Shown here: positions 1 to 64,000 of the stretch, one piece after another
Layout of the letters: each line of letters starts with the position of its first letter
Numbering within the stretch: position 1 is the first letter of the stretch
NCBI GenBank assembly: GCA_965240325.2
Contig: OZ251225.1
Span: forward strand, 3,410,001-3,474,000
Direction of reading: 5' to 3'
Length of the DNA stretch: 64,000 bases
Source: Rebecca billardiae RCC1528
Taxonomy: Eukaryota > Protista > Haptophyta
Program-made: the position numbers and the translations under genes
The notes under the pieces: model-generated
Told to the model about the DNA's origin: nothing
Database searches by the model: none
What the model saw: the letters and a program-made list of their open reading frames with translations, nothing else

Positions 1-2649
1 CGCGTCGACGACGCGCGAGCGGTCGATGATGTTGGCGAAGCGAAAGGTGCGCTTGTCGTGGGTGACGACGGTGATGCCCGTGTCGAGCAGTCCGGCGTAC
101 CGGTACCCGCCCACCTGCGCGATGTGCGTCAGGTCGATCAGCAGCAGCCGGCGCGTGAGCGCGCACGAGTGGCTGTCGCACTCGCCCGCCGTGTTCAGCG
201 CGGACGCGCACGCGCTCGTGAAGCACAGGCTGTGCGGCGAGAGCGTCAGCCAGCCGCGCACGCCGCTGTCGCCCTCGGCCTCGCATGACACGCGCAGCAG
301 CTCGTCCGCCGCCGACGAGCCCAGCCGCGCCGCCGGCGACACGTAGCCGGCGAGCCACGAGAGCGTGCGCGACGCAGTGCCGACGAGCTGCGCCGTGCTC
401 GGCAGCTGCGAGCCCCAGAGCTGCCCGACCGCACGCCGCAGCGCCGTCGCCGTCGTGCCGTCGGCCGCGGCGGCGAGCGCGTCGCGCGCGAGGGGCGGCT
501 CGGCGGCGGAGGCGCCCTCGCCCGCGCCGCCCTCCGCCGCCGGCTGCGGATGCTTCGCCGTCACCTGCATCACGATCTGCACGGCCGAGTGCACGGTCAC
601 GAGCGCATACCCGTCGCGGCCCATCAGCAGCTGGGCGCTCAGCACGTCGCCGACGAGCATCAGCGTGGACGGGAGGTGGCCGACGCGGGCCTGCATCACG
701 ACGTACGCCATCACCGGCACCAGGTCGTCCGCGCCGAGCGGCGAGCCCACGATCGCGCTCGCCTGGCGGCACGCCTCCTCGCACGCCTCCGCCAGCAGGG
801 CCATCAGCTCGCGCACGTCGCGCGCGGTCGGCAGCCGGCGCAGCAGCGCGAGCGCGCGCCTGAACGCGTCGGCCGGTGCGCCCGCGAGCGCGGGGAGCAG
901 GCCGAGGTCTGCCGCCGAGGCGGTGCGCAGCGCGTGCACGTGCGACGAGTACGCCGCGTCCATGTCCGCGAGGCACGTGCGGTAGATGTCGAGCAGCACG
1001 GCGAAGCACGCGCGGCACAGAACTGACTCGCACGCGACGCGCACGGCGTCAGCGTCGGCGCGCGCGGCCGTGCCCTCGGCCGCAGCGCGAGCGGCGGGGA
1101 GGAGGCCAAAGTGCGCGACGGCGGTCTCGAGCGCCATGGCGCCCAGCCGCACGTACTGCCCCGCCATGATGCTCGCGTCGCGCGTCGCCTGGTCCGTCGC
1201 CAGCCACGTGCGCCACGTGTCGTCCAGCTCCTCCGCCAGCCGCTGCACGAACAAGGCGAGCGGCGCGCACGGCTGCAGCGAGAGCTGGCGCTGCAGGCGC
1301 GCGTCCGCGGCGTCGAGCGGCGAGGCGCCGTCCGGGGCCGCGCCGCGTCTCGAGCCCGGCGGCGTGACGCCGTGCGCGAGCGCGCCGTCCCCGCCGCCCC
1401 GCCCACCCGCCGCGCCAGACTCCATGCACGCCCAGACGTCGACGACGGCCGCGGCCGCCGCGCCCACCGGATCGAGCGAGCTCGCGGCGCCCGCCGCCCC
1501 GGCGCGGCACCAGAACACCTCGCCGTCGACGACGGCGAGGGCGACGCCGGGCAGCCCCGGCGCGCACGCGAGCTGCGGCGCGCACAGCTGCGCGCGCACC
1601 GGCGCCGCAGACCAGCGGGACGACCACGCCAGCCTGCTCGTCCACGCGCTCGCGCCGCCGTCCGCACGCCGCCCGGCGGCGCCCTCGTCTGCGCTCGCAC
1701 TCGCGCGCACGCTCGCGCGCGCCGTCTTGCCGTCGACGCTCACGACAACGCGCACGACGGCGGGCTCTGCGGGCGGTGGGCGCCGAGGCACGCTCTCGAG
1801 CCGGACGCACGCCGCGGGCCTCGACGGCTCGAGCACGTCGCGCACCTCGATCGCCGCGCCGCCATCGACACACGCAAGCACGCTGGGAAAGCTGAGCGCG
1901 ACGGCGAGCGGCGCGCTCGACCAGCTGATGCGGCCGTGCGTGACGAACGCGCTCGCGTGCGTGCTCGACTCGACGTCGAGGAGCAGGCGCACGCACTCGG
2001 TCTCGTGCGCCGACGTCTCCACGCGCACGAGCACGTCCGCGCCGAGAGCCGGCGCGACAAGCGGCGGGAGTGAGAGCGCGCTCGGCAGCATCGCGACGCT
2101 GCGCGCCGCGCCGCTCATCTCGTCGACGACGATCACGGTCGACGCGAGCACGAGCAGCACGTGCCGGACGTGCCACCCAAGCGTGGCGGGCGGCTCGACG
2201 AGCTCGAAGGACTGGAACGACGGCGGGAGCGCCGCCCCGGGCCGTCGGGCCGCGCGCGCGTCGTCGTACAGAAAGACCTCGCGCTCGAACGCCATGCAGA
2301 ACCGGCCGTCTGGGCCGCCCGCGAGCGTGCTCTGTGCGAGCAGGACGTTCTCGCATGTGAGCGTATGGTGCCAGAGCACGGACAGCTGGGGCAGCGCGAC
2401 GCACACGAGGCACTCCGCCCCACAGCGCGCCAGCGCCGTCTCGGCATCGAGCAGCACGACCTGAGACACGCGCCCGGAGGCGACGCGCAGCTGCGCGGCA
2501 GCCTCGCCCGCGACGTGCGCGCAGCCGACGATCGGAAAGAGCTTGAGACTACCGTCTCCATACCCGCACAGGAGTGAGGACGCGTCGACGGCGATCGCCG
2601 TCACGCTGCCTCCCACCGCACACTCAGCGATGGCCAGGCCGTCCGCCAT
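1..2649 (-). CDS. CNH-like beta-propeller + VPS9 (Rab5-family GEF) + GRAM-like domain protein, 3' end outside window
   Basis: Not in the ORF track because the stop lies outside the window. Manual translation from ATG 2649 gives MADGLAIAECAVGGSVTAIAVDASSLLCGYGDGSLKLF (CNH-like start), then the VPS9 signature LGADDLVPVMAYVVMQARVGHLPSTLMLVGDVLSAQLLMGRDGYALVTVHSAV (~590-745), then GRAM-like VRGWLTLSPHSLCF...GITVVTHDKRTFRFANIIDRSRVVD. Confidence 0.75.
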   Translation of the reverse strand, partial: MADGLAIAECAVGGSVTAIAVDASSLLCGYGDGSLKLFPIVGCAHVAGEAAAQLRVASGRVSQVVLLDAETALARCGAECLVCVALPQLSVLWHHTLTCENVLLAQSTLAGGPDGRFCMAFEREVFLYDDARAARRPGAALPPSFQSFELVEPPATLGWHVRHVLLVLASTVIVVDEMSGAARSVAMLPSALSLPPLVAPALGADVLVRVETSAHETECVRLLLDVESSTHASAFVTHGRISWSSAPLAVALSFPSVLACVDGGAAIEVRDVLEPSRPAACVRLESVPRRPPPAEPAVVRVVVSVDGKTARASVRASASADEGAAGRRADGGASAWTSRLAWSSRWSAAPVRAQLCAPQLACAPGLPGVALAVVDGEVFWCRAGAAGAASSLDPVGAAAAAVVDVWACMESGAAGGRGGGDGALAHGVTPPGSRRGAAPDGASPLDAADARLQRQLSLQPCAPLALFVQRLAEELDDTWRTWLATDQATRDASIMAGQYVRLGAMALETAVAHFGLLPAARAAAEGTAARADADAVRVACESVLCRACFAVLLDIYRTCLADMDAAYSSHVHALRTASAADLGLLPALAGAPADAFRRALALLRRLPTARDVRELMALLAEACEEACRQASAIVGSPLGADDLVPVMAYVVMQARVGHLPSTLMLVGDVLSAQLLMGRDGYALVTVHSAVQIVMQVTAKHPQPAAEGGAGEGASAAEPPLARDALAAAADGTTATALRRAVGQLWGSQLPSTAQLVGTASRTLSWLAGYVSPAARLGSSAADELLRVSCEAEGDSGVRGWLTLSPHSLCFTSACASALNTAGECDSHSCALTRRLLLIDLTHIAQVGGYRYAGLLDTGITVVTHDKRTFRFANIIDRSRVVDA

Positions 2650-2832
2650 AGCGCAAATCCATGACTGACCAAGATTGACAGTGCCGGTTGGACAGGCGGG
2701 TCCGCAGCCGCGCCGGACTTGCCAGCGCGGATGAGTCGGACGAGCGCGCACAGCACTCCTGAAACGGCTGCCGACTCGAAACCCTCAGCTCACCCCCGCT
2801 CGCCGCGCCCGCGCCACGTGCTCGACGCAACG

Positions 2833-3759
2833 ATGAGCGGGCTGCCACGCTTCATGCAGGCGACGACGACCTCGCGAGCACGCGGTCGTGATCACCCAAG
2901 CGTGCTCGGGGTCAAGAACCAGCAGCCCGCCGACGGGATGTCGGGCCCGTCGAAGGATGAGCTGGCGGACGGCGCGGCGCCTTTTGTCTTCAACTCGCAC
3001 ACGGCCGACGCGCCAGCGAGCAAGCCACGACGCATGGGCAAGCCGACGGCGCAGGCGAAGGGGCGCTCCGTGCACCATAAAGCGCCCCTGCCTCGCAAGG
3101 ACCCGGCCTGGCAGGTGTCCTCGTGCGGTGCTGACGGCAAGCGCCGCCGGATGCGCACACCGCCTGGGCTCTACGCGCCACCGGCAGCGCCCACTGCTGC
3201 CGCGGCGAGCGCTGCGCAGAGCGGCGCAGAGGGTGCGCGCGCGAGCGCACTCAGCGAGATCAACAGCTTGCGAGATCTTCTGCTCGACAAGCACGTGAGC
3301 TTGTCCGCCGCGGAGCTCGAGGAGGTCACCGCCCACGTGTCACGCGCGCGCACATGTGTGGAGCAGCGCGACAGCCTGACGCTCACGCGCGCCGCACGCG
3401 CCGCGATCGTCGGGACGAGCGAGGCGCATCCATCTTCTTCGGAGGCGCAGCCTGCAGCACCACCAAACCCGTTCTCCGCGCCCATGGCGCCGCTGCCGCC
3501 GCCGATCGTTGTCGATGACAGGGACGTGACGCTCGGCGCAAACGACGCGTCTGCCGCCGCCAAGCTCGATGAGGACGTGGCATTCGCCGACGGCGGGACG
3601 TACGACATGAGCGGCGACGAGGCCGAGGCGGAGGACGACCATCGCTTCACAATCGCGTCGGAGGCGGGCGAGGACCGCCCGTCTGTGCCCTCGGACAGGG
3701 TGGCGTGGACGCCGTCCGGCATGCGCCAGAACGGTGGCGGCCTGTTCCACTTCCTCTGA
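2833..3759 (+). CDS. hypothetical protein (N-terminal PRFMQAT motif, short central helical region)
   Basis: ORF 2719..3759 with likely ATG at 2833 (MSGLPRFMQATTTS). Coding-like composition; divergent from the VPS9 gene. Confidence 0.6.
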   Translation: MSGLPRFMQATTTSRARGRDHPSVLGVKNQQPADGMSGPSKDELADGAAPFVFNSHTADAPASKPRRMGKPTAQAKGRSVHHKAPLPRKDPAWQVSSCGADGKRRRMRTPPGLYAPPAAPTAAAASAAQSGAEGARASALSEINSLRDLLLDKHVSLSAAELEEVTAHVSRARTCVEQRDSLTLTRAARAAIVGTSEAHPSSSEAQPAAPPNPFSAPMAPLPPPIVVDDRDVTLGANDASAAAKLDEDVAFADGGTYDMSGDEAEAEDDHRFTIASEAGEDRPSVPSDRVAWTPSGMRQNGGGLFHFL

Positions 3760-4656
3760 CGGAGTGGCGGGCGCTGCGTACTCGGCTCCTGGTGGCGTCG
3801 GCCGCCCGGGAGCGCGCGTTCAAGTTGCACCCTGATGCATCGTGCATCCGATAGCCACCTGTGCGCTTGCTGCTGATGGTGCTGAGCGCGAAGCCAGCCG
3901 AACCCCTTGGCGACGATTGGTTATGGCTTCAACGCCGGGCCGCGCACCCGTAGGCCGTACCCAACATCGAGCTGCCACCTGGTCCTATCACCTATCTATG
4001 GCATCACATTGTCAGTCGTCATCACATTGAACATTGTGCAGGTGCAACGTGACGATGTACTTATACCTGTGAGTGTGCACCCTCCACCGGCCTCGCACTT
4101 CGTTCGCAGCGCTGGTTCGGACGTCGCTGCCGCAAACAAACAGTACCGTGCCATCACGACTCTGACAGTCTGCTACTGACAGTCATCCATCAATATAATC
4201 ATCAATCATCCATGATGCCTTCATCATCACGTTGTTAATTCATGGCCGGGGCCTCCGGCTCCGCCGGGCTCCGGCAGCGCTCCGCCCGATGGCCCCGGGC
4301 CCGGCGACGGCGACGGGCCACGAGGCGGCCCGCCGAGTACCCGGTCAGAGTGTCGACCGGTCCGGTGACCGGTCGTCACGGACGGTCGGACTCGGACGGT
4401 TGCTCGGTCAGTGGACGGGCCCGGGCGGGCCGGGGCCAGGGCCGGCGGGGGCCGCGCCCGGCCGCCCGGGCCGCCGCGTCGCTGCGGTGCGAACTTGTGA
4501 CTCTGGCAACTACGATCGTACGGGACGTACTACTGAGTACTGGCTGTAGCGCTTAATTTTTCAGACGCGCTAAATAAACGATAGTATACGATAGTAGTAC
4601 TGTCCACTCGACTCGACTGGCGAGACGACGAGAGTTACTGAGTCGTAATCATTAAA

Positions 4657-6897
4657 TCAATCGTCACCAGCATCGTCATCGGCGGCGGCGGCGCCCCGCG
4701 GTCGCTTGTGGCCGGAGCCGCCGCCGCCGCGGCGCACCTCGTAGAACTGCGGCGCAATCTCGGTCAGCCACTCCGGCTCGATCTTGCACACGTCGACCAT
4801 GGCCTCGTCGCCGGTCGTGAGCGTCTGCACCTCGTGAAACACCACCCACTCGGGCGGCGCGCGGTGCAGCACCGAGCGCGGGTGGATCACGAGGCGGCGC
4901 GCACTCCGCACGTCGCGGTAGCTGTTGTCCGTGTGCCGCCGCGCGGCGTGCGGGAAGAAGCCGCGCACGATCGTGCGCCGCAGCCGGTCGGTGTCCGAGC
5001 CGCACGACTCGCGCGCCACGCCGAAGCGCTTGAGGAAGCGCTCAAGCTGCGCGCGCACGTGCGTCGCGCGCGCGAGCACATGCGCGTCGAGCCCGCGGCG
5101 CGCCGCCCAGCGCGGCGCGCGCCCGCGGCGCTCCCACGCGCGGAGCACGTTTGCGAGCGTGACGTGGTCGCCCTCGTACACGGCGAAGTGCGCGCGCGCG
5201 CGCTCCTGCGCGCGCTGCGTCCCCGCGGCCCACACCGACTGCACCGACACGAGCGCGGCCACGTCGAGCGCCTCGCGCGCGCAGCCCTCCGCCTCGGCGC
5301 CGAGCAGCGCGCACGAGAGCATCGGCGAGGTGGGCAGCTCGGCCATCCGCTCGCCGAGCGGCGCGGTGAGCCGGCCGGCGTCGTCGATCGCGCCGAGCGC
5401 GTACAGCAGCTCGAGCGCGACGGCGAGGTGCGCCGCGGGCGGCGGCGTGGGCAGTTCGAAGCGCGCCACGTTGTCCACGCCGAGCGCCTTCAGCTGCAGC
5501 ACCAGCCCTTCGAGCGCGCACCTTTGCACGTCCGGCGCGGTCGCGGCCGCGAGGCCGTCGTGCGCGCCGCGCGTGTACAGGTGGTAGCACACGCCCGCGC
5601 GCGTGCGGCCGGCGCGGCCGGCGCGCTGCTTCGCCGCGGCGCGCGAGATCGGCGCGACCACCAGCGCCTCCCGCCCCGAGCGCACGTCAAAGACCTGCTG
5701 CTTGACAAAGCCGGAGTCGACCACGAACACGATACCGTCGATGGTCACCGATGTCTCCGCGATGTTGGTCGCGAGCACGACCTTGCGCGAGCCGCGCGGG
5801 GCGGGGGCGAAGGCGGCGAGCTGCGCGTCGCGCGAGAGCCCGCCGTGCAGCGGGACCACCGCGAGCCCGAGCGCGCCCGCGCCGCGGCCGCCATCCCTGC
5901 CGCCGCAGCCGCCGCGCCCAGCGGGCTTTTCCACAGCCGGGCGGAGCGCGCGCTCGCTGGCGTGCGTCTCGCGCGCGTGCTGCGCATCCGCCAGCATGCG
6001 CGCGGCCGCGTCGATCTCCTGCTGGCCGGTGAGGAACACCAGCACGTCGCCGCCGCCGGGCTGCTCCTCGTGGATGGCGAGCACGGTGCGCACGGCCTCG
6101 GTCACGTAGTCGGCGCACGGCGCGCTCAGGTAGCAGCGGTGCACGGCGTGCGCGCGCGCGCCGCTCACCGAGAGGATGCCGACGGGCGGGACGCGCCCGG
6201 CGCCGGCGGGCGCGGGCGCGCGGGTGCCGCCGTAGAACTCGGCGAGCTCCTCCGCGTCGAGCGTCGCCGACGCGATGATCAGCCGCAGCTCCCGCCGCCG
6301 CCGCTGGACCTTCTTGAGGAGCGCGAGGCACATGTCGGTCGTGACGCCGCGCTCGTGCGCCTCGTCGACCATGATGACGGCGTAGCGGCTGAGCAGCGGG
6401 TCCTGCAGCATCTCGCGCACGAGCGCGCCGTCCGTCATGTACTTGACGCGCGTGCGCTCGGGGTGCACGCGCACGTCGAAGCGCACCGCGTAGCCGACAG
6501 CGCCTTCGCCCACCGCCTCGCCCATCTCGTCCGCGACGCGCTCGGCGACCGAGATGGCGGCCACGCGCCGTGGCTGCGTGCACGCGACGAGGCGGCCGCC
6601 AGCGGTCCAGCCCGCCTCGTGCAGGTACTGCGGGATCTGCGTCGTCTTGCCGCAACCCGTGTGCCCGACGACGATCGTCGTCGCATGCGTCTCAACCATG
6701 TACAGCAGCTCGCGGCGCAGCGCAAACACGGGCAGCGCGAGGCGCTGCTGGGTGAGGCTGAGGCCCGTGCGCGGGTTGTAGAACGTGCCATGCTCGCCTT
6801 CGCGGGCCCGGTCGAGAGCGCCCGACACGGCCGGCCGCTGGCTGCCCGGCTGCCAGAACAGGTGCTTCCTGTCCGCGGGCTTGGCCGCGGCCGCCAT
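4657..6897 (-). CDS. DHX35: DEAH-box ATP-dependent RNA helicase DHX35
   Basis: N-terminal FWQPG...YNP..LSLTQQRLALPVF typical of DHX35; motifs GHTGCGKTT, TQPRRVAA, DEAHER, SAT, TNIAETSVT, QRAGRAGR; HA2/OB C-terminus. Confidence 0.92.
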   Translation of the reverse strand: MAAAAKPADRKHLFWQPGSQRPAVSGALDRAREGEHGTFYNPRTGLSLTQQRLALPVFALRRELLYMVETHATTIVVGHTGCGKTTQIPQYLHEAGWTAGGRLVACTQPRRVAAISVAERVADEMGEAVGEGAVGYAVRFDVRVHPERTRVKYMTDGALVREMLQDPLLSRYAVIMVDEAHERGVTTDMCLALLKKVQRRRRELRLIIASATLDAEELAEFYGGTRAPAPAGAGRVPPVGILSVSGARAHAVHRCYLSAPCADYVTEAVRTVLAIHEEQPGGGDVLVFLTGQQEIDAAARMLADAQHARETHASERALRPAVEKPAGRGGCGGRDGGRGAGALGLAVVPLHGGLSRDAQLAAFAPAPRGSRKVVLATNIAETSVTIDGIVFVVDSGFVKQQVFDVRSGREALVVAPISRAAAKQRAGRAGRTRAGVCYHLYTRGAHDGLAAATAPDVQRCALEGLVLQLKALGVDNVARFELPTPPPAAHLAVALELLYALGAIDDAGRLTAPLGERMAELPTSPMLSCALLGAEAEGCAREALDVAALVSVQSVWAAGTQRAQERARAHFAVYEGDHVTLANVLRAWERRGRAPRWAARRGLDAHVLARATHVRAQLERFLKRFGVARESCGSDTDRLRRTIVRGFFPHAARRHTDNSYRDVRSARRLVIHPRSVLHRAPPEWVVFHEVQTLTTGDEAMVDVCKIEPEWLTEIAPQFYEVRRGGGGSGHKRPRGAAAADDDAGDD

Positions 6898-6991
6898 CGT
6901 TGCAGATCTCCGCCTCGCTCGAGCCGCGAGCGCTCCGCGCTGCTGCGCTGGGTACTGCACGTGTTCGGTTTTTATTCGACGAAAATCAAGG

Positions 6992-8368
6992 ATGGCGGCG
7001 GTGCCCTCGCGGCGAGCGCGATGGCCGCACGTCATGCTGCTCGTGCTGTGCCCGACTGCGCGCGCGCCGCTTGGCGCCGGCGCCGAGGAGGCGGCGAGCT
7101 GCAGCAACCCCGCCGACGCAGTGGTCATCACGTGCCACGGACGCTCGGGCTCGACACTGACCGAGCGGATGTTTGACCTCAACAAGGCGGCGTACACCTT
7201 CTACGAGCCCCTCCGCCCGTGGGATCTGGCGCACTGCTACTCACACCACCTGCGGGACAAGGCCCTCGCCTCGACGGCCGTGGCGGTGCTCAGCTGCAAC
7301 CTCTCCCACCGCGTGCCGATCCAGTGCCCCTGGCACCGCTGGCTCGCGCCGCGCGCTCTGAGCGCCCTTACCCCCGAGCTGATTGAGAGTGAGCTCGCGA
7401 TGAACGCGAGGAAGCGCTCCGAGCAGATCGAGTACCGCAAGTGGGCGGCGCAGCTGAGGCAGATGGTCGAGACGGCTCCGGACTGCCGACGCGCGCTCGG
7501 CGCGTGCGGCTCCGCCGTCGCCGTGAAGGTGGTGCGCCTGAGCGGGCTGCTCGACGTGCTGTACGCCGAGTGGCGGCGAGACCAGGCGGCCAGGCGGGCG
7601 GCCGCCGCGCAGCGCGGCACGCGCCGGCGCATCGTGTTCGTGCACGTCGTTCGGGTGCGCGCCGGCGCGCGGCTCGCGTGGCAGCGACAGCGGCGCATGG
7701 GGCTGCGCGCGCCGCGCGACGCCACGGGTGCCCACGCGCTGAGCGGCGCGACCCGGCGCGCGCGCGTGCGCGCGCGCGCGCCGCCGCCTGTCACGCTCGC
7801 CCGTGCGGCGCAGGACCCGCGCGCGCTGCTGCACTCGCGCATCAAGGTAGGCTGGGGCATGCCCAAGACGAGGCGGCCGCCAGCGGTGCAGCGCTGGGCC
7901 AAGAAGATCTGCTCGCTCACGCTGCTCGACATGCAAACGGGCCAGTCGCTCAACACGAACGCGAGCCTGCCCGCCGGCGCGGTCGCGGCCGGGCGGCGCG
8001 ACGTGTACGTGCGCGTGCGGTACGAGGACCTCGTCACCGACCCGATCGGGCAGGCGGAGCGGGTGTACGGCGTGCTCGGCAAGCCCGTGCCGGCGGAGGT
8101 AAGCGAGTTCTTCCGCGCGGAGGTGCTGCGCTCGCAACGGCCCGGGCGCTCGCTCAAGTGGGTCGAGGGCGCGTACGCGACGGGCCACGAGAGGCTCAAG
8201 CGCAGCCCGATGGAGATCATGCGCGCGTGGCGCTCCGAGCTGAGCCCTGAGCTCGCGACAGCCGTTGAGCGTGGATGTCGGCAGCTGATGCGGGTGCTCG
8301 ACTACGAGCCCCTGTCGCCCCTTCCGCAGTCGAGGGCGCGGTCCATGGCGATGCAGACTGTGAGCTGA
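6992..8368 (+). CDS. carbohydrate sulfotransferase (CHST/GlcNAc-6-O-ST-like); intron 7655-7813
   Basis: 5'-PSB motif GRSGST, FYEPL, VKVVRL, 3'-PB motif VHVVR|DPRALLHSR restored by removing a 159-nt GT-AG intron, and VRYEDL; N-terminal hydrophobic segment. Confidence 0.85.
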   Translation: MAAVPSRRARWPHVMLLVLCPTARAPLGAGAEEAASCSNPADAVVITCHGRSGSTLTERMFDLNKAAYTFYEPLRPWDLAHCYSHHLRDKALASTAVAVLSCNLSHRVPIQCPWHRWLAPRALSALTPELIESELAMNARKRSEQIEYRKWAAQLRQMVETAPDCRRALGACGSAVAVKVVRLSGLLDVLYAEWRRDQAARRAAAAQRGTRRRIVFVHVVRVRAGARLAWQRQRRMGLRAPRDATGAHALSGATRRARVRARAPPPVTLARAAQDPRALLHSRIKVGWGMPKTRRPPAVQRWAKKICSLTLLDMQTGQSLNTNASLPAGAVAAGRRDVYVRVRYEDLVTDPIGQAERVYGVLGKPVPAEVSEFFRAEVLRSQRPGRSLKWVEGAYATGHERLKRSPMEIMRAWRSELSPELATAVERGCRQLMRVLDYEPLSPLPQSRARSMAMQTVS

Positions 8369-8816
8369 TATATGCGTCCTCTTGTTCGGGCCGCGGCGCT
8401 ACTCGCTATCTAGCGTATCGTCGAGTATTCATGCTGGATGCAATTCCTTTGCTGGATGCGTTCTTATTCTGTTCTTTGATGCAGCACACTATGTAGTGGT
8501 AGATACGCCGCGGCCGGATTCTGCATATGGGGGTACGTATGCTGATGAAACGCCAACTGTGGCTGAGCAACCGCGAAACAGAAATTATAGTGAAAACGGC
8601 CCTGCGACTGGATCATCTGGCACTCTGCAGCTGCTATTACACTTTGAGACGTACGATGCGGGTAATGTACGTACGGGGGGCGGGTACGTCGCTTAGGAAG
8701 GGGTGCCACGCCGCACGCGCGACGACATCAAAGGATGAACAAGGAGAGGGCTCGAGACGGGTGCAAAGGTGTGGAGCAGCTTTCCAGCAGGGTGCCTCAC
8801 GAGGAGGGCAACGCCC

Positions 8817-11800
8817 ATGGAGCGCCGTCCGTCGCTGCGGACGCGGCGACTGTCTGCGACCGCCTTAGGCCTAGTCTCGTGGCGGTCGGAGCCCAGCCTG
8901 GAGCAGCTCTTGCTCGTCACGGACCCGGGGCCTGACCCAGACGATGTGAAGGTGCGCGCGCGCCAAACTGCCGCACAGCCTGCAGCCGCCTCTGGCAGTG
9001 CAGCATGCATTTGCGGGGCGGAGGCGCGGCAAGGGGGCGCTCGCCGGGGCACGCGCGTCCACTGGACTCACCACGGTGGTACGCGCACCCGCCGTGCCCA
9101 CCTGACGCGCCCGCAGGCACTCGTGATCGCCGCGGTGCTCTCGCACGAGAAGCAGATCGACCTGCGCGCCGTCATCGCGAATGGCGGCCAGCAGCCGCGC
9201 GAGCGCGCGGCGCTGGCCAGGTGCATCTTGGATCAGATGGGAGAGCACTCGATCCCCGTCGGCGTCGGCTCAGAAGGTCGCGCGTACGACGCACAGCCGC
9301 ACGAGTACTCGCTGGACGGCTTTGATCTCGTCGACCGAGCGGCGCTGCCGGACGGGCATGAGCTGATGCTGCAGACGCTGCGCAGCGCGCCGCCGCTGGG
9401 GCTCACGCTCGTGTGCATCTCTTCGCTGCGCGACCTCGCCGACGTGATGGACGCGCACCCCGACCTCGTCGTCGAGAAGGTCAAGACGGTCGCCATCATG
9501 GGCGGCCTCGAGCCGTGCGACAGCGCGCCGTCCGGCTGGCGGCCCGACACGAGCGTGAACAACGAGTTCGACCCGGAGGCTGCCGCGGCGGTGTACGCCT
9601 TCTGCTTCGAGCACGGTGTGCCCATGGCCATCGTCTCGCGACACGCCGTCCCGCTCCTGCCCATGCAGGTGCGCGCGCAGCCGCGGGCTGAGAGCGGAGT
9701 GCGACCGCGCCGCGCGCGCGCGCGCGCGCCGCCCCAAGCCGTGCGCCGACGCTCACCCCGCGCCGCGCGCCCTGCCGCGCGTGCGCCGCGCGCCCGCGCC
9801 CGCGCGCGGCGGGCAGCTCGCAAAGTCCTTCGCCGAGCGCACGGAGTGCCCGCTCATGCGCTACCTCGCCGACGCGCAGTTCCTCGGCCTCGAGGGGCTG
9901 TGGAAGAAGCTGTGCGCGGGGAAGCTGCCCGCGCGCTGCACCAAGCAGTGGTACTTCGAGACGTTCTGCGGCGTGGGCGCGGCGCGGTTCGCCGCGCGCG
10001 GGTACGAGGCGCTGGACGAGGACGAGGACATCGTCGCGCACCTCAACGGCTTCGTCAAGCCGTACGACGTGATCTGCATGATGACGGTGCTGCCGGCGAC
10101 GCGCGCCTACTTCGCCGAGTTTGGCGGCTCCAAGTTCGAGCACAACGGCGCGGAGCACCTGCTGCTGCTCGAGCCGGAGCACACGATCGACGTGCAGTAC
10201 GTGCTGCACCTGCTTCGCAACACGTACCACGCCGCCGTCCTCGCCGTCGCCGAGGCGGCCGGGCTGCCGCGCGCGCGCGACGCGGACTCGCGTCTGCGCG
10301 CGTCGGTCAGCCTGGCGAGCGGCACGGCGCACTCGGCCATCACGCTCGCCACGGCGTCGGCCTCGCGCCAGTTCCGGGTGGACCAGTCGCCGCCGCTCTC
10401 GCCGTGCTCGCCCGGGTACTCGCCGCTCGGAGGCACCTCGCCCGGCGTCGGCGGCTCGCCGTGCGGCTCGCCGCCGACCTCTGCTCACGGCGCGTCGCCG
10501 GGCCTCGGCTCAGCGGAGCAGAGCGAGGCGCAATCGCAGGGCGGAGACAGCGAGCGGCGCGGGAGCGAGTGCAGCGAGCGGCGCGGGAGCGAGTGCAGCG
10601 GCGGGGCCGAGCATGCGAGCGGCGGCAGCGCACTCGCTGCCGGCGCCGAGCTGACACGCGCGCAGCTGCCCGCGGATGAGGCTGGCGCCGACGGCGGCGG
10701 CGCGGGCGGCGGCGCGGCTTGCTCGAGCGGCGCCGGCGGCGCGGCCGGCGCACAGGCTGATCCCGGCTCTTTCGGGCTGGGCTGCCGCGCTCGCGCGCGC
10801 TGCGAGAGCAGCAGCAGCCCCCTCTCCGACCGCAGGCGCAGCGGCAACGCCCCCGACCTCGCCCCGAACCCGACCGGCATCTCGGGCGAGCGCGTGCTGA
10901 TTCGGCCGGCGCCGAGCGTCGCGCCGCCCCTGCCCACCGACCTGTCGCCGCTGCGCACGCCGCTGCGGGCTGCCGATGGCTCGCTCGGCGCGCGCCGGCC
11001 CGACTCGCTGCGCGTGCCCCCGCGCACACGGCGGCGCAGCGGGCTCGCCGAGGGGAAGGAGGAGGGCGCGCGCGAGGGCGGCGGCGAGGCTCGCGCGCGG
11101 CGGCGCGGCGCGCGCCACGCGCGCTCGTCGTCTGGCCTGCCCTCGCCCGGCGGCGGTCTCTCCTCGTCCGAGCTCTCGAGCTCGTCGGACACGGGCGGGC
11201 CCTCGTCGCCGGAGGTCCTCGCGCGCCGCGCCTCGCGCGGCGGCGCGCGCGCGCGTGCCGCCGCCGCCGCCGCCGCCGCGCCGAGCGCCGACCGAGCAGA
11301 GGGGCAGCAGCTGGGGGCGGCGCCGCCCAACGGCGAGCCGCGGTGGGCGCAGCCTGCGCCAGGGCTCCTGCTCCGCCGCTCCGTCTCCGACCTCGGGCGG
11401 CAGGCGGTGTCCGACCTCGGCCGGCTGGGCGCGGTGCGCACGGCGACGCGCTTCGTGAGCAAGCTCACCATCGCCACGCAGCCGCTCGGCGGCGGCTCCT
11501 CCCGCCGAGGCCGCGGCGTCGCTGACTACCTAGCGCGCGCGCTGGACGACGCGCACAGGCGCGACGCGCGCGTGACGGCGGCCACGTCCGCGCTCGGCGG
11601 CGCGCTGCTGCTGGTCGCGCTCGGGGCCGAGCTCGCGTTCTCGGGGGCGCGCGCCGACGCGGCGTGCGCGGCGCACGCGCCGGGCGCGAGCCCCGCGCCG
11701 TCGTGCGACCGCGCCGCGCTCGGCGGCGCGAGCGTCGCGGCCGGCGCGGCCGCGGCGCACGCGGCCCTGCGTCTCGGCCGGCTGGTGGCTCTGGCGCTGC

Positions 11801-13776
11801 TGCTGCTCTCGCTGCGGCCGCACGAGGGGCACGCGGTGCGCGTGCGCCGGTGCGCCGCGCTCGGCGCGGGCGGGGCCGGCGTCGGCGCCGCCATGGCCGT
11901 CGAGCCCGCGCGCGCCGCCGCCGCGCTGGCGCGCGCGGCGCTGGGCGGCGACGGCGCGGCGCGCGGCGCGCGCCTCGGCGCGTGCGCGGCGGTGGGAGCT
12001 GCCGAGCACGTCACCGAGCTGATGGTGTGCCTCGGCGCGGCGCTCGCGCTCGGCGCGGACAGCATGGGGCTGCCCGAGCGCCGGCGCACGCGCGTGGTCC
12101 TCGGCCAGCTCTGGCGCTCGCTCGGCGCGTGCGCGATCGCCAACGCGTGCGCCACCTCGCTCGGCGCGCTCGCGCGCGCGGCGCTCTGTGTTCGCACGGC
12201 GCGCGGCGCGGCGTGGGCGTTGGCCGCGCTCGCGGCGAGCGGCGCGACCGCGCTGCTCGGCTCGGCCGCGCTGCTGCCCGCGCTGCAGCAGGCGCTGCCC
12301 TCCGCGCTCGCGCGCGCGACGGGCGCCGCCGGCCTCCGCGCCTCCACCGCCGCGCTCATCGGCTTCGGCACCGCGCACGAGTGTGAGCCTGACGAGGTGG
12401 TCGCTGAGGCGGCGCTCTCGTTCAAGGCTGTCGCGCTCGACGAGCAGACGCTGCAGCAGCTGCCCGTGCTGCAGCGCGCGCCGGGCACCTCGCTCTCGCC
12501 CACGCTCACCACCGAGCGCTCGCGCGCCGCCGCCGCGCGCCGCGCCGCCGCCGCGCAGCACGAGTGGCAGCTCGGCTCGCTCGGCGCGCCCTCGTGGCGG
12601 CTGCTGCTGAGTGTCCCTGCCGGCCTGCTGGCTGAAGCGGCGGCGGACGGCGCGGCGCGGCTGCGCGGCGCGATGCTCGGCCTCGCGCTCGGCTGGCGGG
12701 ACGACGGGGCTGGCGCCGGCGCGGCGGAGGGCGGCGCGGCGGACGGCCTCGCGGCCGACAAGCGCGGCCCCACCGCCGCCGCCGCCGCCGCCGCCGCTGC
12801 CGCCGGGTGCAGCCTGCCCGGCACGCCGGGCGGCGCCGGCCCGCGCATGGGCCGTCGCATGAGCGCGTGCGCGCACCTGCCGCCGTCGGCTTCCTCGCCC
12901 TCGGCGCAGGTGCTCGCGGCGCCGCCGTTGCTGCAGCGCGCGTCGAGCGACCTGAACGCGCTGCCGCCGTCCGAGCGGCGCGCGCGCATGTCCGAGGTGC
13001 GCATGCCGCTGCCCGCCGCGACGGGCGGGCCCGCCGCCTCGTCGGCGCGCGCGCCGCCGCCGATGCCGAGCCGCGAGCGCGTCGACGCATACGTGGTGCA
13101 CTCGTGGGACGACGACAGCGAGACCAAGCTGCGCGCGCTGACGCGGTGGGCGCGCGGCTTCGAGGGCGCGCACGGCCGGCCGCCGCGCGTGTGGCTCGAC
13201 GCCGCGTGCGCCGACCCGAGCCTGCTCTCCGTCGAGCGCCTGTCGCACGTGCCCGCGTACATGGCGCGCTGCCGGCGGCTACTCGTGCTGATGGGGCCGA
13301 CGCTCGCCGACCAGCTGTGGGCGGTGGCGGAGCTCTTCACGTGGCGCGTGATGGGCGGGCGGCTGGAGGCGGTGGAGGTGGTGCCCGTGACGAACGACGC
13401 GGCCGAGCGCGCCGCGGTGCTCGCCAGCCTCGACGCCTTCCACGCCATGTGGGCCAAGGCCCCGTCCGCGCACTCGGCGCGGCCACTCGTGCAGCTCGTC
13501 GAGCTGGCGGGCGTCTCACAGTTCAACGAGGTCGTGCGCGGCTACATGCCCACCGTGCGCGACGCGCTCGCGGCGGAGGCGCGGGCGGCCGCGGCGGCCG
13601 AGAGCGCGCGCGCCGCGCGCGCACCGGCGGGCGCGGCGTCCTCGCCGCTCCCCCAGCGGGCGTACCCGCAGGGCCAGAAGCCCTTCGCCGAGCAGCGCAC
13701 CGTCGGCGCCGACGCCGACGTGTCGTCGCTCGTCGCCGTCCGACCCGACATCAAGATCGTCGTCGGCAACCAGTGA
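8817..13776 (+). CDS. fusion protein: inosine-uridine nucleoside hydrolase-like domain + low-complexity linker + multi-pass membrane region + TIR/HET-like C-terminal domain; introns 8952-9116 and 9669-9816
   Basis: NH motifs VTDPGPDPDD, VIANGG, LVCISSLRDL, IMGG, NNEFDPEAA, KPYD. The 148-nt intron joins ORF 8769 to ORF 9616 in frame (PMQ|LAKSF). Hydrophobic helices lie at ~11590-12370. C-terminal YVVHSW...VWLDAAC...VPAYMARCRRLLVLMGPT..QLWAVAELF. Confidence 0.8.
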
Positions 13777-14581
13777 GCGGCTCTGCCTCTGACCCGGCGT
13801 GACCCGGCGGACATTCCTGACGATGGGGCCGCCCCACGCGGGCCGTCGTCAGGTGTGAGGAGTCGGCGAGACCGGCGCCAGAGCCCACGGACCGTTGCCG
13901 TAGGCGGCGAGTACCGGCGTACCGGTAGGTCGTACAGACAGTACTCAGTCTCAGTAGTACTAGACCTAGTAGACTACTCGTTGAGTAATAGTACTAGTTC
14001 TAGACCTGCTAGCACTGTAGCAGTACTCGATCATCAGCACTACTGTCCGGGAAGTACGGTTCACTCGGAGTGACTCCGGGATGATGAGCGGATATCGGTG
14101 CATGCCCTGATGGGCCTGGCGGATCAGCCATATCATCAGGCAGCGCGATAATATCCGGTACTCAGTCACGGAGTGACGGTTGACTGCTGATTATAGCTAG
14201 GTCATAGGTGACGACTCGGTTTACTGGCCGCTATAATAAGTCGTCAGCGGTCAGTGCCCCGCGCCGCCATGAATGTCCGTGACTACAGCAGTCTCGGCGC
14301 CGCGGCGGGTATCATACTACATTCATTGGGAACGGACGGCAGAGCCGGGCTGCGACGCCGAGGTGTCATCGGCGGAGCGTCGATCGACTGACAATGCTGA
14401 CAGAGCTTGACAGCCGGCTCAGCCGGCACGGGCTGGCAGCGAGTGAGCGACAGCGTCACAGGCTCCGAGCCCGAGGCCCGTGTGGCACGGCGGCACAGTC
14501 ATACGGGACGGCCCAGCAATCAATGTCGATGGGCGTCACGGCAAGCATGCGGCCAGTGAGCAGCAATCTGGCGACACCCTG

Positions 14582-15175
14582 TCACGCGGCGGGCTCGTCG
14601 GTAGGAGCCAGTCCTGCACGTGCGTCGTCTGCTGGCGGCGACACCAGGGAGCCAGAGAGCACGGATGTTGGAGCCAAGAGCTCGCCACTGCCTTGGGCAC
14701 GAGGCAGCTTCTGCGCGGCGAGCGCTCCCGCACGTGGCCTGGGCCGCAAGCTATATCGGCCTCCATTGGCATTCGGCGGCGGGGGGGCTGGTGAGGGGCC
14801 TCGCATGTCGCCGTCAGCTGCCATCGCAGCGGGCGCCAGCTTTGGCGCACCGGTGAGTGGTGCAAGAGCGCCCGTCTTTGCCTTCGGGGTGGCGAGGCGC
14901 ATGCGCATGAGCGCGTCACTTGGGGATGGCATGGATATCGCGTCGATCCCCTTGTCGAGCGGCTCCAGCACGCTGCCACGGTGGTGCTGGCTCGGCGTGT
15001 TTGCCATGTGCATCTCTGTCTGCCATGACATTGAACTCGTGGGCACCTCGCGCGGAGCGGGCACTTGAACGTCCAGCTGCGGCAGCGTGCGCTTGCGCTT
15101 GTGTGACGGGTGTTCACCAGCAGGTGGCGAGCTCCCCATTTGCAGCGGGTCGCCGGCGGGCTGCACGCCCGCCAT
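14582..15175 (-). CDS. hypothetical disordered protein (basic HKRKR and RYSLRPR motifs)
   Basis: ORF 14582..15247, likely ATG at 15175; head-to-head with the LRR gene. Confidence 0.5.
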   Translation of the reverse strand: MAGVQPAGDPLQMGSSPPAGEHPSHKRKRTLPQLDVQVPAPREVPTSSMSWQTEMHMANTPSQHHRGSVLEPLDKGIDAISMPSPSDALMRMRLATPKAKTGALAPLTGAPKLAPAAMAADGDMRGPSPAPPPPNANGGRYSLRPRPRAGALAAQKLPRAQGSGELLAPTSVLSGSLVSPPADDARAGLAPTDEPAA

Positions 15176-15415
15176 CGGGCCGGCCTCGAGCAAGCCGCGG
15201 GGCAGCCCGCAGCTCTTTTGACGCACGCCTGTCCTTCCAAGGTTCACGCCCGCGGCGCCCGGCCGGATGTTCGTCGTCGAATCGATCCCAGGCCGCCGGA
15301 TAAGTAATTGCGGATAATTCTATGGCGCGTGATTTGTTGGCGCCATTTTAATTGCTGCGCGCGCCCTTTTTTATTTTTTTCATGCAATCGCGACCGTTGC
15401 CGAGCAGCCATCAGC

Positions 15416-17589
15416 ATGGCCGAGTCGCTCAGCGATGACGAGTCGCACAACGATGCCATACGTGGGGCATCTACGACAGCCGAGGTGACGGACGGGCTCA
15501 TGCTGGAGTACTCAGGCGAGGACAGCGTTGAGAATATTCGCGAGCTCGTGCTCCGCGACCTCGGCATCGTTGACATGGGTCCCGCCATGCGGGTGCGCGC
15601 GAGCGACAGGCGCCCGTGCGCACGTGCAGAGGTGCTCGGAGCCGTCTCGTCGAATCGCGGGGCGTGCCCGCTCGGCGTGAAGGCCTAGCTCTGCACGCCT
15701 TCTCTCTCCCTCCCGCCCCGCCCCCCCTTCCCCCCACTCCCCCATCAGCCGCACCTTGCTGACCGCTGCGCCCCACGCTGCCACCTGCGCATTATGTGCG
15801 CTGCTCGTACGCGCGCAGCGCCTGTGCCGCATCGAGGTCCTCTCGCTCTCACACAACCGGTTGCAGGCTCTGCCGGCGTGCATCTCGATGCACGCGCTCA
15901 CCGATCTCAACATCAACTTCAACCGCGTGACTTCGCTCGCCCCGCTCGCGCACTGCCGCGCGCTCGAGCGGCTGTTTGCCTCGAGCAACAAGCTGAGCTC
16001 GCTCGCGCCGCTCCGGCAGTGCACGAGGCTGCGTGAGCTCTGCGCGTTCCGCAACGTGCTGCCGTCGCTGAGCGAGTGCATCGAGGTGCTCCGCCAGCTC
16101 CCGGACCTCGTGAGCCTCGAGCTTGGCTCCAACCCGTGCGCCCTCGGCGAGCCGTACCGCCACGAGCTCGTGCACGCGCTGCCCAACCTGCGCGCGCTCG
16201 ACGGGGACGGCCTCGCCGAGCTCGACCGCGAGCTGAGCGCCGAGCACGTGGAGCGCCAGCCCGGCGGCCAGGCGTTGTGGGAGCGGTGCGCGCGCGCGCG
16301 CTCGGAGGCGGCACGGCGCGCGAGCCGAACACCCACGCAGCCCGCGCGCCCTGCCGCAACCCGCGCTCCGCCCCGCGCGCAGGCATGGGTCGGTGCTGGC
16401 GGCGCGAGCCGAGAGTGCTGCGCGCGGGGCCGGCGTCGGCGCCGCGGCGGCCGGCAGACCGGTGACCGCACCGGTGCAGCCGCGCTGTGCGCGAGGCATC
16501 GAGCCGAGCGCCGAGACGGCCGCGTGCCTCTCGGCCAGCGCGGCCCAGCACACGTCGGCAGCGCGCCCGCAGACGGCTGCGGCGACGGCCGGGCCGAGGC
16601 CGCGGCCGGGCGTTGGCCCGCGCCCGCCCGCAGCCGCGCAGGCCCGAGCGGCGCGTGCGGGATCGGTCGACCGCGCGCACTCGCTCGAGTCGATCGTCGA
16701 GCTGCCGGGGCCCGCAGAGCCACCCGCGCGGAGCGCGCACGCCGATGTGCTCACGCTCGACGGCGATGCGGACGGCGCGCGCGATGCTTCGCTCACGCCG
16801 CGCCACGCTGGCGCCGAGGAGAACGTGCACGCGTCTGCCAACCGTGCGCCGGTCGCGGCGAATGGCGCGCACCCGCTCCTCGCAGAGTTCGAGGCGAAGG
16901 CGCTGCTCGCCGAGCACAGTGCGCAGCGCACGGCGCGCGCGCGCGCCGAGGGGGTGCCCACGCCGTCAGCCGCGCAACTCTCGGCGCGCGGAAGCGCTGG
17001 CGATGGCGCCGAGGCCGAGGGCGGCGGCGTGGGCACGGCGCTTGCTGACGCGCTGTCGCTGCGGCGACCAGCGGCGGAGCGGCTGCGGCTGATCGCGGCG
17101 ACGAGCGCAGCCGCAGGGGGTGGGCGGGCGTCGCCCGCCCGCCCGCGCTCGACCGCCACGGCTGGGCGATCGGGCGGGCCGACGGCTCGGAGCTGCGCTC
17201 CCGCGCTGTCCGCAGCTGGCGCGGACGGCGCAGACGAGGACGGCGCAGACGACTCGTCGACTGTGATCCGCCGGCTCGTCTCGCTCGTGCAGGAGGTGGC
17301 CGCAGAGCGCGACGTGCTCCAGCGGCAGCTGCGCGCGCGCGAACCAGCGGCCACGCCAGCATCGACCGTCGCCGCCGGAGCCGAGGCCGGCGTGCCCGCC
17401 GGCGCCCGGCCGGGCACGGCCAGCTCGGACACGCCGGGTGGTGGCGGCGGGCTGTCGCAGGCAGAGCGCGCGGAGCTCGCCCGGCTGCGCGCGGAGAACG
17501 CCAACATGTGGGGGCTGCTCGACGAGAACCGCCGGCTTCGCGCGCGCCTCAAGGCTGTGGCAGGACTGCCCGAGACGGCAGATGATTGA
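15416..17589 (+). CDS. SDS22-like leucine-rich repeat protein with C-terminal coiled coil; introns 15593-15818 and 16286-16382
   Basis: LRRs (IEVLSLSHNRL, LTDLNINFNRV, LERLFASSNKL, LVSLELGSNP), LRRcap YRHELVHALPNLRALDG; the two GT-AG introns join three ORF segments in frame. Confidence 0.8.
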
Positions 17590-18490
17590 TCTGATCATGT
17601 GCTGAGGCGTAGTACCGTGCTGCGAGGCCCGTTCATTAAATATCATCTGCTAATCACTGATGCCTGCCGGCCTGACGATACTGTCGATACTGTCTCGCCT
17701 GCCTTAGGAGCTGTGTGCGTCTCTTATTCTTAGTTACGTACACAAACTGTAGTCTGTACATCAGCATGACTCTCATGATGACATGAAAGCTGGTAACTAA
17801 CGTACTGATGATGATCTCACAGTCATTGATTCAAAGAAGTCAGCAGGCCGCGCTATGAAAGTAGCAATGGTGAATCTCTACCCCCATATCGGATTCTTGA
17901 GCGGAGTTGCGGTTGGATGGCTCTGAAAATGTTCGACGGCTGTATGGGGGGGTACTCATTCTATGATTTAACGACACAGGTTGGACTAATTCTCTGATTT
18001 GAAGACGTACTGATGTTCTGCATCAGGCTCGCTTTCAGAGTTTCTGAGTCAGGCTCGAAGCAACCCGAGCCGAGGGGCGAGAAGATTCGTTGAAAGCTTG
18101 TGATACGGCTCATTTTTCAATGAATACCAAGCAGCGCGTGAAACGACACCACCTTGATGCAGCTTCAGCTTCGTTGGCTATAAAGCCCAACGATGCAGAG
18201 ATTCTGCGCACCACCTCGTGCTACCCGGCGCAAGAACGCGACGAAGCGTGTTGCTAGTAGTACCTCTCTTCAAGACGAAGCGCGAATCTATGATATGGTA
18301 CTTTTCGCCTAATAGTGGCCGATGCATCTGTCCTTTGGCCGAATAGGGGAAGTTTGACGCAGCGGAACGCTGCTTGGGCGAACGAGTGTCGTAACGCGAT
18401 GTGCGCGCAACAAGGCGGACGTCAATGAAATTCCGACGTCGAATACCTGGCCGCAATAGACAAACGCGTCGCGATCTCCACGGCCACCAC

Positions 18491-18898
18491 ATGGAACGTA
18501 CTGGCCACCAAAGCATCCCGCTCAGCCGGGTCGTTCAGGAGCGGCTCCGTCGGTGCCACTACTGCGGCGAGCACCTGAACAAGGAATCTGAGCTCTACCT
18601 CCTCGCCGATGCGGTTTACTGCTGCCAGTCACACCGAGCACTCGCCGCAGCAGCGGACAACTGCGCAGGCACTTCTGACCCTGGATCACCAATCAAGGTC
18701 CCGGTCTCGACGGGCGTCGGACTTGCCGCATCACACCGGTCATGGCTCTCCCTCGATGACCTGGACTCGTGCCCATCCTCTCGCGAGTCCACCCCTGTCA
18801 ACAGCCCGAAACGGCGACCCCGCCACCAACAAGGCGGGACGGTCGCACACCCACAGCGCGAACAGCTCAGCCCCGCGAAGCGATCCTTCCTCGCATGA
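18491..18898 (+). CDS. small protein with FCS-like (FLZ/DUF581-type) zinc finger
   Basis: LRRCHYCGEHLNKESELYLLADAVYCCQSHR resembles the FLZ pattern FLxxCxxCxxxLxxxxDIYMYxGxxxFCSxECR. Confidence 0.55.
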   Translation: MERTGHQSIPLSRVVQERLRRCHYCGEHLNKESELYLLADAVYCCQSHRALAAAADNCAGTSDPGSPIKVPVSTGVGLAASHRSWLSLDDLDSCPSSRESTPVNSPKRRPRHQQGGTVAHPQREQLSPAKRSFLA

Positions 18899-20149
18899 CG
18901 GCATTCACCTGCGCGGGTTTGCGCATCGCACCATGTTCAGCACACAACACGGTTGCCGGTCGCGGTGAACGCCTCCGGCTGCATCTAGACCATGGGCCGA
19001 TCATGTCAGTCGACAGAGTGGCCGAATTCGCGGACTCTGTCGACCGGCGCTCGGACTTGTCAAAGGCGTTGCCAGTCTGAGAGTCACTGTCACAATACGC
19101 GGCGCCGTCAGCATAGTCGTCAAGCTTAATACTCGGCACTTAATCGTAACTCGCAATATGACATCCGCCGGCGATCTGTGTATGTACGGCCTCATGAATC
19201 TCCGTCGGTACTGCCAGAGTTATCTAAGACTCACGGCCGAAGTATTATAATCACGCGCGCACCGGGTCGACGACGCCGGCCGTCACGCCGGTAGGCCTCA
19301 TGATCAACTTCAAGCGGCCCGAAGTGGCCGGTGCGAGTAATAATGCCGATATTTACCGCTCGTCTAGTTATGGCGCCGAAAATCCGCGTTGCACTAGAGT
19401 ATAGTCACTAGAATGTGAGTGCGGCGCGGATTTATCACACGGTCACACGGACTCAGTCCCGCCGCCAGTAACTAGGCATCGCTCGGCGTCAGGCGGGCCG
19501 GGCCCGCGCAGGACGCGGTGCTGACGGACCGCGCGTCCGCGGCGGCTACGAAGCCTCCGTGCGACCGTGACGCAGCGGGCCGAGAAATAGTCTCAAGTCG
19601 ATTGTACTGCCGAGTGCCGGCCGGGCTCTCCAGTCAAAATCATAGAATGAGTCAGACCAAGGGCCCTTGCTCAGACTCTCCCGCGCGTCGGACTGACGCG
19701 GCCACGGGTAGTTATAGATCCGAGAAGCGGTGATGACTTCGGACCGCGGCGTATGAGCACTATACCCCGGCGTACCCCGCCTCGGACCTCAACCTCAACC
19801 TGGGACAGACAGCAGTGGGCTGCAGTGGCCTCCGATCAGATCGTAATGACTCGAAGTCGGACCGGTATACACTCGCCTAGTTACGTAACACGGTACTGCT
19901 ACCTCACTAACTCAGTACCTGTCAGTGGGGCCCCGCCGTTTGAATCAGCGACGCCGTTGCCGATTCACGGATGACGGCCCCTGAGCCGAGCGGCCTGTCA
20001 TCAGTGCCACTGCTGGGGGCAGTCTGATCACAACCGGGCGTCTTAGGAGCTCAATGACATTTTTATTATCCGGCGGGATTCAAGTCAATATATATATTAC
20101 ATCATCATAATGACCGCGTTCCGCGGTCCTTCCGTAGAACCAACGTAGT

Positions 20150-20930
20150 TAGAGGCCCGCGGTGCACCCTCCGTTGCGCCTCGTGCCGGCAGAGCGAGAG
20201 CGCGCGCCACTGCTGCGGCCCCGCCCCCCGGGCCCGTGCGCTCACTCACGGCGCTGCGCAGCCGCGCACCGAGAGGCGAGACCGAGCGCGGAGCTCGGGG
20301 TGGAACGAGGCGAGCGGCGGGTCGCGCCTGCCGCCGCGCGTGCGCGCCTGCTCCACCGCGCCACCGTGCAGCGTGCTCGCCCGCCGCCTCCTCCGCCGCG
20401 TCGGCCTCGAAGCAGCGGCGGCCAGCCAGCCGACCGAGGCTGAGCCCGTGCGTGCTCACTCACCCGGCGCGGTGGCGCCCTCGAGTCGACGGCCGTCTAC
20501 TCCACAGCTGGCTGCTCGAGCTGCTGCACGGGGCGTCGCGACGAGGGCGCCGCGCGCGCCCAGCCAGCGCGTCCGTCGCCGCGTCGCGCACGGCGCAGCG
20601 CGTCGAGCTCGGCGCCGCGCTTCCGGGCCAGCTCGGCGCCCAGCGCCTGCGCGCGCACGTGCTCCGATGCACGGCCCGAGTCAGCTGGGCGCCCGGCTGC
20701 GCGACCGAACGGGAACCGGCGCGCGTTCCACGACTGTCACTGCTCCTGCTCGTCCTCACGCTGCTGCACCTCCACGCCGCCGTCGACCGAGTTGCTAAGG
20801 AGGAGCTCGCGCTCGACGTCACGAGGAGCGAGCTCGCGTGCTCGAGCTCGCCCTTCAGCCGCGCTAGCTCCGGGCGCATCCGTTGCGTGCTCGCGGCGCG
20901 CTCCTCCTCTAGCAACGAACGAGCTTACGC
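20150..20930 (-). pseudogene. probable decayed fragment of a coiled-coil protein gene
   Basis: GC-rich coding-like patches (LEEERAA..RPELARLKGELE; ALGAELARKRGAELDALRR) are spread over different frames, interrupted by stops, with no ATG-initiated model. Confidence 0.35.
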
Positions 20931-21131
20931 GTAGTGCTCCGGACTCGGCTCGCCCTTGCGCGCTCCTCCTCGAGCGACGAACGCGCCCGCGCGGGCAGAG
21001 CCCGCGCCCGGGTAAAAAACCTGCTGTGTTCGGCCTCGGCCCTCGGGCCGCCATCCAATACCGGGTGCCGTTCGTCATAGTTCAGACTCGGCCAATCGGC
21101 AATCGGATGCGACGCATCATACTCGCCGGGA

Positions 21132-21370
21132 GCGCAAAGCTTCGTCGTCAGTAAAGTTGAGTACTTGACGGATTTTTGTTAGGACCTCCATGCATCACTG
21201 CGCTTGGGTCTCGTCCCATTTGGCAGCGCGCAAAGGTTCGTCGTTAGTAAAGTTGAGTAATTTGGCAGCGCGCAAACGTTCGTCGTTAGTAAAGTTGAGT
21301 ACTTGACGAGACTTTTTGCCAGGAGCCCAGGACCTCCATCGCACGCGCTTGGGTCCTCGTCCTATTTGGC
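21132..21370. repeat. degenerate tandem repeat (A-B-A-A-B), A ~42 bp
   Basis: GCGCAAA(g/c)..TTCGTCGT(c/t)AGTAAAGTTGAGTA at ~21132, ~21228 and ~21270. B unit CTTGACG..TTTTTG..GGACCTCCAT..GCGCTTGGGTC..TCGTCC.ATTTGGCA occurs twice. Confidence 0.85.
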
Positions 21371-21933
21371 AACATTATGGTCGTATGAAGATTTACAACA
21401 AATCGCAGATTCGTTCACCCAGATATACTGACAAATGCACGTCCACAGGCTCACGTCCGTCCGTAGATACGGAATTGGAGCGGGCGCGGCTATTTCGTCA
21501 ATCGAGTCTTGCTAATGCAAAGCAATGGGCCAATGTACCCCTCGAAAAAGCGAAAACTCACCCTCCAACAGCCCTCAAAATCGTCCCCCGTCCCCTTTTC
21601 TTTGATCAAAAGATCTTTTTGACAACGTAGTGAGGGCCCCCGGCGGGGCTCCACGCTACGCGCTCCGCCCTGCACCGCGGGCCATAATAAGTATAGGCTT
21701 CATCGTCGGTTTATTTATTCCGGCGCGCCGGGAAAGTCACGGAGCCAATGAATGAACCGGTACTCTGCTCAGCCGTGGCGGGCCCCGCTGCTTCAATAAT
21801 CCGCCTACTCTAAGGCTGTAAATTATATCGATCATCGACTCCGCCGTCTTCGGCGGCGCCGTCGAGGACCGGACTGACGGCGTCGGATCTGACGTCCCTG
21901 ACTGACGCCGGTCACGGGGCCGGGGCAGTCTCG

Positions 21934-22836
21934 TCAATCCACCGGTTCGATAGCGCAAACACGCTTGAGCACCTCGTACCCCGACATGATGCACGTCATG
22001 AGCGGCGCAAGGGTCGCCACTCGCGCGCTCACGCCCGTGAAAAACCCGATCGGGCCGTACTCTGCGAGGATGCCGCGCACGACGCTCCTGACGGTCGGTG
22101 CCGCGCTGCCAGGATCGCCGAGGACTTGCATGCGCGTGCGGACGACGTCGAGCGGACAGGTGACGACGCCCGTGACCGCGCCAGCGACACCACCTGAGAT
22201 GCCGCACAGCCCTGCGTCGCGCGCCCATCCTGCTGCCGATCCGTCCGGCCGGGTCGCCACCTCGAGCGGGCGGAGCGTGCGCAGCACGACGTCGAAAGTG
22301 CCCCATGTCACGGCCGAGGAGGGCACGTACTGCGACAAGCTCACGAAAAAGCCCCTGTAAAGTCCGAGCGGACCCAGCGCCCGGATGGTCTGCAGTGCCG
22401 AACCCTGCCCACCCGCAACCTGCAGCCGCTGGGAGACAACATCCAGGGGCACGGCGACGCACTGGCCCGCCACCGAGCCCAGCGCGCCGCCCAGCATCGA
22501 GATGGCCATCGAGTTGTCGCCAACCACGCGATAGCTTTCGTTGAGCTTGCGCAGAGTCGACTTTGAAGCCTCGAGCGCCGTGATGTACACTGGCCCCACC
22601 GCTAGGCCGACCAGAGAGACCCCGAACCCGCGATACAGGGCGAGCACCCCCTCCGACTTCACAATCTGCGTGGCTGCGCCAACCAGCGAAAGCTCGCCGT
22701 ACATGCCTGACTGCATGCGCGTCTTAATCAGCGTCGCCGGGTAGATCGGTACACGCACTGCGAGGCCGAGGATGGGCATGTACGTGTACATCTTCCGCTT
22801 GTCGATTTGTGTCCAGTCGAGCTGCGAACCCGACAT
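21934..22836 (-). CDS. mitochondrial carrier family protein, SLC25A44-like
   Basis: Three Px(D/T)xx(K/R/S)xRxQ repeats (YPATLIKTRMQ, VPLDVVSQRLQ, CPLDVVRTRMQ); N-terminal LDWTQIDKRK resembles SLC25A44. Confidence 0.88.
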   Translation of the reverse strand: MSGSQLDWTQIDKRKMYTYMPILGLAVRVPIYPATLIKTRMQSGMYGELSLVGAATQIVKSEGVLALYRGFGVSLVGLAVGPVYITALEASKSTLRKLNESYRVVGDNSMAISMLGGALGSVAGQCVAVPLDVVSQRLQVAGGQGSALQTIRALGPLGLYRGFFVSLSQYVPSSAVTWGTFDVVLRTLRPLEVATRPDGSAAGWARDAGLCGISGGVAGAVTGVVTCPLDVVRTRMQVLGDPGSAAPTVRSVVRGILAEYGPIGFFTGVSARVATLAPLMTCIMSGYEVLKRVCAIEPVD

Positions 22837-23013
22837 CGTGCGGCGTGCCCGGCCGTGGGCCCGCACCGCAGATTCTCGGCCACTCGCCTGTCGGTCCGGG
22901 CGCAGAGATGTGTCCGGGGCCGCCCCGACGTGTGGGTGCCAACCGCCAGGGCAGTGAGTGGCACGAAAGGAGCGAGTCGATCAGCGCGACGGCGTGACGC
23001 CCAGAACGCCACG

Positions 23014-24227
23014 ATGCCCACGCACGCGGACGTCAACGCGACCACGTACCGCATGGGCGCAGAGGAGGCACTGGTCTTGCTGCGCTTTCGCTGTGCGACG
23101 ATCAAGTACAAGCATCCCGTGCCTTTTGCCAGGTGCGCACCCCTGCACCCGACGCCAATCCTGGCTGCAAGCGACGTTGCACGACCGACCGCATGCGGCG
23201 GACGCTGTCGCGCGCGCAGGATCCTCGATGGCGACGCCGATCCCCTCGCGGACATCCTCGTCTACGTCGTCTCGCGTTTTTCAGAGCCGATCGCCGAAGT
23301 GCTCCGCGCGCACGACCTCTACCCACCGCCGAGGTGGTCCTCGGGGGCGAGCGAGCGTCCTCGCGAGGTGCTGGAGCACGCGCTCCTGTGCCTCGACGTC
23401 GTGGCGCCCGAGGCCAACGCGTGGATTGGCCCGGCTGATTTCGTGAGGACGGCCGACCAGGTCCCGCAGCGCCTCAAGTTCGTGCTCCAGTTCATCAAGC
23501 ACTTCGTCACGCGGCACAACGCCGTCGTCGCATCCAACAAGGCGATCCTGCAGCAGGACGCGGTCTCTCGGCCGCGCCGCACGCAGCCGAATCCAAACTC
23601 GAGCTCCGACCTCGAGAGCCTGAGCGATTCGGCGACGCTGCCGGCGAGCTCGCCAACAGAGCACGGGTTCGTCGCGTACCGGCCACCTCATTCGCCCCAC
23701 CGCCGTCGCCCCCGGACCTCGGCCGTCCCCACGTGCACCTATAACGCGCGAATGATGATGTGATCTGCCGTGCGCTCGCGCGGCACTCCCATGTACGCGC
23801 GCCCCACCCACGTGTGCGCAGCTCTCCCGCGCACTCGAAGGCCATCCACACGTCGAGTACGCACGAGAAGAGCGGCGCGGCCGCTGACGCCCGCCGCCGT
23901 TGGGTCGAGACGGAGTTCTTCGACGAGCTCGAGGTCGAGATGTACCGCGAGCAGCTCCAGTGCGTACCAGCATGCGCGCGCGCGCCAAAGCGCCGCCGCG
24001 CGCGCCAGGCGCCTGACTGTTCACGCAGGCTCCTCTTCCCCTCGCAGGCGCCGGCTGCAAACGCTGGTGAGGTCGACGCGGGCTTTGGAGGCCGAGGCCG
24101 CATCCCTACTCTTGATGCTGACGTGCTCGGCCTCACGCGGCTCCAGGGCCTCACGCTGACAGGCGCGGAGGGCGGCCCGCCCGAGCTGTTCGAGCAGATC
24201 TTCTCCTTCCAGGAGACGACCGCCTGA
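23014..24227 (+). CDS. CEP44-like centriolar protein; introns 23133-23219, ~23733-23821, 23960-24028
   Basis: The spliced N-terminal domain IKYKHPVPFAR|ILDGDADPLADILVYVVSRFSEPIAEVL...KFVLQFIKHFVTRHN matches the CEP44 domain pattern. The donor of intron 2 is uncertain (23676 or 23733). Confidence 0.65.
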
Positions 24228-24718
24228 GACAAGGGCCGCGTATGTTCTGACCGGATCCGGGGGCTCGCGCGAAAGACGGGAGTGCCGGCTGTCAGCGAAC
24301 TGCCACTCATCCGATGACGACCTCTGCGCCAGCCAGATCTTGTCCGCTCGGCGCCAGCAATGCAGCTTCCCGAGTGGCTGCTCTTCCGCCGGAAGAGCAG
24401 CCGGAAGAGCACGGGCTGCACGACGATGCAAGTCATGGCTCATGGTGTAAATATGCTCTAGCCCCCGACACAAGACCGCTGCGGGGAGTCCGTTCAGCAA
24501 GGCAGCGCGCACCAGGGAGCTGAGGGGAACTCGTCTGGATTCTGAGAGGATGGTCGCGGCCCGCAGAGCGCGCGCGCACGCGCTTGAGAGTTGGGACACA
24601 GTGCTGCTGTCGTTACGACCGGGAAGAACGGTGGGGAAGATGGGCGCCCTTGCGGTTGGGTGAGATCACAATCTTGTCGCCGGCGGATAGCGGCGCCGCG
24701 TCCTATGTAGCATCAATC

Positions 24719-27073
24719 ATGGGCGGCGTGACCAGCTCGCTCCGCCCGCGTCATCGTGACATCCACACGCTCGACGATGGGGAGGACGTGGACATCTCGA
24801 CGCACGTGCGCCTGCTGCCCATCGCCGCCGTTGCGGAGTCAGGCCTGCTCGAGCATGCGCCGAAGCCGACCATCTTCCCCTTTGCGCAAGCGCCGGCCTT
24901 CGCGCTCATCAGCTACAAGCAGGCGCGCGACCTCGATCTCGGCTTGCAGCGGCTGTCGGTGAAGGATGTGCAAGCGGCGTGCGCCACGGCGCAGGCGCAC
25001 GGCGTGTCACATCTCTGGATCGACGCGCTGTGCGGCGCCCCGCCGCGCTCCCGCCCTGGCGACACCGGCCCCGCGCGGTACTCGCACGAGCGCTTCCTCG
25101 CCAACCTACGGCAGTCGCTGGAGTACGCCAAGCTGATCATCGTCGTCGGCGACGGCGGCGCGACCGAGCGGGCGTCGTGGAGCACGCCTGAGTACCTATG
25201 CCGCCTATGGACGCGTTACGAGCTGCGCACGGCCCTCAAGGCCGACAAGCTTGTCCCGGCGTCGGACGAGCACTTTGAGGCGCTCGTCGCGGGCCACGGC
25301 TTTGGCGTGCGCTCGACGCTCCTCTTCGCGGACGTGACGAAGCGCGTGCCCCCCGCGCTGACGCGCTACCCGAACCTCGTCGCCGCCGCGGATGTGATCA
25401 CGCTCGTCGCCGTGTACCTGGCCTCCCTGCTGAGCTGCCTCACCCTGTATGTGATGATCACTGACCGTGACGAGTACCTGTCCAGCTCTGAGGTGCTGGC
25501 GGCGCTCGAGCTGATCGCGCTCGTGGTCCCCGTGTTCGCGGGGCCGCTCGGGCTGCGGCTCTTCGTGCTGCGGACGTTCCGCTTCGCGCTGAACGAGACC
25601 GCGCAGGTGCACTCGCTCCGCCGCGCGCTCGCCACGCGCAACATGCCCGCGGCCCTCCGCCTCGCCGAGGCGGATCCATACCGCATGCCAAGCTACGAGC
25701 CGTGTGACCGCCTGATTGTCGCCGACCTGATGCAGAAGAAGCACGGGGACGAGGCGGCGGCGGCCAAGTACTGGGCGCACGCGTTGCTGCTCGGGCTGAG
25801 CGCGCACGCCGGCCTCGCCGCGATCACGCCGTCGGGCCAGCACACCCTGCGCGCGGTGCTGGAGGAGGCGAGCACCGTCGGGAACGCGCGCTGGGCGGCG
25901 GTGCTGCTCAGGCACCTCCCGCACACCGCCAAGGAGAGCTTCGCCCGGGCATCCTCTGCCGAGGCACGCGCGCGCGCAGGCACGGCCGACGACTTGGACA
26001 AGCTGCTGAAACGCCAGGCGCGCGATGGCCGGAGCCTCCCCGCGCCTGGCGAGGACATGGACGAGGGATGGGCCGGGCGGCGCATCGAGCTGCGCGCGCT
26101 CGACGCGTGGGGCGCGACAGTGTACGTGGACATGGCGCGCGGCTTTGGCACGATCAAGGTGGGCAACGCGATGCTGCCCGTGCAGCGCTCGGCGCACGCG
26201 CCCGAGTGGCAGCTCGAGCCCGACGCGATCCTCGAGCGCTTCGAGCGCAGTCCGACCGTGATGGTCGAGCACGCGCGGCACGGCATCACGCTGCTGGCGG
26301 ACTGCTTCTTCATCGCGGTCGCCGCGCTCACTGCGCTCACGCTCGTGGACGACTTCATCGACGTGCGCGCGGTCGAATACAACACGGGCGTCTTCTCGTA
26401 CGACAGGCTCGCGCCTGTGATCGACGCGCTGCTCGCGCCCTGCCTCGTGTGCTGGGGCCTGGGGGAGGCGTCCTCGATCGCCCTCTCGCTCGCACCCGGC
26501 GCCGTCACGCACGGCCAGGGCCGCCAGCTCCTCTCGCGCCGGTACCACGGCTGGGGCGGCTGGTTCTTGCTGATCGAGGTTGACCTGTTTGTGCACGTGG
26601 TGGCTGCTGTCTTCTCCGGCCGGCCGGGCGCGAGGATGGGCACCATCGTCGGCGAGGCGCAGACGGACACGGACGTGCTCTTCGAGGGCTTCTGGGACCA
26701 GGTGGCGTTCGTCGCGCTGCGCGTCGCCCTGGTTGGGCTGCTCTTTGTGCCCTCGCGCCTCGTCGAGCTCGGCCGCTTCCTCACGCTCTCGCCAGGGTGG
26801 CGGCGGCGCGGGCGTGCCGGCATCATCGCCGTCGCGATGACGCTGGCCAACCCGCACTACACGGGCCGGCTGCTCTCGGCGGACGACGAGCTCGTCGACC
26901 CGCCTGCCGCGGAGTGGGCAGAGGAAAGCAGCCGACCTGCCAGCCGCATTCGCCAGCACGCTGCCAGGAACGGCCAGGGCAACGAGCTCACCGCGTCGCA
27001 TGACGTGAGCATCGGCCTATTTCCTTCGTCGGATGTGCTTCCCGCTAGGACACTCCCTGCCAAGGCTGGTTAG
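24719..27073 (+). CDS. multi-pass membrane protein with N-terminal TIR/HET-like domain
   Basis: 785-codon ORF with no obvious intron. FALISYKQ...HLWIDALC...YAKLIIVVG...EYLCRLWTRYEL, followed by about 6 hydrophobic helices. Start MGGVTS is a possible N-myristoylation site. Confidence 0.75.
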   Translation: MGGVTSSLRPRHRDIHTLDDGEDVDISTHVRLLPIAAVAESGLLEHAPKPTIFPFAQAPAFALISYKQARDLDLGLQRLSVKDVQAACATAQAHGVSHLWIDALCGAPPRSRPGDTGPARYSHERFLANLRQSLEYAKLIIVVGDGGATERASWSTPEYLCRLWTRYELRTALKADKLVPASDEHFEALVAGHGFGVRSTLLFADVTKRVPPALTRYPNLVAAADVITLVAVYLASLLSCLTLYVMITDRDEYLSSSEVLAALELIALVVPVFAGPLGLRLFVLRTFRFALNETAQVHSLRRALATRNMPAALRLAEADPYRMPSYEPCDRLIVADLMQKKHGDEAAAAKYWAHALLLGLSAHAGLAAITPSGQHTLRAVLEEASTVGNARWAAVLLRHLPHTAKESFARASSAEARARAGTADDLDKLLKRQARDGRSLPAPGEDMDEGWAGRRIELRALDAWGATVYVDMARGFGTIKVGNAMLPVQRSAHAPEWQLEPDAILERFERSPTVMVEHARHGITLLADCFFIAVAALTALTLVDDFIDVRAVEYNTGVFSYDRLAPVIDALLAPCLVCWGLGEASSIALSLAPGAVTHGQGRQLLSRRYHGWGGWFLLIEVDLFVHVVAAVFSGRPGARMGTIVGEAQTDTDVLFEGFWDQVAFVALRVALVGLLFVPSRLVELGRFLTLSPGWRRRGRAGIIAVAMTLANPHYTGRLLSADDELVDPPAAEWAEESSRPASRIRQHAARNGQGNELTASHDVSIGLFPSSDVLPARTLPAKAG

Positions 27074-27368
27074 AGCTAGATGGGAGGCTTCAGTCGTCGG
27101 AGGCAAATAAGCAGCACGCCCTGACGCCACGGTGCTCACTACTCACTAGACTGAGTCACGGGCCGTCAGTGCTCAGAGTCACGGACCGGCCGCGCCGGGG
27201 CGCGGCTGCCGCGGCCTATTTCCTTCGTCGTCGGATGTGCTTCCCGCTAGGACACTCCCTGCCAAGGCTGGTTAGAGCTAGATGGGAGGCTTCAGTCGTC
27301 GGAGGCAAATAAGCAGCACGCCCTGACGCCACGGTGCTCACTACTCACTAGACTGAGTCACGGGCCGT
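27013..27368. repeat. ~155 bp direct duplication of the 3' end and 3' flank of the TIR/HET-like gene
   Basis: 27013-27166 is repeated at 27212-27368, identical except for a TCG insertion. Confidence 0.95.
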
Positions 27369-27948
27369 GCTGACGCCGCCGGGGCGCGGCTCAGCCTCAC
27401 GGCCGCGGTCAAGCACTGAAGCAGAATTGCTGCGGTCTACTGAGCCTGGCAGAAAGCAGAAGCTACAGACTGTGGCGTCATCGAGCCAATGTTAAGCCGA
27501 TCTTCAACGCACGTCCTCCATCCACCGCGTCTTCTCGACGTACCGGCTGATCGAAGAGTCAGCTAGTAGGCGTAGCTACTGAGTGAAGTTGCCAATAACC
27601 TGACTGAATCCGTCCGGACGCTCACTCACGGTGCCGTGCCGGCGAGTGCGCTGGCGTGCGCAGGCAGTCGGCCAGGCGAGCCGACGCTGCGTCCGCCAAG
27701 CACGACAGGTCGGCCTAAGGACTGCGGCAACAGCCGCAGGAGGTGACTCGCGCGTGCGAGACGCCGCCGGGGCCGTACGCCTGAGTGGACTTGTCACAGC
27801 CGGCAGCCCCGCGCCGTCGGGCTATGAGGCCGGCTGCGCGCTGCACCGCGGCACCTGTGTGCTGGGCACAGAGGCCATCCCACTGCGCTAGTGGAAGAGC
27901 CGGGCCGCTGTCGCCACGTGATGCTGACATGAAGGCCAGCGACCCGGC

Positions 27949-28394
27949 TTAATCGAAGAGGTCGAAGCCCGACTCCTGCGCGCCAGAAGGGCGAGGGCGC
28001 AGGCGCAGCGGTGAGCAGCAGCGCAGCGCGGCGAGTGGCTCGGCGCCGCGCAGGGACGCGCGCCTCGCACCTCCTCCTCCTCCGGCTCCGGCTCCTCCTC
28101 CTTGGCTGCCGCAGCAGCACCGCCGCCGCCGCCGCCACCGCCACCGCCACCGCCTGCTGCTGCCGCGACTGGTGCGGCACCGCCACCGCCACCCACGGGC
28201 ATGGCCGCCATCTTGGTGCGGCCGGCGGCAATCACCTCCATGATGTCCTTGCCCTTCAGGTTGGCAAGAAGCGCATCGAGCTTCCCGGAGTCGGCCTCAA
28301 TGCCGACCGAGCCGAGGATCTTCGTCACATCAGCAGCAGACGGGGACTCGTTGCCCCCGAGCTGCGCGAGCAGGTATGCGGCCACGTGCTTCAT
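27949..28394 (-). CDS. RPLP2: 60S acidic ribosomal protein P2; intron 27976-28070
   Basis: MKHVAAYLLAQLGGNESPSAADVTKILGSVGIEAD...; splicing restores the C-terminus EEEE|ESGFDLFD*. Confidence 0.95.
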
Positions 28395-28783
28395 CCTGCG
28401 GGCGGTGGCAGCAGCGTGCCGCGCGGCGGCCAGTCGGGGGTGCGCGCGCGTCAGGGACCAAGCGCAAAACTCGCGCACACGTGCTGCCTGCGCCCGGCTC
28501 TCCTCGAAGCGATCGACCAATCGCCGCCGGCGCCAGCGCGGCGCGCAGGCAAGCCACCTTTGGCAACGCAAGGCGACGTGAACTCAAGGTCCGGCCACTG
28601 TCCGGACACGGAGCCGAGCAGGTGAAAGACTGCAAGTACGAATACGGGTATGCTAGTATGGGGTAGTATGGATATATGATTGTACCCACAAGCGGCGGCA
28701 CCGGACCAGAGTCCAGGGCGCTGGGCAGGCAGCTTGGGGCAGCTGGGCGCAATCCGGCCAAAAAGCTTTGGAGGCGCGTGCAC

Positions 28784-29610
28784 ATGATGATGGGGGCGTG
28801 CGTCGCGAGGGCCCTCGCGGCGGTGCTGGCGCTGGCTGCCGGCGTAAGCCCGGTGATCGGTGCCGGCCCACACGTTCGCTCGCCATGGCCGAGCACCGGG
28901 GCGCTCGCCTCGTTCTCGGGGCCGACCATCCCGGCGGTGCGCCGCGCTCGCGCTTGCCCCGTGGCCCCGCGCACGCGCGTGCACATGATGGCGAAGAAGA
29001 AGCTGAAGAATGCGGTGAAGAATGCGGCGGCGGCCGGGCTCGATGCCCTGGACATGCTGGAGAAGCAGGCCAACGAAGCCGCGGCGGCCGCAGCCGCCGC
29101 CACTGGCGGCCCCGTCGAGCCCGAGATCGCGGACGCGTCGGCTCAGGCGGCACCGGCCGCGCCGGCGGGCGGGAAGAAGGCCAAGAAGGGGAAGAAGAAG
29201 CTCAAGCAGGCTGCGCTCGCCGGGCTTGAGGCGCTCGAGCAGCAGGAGGCGGCGGCGGCGCCACCGCCCGAGGCGGCGCCGCCCGCCTCGGCGCCCGCGC
29301 CCGCCGCGCCGGCGCTCTCGGTGACGGAGGAGCTGATCAAGGCGAAGGGGCTCCTAGACGCGGGTGTTTTGACGCAGGAGGAGTTTGACACCCTCAAGCA
29401 GCGGCTGATCTCCGGCGAGGCGGCCGGCGGCGCGGCTGCGCCCGCGGCGGCAGCACCGGCAGCAACCGACGAGGCAGAGCGGGTGGCGAGCGCGAAGGCC
29501 GAGGCGGAGGCTGCAGCTGCCGCGGCCGCAAAGGCGGCGGCTGCCGCCGAGGCGCGCGCGGCCGCTGATGCGCAGGCGGCTGAGCGCGTGGCGGCGGAGG
29601 CGGCCGCAGA

Positions 29611-29654
<44 letters not shown>

Positions 29655-30413
29655 ATGCGGCGGCGACTGCGGCGGCGGAGGTAGCGGCGGCGACCGCAGC
29701 AGCGGATGCGACCGCAGACGTCGCCGAGGCCGAGCCTGCTGCCGAGCAGCAGGACGAGGCCGTGCCCTTTGTGCCGCCCGCCGCGCCTGCCGAGGCCAAG
29801 GAGAGGCGCGCGCCGCGCGTGCAGAAGTGGGCGGACGCGCCGGAGGGCTTCGTGTCTGTCGGGCTGGACACGGTGACGCTCAACTTCAAGGACCGCACGC
29901 TGCTCGACGGCGCGTCGTGGGACGTGAAGACGGGCGAGCGCGTCGGCATGGTCGGGCCGAACGGCTGCGGCAAGACGACGCAGCTGCGGCTACTCACTGA
30001 GGAGCTGCAGCCCGACGGCGGCGGCATCGTCAAGTCGCAGTCCAAGGTGGAGGTGGCGATGCTGCGGCAGGAGTTCCTCGAGCAGCTCGTGGGCTCGCGC
30101 ACGCTGCTGCAGGAGCTGCTCTCCGTCTTCGAGGTGGAGAACGAGCTGCTGCAGCGCAACGCGCAGCTCGAGGAGCAGCTCGCAAACTCGGCGGACGACC
30201 CGGACGCGATGCAGCGCGCCATCGACGAGCTCAGCGCCGTGCAGGCCGAGATCGAGCGGCTCGAGGCGTTCGGCCTCGAGCAGCGCGCGCTGCGGCTGCT
30301 GGACACGATGGGCTTCCAGCCCGGCGACGCGAACGCGCTCGTCTCCTCCTTCTCCGGCGGGTGGAAGATGCGCATCGGCCTGTGCAAGATCCTGCTCATG
30401 CGGCCGCAGATCG

Positions 30414-30449
<36 letters not shown>

Positions 30450-31864
30450 AGAGCGTCGAGTGGCTCGAGGGCTTCCTCAAGGCGCAGGATCGGCTGGGGA
30501 TGGTGATCGTCTCGCACGACCGCGAGTTCCTCGACCGCGTGTGCACCAAGATCGTCGACACCGAGGACGGCAAGACGCACACGTACCCGGGCGGGTACAC
30601 CGACTTCAAGCGGCTCAAGGCGGAGCGGCTGCGCGAGTGGCGCGCGGCGTGGGACAAGCAGGAGAAGGAGGAGTCGGAGCTGCGCAACTTCATCAACAAG
30701 TACCGCTCGGTGGACTCGCAGAGCTCGCAGGTCCGCTCGCGCGAGAAGGCGCTTGAGCGGCTGCGCGCCTCGCCCAGCTACGTGCCCAAGCCGCCGACGC
30801 GCATCAAGCAGGTGCGCATCGAGTTCCCGCCCGCGCCGCGCTCGGGCAAGGAGCTCGTCGTGCTCGACGAGGTCGCGCAGCGGTACGGCGACCGCACGGT
30901 GTTCGAGGACGTGAACCTGGTGATCGAGCGCGGCGACCGCGTCGCGATCGTGGGTCCGAACGGCGCGGGCAAGTCCACCCTCCTCCGCCTCATCATGGGC
31001 CAGGAGGCCCCGAGCTCGGGCGTGGCCGAGGTGAACGGGCACAACGCCATCGTCAACTACTTTGAGCAGGACCAGGCGAACGCGCTCGACCTCGAGCGCA
31101 CCGTGCTCGAGACGATGCAGCGCGCGACGGACGAGACGAACTACGAGGGGCTGCGCGCGCTGCTCGGTCGCTTCATGTTCAAGGTGCGCACGCCACCGCG
31201 CCTCGCCTCTTCGACACACCGTCGTCCGCGCTCACCGCGTGCGCGCCCCCTCCTGCGCGTCGCGCACACCGCGCCCGCGCCCGCTGCTCCGCAGGGCGAC
31301 GACGTCGACAAGAAGGTGGGCATGCTCAGCGGCGGCGAGAAGGGACGGCTGGCGCTGTGCCGCATGATGCTGACGCCGTGCAACGTGCTCATCCTCGTAC
31401 GCGCTTCGCGCCCGTGCGCGCCCGTGCGCCGCCCGCCTCTCCGCCGGCTCACCGAGCACGCCGGGACACCCGCGCCACAGGACGAGCCGACCAACCACCT
31501 CGACATCGAGTCCAAGGAGACGCTGGAGCAGGCGCTGCAGAACTACGACGGCACACTGATCACCGTGTCGCACGACCGCTACTTCGTCTCGCAGGTCGCG
31601 GCGACCATCCTCGCCATCGAGGACAAGCGCGTCATCGTGTATGACGGCGACTACAAGCACTACATGGAGCAGAACGAGAAGGTGCGCGGACTCGTCGAGG
31701 GGCGCTACCTCGAGGGCGAGCGGCGGATCCGCCCGGCACCCAAGGTCGAGTTCGCTGATGTGGAGGAGACAGCGACGAAGAAGAAGAAGAAGAACTTCGG
31801 CGGCAAGGGCGTGACCGCCGGGCGCAAGGACAAAGGGGTCAAGAACGCCAAACGCATGAAATGA
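28784..31864 (+). CDS. ABC-F family ATPase, probably plastid-targeted, with N-terminal SHOCT-like motif; introns 31184-31294 and 31397-31480
   Basis: Two NBDs (GPNGCGKTT, FSGGWKMR, LDEPTNHLD; GPNGAGKST, LSGGEKGR, IL|DEPTNHLD), no TM domain, and a signal peptide plus transit-like leader. Confidence 0.9.

Positions 31865-31866
<2 letters not shown>

Positions 31867-31897
<31 letters not shown>
31867..31897. repeat. (TA)n microsatellite
   Basis: TA run directly after the ABC-F stop codon. Confidence 0.95.
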
Positions 31898-31899
<2 letters not shown>

Positions 31900-32648
31900 A
31901 CTTGATGTATGTAGCTAGGCAGCATGTACTGCTATATAAACCGCGCCACCCATTATTACAATAATACTGTTTATGCGCGCCGTGGGCACGCTCTACGACG
32001 AGTCAAAAAGATATCGCGATCTACAGCGATCGAGTAGTCAATTACTTTTATAATTTTAAAAAAGAGCGCGACAACCTTATTATAATAAGGATCTACAGCG
32101 AGTCCGATTAAATATAAACGAGCGATATCTTATGATCGGCTACGCCGATCTTCGGGTAGTAAACAACGAAGTTGAGGGCGCACGGCCCTGGTAGGCTCTG
32201 GCTGGTAGTTGCTGTCGCGTTGGCTTCACCGCCAATCACACGGCACGATGCTACTAGTCAGCAAAGCGCGCGGACGAAAATCAGTCAGCTCTCCGAGAGG
32301 GCCCCGGGCCTGCGCGGGTCCGGCGGTCGCGGCGCCGGGCGCGGGGATGCTGTCAGCTTCCGAGCCCGTACAGCTCGTCGCGCGCGCTCGGGGTGCGCGA
32401 GGCGACGCGGTACGACGGTGGCGTGGACCACCACCTCACGCCTCGCTACGTCGTCAGCGTGTACAGCCCGCCGCTGCCACTAGCGCCAAGTGGCACTGCT
32501 CGGAACAGCTCGATGCGTCGCGCGTCGTCGTTTGCGTCGACTAGTCGCTCGGCCGGAGGTGCAGCTGACGCGCTCGCCGAAGCAGCACCGCAGCCCCCGC
32601 TCGATGATGTGCGCGGCATGAAGTTCGCACCGAACGTCTTCTTGTCGC

Positions 32649-33100
32649 GGCCCGGTGCTGCCCGCACTCGCTGCGGAGCGACCACTCGAAGATGCGCGCA
32701 GCGTGACGTGCGCAGCGAGTAACTCCTCGTCGCGAGATGCGCTCCGCCCGCAGTCGCACCCGCCGCCGCGGCGTCCGCCGCTGCGTCTGCCACCGCGCCG
32801 CCCGCCACAGTGCCGCGCCAGCGCAGGCGCAGCGCCCGACCGCTGCGGCGCCCGCCCGGCCGCTGTCACGCCCGCATTCAGCAGGCCCGGTGCTGCCGCG
32901 CTCGCCGGGCGACGAATCGATACCGCGCGCGGCGTGACGTGCGCGCCGAGTATTTCCTCGTCGCGAGATGCGCTCTGCCAGCCGCCGCGCCCGCCACCGC
33001 TGCTGCACTCGCCGCCGCGCCCGGATGCCGAGTAGCGCCCGCCCGACCATCACGCCCGCGCCGTCAGCAGGCCCGACGCTGCCGCGCTGGCCGGGCGCCG
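32649..33100. repeat. degenerate ~235 bp tandem duplication in a gene-like GC-rich relic
   Basis: GGCCCGGTGCTGCC...GCGTGACGTGCGC..CGAGTA..TCCTCGTCGCGAGATGCGCTC at ~32649-32745 and ~32884-32975; CAGCAGGCCCG at ~32879 and ~33065. Confidence 0.75.
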
Positions 33101-34026
33101 CGGTGGTCGCGGCGTTTGATGCCGTCGCAGACGGCGTGCGAAGCGCGGCGTCGGTACCCGCCCACCCTGCACGATGTTGCCGCGCTGCAACCTCAGCTTG
33201 ATCGCTGACTCCACGCCAACGCGGAGCTCGCTGAAGAGAGCCCACCCGCACAGTGGCAGTCTTCGAGCGAGCGCGGGCGCGCGTAGCTCGATCTTCAAAG
33301 AACGGAATCAAAGATACCAGCACCCGCCTATGGGGTTTGACCACCCGCATATTGACGTCGTATCAGTAGATGACCAAGAGTATATCAGCAAGTCAGTAGC
33401 TCGATAGCCGTATGATATGAGAGCGCGCGGGAACGTCGGTTCGGACTACCCGCGCAATAACATCTCGCGTCGCTTGATGAATATGAGGAGTGAACGACTA
33501 TCAAAAGAATGTTCGATATCTCAGACCTTGTTTGCAATCTGTTCAACAGGCGAATCTTGACTATCAGAAAGGTAGCTAGAGATGTCTTTGTCCTATTCGA
33601 GTTCGATTTCTTCTATTACTTACTATCCAAGGATTAAGGAGCAGTACAAACGCAATCATGAGCAGCGATATCGAGTCAAATGCGGATTTCACACCTAAAT
33701 CCACCTACAAAAATCCCCCAAATCCTGCGCGCATCCTCTTTTTTGATTTTGCGGAGCACGTGCGCCGCCCCCCCCCGGCTTTCGCTCACGCTCAGACCTT
33801 TCGGGGGGGCCGTGCGCCATAAGGACGAGGTGATAATTTTCCTTTGATCGACGAGTTTTGGACGCGATGACGAAAGGTAAAATGAGTTTCCTTTGATCAA
33901 TGACGAGTTTTGGACGATGAAAAGTACACCCCTTTAATCTTTATATATATATATATATAATTAAATATTGATGATGACGAAAAGGTCCATCTGGCCCGCA
34001 TTAGAGACTCACGATCGCCATGTTCA

Positions 34027-37000
34027 TCAGCAGTACCGTTTCATGCCTTGGACGACTGGAGTCGGCCGCATGCCGCCCATCGCAAGCTTAGGCCGCCTGC
34101 TCGCCGGGCTGAACACGAGCATCCGCCCAGGCGCGTGTGCTGTGGACGTGCTGCGGCGCTGCTTCGCGTGCGCAGAGCGGTGAGTCGAGACCTCGGGCGT
34201 CGCGCAGTCACTGCTGCTGGGGCTGCCCACTGTGGCCCTGCCTCCGTCGCAATCTCCATGCGCAGGCAGCAAGCTCGCTGGCTTTGCTAGCTGGCGCCAG
34301 CTGGTCGGGTGCCCGTCATCGCCAGAGCGCGCCCGCAGCGTCACGCCGCCACCGCCCAGGTTTCGCTTGATGTGGGCAAAGGCCTCGCGCCGTTGCTCCT
34401 CCGAGGGCGAGTACCACGCGCCATTGCCATCAGCTGGGATGCCGCCTGTCGACGACGGACTCAGCGCGGCCAACGCCCCGAGTGCGGTGGCAGACGGGCG
34501 GGCCACTGCGTCACCTGCTAAGAGCTCAAGGCGTGCCGGGGCAGTGCGGCTCGCATGGCGCCCAGCCGAGGCGGTGGCGGGGCGTCGCGGCGCGCCGAGC
34601 AATGGGGGTGGCGTACCTTGCCCATGCGGGGCATGCCCGTGACGCATCCCGACCGTCGCGCTCGCTGGTCGGGCGTGCGGCACCGCCGCAGGAGGTTGAT
34701 CTGAGACGGCGTGCGCCGCTGCCGCTGCGCGCACCGCCGCTGCGACGCGCACGCGAACAGAGCTCGCAAGCTGGCTGGCGCGCCCGATCATCTTCGCGTG
34801 GCTGTCGCCGTGCATCAGCTTCGCCAGATCGCTCGCATCGATGCGGAGGACCTGCGCACTCGTCTCGGCGACGACGCGCCATGGTGCCCCGCGCGTAGCC
34901 ACAGAGATCTGCTCTCGTGTCTCAGCGCACACCGGAAAGCCAGGGCCGAGAACAGCGACAACGAATTCCCGAGGCCCGCTTGCCGCAGCGTCGAGGGCTC
35001 GGGGGGAAAGCTGTGCGGCACTCTCGGCAGGTGAAGCCCGTGGGAGCGGGCGGGTGCCACTCGCTCCGTACCCGTGCGGCGCGCTCGTCTTGGCCGACGC
35101 CCACGCGAGCGAAGCGCTGCGTTCCGCCGCCTCTGCATCGACGCGTGCTGCGGCGACAGCGTCAGCGCGAGACACAGCGAGCGAACCCTCGCCGCCGATG
35201 AGGACGGTGACCTGGACAGGGTCACGCCCGCGTGCGCTCGCAAGCTCGGTATGGCGTGTGATCTGTGCTGCCTCGAAGAAGGGCGCAATGCGTAGCAGCT
35301 CGTTCTCCGCGTCATGCAGCGAGCGCTCACGGACCCTCGTCTCGGTGCCGCGTGCCAGCCGGGCTGCGCGCACGTGTGCAGCGTGACTCGCTGCGCGCAG
35401 CGGCCCTGGGAACAGGCTCGTGCGGAGCAGTGCAGATGCAATGGCGCGGAGTGGCCTCTCCAGCGCGGCGGCGGCACCAGACGTGTGCAGCACGAGCCGG
35501 GGCACGGCGACCACCTCACAGATGCCGCTCGCTCGCGAAATCGTGTCCATGGGCTCGGCCTTGAGAGCGGACACGAGGCCGCAGGTGTCGCCCGGACTGA
35601 GAATGCACGGCATGCCGAGCACGCGCCACAAGTTGCCAGTCGTGGCGCTGGGCGGCGGCGCGTCACGCGCGCCGCGCCGAGAGCGAGAAGCGGAGAAGCC
35701 CGCTGAGGTCGTGCGCGCCGATGTGGCCGAGATGGCGAGTGGGTCGAGCATGCGATCACGCCCAATCGAGCCAGCGCCAAATCGGCCGTGCGCCGGCAGC
35801 ACGCTGATGTAGCGCGTGGCACGCAGCTCGCCCGCAAGCACGACGATCAGGTCGTCGCTGCCGAAGCCCAGCTGGCTTCCACGCCCGTGCGATTCGCGCT
35901 CGGTCGCGCTCGGGTTGGTGGGCGGCATGATCACGGGCGGCGCGCACACGCGCGTGCCATCGGTGGCCCTCGCGTACACCATCGCTGCGCAGACAGCTCT
36001 GGATGCCTTCTCGCCGATGCGCTCAAAGAATGGTAGCCGGCTGACCCGACTGAGCAGTACGGCCACGTCTGCGTCTGTGCGATTCGCCGGCCGCTTAGAG
36101 CACGCCGCATCAAACTCCGCATCGTCTCGCGCGCGCGCGAGCGCTGCCGAGTCGAGCGCGAGGAAGTCGGTCTTCGCAAGAGCAAAGAGCTCCGTGCTCA
36201 CGCCTCGCGCCAAGATGGTCGCGTTGCGACGCACACCGTCCGTGAGCAGAGCGGCCTCGCCCACGAGCGCGCCGGGGCCGAGCGTTGCGACGCGGCGTAG
36301 TGGCTTGAGCATCTCCGCGCCTCGTCGCGTCGTCGATTGCCTCAGCAACTCCCAGCGCGCGCACATGCGCTCGTGCGCACTGGGAGCATGCAGCTGAGGC
36401 GGCGGGCGCTCGTGCGCATGAATGAAGATGTCGAGCCCGCCGCTCGCGACGAAGACGCACTCCGTCGCTTCCTCACCGTGCCGCATGAGGAGCTGGCCGT
36501 CGGCACACCATCGCTGCCGTAGGTGCACGGCCAATCTGAGGAGCGGCTCGCGTGGCCAGTCGGCGAAGAGGCGGCACGAGCGCAGGTGCTGCGCGCGCCG
36601 TGCCATTTCCCGCGCGAATGCCGGCGCGAGCGCGAGCTGCACGGCGTGGATCGGAAGCTCGAGGACCCACACGCGCGTGCATGCGGCCGTCATGCCGTCA
36701 TCGTGCCCCGATGACGAGCCCCCCTCACTGCCATCGTCCACGAGGGCGATGGCCGTCGCTTCTGAGCGCTCCCAGTGCTCACTGATGGCGAGCAGGCCAA
36801 ACGCATCGCCCCGCCTGAGGATACGCCGATGACGGCTCTCTACCGACCCGCCGAGAATGGCGCCACCGTCGTCCGCGGCGCCAGCAGGTGAGGCCGTCGA
36901 CGAGGAGATCCGTGGCTCCTCCAGTGCGATCGCTCCCTCCACCACGATGCGAACCGCGTCTGGTGACGCATCTGGATCCACCACGACCGGCGCGAGCGCG

Positions 37001-37197
37001 CCGCTGCAGTCGTACGCAACGCACGCTGCAGAGTGGAGCAGTCGGTCGAGGTCGTCGTCCTCCCCGTCGAGGAAGGCGATCACGCTCGCGGCTACGTCGC
37101 GCACGATCGAGCGCAGCGCCAGGCGTGCATCAGGCGTCCGGTCCCAAGCAGGCGTGCCCAGCAGCGCGGCTAGCGTTTCCGCCTGCTGCTGATGCAT
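34027..37197 (-). CDS. protein with multiple cyclic nucleotide-binding (cNMP) domains
   Basis: Repeats of the cNMP fold: VRIVVEGAI..ILRRGDAFGLLAI; CVFVASGGL..VATLGPGALVGEAALLTDGVRRNATILA; LIVVLAGEL..ILSPGDTCG; VTVLIGGEG..VAVLGPG. Confidence 0.8.
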   Translation of the reverse strand: MHQQQAETLAALLGTPAWDRTPDARLALRSIVRDVAASVIAFLDGEDDDLDRLLHSAACVAYDCSGALAPVVVDPDASPDAVRIVVEGAIALEEPRISSSTASPAGAADDGGAILGGSVESRHRRILRRGDAFGLLAISEHWERSEATAIALVDDGSEGGSSSGHDDGMTAACTRVWVLELPIHAVQLALAPAFAREMARRAQHLRSCRLFADWPREPLLRLAVHLRQRWCADGQLLMRHGEEATECVFVASGGLDIFIHAHERPPPQLHAPSAHERMCARWELLRQSTTRRGAEMLKPLRRVATLGPGALVGEAALLTDGVRRNATILARGVSTELFALAKTDFLALDSAALARARDDAEFDAACSKRPANRTDADVAVLLSRVSRLPFFERIGEKASRAVCAAMVYARATDGTRVCAPPVIMPPTNPSATERESHGRGSQLGFGSDDLIVVLAGELRATRYISVLPAHGRFGAGSIGRDRMLDPLAISATSARTTSAGFSASRSRRGARDAPPPSATTGNLWRVLGMPCILSPGDTCGLVSALKAEPMDTISRASGICEVVAVPRLVLHTSGAAAALERPLRAIASALLRTSLFPGPLRAASHAAHVRAARLARGTETRVRERSLHDAENELLRIAPFFEAAQITRHTELASARGRDPVQVTVLIGGEGSLAVSRADAVAAARVDAEAAERSASLAWASAKTSAPHGYGASGTRPLPRASPAESAAQLSPRALDAAASGPREFVVAVLGPGFPVCAETREQISVATRGAPWRVVAETSAQVLRIDASDLAKLMHGDSHAKMIGRASQLASSVRVRVAAAVRAAAAAHAVSDQPPAAVPHARPASATVGMRHGHAPHGQGTPPPLLGAPRRPATASAGRHASRTAPARLELLAGDAVARPSATALGALAALSPSSTGGIPADGNGAWYSPSEEQRREAFAHIKRNLGGGGVTLRARSGDDGHPTSWRQLAKPASLLPAHGDCDGGRATVGSPSSSDCATPEVSTHRSAHAKQRRSTSTAHAPGRMLVFSPASRRPKLAMGGMRPTPVVQGMKRYC

Positions 37198-37320
37198 TGC
37201 TCCACCGCACCGTCATTAATGAAGTCGCCGTGCGTCCGGTCCGTCCGGTTGCCATTCGAACCTGCAGGTGTACCTGTACGTACAAGCAAGGGCGGTGTAC
37301 AAGCACTGTACTTGTACTGT

Positions 37321-37453
37321 TTAACCAAGTGTGCACGTTAAAACATAGTAAACTGTACAGTCAGCAAGGTGAGTACCTGATCGGAAGGTGCACTTATTTC
37401 AACTTACTATCACGCCTTAACCAAGTGTGCACGTTAAAACATAGTAAACTGTA
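37321..37453. repeat. two identical 37-bp direct repeats separated by 59 bp
   Basis: TTAACCAAGTGTGCACGTTAAAACATAGTAAACTGTA at 37321-37357 and 37417-37453. Confidence 0.95.
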
Positions 37454-37582
37454 GCACGGGCAGCCACCATTGCAGCCACTGACGGCCGGGCCGGGCCATT
37501 GCCGCAGCGCCAGTGCTCACCACCCGGACCGGCTTTGTCCTCCGCGCCAAACGGTGATGGCGGAGGCGGGCGCCAAACGGTG

Positions 37583-38764
37583 ATGGCGGTGGCGGGCCGA
37601 GCGAGTGGGCCGCGCTTGCCCATTGAGCTGACCATCGCGCTGCTCATTGCTCGCGGGGCGACTGCAGCGAGCCAGGATGGGCCAGACACGGCTTCATGCC
37701 GCACGCTCCCGCGCGTGATGCTGCTGGGCTGCATGAAGTGCGCGTCCACGTCGCTGCATGACGACCTGTGCGAGCACCTTGGACTGGTGCCCGGCCATGC
37801 GCCTCCTGGGAGCGACCGCGGCAAAAGGCACGGGGGCGTGGTGAAGGAGATTCACTTCTTCGATGGTGCCAATAAGGATACGTTCGATGACGCCGCCGCC
37901 GAGGCGTACGCCGCGTACTTTCCCCGCCGATGCGGTGCCGCCCAGAAGCGCGCGATCGATGCCACACCGGCGTATTTGGCTGGTTTGTCCATCGCGGAGC
38001 GCATTCACACCTTCTACACGCAGCACGAGGGGCGCACGCATCACCTGCGTTTCCTGGTGATCCTGCGCGAGCCGCTTCAGCGCCTGCTGTCATTCTACAA
38101 CATGGTCCGGCGCAGGGCGGGGGGAAAGACACACACGGGGAGGATCATCGAGGAGCTGCCGCCGCCCGACGCGTGGGCTAGGGCGGCGCTCGAGCAGGCA
38201 CGCGCGTGCGCCATGCTGATAGGCACAGCCATCGCTGACTTCGACGCGCTCAACTCGACCTCGTGCATCGGATGGGTGACCCCCCTCCGCCAGGGCTTGT
38301 ACGCCCCGCAGCTCGCGCGGTACGCGCGCCACTTCTCCGCGCGCCAGCTGGCGGTCGTGTCGCATGGCGGCTTTGCGCGCGAGCCCGCAGCCGTGCTCTG
38401 CGATCTCGCGGACTTCCTCGGCGTGCCGCCGTCGGACGATTTGGGATGCAGGGCTCACGCACCGCGTGACGATGGGATGCGGCAGCTGCAGCGCGCGAGG
38501 AGCGCCGCTCGGTTGTTGAGTGCACGCAGCCCCCACCAGGGCGCGCAGCCGCATGGGTTTGCGCGGCGCAACGACCCCGGCCAGAAGCGTTATTTCTTCT
38601 CCGAGCGCGTGCAGGTGCTGCTGCGCCGCTTCTATGCGCCACACATGCGGCACTTCGACGAGCTGCTATGTGAGCCCAGCATGCAAGAGCTCACATTGAC
38701 GCCTTTCGGTGGGCGAGCCCCTTGCGAGATCGCCAACTCTACGCTCTTCTTCTCGGGCGGCTGA
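37583..38764 (+). CDS. sulfotransferase (HS3ST/NDST sulfotransferase-domain-like)
   Basis: LPRVMLLGCMKCASTSL, KEIHFFD, DATPAYL, LVILREPLQRLLSFY, GLYAPQLARY; N-terminal hydrophobic segment. Confidence 0.87.
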   Translation: MAVAGRASGPRLPIELTIALLIARGATAASQDGPDTASCRTLPRVMLLGCMKCASTSLHDDLCEHLGLVPGHAPPGSDRGKRHGGVVKEIHFFDGANKDTFDDAAAEAYAAYFPRRCGAAQKRAIDATPAYLAGLSIAERIHTFYTQHEGRTHHLRFLVILREPLQRLLSFYNMVRRRAGGKTHTGRIIEELPPPDAWARAALEQARACAMLIGTAIADFDALNSTSCIGWVTPLRQGLYAPQLARYARHFSARQLAVVSHGGFAREPAAVLCDLADFLGVPPSDDLGCRAHAPRDDGMRQLQRARSAARLLSARSPHQGAQPHGFARRNDPGQKRYFFSERVQVLLRRFYAPHMRHFDELLCEPSMQELTLTPFGGRAPCEIANSTLFFSGG

Positions 38765-39012
38765 CTCTGGCCGGACTCATGTCCGTCGTGGCTGATAATG
38801 ACGAAGCTATCTTGGTGCCAGCCCGGTCGGGCAGCCGGGGCCATCGTTGATCGAACTGCTTGTTTTGGCAACGGCATCCTACCGCTACGCTGCTACGCAG
38901 CACGACTCAGGAGCAGCGCCGTAAGCCCGTCGTGGGTCATACCTTCCGAGATTATATTCAGCACGGGCGCCGTCGCTCAGCAGGCGAGTTGACTACTAGA
39001 CTGCTGTTATAG

Positions 39013-39480
<468 letters not shown>

Positions 39481-39489
39481 ATAAGCGTA

Positions 39490-40797
39490 CTACGTGTAGT
39501 TATTCGGCCACCATGCGTTCTCGCGTGAATCGTGATCTCGTCCGCCATCAATGTCCGACGCTGCCATGCGCCGCCGTCGCCGTCTACCATCATGGCCTCC
39601 GATGCCACCAGATTGGAGCGGCGGCGGCGGCGATGCTGCCGGTGGACTGGGCCGGACTGCTGTTGGATGGGGGGCCGAGAGGGTGGGGGCGCCTGCACCC
39701 AGTCCGCCCTCAATGCACGCACCGCGCACGCAATGCGGCGCATTGCAGTAGAACGTGTCGCAGTCTGCGTCTGTCGCACACTCCACCAGGCACGCGCCAC
39801 CGCCGCTTCTGCCCTTGCGGTACACAAAGCAACCTGGACACAGCTCCGGAAGCACAACGCCGGGCGGAGGCATGGGCGAAGGTGGTGGCCGGGGTGGCGA
39901 GGGCGGCAACGGGGGCGGCGACGGCGGTGGTGGAGAGGGCGGCGGCGAAGGCGGCAAGGGCGGTGGCGAGGGCGGCGACGGTGGTGGCGGCGGCGATGAG
40001 GGTGGTGAGGGCGGCGACGGGGGGAAGGGCGGCGGCGACGGCGATTCAGGAGGGCTTGGCGGTGGCGGCGAGCGCAGCACCGCATGGCACCGGTGGACGA
40101 GGCCCTTGCCCTTCACCCAGTGCGTCCGATGGCCGCACTGCCAGCCACAGCACGCGCATCGGCACAGGAGCCAGTCCTCCCCTGCCGGGTCGTGGAAATG
40201 CCAGTTGCTCGCACACTTGTTGCCGCCGTACAGCGTGCAGCGGTGCCGGAGGCACTGGTCGCACGATTTGTGAAACATCGGCGGCGAGGATGGCGGCGGT
40301 GCTGGGGGGCGAGGCGGCCCAGGCGGGGGCGAAGGGCTCGCTGGCGGTGCCGGCGGCGACGGCGGCTCAAGCGGCGGTGTTGGTGGCGGCGGCGGCGAGA
40401 AGTGGACCCTGCACTGCGCCAAGTGGTGCCTGTGCGCATCCTTCTGCATGGAACACTGCGAGCCACAGCACGCGCACATGCACAGCTCGAGCTCGGCGCC
40501 CTGCGGATCAGAGTAGCGCCATCTCGAGGCGCAGCTTGCGCCGTGCGCGCACTTGCGCATCATGCACATGCCGCATGCTGCGCCCTTCTCCAGGAGCTGG
40601 TTGTCTGCCTCGGGCACCGGTGCGTAGCCCCACCGCGCACCGCCCGAATCGTAGATGCCAGCTGCAGGGTTGACGGCGACTCGCACGCTGAGGCACAGGA
40701 CGCACACAAGTGCGCCGACGGTGGACAGCGCAGTGCACCAACCCGCGAGCCATCGTGACGACCGCCCGGTCTGCGGGGCTCCGTGCCACGCCTCCAT
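39490..40797 (-). CDS. membrane-anchored proline-rich (PPSP extensin/pherophorin-like) protein with Cys-rich modules
   Basis: N-terminal TM (ALSTVGALVCVLCLSVRVAV), two homologous Cys-rich modules, two PPSPP tracts and a third Cys-rich module. Confidence 0.75.
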   Translation of the reverse strand: MEAWHGAPQTGRSSRWLAGWCTALSTVGALVCVLCLSVRVAVNPAAGIYDSGGARWGYAPVPEADNQLLEKGAACGMCMMRKCAHGASCASRWRYSDPQGAELELCMCACCGSQCSMQKDAHRHHLAQCRVHFSPPPPPTPPLEPPSPPAPPASPSPPPGPPRPPAPPPSSPPMFHKSCDQCLRHRCTLYGGNKCASNWHFHDPAGEDWLLCRCACCGWQCGHRTHWVKGKGLVHRCHAVLRSPPPPSPPESPSPPPFPPSPPSPPSSPPPPPSPPSPPPLPPSPPPSPPPPSPPPLPPSPPRPPPSPMPPPGVVLPELCPGCFVYRKGRSGGGACLVECATDADCDTFYCNAPHCVRGACIEGGLGAGAPTLSAPHPTAVRPSPPAASPPPPLQSGGIGGHDGRRRRRRMAASDIDGGRDHDSRENAWWPNNYT

Positions 40798-41070
40798 TCC
40801 GATGAGGGCGCTGAGGCGCGCTGAGGCGCTCGACTTCCCTGCGCTCACTTCGACGCGCGCCACGCACCGGCCGGGGCGGCGCGTGGTCCCAACGGCAGCG
40901 AGCGCGACAGTCGGGGGCACATCAGAGTACTGCGTCTCTTATTCTTAGTACAGTAAACTGTACAGTCACAGCGGATGATGAACAGTGACAGATCTATCCA
41001 TGCTGATACAGTTTTTCCTAGGTTTTAGTCGCGTGACAAAGCACACTCGGCTCAGGCTACTATCATACAG

Positions 41071-42330
41071 TCACTGCGCGGCCACCGCTTGCGTGCCCGG
41101 CCCGTGCGTCTGCGAGCGCGAGCGCCCACGCCCACGGATGGTCCGAAAGGCCTCAAGCGTCGCGTACGGCGTCCCAGTCTGCGGGTCGCGATACTTGGCC
41201 GGCAGCCCCGTGATCACGCACCGAGCGGGCGGGGGCGGTGCTGGCGCGGTCGCGCGGATCGTGTCGGGCACATCCGTCTCGATGAAGGTGAGCGTCGTGC
41301 ACCCGCCCTTCGAGTGCGTGCGCACGCGCGGGCCGGCGGGCGCGCGCGTCTTCGCATGCACAACCCGCTTCGCCTCCTCCATCCGCAGCATCGCCTCCAG
41401 CGACGCTCGGTTGATGATCTCCGTCTGCCGCGCCTCCGCCAGCAGCTCCTCCTGGGTGAGCCGTCGGAATTCCTTCTTGCGCCGCGCGCCGGCCGGCTGC
41501 TTCGGCAGCTTGGCGGCGGCTGCCTGCTGGCGAAGGCGCTCCTCGGACGCCTCGACCGATGCCTTAATCGTCGACGCGCGCAGCGACCCGCGTTGGATCG
41601 TCGCCTTCGGTCCCCCGCCATCGCGCGCCGCTGCTGCGCGCTCCTTGCGCCGCGCCGCAGCCGCCTCTGCGCGAGCCTGCGCAGCCGCCGCAGCAGCCTC
41701 GGGGTCGCGCGGGGCGGCGGCCCCTTTGCCGGCCGCCTTGGCAGACGTGGCTCCCTTTGCGCCCGTCTTCGCACGCTTCGCCGATGGGTCGACGTACGCA
41801 CCCTTGCGCTTCGAGCCCGCTGCCGCTGGGGTCTCGTCATCGTCGTCGTCGTCGTCATCGTCATCGTCTGCGCGAACGTCGTACCGCCGGCCGCGCGCAC
41901 CCAGGGTCGATCAGCGCTTGGGCGCCTCGCAGGGTGGGCAGGTGCGCCTCGCTTCGCACGCAGCAATCACGCGCATGTCGGGCGGTGGGCGCGTTCGCGC
42001 CCCCCTCCCCCTCTCCCCCCGCATGCGCGCACCCGCATCCTCATCAGAGATGTCGGAGTCCGACGTGCTCTCCTCGGACTCGCCGCTCTGGCGCACGAAT
42101 TCGTCGTCGCCCTCAGCGTCGGCCCAGAAGTCCTGCTCGTAGAACTCCTTGTCACCCTCCTCATTCTCCTCCTCCTGCGCCATCAATTTCTCCATGCTGC
42201 GCACGCGACACGCGCAGGCACAACGCGCATGAGCAGACGTACCGTGGCGGCGCGAGCCGGAGCGGAAAGCCTCGTACCGGTTGCCACGATTCGCGCGTGA
42301 AGGGAGCGCCTTGCGTTCCTCATCCCCCAT
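41071..42330 (-). CDS. VPS72: SWR1 complex subunit Vps72/YL1; introns 42197-42277 and 41868-42032
   Basis: LPSRANRGNR|MEKLM, acidic tract, LTQEELLAEARQTEIINRASL, and YL1-C domain CVITGLPAKYRDPQTGTPYATLEAFRTIR. Confidence 0.9.
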
Positions 42331-42440
42331 CGCTGCCGAACGGCTTCGCGACCGCGCGCGTCCAGTGTTCGCTCGCGCGAGGCTTGTTCGCGCAAGCAGA
42401 ACTGCGAGACGACGGCCGACCCGTCGGTCGCCGGTTCAGC

Positions 42441-43388
42441 ATGGCTGCCGCGGCCGCGCTGCGCTGGGCAGTGAACGTGGCGGAGTGGGAGCCGTCCGCA
42501 CCGGCCTGGGACTTCCTGCTCGCGCTACTGCCGGCTGATGAGCGCGAGCGAGTGCTGCGCTTCGTCTTCCGCGACGACCAGAAGCGCGCGCTCGTCAGCC
42601 GTCTGCTGCAGCGCCGATGCGTGGAGGTCGCGCTTGGTGTGCCCGCCAACGAGGCACAGATTGCGCGCACAAAGGGGAACAAGCCGTATCTTGCGGCTCG
42701 GCCGCGCGGGTCTGGTGCGCCCAACTTCAACTTCAACGTGTCGCACGAAGGCGCGTGGGTCGTTCTCGCCTCGGAGCCACTTCTGCTCGTCGGCACGGAC
42801 GTTGCCGCTCCCCTTGACGCCCGGCGCCGGCGGCAGGGCGACGGATCCACTGGGCCCGGCCGCGCCAAGGCGCTCGAGGAGATCTTCGAGAGCATGAGCT
42901 CCTCCTTCACGGCGGAGGAGTGGGCAGCCATCCGCACCCCGCCCGACGCCGTCGGTCAGGAGGCGGTCTTCCGCCGGCTGTGGTCGCTCAAGGAGGCGTA
43001 CATCAAGGCGCGCGGCGACGGGCTCGCCTTCCCGCTCGACCGGTGCGCCTTCGAGCTGCACGGCGGCGGGGATGGCGGCGAGGTGGTCTCTTCGCGCGCT
43101 GCGGCGACGCTGCGCGTGGACGGCGTGGTGCAGGTGGCATGGGCCTTCGACATTGAGCCACTTGCCGGGGGCCACTGGGTGTCGGTGGCGCGCGGGCCGC
43201 CGACAGCGGCCGTCGACGCTTGGGGTGGCTTCACTGCCACCATGGAGTGCCGCGAGCTTGGCGAGGCGACTCTCGCCGACGAGCGAGCGCAGTCGCGCCC
43301 GCCATTCAGCGTGATATGCCTGCAGGACATCGTCCCCGCCGCGCAGCAGAGCGCCTTCGCTGAGACTTTGGCACTCGGTGATGAATAG
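42441..43388 (+). CDS. Sfp-type 4'-phosphopantetheinyl transferase (AASDHPPT-like)
   Basis: RTKGNKPY, FNFNVSHEGAWV, VGTDV, FRRLWSLKEAYIKARGDGL. Confidence 0.92.
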   Translation: MAAAAALRWAVNVAEWEPSAPAWDFLLALLPADERERVLRFVFRDDQKRALVSRLLQRRCVEVALGVPANEAQIARTKGNKPYLAARPRGSGAPNFNFNVSHEGAWVVLASEPLLLVGTDVAAPLDARRRRQGDGSTGPGRAKALEEIFESMSSSFTAEEWAAIRTPPDAVGQEAVFRRLWSLKEAYIKARGDGLAFPLDRCAFELHGGGDGGEVVSSRAAATLRVDGVVQVAWAFDIEPLAGGHWVSVARGPPTAAVDAWGGFTATMECRELGEATLADERAQSRPPFSVICLQDIVPAAQQSAFAETLALGDE

Positions 43389-43969
43389 CCGTGACTACGG
43401 CTCGTCACGGTCTGAGTCTCCGTTACAAGCTAGCCGCTACTCGCTAGCTAACTCTGCCTAACTAAGACAGTAGTGATGAGAGTTCGATCGGCACTAGCAC
43501 GGCGCATAGCCGGATCACCCGCCAGGGCCCAGCGGCTGAGACGGCCGTCTCGGGCGTCCGGACATCCGCGGGCCTGCACCCTCGCCGGCCTCGCCCTGGC
43601 GCTCGGGCCCCGTCGGGGCACAGCAGGTCCATGCGAGCCGCGCAGCGCAGGTCGGGATCACGCGGACCCTCCAAGACAGACCAAGTCCAAGACCAAGTCC
43701 AGCCGAGCTCAGCCTCAAGGCTGCCACGCTCAAGTCGCGCCATTTCGGATCGCGCGGTTATTCAGGCTACTAGCTAATAGTTATTATAGTAAACTACTAT
43801 GGCTCTGCCACCAGCGCCGACTTGGCGTGTCGACGATCGGGCACACTGCCGACGACGAATCAGGAGACCTGCGCCGTAGTCCTACCTGTGTCGTTAAATC
43901 ATAGAATGAGTATGGCAGCAGTCATCGTGGCAGCATTGCTGATTCTGCCGACTGACTGTCTGACACGAG

Positions 43970-44911
43970 TCACGGCAAGGTGTCGCGGCGCTCCGGCGAC
44001 AACATTGCAGGCGAAGCTTTGTCGCCGCCCTCAAACATGTTCATCGTCGCGCGCATCGAGTCGCTGATGCGTGGGCGGCGGCCAGATTGGGCCGTTGCGG
44101 CTCCCGGCACGGCCAACTGGTTGGTGCTGGTGCCCGTGGGCTGCGCCTCGAGTTTCTCTTTGGTCTCCTCGACTTGCTGTAGCAGCGTGCGCACCATGGC
44201 GAGCGAGCTGCTCTCGGGGGAACCCTCGGCGCTACCGCGTGCCACCAGCTCCTGCGCAGGGCGCCGGGGCGGGAAGAGGCGGATGATAGGGCGGATGGTG
44301 CCAGTGGGGGTGATTGGACAGCGCAGTTGCCTGGCAGCGGTGCGTTCTGAGCACGCAGTTGCAGGTGGCACCAGCGCAGGTAGGGCGCGCACCGACTCAA
44401 GGGAGGTCAATTGTAAGTGCTGCGCCTGCAGCCAGTCCAGTGTCTGCTCGTTTGGCTGAGATTGCTGCTTGCCCGTCCCGTCATTGATGTAGCGCAGCAT
44501 CAGCTCCAGCTTGGCAAGGCGCGTGCGGGTCTGCGCGCACGGGCCAGAGGAAAGGGTGGGGCACGCAGCACGGGCGTGACGCGAAACAACGCGGCGCCGT
44601 GCATAGGGCAGAGCGCAGGCACGTACCCCACGACGCGCGCCACCGGCTGCACCCGGGTCCGTGAGGGATGCATCGCGCATGAACTCTTCAGGCGACTTGA
44701 GGTCAGGCCGCATTGAGCCTCCGGCAAGCGACGACGGCAGCGACGGGCTCTCCAGCTTGGCAGCGCCCGCCCCGGCGGAAGGAGGGTCATCCGCTTCGGT
44801 GGCGAACGCACGCAGCTCGTCAATCGACCATGGTGACGCGAGTTTGCCATCCGGGCCCTCCACAGCTATGTCCACCGAGCTCGCTCTGGGCTTCGGGTTG
44901 GACTCCGCCAT
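43970..44911 (-). CDS. hypothetical protein; probable introns 44531-44626 and 44252-44392
   Basis: ORF from ATG 44911 with two GT-AG segments; short helical/coiled-coil C-terminus. Confidence 0.55.
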   Translation of the reverse strand: MAESNPKPRASSVDIAVEGPDGKLASPWSIDELRAFATEADDPPSAGAGAAKLESPSLPSSLAGGSMRPDLKSPEEFMRDASLTDPGAAGGARRGVRACALPYARRRVVSRHARAACPTLSSGPCAQTRTRLAKLELMLRYINDGTGKQQSQPNEQTLDWLQAQHLQLTSLESVRALPALVPPATACSERTAARQLRCPITPTGTIRPIIRLFPPRRPAQELVARGSAEGSPESSSLAMVRTLLQQVEETKEKLEAQPTGTSTNQLAVPGAATAQSGRRPRISDSMRATMNMFEGGDKASPAMLSPERRDTLP

Positions 44912-45036
44912 CGCGCAAGTTTCGGGCGGATCCTCACGCCGAGCGCTCTGGTGACGCTTCGGGCCGAGGCCCAGCGGAGCGCACCGGTGCCTCCGGCGAG
45001 GGCGCCCAACCGGACCCGTGCACGGCGGCGGTCGGG

Positions 45037-47589
45037 ATGGCGGCGGCCCGCGCCGAGGAGGTGAAGATCCTTCAGGAGAACTTCCGCTCGGTGGTGTCCG
45101 AGCTCGAGAAGAAGAACCAGGAGCTGAGCGCGGCGGCCAGCGAGAATGCACGCCTCAAGGAGCTCTCGAGCCAGCTGACGAAGAAGCTCGACACGCTGTC
45201 CAAGGCGAACAAGGCGGTGGAGAAGGAGGTGGCGCGCTTCCGAGAGGCGCAGGACCGGCGCGAGGAAGCGGCCGTGCAGACCGGCCCCGACGCGCAGCTC
45301 GCGGAGGCGCGCCAAGAGGCGGCGGCCGCCGAGCAGCGCCTCGCCGAGGAGCGCGCCGAGGCCGCCGCCGCGATGAGCAAGGCCAAGGCGTCGTTCGACT
45401 CGGAGCGCACGCAGCTGGTCACCGAGCTGGAGGCGGCGCGCGCGCGGACGGAGGCGGTGCAGCGCGAGCTCGAGGACGCGGCGGCGCTGCGCGCGTCGCT
45501 CTCGACCGCGAAGGACACGGAGGCCCGCGCCGCCGACGAGGCGCGCGCCGAGCTCGAGGCGAGCGCGGCCGCGCTGCGCGCCGAGCTCGCCGCGCGCGCT
45601 GAGGAGCTCGTGCGCGTGCGCGCCGAGAAGGAGGAGCGCGACGAGCAGGCGTCGCGCTCGCTCACGGCGCACCGCAAGGCGATGAAGGAGGTGCGCGCCG
45701 AGTCCGACGAGCTGCGCAAGGCCCTCCACGAGTCCCGCGTCGAGTGCCGCGCGCGCGCAGACGCAATCTCTGCGCTCGAGGAGGAGGCGGCGGTGAAGGA
45801 TGAGAACTGCACCTCGCTCTCAGAGGACCTCGCGGCGATGCTGGCGCGCGCGGAGGAGGCGCAGGCGCAGCTCGAGGCGATGCAGGAGCAGCTCGAGGCG
45901 CGCACGCTCCAGCGCGACTCGCTCCTCGAGGAGATCCGCTCGCGTGATGGTGCGCGCGCCACCCCTCCGGCGCGCGCGCCAGGAACGCGCGCGCGCTCAG
46001 GCCAGCGTGCCCCACGCTCGGAACAGCCGCGCGCGCGCGCGCGCGCTCACGCGCGACGCCCTCCGTGCGCGCGCGCGTGGCCCCGTCTCCCGCCGCCCGT
46101 GCCCCGCAGCGTCCGCCGCGGCGGCCCTAGACATGGCTGGCGCCCCCGCTGGCGAGGAGGCGGGCGTGGACGTGCTGCGCGCTCGGCTCAAGCACGTCGA
46201 GGCCGCTCTGGCCGCGCGCTCCGCTGAGCTCGAGGCTGAGCGCGCCAAGCTGCGCGCGACGGAGGCCAGGCTTGCGGACGCGCGCGCGGAGTTCGAGCTG
46301 CACGGCGCCTCGATCGCCGCGCTGCAGGAGGCGTTCCGCGAGATGCAGCTCCAAGGCTTGCGTGCGCCCGCCGCGGCTGAGGGTGGTGCCGGCGCGGGCT
46401 CATTCGGCGCGGCCGGCACTTCGGGAAGCGGCGGCGGTGGGGGCGCGCTGCCACAGCTGGGCGAGAGGCTGGCTGGGCTGCAGCAGTCAGTCCACGCGCT
46501 TCGCAGCGGCGACGGCCACGGTGGCGGCTCACAGCCCGCCGTGCTGCGGGTGCGTGTGCGCGGCCGCACGCGCATGCCGACTCCGCTGCGCCGTGGCTCA
46601 GCGCCCCCCTCAGCGGCCCCCTCACCCGCGCGCGGCGCTGCCCGCGGCACACCGCGGCACAGGACATCGGCCGGCTGGGTACGGCCTCCAAAGGCGTGGC
46701 CGTCAACATGGGCCAGAACTTGCTGTCCGTTGGCAAGTCTGTGCGCGACAAGGGGCTCAAGGGCACAGGCGGCGAGCTGCTGCAGCGCTTCAAGCCGGGC
46801 GCACACGCGGCCGCGCAGCCCGCGGCGCAGCCGGGGGCGCAGCCCGCGGCGCAGCCCGCGGCGCAGCCCGCGGCGCAGCCCGTGGCGCAGGATGTGCCGG
46901 CGCCGCCGCCCGTGGCGCAGGCCCAGTGCAAGGCCAAGGCGGCGGCCTCGCAGCCTGTGCCGCCGCCCGCAGCTCCAGCCGCGCCCGCAGAGCCGGCACC
47001 GGGCTGCGGCGCCAGGCCCGCATCGGCGGCATCTGAGCCACCACCCTCCGCAGCACGCTCCGAGCACCCAGCGGCTGAGGCTGCCGACGCCGCTGCCACC
47101 TGCCTCAGTGGGCCGCCTGCCGACGCTCCGCGCGCGCGGCCCTCGTCCGAGCGTAACCCGACAGACAGCATGCGCGACGCGCAGGCTGCCGCGCCGATCC
47201 TGCCTCTCGCGAGCGACGAGCCTCAGCCGGAGCCCGGTGCAGAGAGCCGCACGCGCACTGCAGAGGCGCCGGCGGCACTCCCTCCAAGTGAGGCGGTTGG
47301 GCCGTCAGCGGCGATGGCCCGCGCTCCTGCGGGCGGTGCTGGCCTCGCGGCGGCCCCTGCAGCGCAGGCACAGGCGGCCAAGGTGGCAGTCGCAGAGCCT
47401 GCGTCTGCCTCGCCTGCGCCGCCCCTCGCAGCGTTGAGCACACCGCCTTCGCTCGCCCCTGGCTCGCAGGCGGCAGCCGAACCGAGCGCTGGCGGGAGCG
47501 GAAATGGCGCTCCGGGTGTGCCGCCACCGCAGGCTGCCAAGATATCCTCTGCCGCGTCGTGGGACGAATTGCTTGAGAACGCGCCGTGA
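45037..47589 (+). CDS. long coiled-coil protein with Ala/Pro-rich tail; introns 45950-46109 and 46550-46662
   Basis: Heptad-rich E/A/R/K sequence; the introns join ORFs 44713, 45800 and 46696 in frame; QPAA repeats at ~46815-46890. Confidence 0.75.
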
Positions 47590-48117
47590 GCCGCCATTCA
47601 GTTGCCTGCGACTGCGTAGTCGAGCCTGCGAGCTCGGTCCAGGCCGGCCGTGTGCAGCATACAATATACTAGCTAGGCAATGAACGATGTAGCCACCGCG
47701 GTTATTATTTAATTATTATTATTATTAATAATACATATATATATAGTCATATTATTATTATTGTTATGATGATGATGATGATGATGATGTCATCAGTAAT
47801 TCATATTATAATAATAAGCATCATATTGTTCATTAGATTTTTTTATTACTAGACTCTACGACTCGACGCCTACGAACGAAGTACGATCGGACGACATCAT
47901 GGGTCGGACTTATTGATAACGTCGTCAGCACTCACTCTGTGTGCTGATGTGACGATATGAGTATGACGACTACACTCCGCCGCACTCGGACGTGTTTGTC
48001 GTCTGACGAGTGACGACTGCTGACGTTGCAGTTGCACTCCAATGCCGCTGATGTCGTCTCATGTCTCCGGCCACTCGTCGACGATCTTTGATCTGTGCTG
48101 ATGATTATTCATCCTCG

Positions 48118-49662
48118 TCAGACGAGCGGCATCTTCGGCTCGACTCCGCCAATTGGAACGTCGCTGCCCTCTGGCCTCTGCGTGCCGGGCAGTGGCCTCA
48201 ACGCCGTAGGCATTGCTGCCTGCTTCGACGTTGGATTGTCGTTAGGGTTGTCTCCTCCCATCACGACAGAAACGCCTGCTCGACCCTGAACCTGAGCCAC
48301 GTCCCTGCTGCCATCGGTGTGGGAGGCCGTCAGAGGCCTGTCGATGACGCGGTACAGGGCCCGCCGCGCGGGCTCTTCCACCCAGCGGTGAGTCGCCGCA
48401 CTCACCACCGCCACGAGAGCCATGGCTGGCGCAATGTCCCACCCGCGAAGCAGCGGAGGGCCCGACCAGCCGGCCTCGTAGCGCTGCACGATCCCATCGT
48501 CCGGCGCGCGCGCAAGGCCCCTGAGCCACGCGTAGATGTAGAGAAGAGGCCAGTGCATGCAGTACAAAGAATAGGAGATCTTGCCGACCCACAGGAGGGG
48601 CGCGCACGTGAGGAGACGCTCGGCCGCGCAGCCCGGCGCCCGCGTCAGCGCGTAGAGCCACAGCGCAAACGCAGGCGCGAGCAGCAGGTCAGACGAGTAC
48701 TGGAGGGAGTCTGACGCGCCCTTCGAGGTGGCGTGCCCACTGGTGCGGGCGAGGAGCAGCGGCACGCCGAGATGGACGAGCATCAAGAGCGCGTACCCCA
48801 GCGCGCAGCCGTTGGCGACATCCGCCCAGCGCGAGGAGGGCATGGCGCGCGTCGCCAACAAGGAGCTGTCGCCGGTGCCGACCGCTGTCTTGGCTGCACG
48901 CGCCCCGAGCAGCGCGTGGCTGCCCACCACTGCCCCCATCACGCACACCGGGAGCTTGTTTAACGGATGCAAGCGTGCAACATGGCGTGCGTTGTGCAAG
49001 AGCCAAGCCGTGGTCGTGAGGGAGGGTGACTTTGGGTGCACAGGCGACACCGTGCACATGAGAACCACCGCGGTCAGCAGCCAGAGCAGCACGTACACGA
49101 GCCACAGCCGGATGCACAGATCGACGACACGCGGCGCCGCGCGTGCCTTTTGCACGTGGCGCTGGAGCGCGGGGAACGCCGCGTAGAACACCGCGAGCCC
49201 ATTGACAAAGTAGAGCGGGACGTTGATGAAGGAAAAGCCAGGCACCCACGCTTGCACACAGAGCGCGTTAAGCACAACTTCGACCGGCATGTACCACCAC
49301 ACGGCGGCCAGCGCTTCGTGCCCACCCTTCAGGAGGGCGGCGACCGGCGTGCCAACCACGATCGACAGCCAGTAGACGGGGCCCAGTCGCGCGAGCCGCC
49401 GCGCCCAAAATCGGCGCGCGAAAGGACCCCATGCGCTGCACTCTGACGTGGGAGCGTCGTTGTTGGCGATGCACGTCACGAATCCAGCCAGCATGTAGAA
49501 GAGCTGCACGGCCGCCACACCGTTGAAATCCACGAGTGGCTGGTAGAGCATCATGGTGTAGAAGTGGCCTAGGGTCACCTGGATCGCTGCGATGCCGCGC
49601 AGACCCTCGAATGCGGCGGTATGCACGCGCGGAGGATGTGGGGTGACATCGACGCTCGACAT
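48118..49662 (-). CDS. acyltransferase family 3 (OafA/YrhL-like membrane O-acyltransferase)
   Basis: FEGLRGIAAIQVTLGHF, GVAAVQLFYMLAGFV, RRLARLGP, GKISYSLYCMHWP, HRWVEEP; multiple TM helices. Confidence 0.88.
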   Translation of the reverse strand: MSSVDVTPHPPRVHTAAFEGLRGIAAIQVTLGHFYTMMLYQPLVDFNGVAAVQLFYMLAGFVTCIANNDAPTSECSAWGPFARRFWARRLARLGPVYWLSIVVGTPVAALLKGGHEALAAVWWYMPVEVVLNALCVQAWVPGFSFINVPLYFVNGLAVFYAAFPALQRHVQKARAAPRVVDLCIRLWLVYVLLWLLTAVVLMCTVSPVHPKSPSLTTTAWLLHNARHVARLHPLNKLPVCVMGAVVGSHALLGARAAKTAVGTGDSSLLATRAMPSSRWADVANGCALGYALLMLVHLGVPLLLARTSGHATSKGASDSLQYSSDLLLAPAFALWLYALTRAPGCAAERLLTCAPLLWVGKISYSLYCMHWPLLYIYAWLRGLARAPDDGIVQRYEAGWSGPPLLRGWDIAPAMALVAVVSAATHRWVEEPARRALYRVIDRPLTASHTDGSRDVAQVQGRAGVSVVMGGDNPNDNPTSKQAAMPTALRPLPGTQRPEGSDVPIGGVEPKMPLV

Positions 49663-49759
49663 CGGTGCAGTGGCCACCGGCAGACCGGCTGGCCGTGCCG
49701 GGTGTGTACTGAGAGGCCGTCAACCGGCCGCCACACAGGGCCGATTGAAAGCGAAAGCC

Positions 49760-51088
49760 ATGGCTGCCGCTGCACACTCGCGGCGATGTCGGCAACTGCT
49801 CGCCGTCATGTTCATCACGGGTGCCATACTGATGATGGTCACGATGAGCGCCTCGTGGCTCGCCAGAACAAGCAAGGTACGTCGGCTGGCCACGCCGCGC
49901 CGGCAGGGCCTCGCTCCGGCTGCGGTAGCGCAAGCACCGCGGGCAATGGTTGGTGACGGCGCGGACGTTGCGGCCGCGGAGCGCGAATGGGACGCGGATG
50001 CTGGTGAGTCGGACGTCTCCATCCGGCAGCTGGCCGTGCGCCGCTTTGTGACGACCGCAGGCGATAGTCGCAGCGCTTCCAACAGCACGGGCGCCGTGGT
50101 CGTGATGTGCACAAACACCAGCCGTGATGTGAGTGACCTGGCGTCTGCGCTCACAGCGCTCGGCAACGCCATGCGCGACCGCATGGCGGGCGTGCCGGTG
50201 CTCGTGATCCACGAGGACATGAGCGAGGAGCAGGTGTCGCTGCTGCGGCGCGCTGCGGGTGGCCGCATCGCGGACCTGCGCTTCGTGCGCATTGCGTTTG
50301 CACTGCCGCGGTCAGCTGTGCGGCTCCGCTCCAAGGGTGTGCGCTGGGTGCGCCACTGGACAGGCAACATGCGCGCGTCACTTCCCGGCTGGCGCACGCA
50401 TCGACACGGGCTCCGCGCGTACGCCAAGCGGAAGGAGTCGCACCCTTTCGGCTACTACCACATGTGCCGCTTCTGGAGCGGTGCCGGATACGAGCTGCCT
50501 GCGCTCGAGCCGTTCCGCTTTGTGATGCGCATCGACGCCGACTCGCGTTGCAGCCAGTCGCTGCCAGATGTCTTCGGCGAGATGCAGCGACGGGGCGCGG
50601 TGTATGCGTACGCACGCGAGGCTTCCGACGCGGGGGACTTTGTCGAGGGCCTCTACCTCGCTGCGCGCGCCTACGCCGAGCGCGCTGGCACCGCCGTGCT
50701 CGAGGCGCTGATGCGAGGCCTCGAAGGGCACCGCAAGTTCAGCCCCATGCCCAACTGCTCGGCTGCACCCCCCGCTGCGCTCGCACCGGCGCTAGCCTTT
50801 GGTGACCAGACGCCGCTCGCGGAGGACGGCGAGCCGATCGACGTGCGCCCGTGCGAGCACGAGCTCTTCACCGGCCTGCCGACCTACTACACCAACTTCG
50901 AGGTTGTGGATACTAGCTTCATCAAGCGGCGAGGCGCGTACCGCGCGTGGTTCGAGCACCTGGATGCGGACGGTGGCATCTTTGCGCACCGCTGGGGAGA
51001 CGCGCCGATCCGCTGGCTCGGCGTGCAGATGTATGCGCCGCCAGAGGCAGTGTGGCAGCTGCCCAAGCCATACTGCAGGCACCCATGA
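49760..51088 (+). CDS. GT15 (Kre2/Mnt1-like) alpha-1,2-mannosyltransferase
   Basis: Type II TM anchor; YYHMCRFWSG, MRIDADS, YYTNFEV, GGIFAHRWGDAPIR. Confidence 0.9.
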   Translation: MAAAAHSRRCRQLLAVMFITGAILMMVTMSASWLARTSKVRRLATPRRQGLAPAAVAQAPRAMVGDGADVAAAEREWDADAGESDVSIRQLAVRRFVTTAGDSRSASNSTGAVVVMCTNTSRDVSDLASALTALGNAMRDRMAGVPVLVIHEDMSEEQVSLLRRAAGGRIADLRFVRIAFALPRSAVRLRSKGVRWVRHWTGNMRASLPGWRTHRHGLRAYAKRKESHPFGYYHMCRFWSGAGYELPALEPFRFVMRIDADSRCSQSLPDVFGEMQRRGAVYAYAREASDAGDFVEGLYLAARAYAERAGTAVLEALMRGLEGHRKFSPMPNCSAAPPAALAPALAFGDQTPLAEDGEPIDVRPCEHELFTGLPTYYTNFEVVDTSFIKRRGAYRAWFEHLDADGGIFAHRWGDAPIRWLGVQMYAPPEAVWQLPKPYCRHP

Positions 51089-51377
51089 GTCCTCTGACGA
51101 TCCGGTCACTTGACTCAGCAGGCCCTTAATAATATTGCGCTAGTTCTGCCACCGCGTCCGAGCACTGCTCATGCTGGTGCCAGCGCGACTACGGCTTTTT
51201 ACGACTGGAGACTTGCGCATCATATTGTCACTAGCTGCTAGCTGCTGCTACTGGCAATAGCGACTGCGGACTGGATTCTGGAAGTTTGGATACGTCGACC
51301 GAAGACGTCCGAAGTCATCACGTGACGCGTCCCGATGGCGTGCTGACAGTGTACATAGCCGTTGTCATCATCAAGAT

Positions 51378-53100
51378 TCAAGAGCGCCAAAACTTGAGCA
51401 TCTTGTCCTTACCACCCGAAGCGACCCGCTGGCCGTCGGGCGACCAGTCGACTGCGAACACCTCGTCAGCGTGGCCGGGCAGGTCGAACTTGAGCTTGCG
51501 CGTGCGCACCTCCCAGACCTTCATCGTCGAGTCGCGCGAGCCTGAGACGACCAGCCGCGAGTCTCCGGACCAGCCCACCTGGTACACTGGGCCGACGTGG
51601 CCGCGCAGCGCGCAGATGAACTTGCCGTCCGCGCCTTGCCACAGCCGCACCGAGCCATCGAAGGAGGCGCTCGCGAGCAGCCTGCCATCCGGGGAGAAGC
51701 TGATCGCGTTCACCGGCCGCTGGTGGCCCTGCAGCCGGCACACCGGCTTCTTGGTGCTGGCCGGCCGCCACAGGTACACGGTGAAGTCGTCCGAGCCGGA
51801 GGCGAGCAGCTCCCCGTCCGCGCCCTTGAGCTCGTCGTACTTGGCACGCGCCACCGCGGTGCGCGCCGCAAGGGTCGCTTCGCTCGGCATCTCTATGCCA
51901 GCGTCTGCCTTGCCACCGCCACGCCGCTTGCCATTCGGTGCGGGGGCGCTGTCGCCGTCCGTGGCGGCGGTGGCCTCCGCGGCCGGCTCGGCCGCAGCCG
52001 GAGCGGCCAACACTGCCCCTGCGGCGGCGGCAGCGCCGTCCCCTGCGCCCGCGTCTGGCCCCTGCGCGCTCTCGTCCGCGCCACGGTGGTTGAAGGTGCC
52101 CGTGCGCAGCGCGTGGTCCGTGCTGAGCGCGAGGCAGTTGACCCAGTGGCCATGGCCCTCGAGCGTGCGCGCCAGGATGCCGCTGCTCGCCACCCACACC
52201 TTGACGGTGCGGTCCTGCGAGCCTGCGGGGGACACGGCGCGGGTTGGGTGCGTGTCACTCGGCGCAGCCAGCGTGCCAGCCGCGCAACGCCGGGCCTGGG
52301 CCCGCGCAGAGGGCCCGCGCGGCGCGGCGCGGAACGGCGCGCGCAGTCGCGTGAACAGCACCTGAGTAGATGAGCCCCTCGCCGCCCCACTTGACGCACG
52401 TGACGGAGGCGGTGTGGCCCGAGAGCTGGTGCACGCACCGGCCGGTGCGCCAGTTCCACAGCTTGATCAGGAAGTCCTTCGACGCGGAGGCCAGCATGTC
52501 GCACCGCGGGTTGGCGTGCATCGGCTCCCATGCCACCGCCGTCACCCACTTGCGGTGGCCCGCGAGCCCGCCACCCGCCGCGCGGCCGCGCACGGCATCC
52601 CACACGAAGAGCGTGCCGTCCTTGCCGCCGGTGGCGAGCATGCGGCCGTCGGGTGACCAGCCCGTGCACAGCACCCAGTCGCGGTGCCCTCGCAGCGTGA
52701 AGCGCGGCGTCTCTGTGTGGATGTCCCACAGCCGCACAGTCGAGTCGCCTGAGCCGGTCGCGAGGTGGCGGCCGTCCGGCGAGAAGCACACGTGTAAGAT
52801 GGCGTCGGCGTGCCCGGCCAGGGTGCTCGTACACCTGGTGACTGATTTGACGCGGAAGACCGCCTGAGGCACGTACGTGATCGACACGACCTGCTCGGCA
52901 GACGCGCTACCCAGCGCATCGCCCACGCTGGTCACCACCTCCTCGTCGCCGACGTAGAATGAGTAGGGCAGCACCTCGTCGCTCTCGAGGAGGCGGTTGA
53001 CGATGAGCGTGAGCTCCTTCGCCGTCGTGCTGACCGGCATATCCAGCTGGGGCCCCATCGCCTCGCCCTCCGCCGAGCGGAACTTGCATATGAGGCTCAT
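51378..53100 (-). CDS. NLE1: Notchless/Rsa4 WD40 ribosome assembly factor; intron 52223-52361
   Basis: NLE domain (LPYSFYV...YVPQAVFRV), WD40 repeats GHADAIL, WEPMH, GHGHWVNCLALSTD, DLPGHADEVFAVDWSPDG. Confidence 0.95.
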
Positions 53101-53391
53101 GGCGAGACGGGCACGCGTCCACGCCCGGCCCTGGGCTCTCACCGCGTCGCCGCTTCGATTTCAGATTCCGCGCTGCCGGCCAAATCTCGGACGAACAGCA
53201 TGGCGGACCGACTACTGGTACCGAGGCGGACGCCAAGGCAGAAGGCTGGAGGTATCCGATGGGGGGGTTCTTGCTGACCAGGGCAGGTCAGCAAGCCCAC
53301 CTGGTGCCTCCCTGCTGCGTACGCAAGTGTGACCACATGAGCCTTCTCCGGCGAGCTAGCGTGCGACGTCCGTGGGCTGGCGTGCGCACGC

Positions 53392-56300
53392 TCAAAGGAT
53401 CGCGCATCGCTCGTGCTGGTACACGTACGCGAGCTCGCCCTCTTCAAACTGCTGCCCGTTGAGCGAGAGCTGCACGACGGCCGTGCCCGCGTCTGCGAAG
53501 CGCGGCGTGAGGAAGCGCACCTCCGACTCCGAGATGCGCGCGCCGGGCACGCACATCTGCACGCCGTGCAGCACGACGCGCACGGTGATCTCGGACGTGT
53601 CGGCAAAGCGCGCGCCGAGCAGGCGCACGGGCGTGCCGCCGCCGCTGCCGCCCTTGGCCGGCCGCAGGCGCTGCAGCAGCGGAGGCGCGTAGTAGCGGAT
53701 GCCGATGCTGAGCCGAGACTCCCCAGCCGCGTCCGCACCGCCAGCCACGCCGCACGAGCCGCAGAGCGCGGCCTCGGCCGCGCCGTGCGGGAGCGCGCCC
53801 GCGACGTCGTGCGCGCCCGCGTGCGCGCCGCGCCCGCCGCCGCCGCCGCCGCCCACGTTGCCGCCGCTGTGGCTTGCGGGCACGCCCGGCACGCACGGCG
53901 TGCGAGGCTCGGTCGCCGACGCGCCGCCGCCCGCGCCGCCCGCGCACGGCGTGCCGACCGGGGCCGGCGGCGGCTCAGAGCGCAGCGCAATCGTGAGCGT
54001 CGCCATGCCCGCGCCATGCGGCGCGGGCGGCAGCGCGCACCGCAGCTTGAAGTCGGACACGAACTCGGCGGGCACTGGCACGGCGGCGAGCGAGCCCGGC
54101 GCGATGGGCGTGCCGATGGCGTGCGGCGGGAGCGCCGCGGCGCTCGGCGGGCGCTCGCCGCGCGAGAGCCAAAGCGTCACCTGCCCGCGCCAGACCGCGC
54201 GGCCAAAGCCCTCGCCCGCGAGCGTGACGACGGTGCCACCGCGCACGGGCGCGCTCGCCGGCGAGACGCCGTGGATGGCCGTTGGGCGCGCGCCGAGCGC
54301 GCCCGCGTGGCCGAGGCCGCCGCCGCCGCCGCCCACGCTCGCCAGCTGCGGGAGGAGCCGCGCGACCGCGCGGTCCGTCGGCGAGAGCCCGCCCGCGCGC
54401 GTCGCGCCGCCGTACTTCCGCTCGAACTCGGCGTGCACCTTGCGCGCGTCGTCGAGCAGCAGCTCGGGCGTGTCGGGCGCGGCCGCCTGAACGCCCCACT
54501 TGAGCACGAGGAGGGCGTGCTCGGCGGTCACGGCGACGAGGAGGCGCTCGAAGCGGTCGTCGCGCGGGGCGGCGCCGGGCGGCCGCGCTGGGAGGAACGC
54601 GTCGAGCTGCGCGGTCGCCAGCGCGAGCATCGCGCAGTTCACCAGGCAGGAGGCCCACGCGACGAAGTCGAGGACGAGCGCCCACGAGTCGCCCGCGCCC
54701 AGGCCGCCCACGCGCACAGGGATCGGCCGCTGCGAGAGGGTCGAGAGCCGCACGGCGGCGCAGCGGATCTCGGCGGCGGCGCACAGCATGCACAGCAGTG
54801 GCGCGAGCGGCCAGACCACCGTGAACACGGTCGCATACCCGAACTGCAGCACGAGGCGCGCCGTGTCGAGGAACGGGTCGTACGGCGGCCGCGCCGCCTC
54901 GTCCAGCGCCGAGCCGTGCCACGCGAGGCCGACCACCGCGCGCGCGAGCCGCTGCAGGGTGGAGCGGCGCGGGCGCGCGCGGCGCGCGGGCGGCGCGCGC
55001 GGCGGCGGGAGCGGCGCGGGCGGCGTGCCGTCCTGCGCGCCGCGCGCGCGCGCGGGCGACTCGGCGGCTCGCCACCGCGGGCCGCGCTGCTGCAGGCCGG
55101 ACGGCGTCCCGTGCGCCGCGCCGCGCGAGGCGGCCGCGCGCGGGGGCGTGCGATCGGCGGGCGACTCGGGCGGACTCGCGCGCCCGCCGCTCGGGACGGA
55201 GACGTCGTCGGCTGAGGCGCTCGCGCGCACGCCGCCCGCGCGAGGCAGCGGCTGGTACGTGCCGCCACCCGTGCTCAGCCGGCTGAGCAGCGAGAGCGAG
55301 ATGCTCGAGAGCTCGCTGCCCACCGCGCCGCACGCGCCGCCGCGCGCCGCGCCTCCGCCTCCGGCCGCGCACGCGCCGCGCACGCCCCGAGGGAACCACC
55401 CGCTGCTGAGCGGCGGGGCGCGGCCCGCGCGCGCCGATGCGCGCCCCCGCGCGGCAGCTTTCTCCAAGTCGCGCACGCCGCCTGCGGGCATCCCGACCAC
55501 CTCGTCGTCCTCCTCGTCGTCTTCCTCGTCCTCGTCGTCGTCATCCTCGCCGCAGCTCGAGTCGGAGCAGGCGGCGGCGCGCGAGCGCGTGCGCACGGGC
55601 GGCGGGCGCGCTGGCTCGGCATCGAGCGGCTCAGCCGCCGTGGCGCACATCGAGGTAGCGCGGCAGCGGCGGCGGAGCGGGAGTTGGCTGACGAGCGCGC
55701 GCTCCTCGTCCTCGCCGCCCGCCAGCTGCGGCGTGCGCGGCGCGTGCTGCACGCCGGGCTCCGGCCCGGCGGCGCCCACCGAGGCCAAGTCGCCCCTCGA
55801 CGGCGCGCGATCGAACGGCGGCGGCGCCTCTGCGCGCGCACCCGGGGCCGACGGCTGCAGCAGCGCAGACGGCTGCTCGGCCAGGAAGGGCGGCGCGGCG
55901 CGCTGGAGCGCGCCGCCCGCGGCCGCGCCGTACGCCGCCGCGTGCGCCGCGGCGAAGACGGAGAGCGGCGCCGAGTTCGAGCGCAGCACCGGCGGCGACG
56001 GCGCGCTCGCCGGCACCGCGGCCGCGTCGGCCGCGACGGCGACCGGCCGCGGCCGCGGCGGCGTGGGGAACGCGCAGCGGCACGGGGAGAGCGAGCGCGG
56101 CTCGGACGCGGCGTCCGCGTCGTCGGAGGCGGAGGCGGCGTCGGCGCAGGTGGGCGCGGTGGGCGCGACGACCGCCGGCGCCGCGGTGAGCTGCGCGACG
56201 CGCATCGCCCAGCTCGCGAAGCGCCGCCAGCCCGAGCGCAGCGCGCGCGCGTCGGCGAGCTGCGCGCTCGGCGGCAGCAGCGCCGGCAGCACCACGGCGA

Positions 56301-57828
56301 CTGGCTGCCACACGCACGAGACGGCGAGGACGGAGACGACGGAGGTGACGAGCGCGCCACGCCACGTCTCGGCGTCGAAGTCCGCGCGGTGCAGCGCGAC
56401 GCTCCACAGCGTGTCCCCGAACGGGATGTGGAAGAAGGCGAGCAGGAAGAACCAGAGGAAGCCGTCAATAAAAAAGAAGGCTGACACCTTGAGCACGAGC
56501 GCGCGCTCAAACTCGCGCTCGGTCCGGTAGTTCTCCCACCGGTTGAGCGCGACGGCGAGGCGCATGAAGAGGCCAAAGTTGAGCAGCTCGACAAGGCAGC
56601 CCCACAGCAGCGAGAGCCCCGTCACCAGCGCCGACTTCACCAGCCGGTAGTGCGGCGAGAGGTGGATGGCGATCCAAGCAACGTACAGGGCAAACACGAT
56701 AGCCGTGAGCAGCAGCAGCTGCGTGAGCAGCACGGGCACCGTCACGCACAGCTTGAGCGAGCGGCGCCAGCGCACGTCGCGCAGCTCCTCGGCGCCGGTG
56801 AGGCGCGAGAGCACCCGCTGCCCGCGGAAGTCCGCGCGCACGCGCTCCGCCGGCGCGTTGGGCGGCAGCACGCCGTGGCCGCCCACGCGCGCCGGGCACA
56901 GCTCCTCCACTCGCCAGAGCGCGGCGAGCTCGCGCTGCTGCAGCCGCCACGACTCGAGGAAGGCGGTGGCCCAGAGCGAGATGCCGAGGCCGAAGAGCGG
57001 CTGCGCGATGGCGTGCGCGCCCGGCCACACCCACTTGAGCAGCCGGATCCCCACGCCCGCCGCCGCCGGCGCCGCCAGCCCGGCGGTGTAGTGGGTGGCG
57101 AACGCGAAATGGAACGCGACCTTCTCTCCGTGCACGTTGCGCAGCGCGTGCAGCTGGTGCGCGCGCAGCCGCCAGTGGCGGCAGAGGTGACGGACGAGCG
57201 AGGCGTTGAACGCGCGGTCGTGCACCGCGAACGGCGGGCACGCGAGCGCCAGCGCGCCGCCGTGCGAGCGTGACAGCTCGGCGCGGATGGCCGCACACAC
57301 CTCGGTCAGCACAGGCTCTGCGAGCGCGACGCGCCGGGCGGGCGTGAACGCGCTGTGCTCGAGCGAGGCGGCGCTGGGCACGAACTCTGCGCCGCCATGC
57401 GCGCGGGGGCCCTCGCGCAGCCACGCATCCAGCTCCTCGCGCACAGCCGCCGCGCGCAGCAGCTCGAGGCTCGGTCGGAGGAGCAGCAGCGCCGAACGCT
57501 GGCCCTCAGATGCGACCGCAGCCGCGGCCGAGCCGGCGCCCACACCACCCGCGAGGCCGAGCTCCGCGGAGGCGCCTTCGTCCTTCACGAGCTCGAAGCC
57601 GGCCTCGCGCAGCCGCGTGACCACCGTCTCCAGCGCCTCGTCCGCACCCGCCACCCGCGTCGGGCCGAAGAGGCGCGCAAACGAGAGGAAGTTCTTGGCG
57701 CGCGCAAACGTCGAGCCGGACGTGTCGTCGAGGATCAGTGCGAAGTCCGCGACGGCGCCGTCGGCATCCGCGCCATCGGCGCAGGCGGCGACGCTGATGG
57801 ATCGCGCGTAATGCCGCTCAGCGAACAT
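53392..57828 (-). CDS. anoctamin/TMEM16 family protein with two C-terminal IPT/TIG domains and CAAX box
   Basis: LRNVHGEKVAFHFAF, LNRWENYRTEREFE..LVLK, QFGYATVFTVVWPLAP..EIR..QRP, AEH..LK; IPT motifs VSPASAPVRGGTVVTLAGEGF and LRPAKGGSGGGTPVRLLGARF...VQLSLNGQQF; ends CAIL*. Confidence 0.88.
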   Translation of the reverse strand: MFAERHYARSISVAACADGADADGAVADFALILDDTSGSTFARAKNFLSFARLFGPTRVAGADEALETVVTRLREAGFELVKDEGASAELGLAGGVGAGSAAAAVASEGQRSALLLLRPSLELLRAAAVREELDAWLREGPRAHGGAEFVPSAASLEHSAFTPARRVALAEPVLTEVCAAIRAELSRSHGGALALACPPFAVHDRAFNASLVRHLCRHWRLRAHQLHALRNVHGEKVAFHFAFATHYTAGLAAPAAAGVGIRLLKWVWPGAHAIAQPLFGLGISLWATAFLESWRLQQRELAALWRVEELCPARVGGHGVLPPNAPAERVRADFRGQRVLSRLTGAEELRDVRWRRSLKLCVTVPVLLTQLLLLTAIVFALYVAWIAIHLSPHYRLVKSALVTGLSLLWGCLVELLNFGLFMRLAVALNRWENYRTEREFERALVLKVSAFFFIDGFLWFFLLAFFHIPFGDTLWSVALHRADFDAETWRGALVTSVVSVLAVSCVWQPVAVVLPALLPPSAQLADARALRSGWRRFASWAMRVAQLTAAPAVVAPTAPTCADAASASDDADAASEPRSLSPCRCAFPTPPRPRPVAVAADAAAVPASAPSPPVLRSNSAPLSVFAAAHAAAYGAAAGGALQRAAPPFLAEQPSALLQPSAPGARAEAPPPFDRAPSRGDLASVGAAGPEPGVQHAPRTPQLAGGEDEERALVSQLPLRRRCRATSMCATAAEPLDAEPARPPPVRTRSRAAACSDSSCGEDDDDEDEEDDEEDDEVVGMPAGGVRDLEKAAARGRASARAGRAPPLSSGWFPRGVRGACAAGGGGAARGGACGAVGSELSSISLSLLSRLSTGGGTYQPLPRAGGVRASASADDVSVPSGGRASPPESPADRTPPRAAASRGAAHGTPSGLQQRGPRWRAAESPARARGAQDGTPPAPLPPPRAPPARRARPRRSTLQRLARAVVGLAWHGSALDEAARPPYDPFLDTARLVLQFGYATVFTVVWPLAPLLCMLCAAAEIRCAAVRLSTLSQRPIPVRVGGLGAGDSWALVLDFVAWASCLVNCAMLALATAQLDAFLPARPPGAAPRDDRFERLLVAVTAEHALLVLKWGVQAAAPDTPELLLDDARKVHAEFERKYGGATRAGGLSPTDRAVARLLPQLASVGGGGGGLGHAGALGARPTAIHGVSPASAPVRGGTVVTLAGEGFGRAVWRGQVTLWLSRGERPPSAAALPPHAIGTPIAPGSLAAVPVPAEFVSDFKLRCALPPAPHGAGMATLTIALRSEPPPAPVGTPCAGGAGGGASATEPRTPCVPGVPASHSGGNVGGGGGGGRGAHAGAHDVAGALPHGAAEAALCGSCGVAGGADAAGESRLSIGIRYYAPPLLQRLRPAKGGSGGGTPVRLLGARFADTSEITVRVVLHGVQMCVPGARISESEVRFLTPRFADAGTAVVQLSLNGQQFEEGELAYVYQHERCAIL

Positions 57829-57932
57829 CAAGGACGTCTCGGCTCACGGGCATCCGGACGCCATGCTGCGTCCGCAGGTCGGCGAGCGGCCGCGCTGCCC
57901 GCAGCGCGGGCCCATCCGCGACGACGCGGACG

Positions 57933-58487
57933 ATGGCGACCCTTCCGAGCGCCGACCTCTTGGAGCACCTGGAGATGCCGCAATGCGAGTGCCTGAACGA
58001 GGCGAAGGAGCACACGCTACACCACTGCCTCAAGCAGGGCCTACGAGATCAGTCGACGCTCTACCTGCAGTCGGACTGCGACGAGGAGCTCTTGATCTCG
58101 CTGCAGTTCATGTCGCCTGTGCGGATTGCGTCGATCAAGATCGAGGGCCCTGCTGACCAGGCGCCGTCGGCGATGCGATTGTTCGTGAATAAGATCGGCC
58201 TCGACTTTGACTCGGCGAAGACGGAGGCGCCGACCCAAGAGCTCAAGCTCTCCGAGGCTGACGTCGAGGAGGGCGGCAAGGCGGTGGAGCTGCGGTATGT
58301 GCTCTTCCAGAACGTGCAACGCCTCACGCTCTTCATCCCGGGTAACTTTGGAGGCGGCGACGAGACGGTGATCACAAAGCTGGTGCTTCTCGGCACACCA
58401 ATCGTGCACGAGGGGCTCAAGCGCTCCAAAGACGAGCAGGACAAGGCGACCAAGGGCGACTGGCTGGGCTCCGGCGGCGTGGCGTGA
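57933..58487 (+). CDS. PITH domain protein (TXNL1 C-terminal-like)
   Basis: QCECLNE, YLQSDCDEELLI, LFVN..LDFD, LRYVLFQNVQRLTLFI..N.GG.DET.I. Confidence 0.9.
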   Translation: MATLPSADLLEHLEMPQCECLNEAKEHTLHHCLKQGLRDQSTLYLQSDCDEELLISLQFMSPVRIASIKIEGPADQAPSAMRLFVNKIGLDFDSAKTEAPTQELKLSEADVEEGGKAVELRYVLFQNVQRLTLFIPGNFGGGDETVITKLVLLGTPIVHEGLKRSKDEQDKATKGDWLGSGGVA

Positions 58488-58840
58488 GTTGCCATCGGAG
58501 TTCGGACTGTTGACAGATGACTTGACACTTGTCAGTACTACGTCGGAAGCCTCCGATCAGACTGATCAGATCATTCCGAGCGATACAGTCTTACGCAGTG
58601 CATGTCCACAATACGGCAGGCTGATCTGCTGGCTGTGGCCAGGACGCATGAGCCGCGGGCATCCGCGCCCGCAAATAAGGCGCAATCGGCAATGCGGCCT
58701 TGCCCCCGTGCCCGTGCCCGTACTGGCGACTACTGCCCGTGGTCCGGGTCGGAAGGCGCGCGGACGCATTCTCGATGCATGTGTCTGCTCAGCTGCACTC
58801 TGCAGCTGATGAGCCTGATGACGCTTGCCCGTTGCATACT

Positions 58841-58975
58841 GTTTACTAAGAATAAGAGACGCACACAGCTCAGGCAGGCGAGATCGACGCCCGCCAACTG
58901 TACCGGTATGGGGGTATTGTCGTAGTAGTACAGTTTACTAAGAATAAGAGACGCACCATAGCTCAGGCAGGCGAG
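58841..58975. mobile_element. two direct copies of a dispersed ~42-bp element (putative Tc1/mariner-type terminal sequence); inverted copies at 17695-17751 and 40931-40962
   Basis: GTTTACTAAGAATAAGAGACGCAC..AGCTCAGGCAGGCGAG at 58841-58882 and 58933-58975; the second is preceded by TACA, giving TA|CAGT. Confidence 0.55.
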
Positions 58976-58994
58976 TAGTCGTCGTGAATCCACG

Positions 58995-60146
58995 ATGGCA
59001 CCCGCTTTCTTCGCTCCGCCTGGATGCGCCTCTAGGGAGTGGGCTCCGCAAGACTGGGCGGCCGAGGTCATCCGCGAGTACGCAGATGAGCGTGCCACGC
59101 TACTTGCACGCTTCCAATCGCTCACGCCGGATGTGGCCGACGCCCTGGGCCTAAACGCGAGCATGCAGCAGCTGGTGACGGCGTCGGAGGCAAACGAGCG
59201 AGCGCTCAGGAGCATGCTCCGCTTGCCGCCCTGCGTGCACGCTCTTAGCATGGCGGACACGCCTTTCGTGCCACGTAGCGCTGCATGTGGCCGTCGAGGC
59301 GATGCGGGCACCGCGTACACGCGAGCGCGCGACGTGCTCTCGCTCTTGGTCCGCGACTGGGGCCCAGACCCGGCAGCGCGAAGACTCGCCGCTCAGCTCG
59401 TCGGGCTCCTGACACGCTTCCTTCCGCCGGCGAGCTCGCACGTGCATGTGCCCGCTGCAGGTGCTTGCGGTCTTGCGTACGCACTCGCCGCTCGCGGCTT
59501 CCGTGTTGATGCCAGCGACGCTTCCCTGCCGGTGCTCGCAGCAGCGTACTCTGTGCTGAGCGGTGCACGCGAGCGCGTGCATCCACTCGCGCACGCGGAC
59601 GCCGATCTGTGGCGTCGAGCTGACGTGCAGCTTGGGACGCCAATACACGCACGGAGACTAGGAGGGGCTGCCCTTCGCCGCCTCACGCTGCAACCCGCGC
59701 CGTTCCCCGAAACCGTGCTTGGCAACCACATCGATGCGATCGTAACACATTTTGCCATTGATGCCTTGCCTGCATCTGTGGCCGAGACAGTCGGGCACAT
59801 CGCCAACACACTGCGCCCAGGAGGCGTGTGGCTGAACGCAGGGCCGCTGCTATATCACTCTGACTCGCAGCCGCCATTGACGCACGACGAGCTGCTCACT
59901 CTCGTGCGCCACCGCAACATGAGCGTGCGCTTGCGACGAACAGCACACGTGCGAGCCTATGATCCGGAGCCGAGGGCGGCAACACTTTTTGGCGTTCAAA
60001 GCTTTCTCGGGTTTGGAAGGCTTCTGCGAGCGCTCGTGTGCGTGGCGCAATCCGTGCGCTCCCTTCCACCTGAGGCGTGCGCGTCATCCGCGCTGATGTC
60101 CTCGCGCAGCTATGACATTGGGGTGTTTGTCGCAGTGCGCCAGTGA
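58995..60146 (+). CDS. N2227-like SAM-dependent methyltransferase (carnosine N-methyltransferase family)
   Basis: LVRDWG, VHVPAAGACGLAYALA, DAIVTHFAID, LRPGGVWLNAGPLLYH. Confidence 0.82.
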   Translation: MAPAFFAPPGCASREWAPQDWAAEVIREYADERATLLARFQSLTPDVADALGLNASMQQLVTASEANERALRSMLRLPPCVHALSMADTPFVPRSAACGRRGDAGTAYTRARDVLSLLVRDWGPDPAARRLAAQLVGLLTRFLPPASSHVHVPAAGACGLAYALAARGFRVDASDASLPVLAAAYSVLSGARERVHPLAHADADLWRRADVQLGTPIHARRLGGAALRRLTLQPAPFPETVLGNHIDAIVTHFAIDALPASVAETVGHIANTLRPGGVWLNAGPLLYHSDSQPPLTHDELLTLVRHRNMSVRLRRTAHVRAYDPEPRAATLFGVQSFLGFGRLLRALVCVAQSVRSLPPEACASSALMSSRSYDIGVFVAVRQ

Positions 60147-60302
60147 TGTATGTCACCCCTTGCTGCGCGGCATGGCTCACCGCTCAGTGGGCATCATCAG
60201 GAGTGTCACACTCGCAGACTCTCATCATAATCATACTAGCAGCCGTCGTAGACGTATTCCGTCGCCTCCCCGATGAAGGCCGAAGGGCACTGTAACTGTT
60301 AC

Positions 60303-60339
<37 letters not shown>

Positions 60340-61665
60340 ACACGGCAGCAATATAATATATATATGCTTGAAATTATTGTAATTATATATATAAGTCGTC
60401 AACGGGCCGAGTAAGCTACACGAATCGTCAGAAGACCTGCGCCGTCACCTACTGAGTCACCTACATCACATGTGGATCGTTAAATCATACGGAATGGGTA
60501 TCTATAGTCTGCGCTAACGCTATTACCCCCATATTAGTGTTATTTAATTTCGACCTAACGTATTATTGAAATTTACTGCTATAACTACTATACCTAGCGC
60601 CATGCATATTATAATACTAATATGCGCACGACGACGCCGCGACTCCGGCCGCTGGGCCGCCTGGTACCGCCCGTACTACAACTACGGAGGACGGTAGTTA
60701 GTTAGTATTGTAAATAAATACGTAACACACTCGATCGATCATGCCGCCGGGCTGCGCGCGCTGGCTGGCTGCGCCCTGCGCTGCTCATGGCCCGCGATAA
60801 CTACTGTTTGGGCCTTGTGGGCGTGGCCGGCCGCGGCGCCGGGCAGATCGACCGAGGGGCGGGTGACCGAGGCGACCGTCGACCGGCGCCGCTGGCACCC
60901 CGGCGGCCTGTGGCGCGGTCCCCGGCCCGGGGCCCGGCCGGACGGCGGCGGGTTTGACACAGTGTCGGCGTCAGTAACGTAGCCTGATGGTAGCCTGTTA
61001 CGTAATCTTGAAGTCTGACAGGCCGTCCGATGGCGTCATGCCGATGCCGATCGATGGCAGCCCCGCTCGAGCCCCGCGGCCGCGACTGGCCGACGTCGGA
61101 CCACCGCGGCGGCACCCGGGCCGGGGCAAGATGAAGAAGCCGTGCGCGGACGCGCCGGGACCTTAATACTAGTATCACTACGGTTACAGTAGTAATGCAT
61201 ATCTATATATATGATGATTGATGAGTAATTGATGTAAGCCGCGCTCCGCTCAGAGTTAGTCCGAGAGTACACGCCGTCACCGCCGCGTCCGCCGTCACTT
61301 GCTGCAAGTGACCCTACTGATATAGTGATAGTGATGAGCAGACTGAATAGTGAATACGACAGTGCCAGCAGGGCCCTGCGGGGCCGCGGGGCACGGGACT
61401 GCGCCTGGCCGTCGCTGAGAATGCGGCGACGACACAGTGGCATCAGAATAGTATTTCAGAATACTAGATAGCCGCAAGCCGGTAGAGCGAATCGGCGGGC
61501 AGGCTGCCGTGGGGCACGACTGCCTAGAAGAAAGGGGCCTGCGGTGGTTCCCTGGCAATGATCGGCGCACAGTTGGCTGCATTTGATCGCTGGAGCGGCG
61601 CGGCTCGATGTACCAAGATGGGATGTACCAGGACGGGGTCAGGCCGCCTGGACTGTTTCGTTGAG

Positions 61666-62004
61666 TCATGCCTTTGTGCTCTTCGAGCGCGGAGCCTTTT
61701 CCCTCCTCTTGAGACCATCCATCTTAACCTTGGTGATGTTCATGAGTGAGGTTGAGAAACGCTGCTGGTCCTTGGCTGGAACCAGCGTCGAGATCTTCGC
61801 CTTGCCGGCCACCGCGCGCACCAGCACCTTGCTCTCCGGCACCTGACCAGATGCCTGCTCGGCCTTGGCCTGGGCAGCACGTGACTTGCGGTTGAGTGCT
61901 CCACCAGTGTATCGCTTGGTCGTGATGTATACTGTGCCCTTGTCGCGGGTGCGGTCGAACATCCTCGTCAGCTGCGTCAGGAAGCTGTCCTGCTCGAGCA
62001 GCAT
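61666..62004 (-). CDS. SRP14: signal recognition particle 14 kDa subunit
   Basis: MLLEQDSFLTQLTRMF..GTVYITTKRY...VLVRA..GKAKISTLV...KMDGLKRREK. Confidence 0.93.
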   Translation of the reverse strand: MLLEQDSFLTQLTRMFDRTRDKGTVYITTKRYTGGALNRKSRAAQAKAEQASGQVPESKVLVRAVAGKAKISTLVPAKDQQRFSTSLMNITKVKMDGLKRREKAPRSKSTKA

Positions 62005-62169
62005 GACGGCCGTGGGCGAGCGCCCGTGGCCCACGTGCTTATGACTTTGTTTCGCGTGGTGGGCTGCCGGAATTGATGCGCGAAAAAACACGCGCGGAAA
62101 GAGCTGGCTCTCCAGCTCTCCGGATTTCGGTGCGCAGAGGTGCAGCAACAAACGACGCGGCCCAAAACA

Positions 62170-62797
62170 ATGGTGGATGCGCGTCTGGACGCGACACCCG
62201 GCCCCCGCATGCAAGTTGGGCGTGGGAGGGGTGGAGAGCGTGCGATTCGGTGTGTCGGCCCATTGCATGGCTACCGATGACCACTCCGGGCCCCGCTTGT
62301 CCCCTGCGCGCCCGCAGGTGAACGCAGGGTTTGCCCGCTTGATTGCGAACATCATGGTCATGGGCGGTGGCATCTTCGGCCGAGCGTTCATGGATGCCTA
62401 CAAGCATGCCCTGCAGAGTATGCGCAGCTCGCGCTCCGGCCATATTCATGCATTCGCATACTGCCCCGCACGGCACATGCGTGCGACGTGTTCAGATGCA
62501 TGCTCACCACGCGCTCTGCGCGGCGCCTGTTGCGCTCGCGCAGATGGTGGCACCGCGGCGCGGTCTGCGTCGAGGCGAGGTGGCGGCATCGCGGCCTCCG
62601 AGGCGAGGAGCATACTGAACGTGAAGCCAGATGCCTCGCCAACAGAGGTGAGCGAGGCGTACCAGCGGCTGTACGGAATGAACGACCCTGCGAAGGGCGG
62701 CTCTGAGTACTTGCGCAGCAAGATCCAGAACGCGCATGATCACCTCGAGGACTTGCATACGCAGGCCAAGTCGGACGGCAAGTCAGAGACCAAGTGA
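62170..62797 (+). CDS. PAM16: mitochondrial import motor subunit Pam16/Tim16; introns 62173-62317 and 62418-62543
   Basis: ARLIANIMVMGGGIFGRAFMDAYKHA; J-like domain EARSILNV...YQRLYGMNDPAKGGSEYLRSKI. Confidence 0.92.
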
Positions 62798-63224
62798 GCG
62801 CCGTGGCGTGCACGCGTCGTTCCGCTCCGGCCACTCGCGGGATTGCATGGTGTGGCTCCGCAGGACGCGTGATTCCGCCGAGGCCGCCGCTGCTCGGAGC
62901 ACTAGCCGTCTCCGGACCAAACATGACCTCTCGCCACACGGTAGGCAGGCCCTCATTTGACTGTTAACTACTGTAGCCCTTTGGCGAGGGCCAGAGCCTG
63001 GTCCAGCCGCCGACCGAACACTGCACTGCCTGACAGTCTGCTGTGGCTCAGTCACAGTGAATCAGGACTCGGCCACTCAGGAGTCAGGTGAGGCTGCGAG
63101 TGCGAGCCAGCGAGGCATGCGGTGCACACTGTCCCGGGACAGTCTGCTGTGACGAAATGAGTCAATGACGCGTGCGGGCCCAGCAGTAGCCTTTTGTCAC
63201 ACCTTGCGAGATTCCATCTCCGTG

Positions 63225-64000
63225 ATGCGCGCTTGGGCCGTGCTCGTCATCAGCGTGGTCAGCGCGGCGACCCCGCCGAACCCGCCACGTGCGGTGCATC
63301 AAAAGACGCCGCGTATTGCGACGACCAACCCGGTTCCGCGTACGGCCGCCGTCCGCGCCATCCGTGGGCTATACGACGCGTTCAACGCGCGCGACGCCGA
63401 GCTGGCGGGCTCCTTCTTGACGGATGATTGCGTGTACGAGGACCTCCTCCTTGGGCCGGCCACGGTCTGCCGGGGCAAGGAAGCGTTTGTTGGCGCATTG
63501 TCGATGCACCCCGCCTTCATCTCAGACCGCATCGTGAATAGCCTCCCCGCAGGCATGCAACGCGGGCTGCCATCTCTCTCTCTGGAGCTCGTCGTCGACT
63601 CCGTGGCAGATGGCCGGGATGCGGTCGGCGTCGAGTGGCACGTCGAGCTGGCTGGGAGCGCGATTCCTCTCGGCCGTGGTCTGACGCACGCGATCATTTG
63701 CCCTCGCACTGGCAAGATCACGCGCGTCGTGGACATCGCGGAGGCGCCATGGCGGACAGTGGGCATCGCGGTCGCACCAGTCGTGAGCGCCATCAAGCGC
63801 GTGGCCCGGCTGGGCACGTCCATTCGCAGCGCTGATCGTGACAGCGCTGCCATCGCCTTCGCGACAGTGTGGTGTCTGATCAGTGCTGTCGCGGTGAGCT
63901 CGTGGCTCTTTGGTGCGGAAGCGTCGCCGCAAGCCGACGTGGACGCCATGGAGGCAGTGGTCGAGGCCATGCCGCCACCCACGCGCACACTGCCTCTGCC
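63225..64000 (+). CDS. SnoaL/NTF2-like domain protein with signal peptide (possibly plastid), 3' end outside window
   Basis: Manual translation from ATG 63225: MRAWAVLVISVVSA...LYDAFNARDAELAGSFLTDDCVYEDL...GKEAF...VGVEWHVE...PLGRG...GKITRVVDIAE. Confidence 0.8.
   Translation, partial: MRAWAVLVISVVSAATPPNPPRAVHQKTPRIATTNPVPRTAAVRAIRGLYDAFNARDAELAGSFLTDDCVYEDLLLGPATVCRGKEAFVGALSMHPAFISDRIVNSLPAGMQRGLPSLSLELVVDSVADGRDAVGVEWHVELAGSAIPLGRGLTHAIICPRTGKITRVVDIAEAPWRTVGIAVAPVVSAIKRVARLGTSIRSADRDSAAIAFATVWCLISAVAVSSWLFGAEASPQADVDAMEAVVEAMPPPTRTLPL

Follow-up and report, generated by a model that had tools for sequence, protein, structure and literature searches.

A three-exon gene and its relatives

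At positions 8817-13776 of the window, that is, the whole 64,000-nucleotide stretch of Rebecca billardiae DNA analysed here, lies one predicted three-exon gene on the + strand, in which three modules are joined in a single 1548-aa membrane protein. As read from the sequence, the exons cover 8817-8951, 9117-9668 and 9817-13776 on the + strand and are separated by two GT-AG introns, both of which follow an AG, open with GTGCGCGCGC and close with CAG. The spliced coding sequence is 4647 nt long, starting with the ATG at 8817 and ending with the stop codon at 13774-13776. Exon 1 (residues 1-45) holds the start of a hydrolase domain together with its Ca2+ motif and is matched by the family profile at 8904-8954. 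Exon 2 (residues 46-229) encodes the core of a XopQ/HopQ1-like hydrolase, including N193-N194...D197, and the first part of exon 3 (9817-10266, +; residues 230-379) encodes its C-terminal half. Intron 1 (8952-9116, +; 165 nt) is in frame and stop-free, and is missing from all homologues, while intron 2 (9669-9816, +; 148 nt) shifts the frame. The gene closes with an Ala-rich C-terminal tail and the stop codon (13567-13776, +, by sequence reading).

When aligned to homologue P0001, both splice junctions were gapless, and in a six-frame scan consecutive pieces of the family hydrolase profile fell on the three exons. Third-codon-position GC is 0.82-1.00 over the entire 3960-nt exon 3, linkers included, which marks the long open reading frame as coding rather than as a chance product of a GC-rich genome; neither intron has codon-position GC periodicity of this type. 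Splicing and expression in Rebecca billardiae are predictions resting on comparison with relatives. A preliminary description of this DNA had proposed two GT-AG introns and one polypeptide of ~1550 aa rather than two genes, which the junctions with P0001 bear out and the transcripts of relatives, encoding all three modules, confirm. All the motifs that it quoted were found as well, namely TDPGPDPDD (residues 35-43), NNEFD (193-197), PYD (311-313) and the series HSW, WLD..C, LLVLMGPT and LWAVAELF (1324-1403).

The gene belongs to a lineage-expanded, multi-copy family in a very GC-rich, pavlovophyte-type haptophyte. All three modules are present in complete MMETSP transcripts and annotated genes of Diacronema lutheri and Pavlovales sp. 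CCMP2436, and 57 of the 63 hydrolase-bearing proteins collected also have the TIR-like domain. The family core consists of the membrane domain plus TIR, and the added domains vary, for example HNOB sensor domains in other clusters. The architecture had been thought undescribed. This holds for the literature, where no published description of a hydrolase-membrane-TIR protein was found in searchable papers, but not for the public databases, in which the relatives are deposited as hypothetical proteins of a multi-copy family.

Hydrolase, membrane and TIR-like modules

By sequence, the N-terminal module is a member of the XopQ/HopQ1-like (HLP) clan with a nucleoside-hydrolase fold, because it has the DXXXDXDD motif, XopQ as its best solved relative, both catalytic Asp residues and six of the seven ADPR-contact residues. 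The Ca2+ motif reads D36-P-G-P-D40-P-D42-D43 (nucleotides 8922-8945) and does not vary in 10-11 of the 11 family members possessing the N-terminus. This motif defines the HLP clan, in which it replaces the canonical DXDXXXDD (PMC11685791). Pfam IU_nuc_hydro (PF01156) matched exon 2 alone (E=2e-14; 54.4 bits, with the cutoff at 34.2). Of the earlier assignment to the IU-NH enzymes, the fold stands, whereas a canonical group I nucleoside hydrolase was rejected for having DXXXDXDD instead of the N-terminal DXDXXXDD. Among solved structures, exon 2 matched XopQ at E=1.4e-12 and RihA at 1.7e-6, and the hydrolase part of exon 3 matched XopQ only. Residues 1-400 of P0001 likewise matched only XopQ (4KL0, 4P5F, 7JLU), at E~1e-21 and over the whole domain.

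For the active site, XopQ residues D120 and D399 and the ADPR contacts Y311, Y398, L345, W361, F366 and H433 were compared. D40 and D313, the equivalents of D120 and D399, are both kept, and the D120N/D399N mutation reportedly inactivates XopQ. The residue mapping gave L257, W274, F279, Y312, H343 and D40 as the six retained ADPR contacts, the sole differing position being Y311 of XopQ, which is Pro here (P224). L257, W274 and F279 correspond to the adenine pocket of XopQ; Y312-D313 lie at 10063-10068, and H343 is also encoded by exon 3. The contacts are near-invariant among 16 family members, and one subfamily member has a degenerate hydrolase site. Whereas XopQ and HopQ1 are bacterial effectors, soluble and secreted, that have a secretion region at their N-terminus, this predicted hydrolase forms the N-terminal part of a membrane protein in a eukaryote and is fused to a TIR-like domain. 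An algal HLP clade of heterokonts and haptophytes has already been reported (PMC6019455).

The hydrolase is followed by linker 1 (10285-11529, +; residues ~386-800), which is disordered: it is rich in Ser, Gly, Ala and Arg, of low complexity, with short internal repeats, and poorly conserved. Next comes a conserved six-helix membrane domain of ~300 aa (11530-12450, +; residues 801-1107) with a conserved juxtamembrane motif after it. The hydrophobic helices noticed earlier at ~11590-12370 fall within this domain. It was recovered across its full length by jackhmmer (E=3.7e-46) and by an HMM match, it is common to hydrolase-less family members, and its AF2 model (pLDDT 86.8) has six long helices. 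A fold search with this model gave no informative match; no relative of the domain is known, so that any role assigned to it is conjecture. Linker 2 (12451-13080, +; residues 1108-1317) is again of low complexity. As there are six helices and no signal peptide, we infer that the hydrolase and TIR-like domains lie on the same, cytosolic side, contrary to the initial placement of the two enzyme modules on either side of the membrane.

The C-terminal module (13081-13566, +; residues 1318-1479) is, in its AF2 model (pLDDT 96.1, pTM 0.91), a TIR-type flavodoxin-like fold of the TIR/HET superfamily with a catalytic-type Glu retained; the TIR-like domain with a WxxxE motif that the preliminary description had proposed was thus upheld. 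The motif, W1397...E1401, is encoded at 13318-13332 and lies on model helix 87-98. The family profile matched the domain at E=4e-72. Structural matches of the model were almost exclusively TIR domains: the top 16 in VIA were all of this kind (Z 9.9-7.8), and Foldseek returned RUN1, RPV1, MyD88, SPARTA, AbTir and SARM1 (E 3e-4, probability 0.99-1.0). The PDB matches are moderate (Z<=9.9, TM 0.36-0.48), and atlas clusters of bacterial ThsB/TIR_2 reach TM 0.56. No match to the Pfam TIR models PF01582, PF13676 and PF08937 or to HET was obtained for the C-terminal domain of this protein at E<=1. Among 88 family members, TIR_2 matched 22 (best 1.9e-6), TIR two and ThsB_TIR one, and HET gave weak matches in six (best E=0.0055). 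At W1397 and E1401, the family consensus RLWCxxEL lines up with WCQYEL in the TIR domain of TLR15. Of the 88 family rows, 66 retain the Glu, as do 14 of the 16 hydrolase-bearing members; two members of this subfamily lack it, and the Trp is variable within the subfamily (9/16).

The C-terminal domain shares the flavodoxin-like fold and a WxxxE-type Glu on helix C with the enzymatic TIRs (plant RUN1/RPS4/RPP1, SARM1, bacterial ThsB, AbTir and the SPARTA TIR-APAZ). However, identity to these is just 10-17%, the Pfam TIR match is lacking, extra C-terminal helices are present, and the domain follows a six-helix membrane domain instead of belonging to an NLR, SAM/ARM or Thoeris partner. The fungal HET domain (PF06985) has a similar block pattern, (Y/F)xxHSW, WxDxxCxD and a hydrophobic strand followed by WxxxE, and one near atlas cluster is named 'heterokaryon incompatibility domain-containing'. 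Yet the HET matches are weaker and rarer than those of TIR_2, and the domain here is attached to a membrane domain, with no allorecognition context. Comparable in layout are the TIR proteins of another haptophyte, Gephyrocapsa huxleyi, in which N-terminal transmembrane helices precede a TIR with a conserved Glu (PMC12489294). The multi-TM ones change in expression on virus infection, and multi-TM and receptor-like forms are proposed as virus-responsive signal producers (PMC12489294). No hydrolase domain is reported for them (the word 'nucleoside' is absent from PMC12489294), and their likeness to our protein is one of domain layout.

Proposed function and its alternatives

Because XopQ is reported in a preprint to cleave the TIR product 2'cADPR to ADPR (bioRxiv 10.64898/2026.06.15.732069), the likeliest reading, in which our confidence falls somewhat short of even, is a membrane-anchored protein that would make a TIR nucleotide signal and also break or process it, with putative activities, coupling, topology and immune role. 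XopQ is reportedly highly specific for 2'cADPR, leaving ADPR and canonical cADPR intact, and earlier work gave 2',3'-cAMP/cGMP as other substrates (as cited in PMC11685791). The preliminary description had already raised the idea that an NAD-derived signal is produced and processed in a coupled way. It is strengthened by these sequence relationships, which place the hydrolase with XopQ and HopQ1, a type reported to cleave 2'cADPR in its bacterial members; they suggest such a coupling. The accompanying notion of two modules that cleave N-glycosidic bonds did not survive, as the bond cut by XopQ is an O-glycosidic ribose-ribose bond and not an N-ribosyl one.

In the maker-and-breaker reading, the membrane domain would anchor the protein and probably sense or cluster. 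Clustering would activate the TIR-like domain, which would cleave NAD+ to yield a cyclic-ADPR-type nucleotide. The tethered XopQ-like domain, a putative cytosolic Ca2+-dependent ribosyl-hydrolase, might then hydrolyse this TIR product, as XopQ reportedly does. The signal would consequently be local, short-lived and quiet at rest, or the product would be converted to an active species. The narrower proposal, in which the protein by itself both makes and breaks a 2'cADPR-type second messenger at a membrane, we regard as tentative and rather doubtful. CD38 cyclase/hydrolase, GGDEF-EAL proteins and Rel/SpoT are bifunctional maker-breaker enzymes of one second messenger; they follow the same logic of making and degrading in one polypeptide, but with unrelated folds and chemistry, so that the comparison is an analogy only.

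It is rather improbable that the C-terminal domain is instead a non-enzymatic TIR/HET assembly or cell-death adaptor, with the hydrolase acting alone, in membrane-associated salvage for instance, on ordinary nucleosides or nicotinamide riboside. Many TIR domains do act as scaffolds, and the missing Pfam TIR match in this sequence, the weak HET matches within the family and the variable Trp of WxxxE would be consistent with such a role, whereas the Glu retained in most of the subfamily would not. XopQ and HopQ1 are moreover reported inactive on nucleosides, the hydrolase has the HLP motif with the canonical one absent, and a conserved TIR-like fusion is of no obvious use to a salvage enzyme.

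The XopQ-like domain might also be a ligand sensor or receiver and not a breaker, a bound ADPR-type nucleotide, from other TIR proteins or from infection or stress, switching the membrane or TIR-like domain on or off. The near-invariant catalytic Asp pair and full Ca2+ motif, which are expected of an enzyme and needless for a pure binder, make this improbable, although the ADPR contacts of XopQ are conserved, ADPR is seen bound in the XopQ crystal structure 4P5F, and a membrane-plus-TIR core with variable additions (HNOB elsewhere) places the hydrolase at the usual position of input domains.

Distinctly improbable is a two-step depletion effector, also raised in the preliminary description, in which the TIR would destroy NAD+ and the hydrolase would degrade the products or other ribosyl compounds, so that the infected cell is arrested or killed (abortive infection). 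The catalytic residues are kept in both domains, and depletion of NAD+ by TIR NADases is known from SARM1 and from bacterial systems (background in PMC12489294); against this, the reported 2'cADPR specificity of XopQ would spare ADPR and canonical cADPR, and the sequence analysis gave no sign of toxicity. Finally, a gene-model artefact, with two to three neighbouring genes or a chance reading frame in 75-80% GC DNA read as one protein, is hardly credible and largely refuted: long chance reading frames are common on both strands here, the linkers are of low complexity and splicing is judged from relatives, but the three domains share one stop-free frame, the high third-position GC runs through the linkers, and the relatives' complete transcripts and annotated genes have the same three-module order.

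Meaning for haptophyte signalling

In bacteria and plants, and according to recent reports also in animals, TIR domains produce nucleotides that serve as immune signals, and the host's own switch-off of these signals is poorly known. Here, a conserved fusion joins a TIR-like domain with the sole family of enzymes for which cleavage of a TIR signal has been reported, and so links the two activities independently of the work on bacterial effectors. For a family of algal genes that is uncharacterised, it predicts specific substrates that are readily assayed, and comparative enzymology gains a soluble source of XopQ-type enzymes that is not a pathogen. The fusion further points towards immunity or stress signalling based on nucleotides in haptophytes, whose virus defences are important for ocean ecology and almost unstudied at the molecular level. 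If the narrower proposal of a 2'cADPR-type messenger both made and broken by this protein is true, no XopQ-type hydrolase built into TIR signalling on the host side (eukaryotic, endogenous) would have been found before it. The fusion would then be natural 'Rosetta-stone' evidence that XopQ-family enzymes generally act on TIR products, that haptophyte TIR-like domains make such nucleotides, and that bacterial XopQ effectors imitate a form of regulation to which some eukaryotes already subject TIR signals of their own.

Gene model and architecture of the fusion gene

The fusion gene spans 8817-13776 on the forward strand and, as read from the sequence and spliced in silico, consists of exon 1 (8817-8951), exon 2 (9117-9668) and exon 3 (9817-13776). 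These are separated by intron 1 (8952-9116, 165 nt) and intron 2 (9669-9816, 148 nt), both of which begin with GTGCGCGCGC after an exonic AG and end with the acceptor CAG. The spliced product of 1548 aa contains every motif quoted in the preliminary description. Because the GC content of the window is very high (0.57-0.80 per 2 kb), both strands contain long ORFs that arise by chance. Three checks nevertheless support the gene model independently. Firstly, the alignment with the homologue P0001, a database protein of 1072 aa, is gapless across both splice junctions. Secondly, a six-frame scan with the family hydrolase profile placed profile positions 1-17 at 8904-8954, 16-200 at 9114-9671 and 189-347 at 9784-10263; thus, a single hydrolase domain is cut exactly by the two introns. 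Thirdly, third-position GC in the exon 3 frame is 0.82-1.00 in all 120-nt windows, both low-complexity linkers included, and neither intron 1 nor intron 2 displays codon-position GC periodicity. Inspection of GTGCGC donor-like sites and codon-position GC revealed no further intron in exon 3 and no segment without coding periodicity.

It should be pointed out that the ten-base donor following AG is identical in the two introns (8952-8961 and 9669-9678). This suggests that the 5' splice-site consensus in the R. billardiae genome is unusually extended and GC-rich, and such a consensus would aid gene finding there. The upstream neighbour of the fusion gene is a sulfotransferase-like ORF (6785-8368, forward strand; Pfam Sulfotransfer_3, E=4e-8; Sulfotransfer_1, E=5e-7) with no evident connection to it.

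The preliminary description had proposed that a nucleoside hydrolase, a membrane bundle and a TIR-like domain lie in one polypeptide, and this was borne out by the relatives. P0001 was found by a search limited to the C-terminal domain, and it also contains PF01156; its ORF spans an intron-less JGI contig of 3288 nt. Among 180 collected proteins the hydrolase profile was detected in 63, and 57 of these 63 carry the TIR-like domain as well. The three modules occur together in complete MMETSP transcripts and in annotated genes: proteins with both end domains include P0020 and P0161, which are MMETSP transcripts labelled complete, as well as proteins annotated as hypothetical from at least ten loci of Diacronema lutheri and from Pavlovales sp. 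CCMP2436. All named sources of such proteins are pavlovophyte haptophytes. Since the relatives carry the same modules, the predicted fusion architecture is settled by sequence comparison. The closest relative, P0002 (65-70% identity), is fragmentary and its 5' part is unrelated, so that it is uninformative on linker 2. The 947-aa protein P0173 from a Logan assembly has a permuted order, with the membrane domain followed by the TIR-like domain and then the hydrolase (residues 481-824); it is either two adjacent genes fused by gene calling or a genuine rearranged paralogue.

The N-terminal XopQ-like hydrolase domain

Exon 2 matches Pfam IU_nuc_hydro (PF01156) with E=2e-14, so the nucleoside-hydrolase fold of the preliminary description stands, whereas its assignment to the canonical IU-NH type does not. 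Searched against solved structures, residues 1-400 of P0001 matched only the bacterial type III effector XopQ (4KL0, 4P5F and 7JLU) over the whole domain at E~1e-21. Exon 2 matched XopQ at 1.4e-12 and RihA at 1.7e-6, and XopQ was the sole match of the hydrolase part of exon 3. The calcium motif DXXXDXDD, which replaces DXDXXXDD, is the defining feature of the HopQ1-like (HLP) clan (PMC11685791), and the motif of the fusion protein reads D36-PGP-D40-P-D42-D43. This motif and the XopQ best matches rule out a canonical IU-NH. A 2018 paper had already described an HLP clade from algae (heterokonts and haptophytes), with no mention of TIR (PMC6019455).

Residues were mapped through the alignment with 7JLU, in which the chain index equals the residue number plus 13; all residue letters agree at that offset. 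The two Asp residues of XopQ whose mutation abolishes its activity, D120 and D399 (10.64898/2026.06.15.732069), correspond to D40 and D313 in the fusion protein. The XopQ residues said to contact ADPR are D120, Y311, Y398, L345, W361, F366 and H433. Their equivalents are kept as D40, Y312, L257, W274, F279 and H343, and the only changed contact position is that of Y311, which is P224 here. Catalytic and ADPR-contact equivalents are near-invariant among 16 family members, with a degenerate site in the relative P0013.

The membrane domain, linkers and TIR-like domain

Between the hydrolase and TIR-like domains, four to six distinctly hydrophobic segments are present in the relatives; those of the fusion protein are Ala-rich and less hydrophobic. 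In an iterated search seeded with the membrane region of P0001, residues 803-1105 matched over the full length with E=3.7e-46. The same search matched hydrolase-less family members, so the membrane domain plus the TIR-like domain form the family core. Ten long hydrolase-less members gave no Pfam match. The model of the membrane domain (pLDDT 86.8) shows six long helices in a bundle and a conserved juxtamembrane segment. Because there are six helices and no signal peptide, both enzyme domains would be cytosolic. Foldseek against the PDB (best E 0.19), VIA, a structure search independent of Foldseek (Z up to 9.3, under the meaningful level for helical bundles), and an atlas of protein-cluster models (fold search TM up to 0.41, feature search without a usable match) yielded no informative fold match, and therefore neither fold nor function can be assigned to this domain. 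Linker 1 (10240-11500) is disordered and about 415 aa long, compared with about 95 aa in P0001, and the linkers of relatives are much shorter; it contains the short in-frame peptide repeats SERRGSEC (twice) and SDLGR (twice), and its numerous Ser/Arg-rich stretches could be targets of phosphorylation.

Pfam gave no match for the C-terminal region, nor for exon 3 as a whole. Among 88 relatives, it matched TIR_2 in 22 (best 1.9e-6), HET in six, TIR in two and ThsB_TIR in one. The family profile finds the TIR domain of SIGIRR (E=0.006) and aligns the family RLWCxxEL with WCQYEL in the TIR domain of TLR15, and an exhaustive search of representatives matched the domain in 1813 clusters. The AlphaFold model built from the 88 sequences (pLDDT 96.1, pTM 0.91) has alternating strands and helices. 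As the preliminary description anticipated, the fold is TIR-like: Foldseek matches are nearly all TIR domains (RUN1, RPV1, MyD88, SPARTA, SNC1, AbTir and SARM1; E from 3e-4, probability ~1), and the first 16 VIA ranks are all TIR domains (Z 9.9-7.8). Against the atlas, TM was 0.76-0.86 for haptophyte clusters and 0.56 for bacterial ThsB/TIR_2 clusters. The WxxxE motif noted earlier is present as W1397 and E1401 on helix C of the model. Of the 88 rows, 66 retain the Glu, as do 14 of the 16 members that bear the hydrolase; the Trp is less well conserved. We refer to the C-terminal domain as TIR-like and as a member of the TIR/HET superfamily, without claiming NADase activity.

In the atlas, the same domain accompanies a heme NO-binding (HNOB) domain in haptophyte clusters, TPR repeats in diatom clusters and DUF285 in one cluster. 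It appears to serve widely as an output module for varied input domains in marine protists. A second long ORF in the window (24584-27073, forward strand) encodes 829 aa. By eye, its N-terminal block resembles a HET/TIR domain (WIDALC ... RLWTRYEL), and hydrophobic helices come after it, which is the reverse of the fusion-gene order. It matched neither Pfam nor the TIR-like, membrane and hydrolase family profiles.

Origin and possible role of the fusion

A quick tree was built from 88 TIR-like domains. Its 27 hydrolase-bearing rows all belong to one group of 59 rows, and a branch with 100% SH-aLRT support splits this group from the other 29 rows, none of which has the hydrolase. This suggests, and no more, that the hydrolase-TIR fusion arose once, because many rows of the 59-row group scored as hydrolase-less are fragments. 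In the literature searched, PF01156 and TIR appear together only in the XopQ preprint, which mentions neither algae nor eukaryotic homologues (10.64898/2026.06.15.732069). The family sequences are already public, labelled as hypothetical or 'IU-NH domain-containing' proteins.

[quoted passage not shown] In the fusion protein, a TIR-like producer and a XopQ-like processor of one nucleotide signal would thus sit on the same membrane-anchored protein. Since the covalent fusion is conserved and both the hydrolase site and the TIR-like Glu are intact, the protein is most simply read as such a producer and processor. The hydrolase may end, shape or sense the signal. Multi-TM TIR proteins of the haptophyte G. 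huxleyi shift in expression upon virus infection (PMC12489294), which makes an immune or stress role of the fusion protein plausible.

Follow-up and report, generated by a model that had tools for sequence, protein, structure and literature searches.

How should a long open reading frame of the haptophyte Rebecca billardiae be read, when it appears to join an anoctamin to two immunoglobulin-like domains and a prenylation signal: as one real protein and, if so, as a Ca2+-gated transporter, a scaffold or a membrane tether? The frame lies on the minus strand of the 64,000-nucleotide stretch of DNA analysed here (the window), as do all features described below. Positions 53392-57831 form a single uninterrupted open reading frame, in which the first ATG, at 57828, gives the complete single-exon coding sequence of the open reading frame list (53392-57828; 1478 amino acids and a stop codon) for a TMEM16-TIG-TIG-CaaX protein. 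The gene is compact and without introns, making direct expression of a construct possible, and the alignment with the Prymnesium orthologue starts at Met1. All sequence statements of an earlier note on this DNA were found in the window where the note had placed them.

In DNA of approximately 75% GC stop codons are few, and such a frame might be a by-product of composition, with the anoctamin, the TIG domains or the loop between TM6 and TM7 representing separate genes or read-through introns; the other frames of the same DNA indeed hold many overlapping ORFs of 200-676 amino acids, and a look-up of RNA runs for this genome gave none. However, codon-position GC over the whole coding sequence is 0.78, 0.60 and 0.94 (GC1, GC2 and GC3), and GC3 is 0.89-0.98 across all its segments versus 0.57-0.77 in the flanking DNA. 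Loop, linker and domains reach values of 0.92-0.98 (0.95 in the TM6-TM7 loop, 0.92 in the inter-TIG linker) in this frame alone, and the positional signal moves with the offset. Moreover, the anoctamin and TIG parts occur within one protein in the orthologues P0001 (Prymnesium), P0007 and P0202, and the mRNA-derived transcriptome contig P0024 from Pavlovales sp. CCMP2436 is continuous from TM10 through both TIG domains and their linker to the CaaX box. Since this transcript spans TM10 to CaaX, the anoctamin-TIG fusion is not a gene-model artefact, and the separate transcript for the IPT part that the earlier note had allowed for can be set aside. An artefactual origin of the 1478-residue frame is thus very improbable and already largely refuted.

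The identity of the membrane module as an anoctamin, claimed in the note, was confirmed with Pfam, whose Anoctamin family (PF04547) matches two segments, one on either side of the loop, with a score of 230.6 bits (cut-off 28) and E 4.5e-68. The best solved relatives in a profile search were nhTMEM16/afTMEM16 (E ~1e-51) and TMEM16K (2e-42); TMEM16F, TMEM16A and Ist2 rank lower, the match to Ist2 being weak (E ~6e-9). The whole fold was tested on the orthologue P0001, which is 47% identical to the window protein over aligned columns. Its AF2 model (pTM 0.70) matches nhTMEM16, afTMEM16 and TMEM16K in Foldseek with E ~1e-23 and target-normalised TM-scores of 0.66-0.78, and as modelled the module is a ten-helix TMEM16 fold with an N-terminal cytosolic domain. 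This domain (residues 1-229, 57142-57828) aligns with that of nhTMEM16/afTMEM16 and has pLDDT >90 in the orthologue model. It is followed by the TM1-TM6 half (residues 230-515, 56284-57141), which gives the best PF04547 stretch, and, beyond the loop, by the TM7-TM10 half (residues 976-1117, 54478-54903), aligned by HMM to residues 491-633 of 4wis. The post-TM10 cytosolic segment (residues 1118-1183, 54280-54477) carries a conserved PELLLDDA...KY motif and consists, in the tail model, of helices and then disorder. A TMEM16/anoctamin of the fungal-scramblase/TMEM16K type is the best explanation of the protein: like the fungal Ca2+-activated lipid scramblases nhTMEM16/afTMEM16 and human TMEM16K/ANO10, its best matches in both sequence and fold, it has the N-terminal cytosolic domain, the ten-helix core and the C-terminal helix.

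TMEM16 proteins have mostly been studied as Ca2+-gated channels or scramblases, and the note had described the Ca2+ site of this one as degenerate. Profile alignment of TM7 and TM8 to nhTMEM16 (4wis, canonical numbering) bears this out. The TM7 equivalent, FLDTARLVLQFGY (residues 986-998, 54835-54873), retains D503 as D988 and has R991 in place of E506; the TM8 equivalent, CAAAEIRCAA (residues 1016-1025, 54754-54783), retains E535 as E1020 and has A1024 in place of D539 and C1016/A1017 in place of N531/N532. The degeneracy extends beyond the earlier claim to the TM6 pair, N448 and E452 being replaced by Q508 and V512, a mapping made by MAFFT transitivity and not by structure (TM6 of the orthologue model has pLDDT ~60-70); no acidic residue is present anywhere in TM6 (residues 489-520, 56269-56364). 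Thus four of the six ligands of Ca2+-activated TMEM16 proteins (N448, E452, D503, E506, E535 and D539) are replaced. Every orthologue examined shows the same pattern, L-D-x-A-[RKH] and E-x-R-x-[AST]: D988 and E1020 are always retained, and the E506 position is basic (R/K/H) without exception. By alignment, most of the canonical Ca2+-binding residues are lost. With only the D503 and E535 equivalents left and a basic residue at the E506 position, gating through the classic site is unlikely, and the membrane module is, as far as its sequence tells, most likely not gated by Ca2+ there. The ligand replacements and the basic residue also set the haptophyte clade apart from nhTMEM16/afTMEM16/TMEM16K, and so do its far longer TM6-TM7 loop (193-528 amino acids from HIPF to FGY over the clade) and the addition of a TIG-TIG-CaaX tail.

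The loop (54904-56268, 455 amino acids) is disordered, cytosolic and rich in Ala, Pro, Arg, Ser and Gly, and no Pfam domain matched it. Its HIPF-to-FGY span is 528 amino acids in the window protein versus 193-312 in the orthologues, and the loop alignment contains conserved islands. One of them is a Ser/Asp/Glu acidic patch (residues 754-776, 55501-55569), the expanded form of a conserved Ser/Asp cluster that reads DSDSD, SSGSDDD or SEGSDDDD in orthologues. Here it includes EDDDDEDEEDDEEDDE (residues 761-776, 55501-55548), a run of 16 Asp/Glu, and a triplet repeat TCG/CCT spans 55500-55549. Another is a candidate amphipathic helix (residues 840-851, 55276-55311), recognised by alignment with the orthologue motif S-L-x-S-L-L-x-R-(R/K)-L. 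Ca2+ might still regulate the protein elsewhere, with the expanded acidic loop by TM6/TM7 or a third site of the TM2-TM10 type acting as a low-affinity sensor, given that the acidic run lies in the loop joining the gating helix TM6 to TM7 and that both remaining ligands are kept throughout the clade. Nevertheless, the patch in the orthologues is short (5-8 residues) and more like a phospho-acidic motif, four of the six ligands are gone and the pocket holds a basic residue in every member; we therefore regard such a sensor as improbable.

The acidic insert had been likened in the note to the tails of ANO8/Ist2-type tethers. ANO8/TMEM16H is an intracellular anoctamin proposed as an ER-plasma membrane tether, with acidic low-complexity sequence in its C-terminal tail; the haptophyte protein also has such sequence, but in the cytosolic TM6-TM7 loop and not in the tail, and conservation within this insert is limited to the short Ser/Asp patch. 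Because the acidic run lies in this loop and is an expanded Ser/Asp patch, the comparison with Ist2 and ANO8 fails on this point.

The cytosolic tail contains the tandem IPT/TIG domains that the earlier note had placed at ~54000-54290 and ~53400-53700 of the same polypeptide, in agreement with the modelled boundaries. Pfam TIG (PF01833) matches in two stretches and scores 48.6 bits, the cut-off being 20.9. The first domain (residues 1184-1280, 53989-54279; AF2 pLDDT 81-90) corresponds to the second Pfam stretch and holds a disordered insertion of 21 amino acids. The second (residues 1374-1471, 53416-53709; pLDDT 87-95) is matched by Pfam over residues 1383-1469 and is 71% identical to its counterpart in Pavlovales sp. 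CCMP2436. Between them lies a disordered Gly/Ala/Pro linker (residues 1281-1373, 53710-53988; pLDDT <50), which is ~93 amino acids long in the window protein, is present in P0024 and has only ~8 amino acids in Prymnesium. In Foldseek the modelled domains match the IPT domains of MET and plexin, EBF, and the NF-kB dimerisation domains (E 1e-8 to 1e-5), and in the models they are two Ig-like E-set IPT/TIG domains.

In NF-kB and EBF, IPT/TIG domains serve protein-protein contact or dimerisation. The TMEM16 fold could accordingly have been kept only as a transport-dead dimer in the membrane that presents the TIG pair, for instance for docking to, or dimerisation with, cytosolic partners. TM6 is Pro-rich, shares little with canonical members and has lower model confidence, which would be compatible with the loss of transport. 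On the other hand, the clade strongly conserves its TM core, with invariant WEN..T, FGY, WPLAPL and E.R motifs, the closest relatives are proven scramblases, and Ist2, which is similarly degenerate, was reported to be active as a scramblase (PMC12617493). A pure scaffold is consequently a rather doubtful proposition.

The protein ends in CAIL (residues 1475-1478, 53395-53406), three residues after the end of the modelled second TIG domain at residue 1471 and directly before the stop codon, as the note had read it. The Cys is thus the fourth residue counted back from the C-terminus, and the residue at a2 is aliphatic. It is invariant at position -4 in all aligned orthologues: nine further divergent lineages end in C-[ATEV]-[IVL]-X, and the residues ahead of the Cys vary. 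The ends are CTIM in Prymnesium, CAIA in L001, CAIV in the Pavlovales transcript, CAVQ in three lineages including Chrysochromulina parva and Chrysotila carterae, and CVVQ, CELL and CVIS in others. This conservation of the CaaX box over nine divergent lineages indicates that prenylation has very likely been selected, and prenylation of the C-terminal Cys is a likely prediction. Both termini of TMEM16 proteins are cytosolic, and from this topology and the alignment through TM10 the C-terminus would be cytosolic here as well. B-type lamins, soluble coiled-coil proteins in which a lamin-tail Ig fold is followed by a farnesylated CaaX holding the protein on the membrane surface, may be compared for the Ig-like beta-sandwich near CaaX; their fold is not IPT/TIG and no homology exists, so the likeness is an analogy. 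No polybasic stretch, second Cys or other lipidation signal was found upstream of CaaX in any orthologue. A CaaX box of this kind argues for endomembrane over plasma-membrane anchoring.

Does the tail reach a second membrane? In yeast, Ist2 is a Ca2+-independent scramblase whose plasma-membrane-binding end can be functionally replaced by a CAAX motif (PMC12617493), and the intracellular TMEM16E/H/J/K move to the plasma membrane when a CAAX is added (PMC7312528). By this precedent, the TMEM16 module could be an ER resident whose prenylated TIG tail enters a facing membrane, that of the cell surface (plasma membrane), the plastid ER or some other organelle, forming a contact site where scrambling would aid lipid transfer. 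From general dimensions of Ig domains and contact sites, two rigid Ig domains with linkers could bridge an estimated ~15-20 nm, the short Prymnesium form included. Tethers of the Ist2/ANO8 type, however, combine a long disordered C-terminal linker with a basic or amphipathic lipid-binding end. The haptophyte tail consists mostly of two folded Ig domains with linkers of variable length, those of Prymnesium being short; there is no basic cluster ahead of the CaaX, and the acidic disordered insert lies elsewhere. The engineered TMEM16E/H/J/K-CFP-CAAX proteins, in which the lipid signal likewise sets the location (PMC7312528), carry an artificial polybasic CAAX of the K-Ras type, whereas the present CaaX is natural, is conserved among haptophytes and has no polybasic stretch. 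The haptophyte protein resembles Ist2, whose scrambling is reportedly Ca2+-independent, in its TMEM16 fold and in a predicted membrane-attachment device on the C-terminal cytosolic tail (PMC12617493). We consider anchoring in trans unlikely. With similarly low probability, haptophytes may own a contact-site machine in which a Ca2+-independent TMEM16 scramblase of the ER extends a prenylated Ig arm into a second membrane, as a natural, independently evolved counterpart of Ist2 whose spacer is folded and fixed in length where that of Ist2 is disordered.

On balance, we favour as probable a scramblase-type TMEM16 that is Ca2+-independent at the canonical site and whose Ig tail is anchored to a membrane by prenylation, both the scrambling and the prenylation being predictions. 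The conserved basic residue at the E506 position may neutralise the retained acids D988 and E1020, and the membrane module, if it transports at all, would scramble lipids or act as a leak pathway in an endomembrane, either constitutively or under some other control. Regulation or positioning would then pass to two clade-specific cytosolic additions: the long disordered TM6-TM7 loop with its conserved Ser/Asp patch and candidate amphipathic helix, and the C-terminal IPT/TIG pair with CaaX only a few residues behind. The prenylated Cys would hold the second TIG domain flat against the membrane surface. As no second plasma-membrane signal is present, the membrane receiving the lipid would by default be the protein's own, that is, anchoring in cis.

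In the literature searched, no paper was found on a TMEM16 combined with TIG-TIG and CaaX. The haptophyte clade appears to have removed the Ca2+ switch, placed a basic residue in the pocket and added a predicted, natural prenylated Ig tail. It thus offers a natural test case for how Ca2+-independent TMEM16 proteins such as Ist2 stay active or are regulated, and for whether lipid-anchored tails place scramblases at particular membranes, a situation so far mimicked only by artificial CAAX tags (PMC7312528, PMC12617493).

The anoctamin-TIG gene of R. billardiae is a single open frame running from 57831 to 53392 on the minus strand (first ATG at 57828; 1478 aa), and Pfam matches its product to Anoctamin in two stretches (230.6 bits, E 4.5e-68) and to IPT/TIG in another two. 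All strings quoted in the earlier note were found in this protein at the residue level: FLDTARLVLQFGY at residues 986-998, CAAAEIRCAA at 1016-1025, a run of 16 Asp/Glu residues at 761-776, and CAIL abutting the stop codon. Long open frames come cheaply at this locus because the local DNA is 70-80% GC, and codon-position GC periodicity was used as the coding test in place of ORF length. GC at codon positions 1/2/3 of the annotated frame is 0.78/0.60/0.94, and GC3 stays high along the whole product: 0.89 in the N-terminal domain, 0.94 in TM1-6, 0.95 in the long loop, 0.96 in TM7-10, 0.94 in TIG1, 0.92 in the inter-TIG linker and 0.93 in TIG2. The GC3 peak shifts with frame offset, the non-coding flanks show 0.57-0.77, and the lowest local value is 0.67-0.83 across about 12 codons at residues 97-114. 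Overlapping ORFs of 200-676 aa in other frames (e.g. 600, 676, 474, and 439 aa at 53413-56530, on the plus strand and others) are by-products of GC content, as the GC3 periodicity backs the annotated frame only. In-frame introns in the loop, the inter-TIG linker, and a 20-aa N-terminal insertion were ruled out, GC3 being at least 0.89 in every named segment, and no segment of the gene looks like a read-through intron.

Continuity of the transcript is based on this periodicity and on the orthologues. The Prymnesium parvum orthologue (P0001, NCBI, 1044 aa) carries Anoctamin and TIG within one product; the relative P0007 is continuous from TM5 through the C-terminus; the genome model of Pavlovales sp. 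CCMP2436 (P0202) joins TM7 to TIG2; and a near-identical transcriptome contig from the same organism (P0024) covers everything between TM10 and the stop, including both TIG domains and the long Gly/Ala linker that separates them. The fusion of both parts in one protein, proposed in the earlier note, recurs in P0001, P0007, P0202, and P0024, and an independent TIG gene is ruled out by the orthologues carrying both parts. That the architecture is an artefact of the gene model is hardly credible.

The anoctamin gene is divergent from a PITH-domain gene (57933-58487, plus strand; Pfam PITH E 1.8e-46), and the ~105 bp between its start codon and that gene (57829-57932) imply a very compact bidirectional promoter with tiny 5' UTRs. 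About 290 bp downstream of its stop begins a Notchless/NLE1 homologue with NLE and WD40 repeats (51378-53100, minus strand). This gene switches frame at ~52220-52360, which a single short intron would explain; introns thus occur in the genome, and the 4.4-kb anoctamin gene shows none. A carnosine N-methyltransferase-like (CARME) ORF lies at 58995-60146 on the plus strand (E 7e-14). No functional clue was found in the PITH, Notchless, or CARME-like neighbours.

By profile alignment, the best solved relatives of the protein are nhTMEM16 (E ~1e-51) and afTMEM16 (E 3.5e-49), followed by TMEM16K (2e-42), TMEM16F (~4e-32), TMEM16A (~2e-21), and Ist2 (~6e-9). The Prymnesium orthologue was modelled with AlphaFold from a 121-row alignment; the model reaches a pTM of 0.70, with pLDDT above 90 across most of the membrane core, and its Foldseek matches include nhTMEM16, afTMEM16, and TMEM16K (target-normalised TM-scores 0.66-0.78). 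The exhaustive profile search returned 6993 relatives and was complemented by region-restricted searches; among the matches listed, clade members score 270-1170 bits, and the top-scoring full-length anoctamin of canonical type reaches ~245 bits. When 200 proteins (150 listed of the 6993 relatives, plus earlier matches and cluster members) were searched with local HMMs built from TIG1 and TIG2, anoctamin and TIG occurred together in this clade only. The other TIG-matching proteins in the set were three giant TIG-repeat proteins, none an anoctamin. Every clade member with a name is a haptophyte (Prymnesium, Chrysochromulina, Chrysotila, Pavlovales sp. CCMP2436), and the remainder are environmental. 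Of the named relatives, Pavlovales sp. CCMP2436 is closest to the R. billardiae protein (71% identity in TIG2), in line with a probable pavlovophyte source.

The degenerate Ca2+ site described in the earlier note was borne out, since four of the six classic ligands are replaced and two retained. The profile alignment to nhTMEM16 (4wis) in canonical numbering puts D503, E506, E535, and D539 at their published positions, and R432 and A444 agree with the names of deposited mutants. In this alignment D503 and E535 are kept as D988 and E1020, E506 is replaced by R991, N531/N532 by C1016/A1017, and D539 by A1024. TM6, left unaligned by HMMER, was mapped through a TM5-TM7 alignment with canonical homologues, including the relative P0072, which matches TM6 of nhTMEM16 residue for residue; here N448 is replaced by Q508 and E452 by V512. 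Whatever the alignment, the stretch 489-525 is free of Asp and Glu. In all orthologues TM7 carries L-D-x-A-[R/K/H], TM8 carries E-x-R-x-[A/S/T], and TM6 is without acids, so that the degenerate site is a character of the clade; most canonical matches in the same search retain D-x-x-E and NN-x-x-E-x-R-x-D. A basic residue invariably stands where nhTMEM16 has E506, and it may act as an in-built counter-charge to the two acids that survive. Against this background, Ca2+ control via another site of the protein is quite unlikely. A second, unrelated anoctamin group among the exhaustive-search matches (P0031, P0036, and P0067) also lacks Ca2+ ligands, with D-x-x-V on TM7, Lys for Glu on TM8, Ala for Glu on TM6, and a Cys-rich extracellular insert between TM5 and TM6.

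The long insert of the protein is the 455-aa segment between TM6 and TM7, where nhTMEM16 has a mere few dozen residues; to our knowledge, this segment is a cytosolic loop across all TMEM16 structures. The HIPF-to-FGY span measures 528 aa, versus 193-312 aa in the orthologues. The loop is rich in Ala/Pro/Arg/Ser/Gly, no Pfam domain was found in it, and it is predicted to be disordered in the orthologue. The orthologue alignment reveals three conserved islands: a Ser/Asp patch (DSDSD, SSGSDDD, SEGSDDDD), an amphipathic S-L-x-S-L-L-x-R-(R/K)-L motif, and a basic helix running into TM7. The Asp/Glu run, encoded by a triplet repeat at 55500-55549, is the Ser/Asp island enlarged by that repeat. An imperfect (GC)n / 47-nt repeat occupies 54961-55058 of the coding loop, and repeat expansion seems to enlarge the loop. 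The likening of the acidic insert to the C-terminal tether tails of Ist2 and ANO8 therefore fails, as the run lies in the TM6-TM7 loop and expands a conserved island.

The tandem IPT/TIG repeats proposed earlier are present as two domains both by Pfam and in a tail model (residues 1093-1478, 10-row alignment), which comprises two post-TM10 helices, TIG1 (1184-1280, pLDDT 81-90, interrupted by a flexible insertion of 21 aa), a disordered linker of 93 aa, and TIG2 (1374-1471, pLDDT 87-95). Foldseek matched the tail model to the IPT domains of MET and plexins and to the IPT/TIG domains of EBF and NF-kB, the latter two being cytosolic or nuclear dimerisation modules. An ESM Atlas search with the tail gave generic TIG clusters only, at sub-threshold scores. 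The Prymnesium linkers are far shorter (~17 aa ahead of TIG1 and ~8 aa between the TIGs), hence spacer length is not conserved and both Ig domains are.

The CAIL terminus was confirmed before the stop, and every lineage compared ends in a CaaX box: CTIM in P. parvum, CAIA in the metagenome contig L001 read in the correct frame, CAVQ in P0007, in Chrysotila carterae (P0048), and in the Chrysochromulina parva cluster (one member CVVQ), CELL in the relative P0017, CAIV in the Pavlovales transcript P0024, and CVIS in the relative P0199. The preceding residues vary among lineages (HER, SMS, ASL, PLN, SRA, APA, AVQ). The Cys at -4 is invariant and a2 is confined to Ile, Val, or Leu in tails only 34-53% identical, a pattern very probably left by selection for prenylation. 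The variety at X (L, M, Q, A, S, V) points to a box that accepts either isoprenoid. From the established TMEM16 topology and the alignment through TM10, the C-terminus is predicted to be cytosolic, which would place the CaaX box on the side accessible to prenyltransferases. A polybasic run or extra Cys upstream of the box is absent in all orthologues; such a CaaX favours endomembranes over the plasma membrane. Two protein models differ at this end. P0202 skips several short stretches present in P0024 and ends in unrelated residues rather than ...VHERCAIV; the CaaX box is thus hidden, apparently through mis-splicing of the last exon. L001 (region 6500-6979) is a metagenome contig with a low coverage of ~1; P0002 as called on it runs across frame shifts, and TIG2 with the CAIA end lies in a different frame (ORF 6686-6979).

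We consider it reasonably likely that the protein is a scramblase-type TMEM16 that resides in an endomembrane and has given up the classic Ca2+ switch, with its prenylated TIG tail pinned to a membrane surface; the Ser/Asp patch of the loop would be a candidate regulatory site. Parts of this reading are made plausible by precedents: scrambling by Ist2 is Ca2+-independent and its membrane-binding end can be replaced by a CAAX (PMC12617493), and TMEM16E/H/J/K relocate to the plasma membrane once a CAAX is added (PMC7312528). The same prenylated tail might instead make the protein a tether in trans, which is somewhat unlikely, and a scaffold dead for transport, with the TMEM16 core retained, is very unlikely. 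Automatic annotation already picks up the domain pair: both Pfam families are assigned to P0001, whose UniRef name is 'Anoctamin', and P0048 is annotated as 'IPT/TIG domain-containing protein'. In the literature searched, no paper was found on anoctamin combined with 'TIG domain' or on natural TMEM16 prenylation, and TMEM16 with haptophytes gave nothing beyond an unrelated ER ultrastructure review. Within that literature, the TMEM16-TIG-CaaX protein of haptophytes is an undescribed form of a known family rather than a new type of system.
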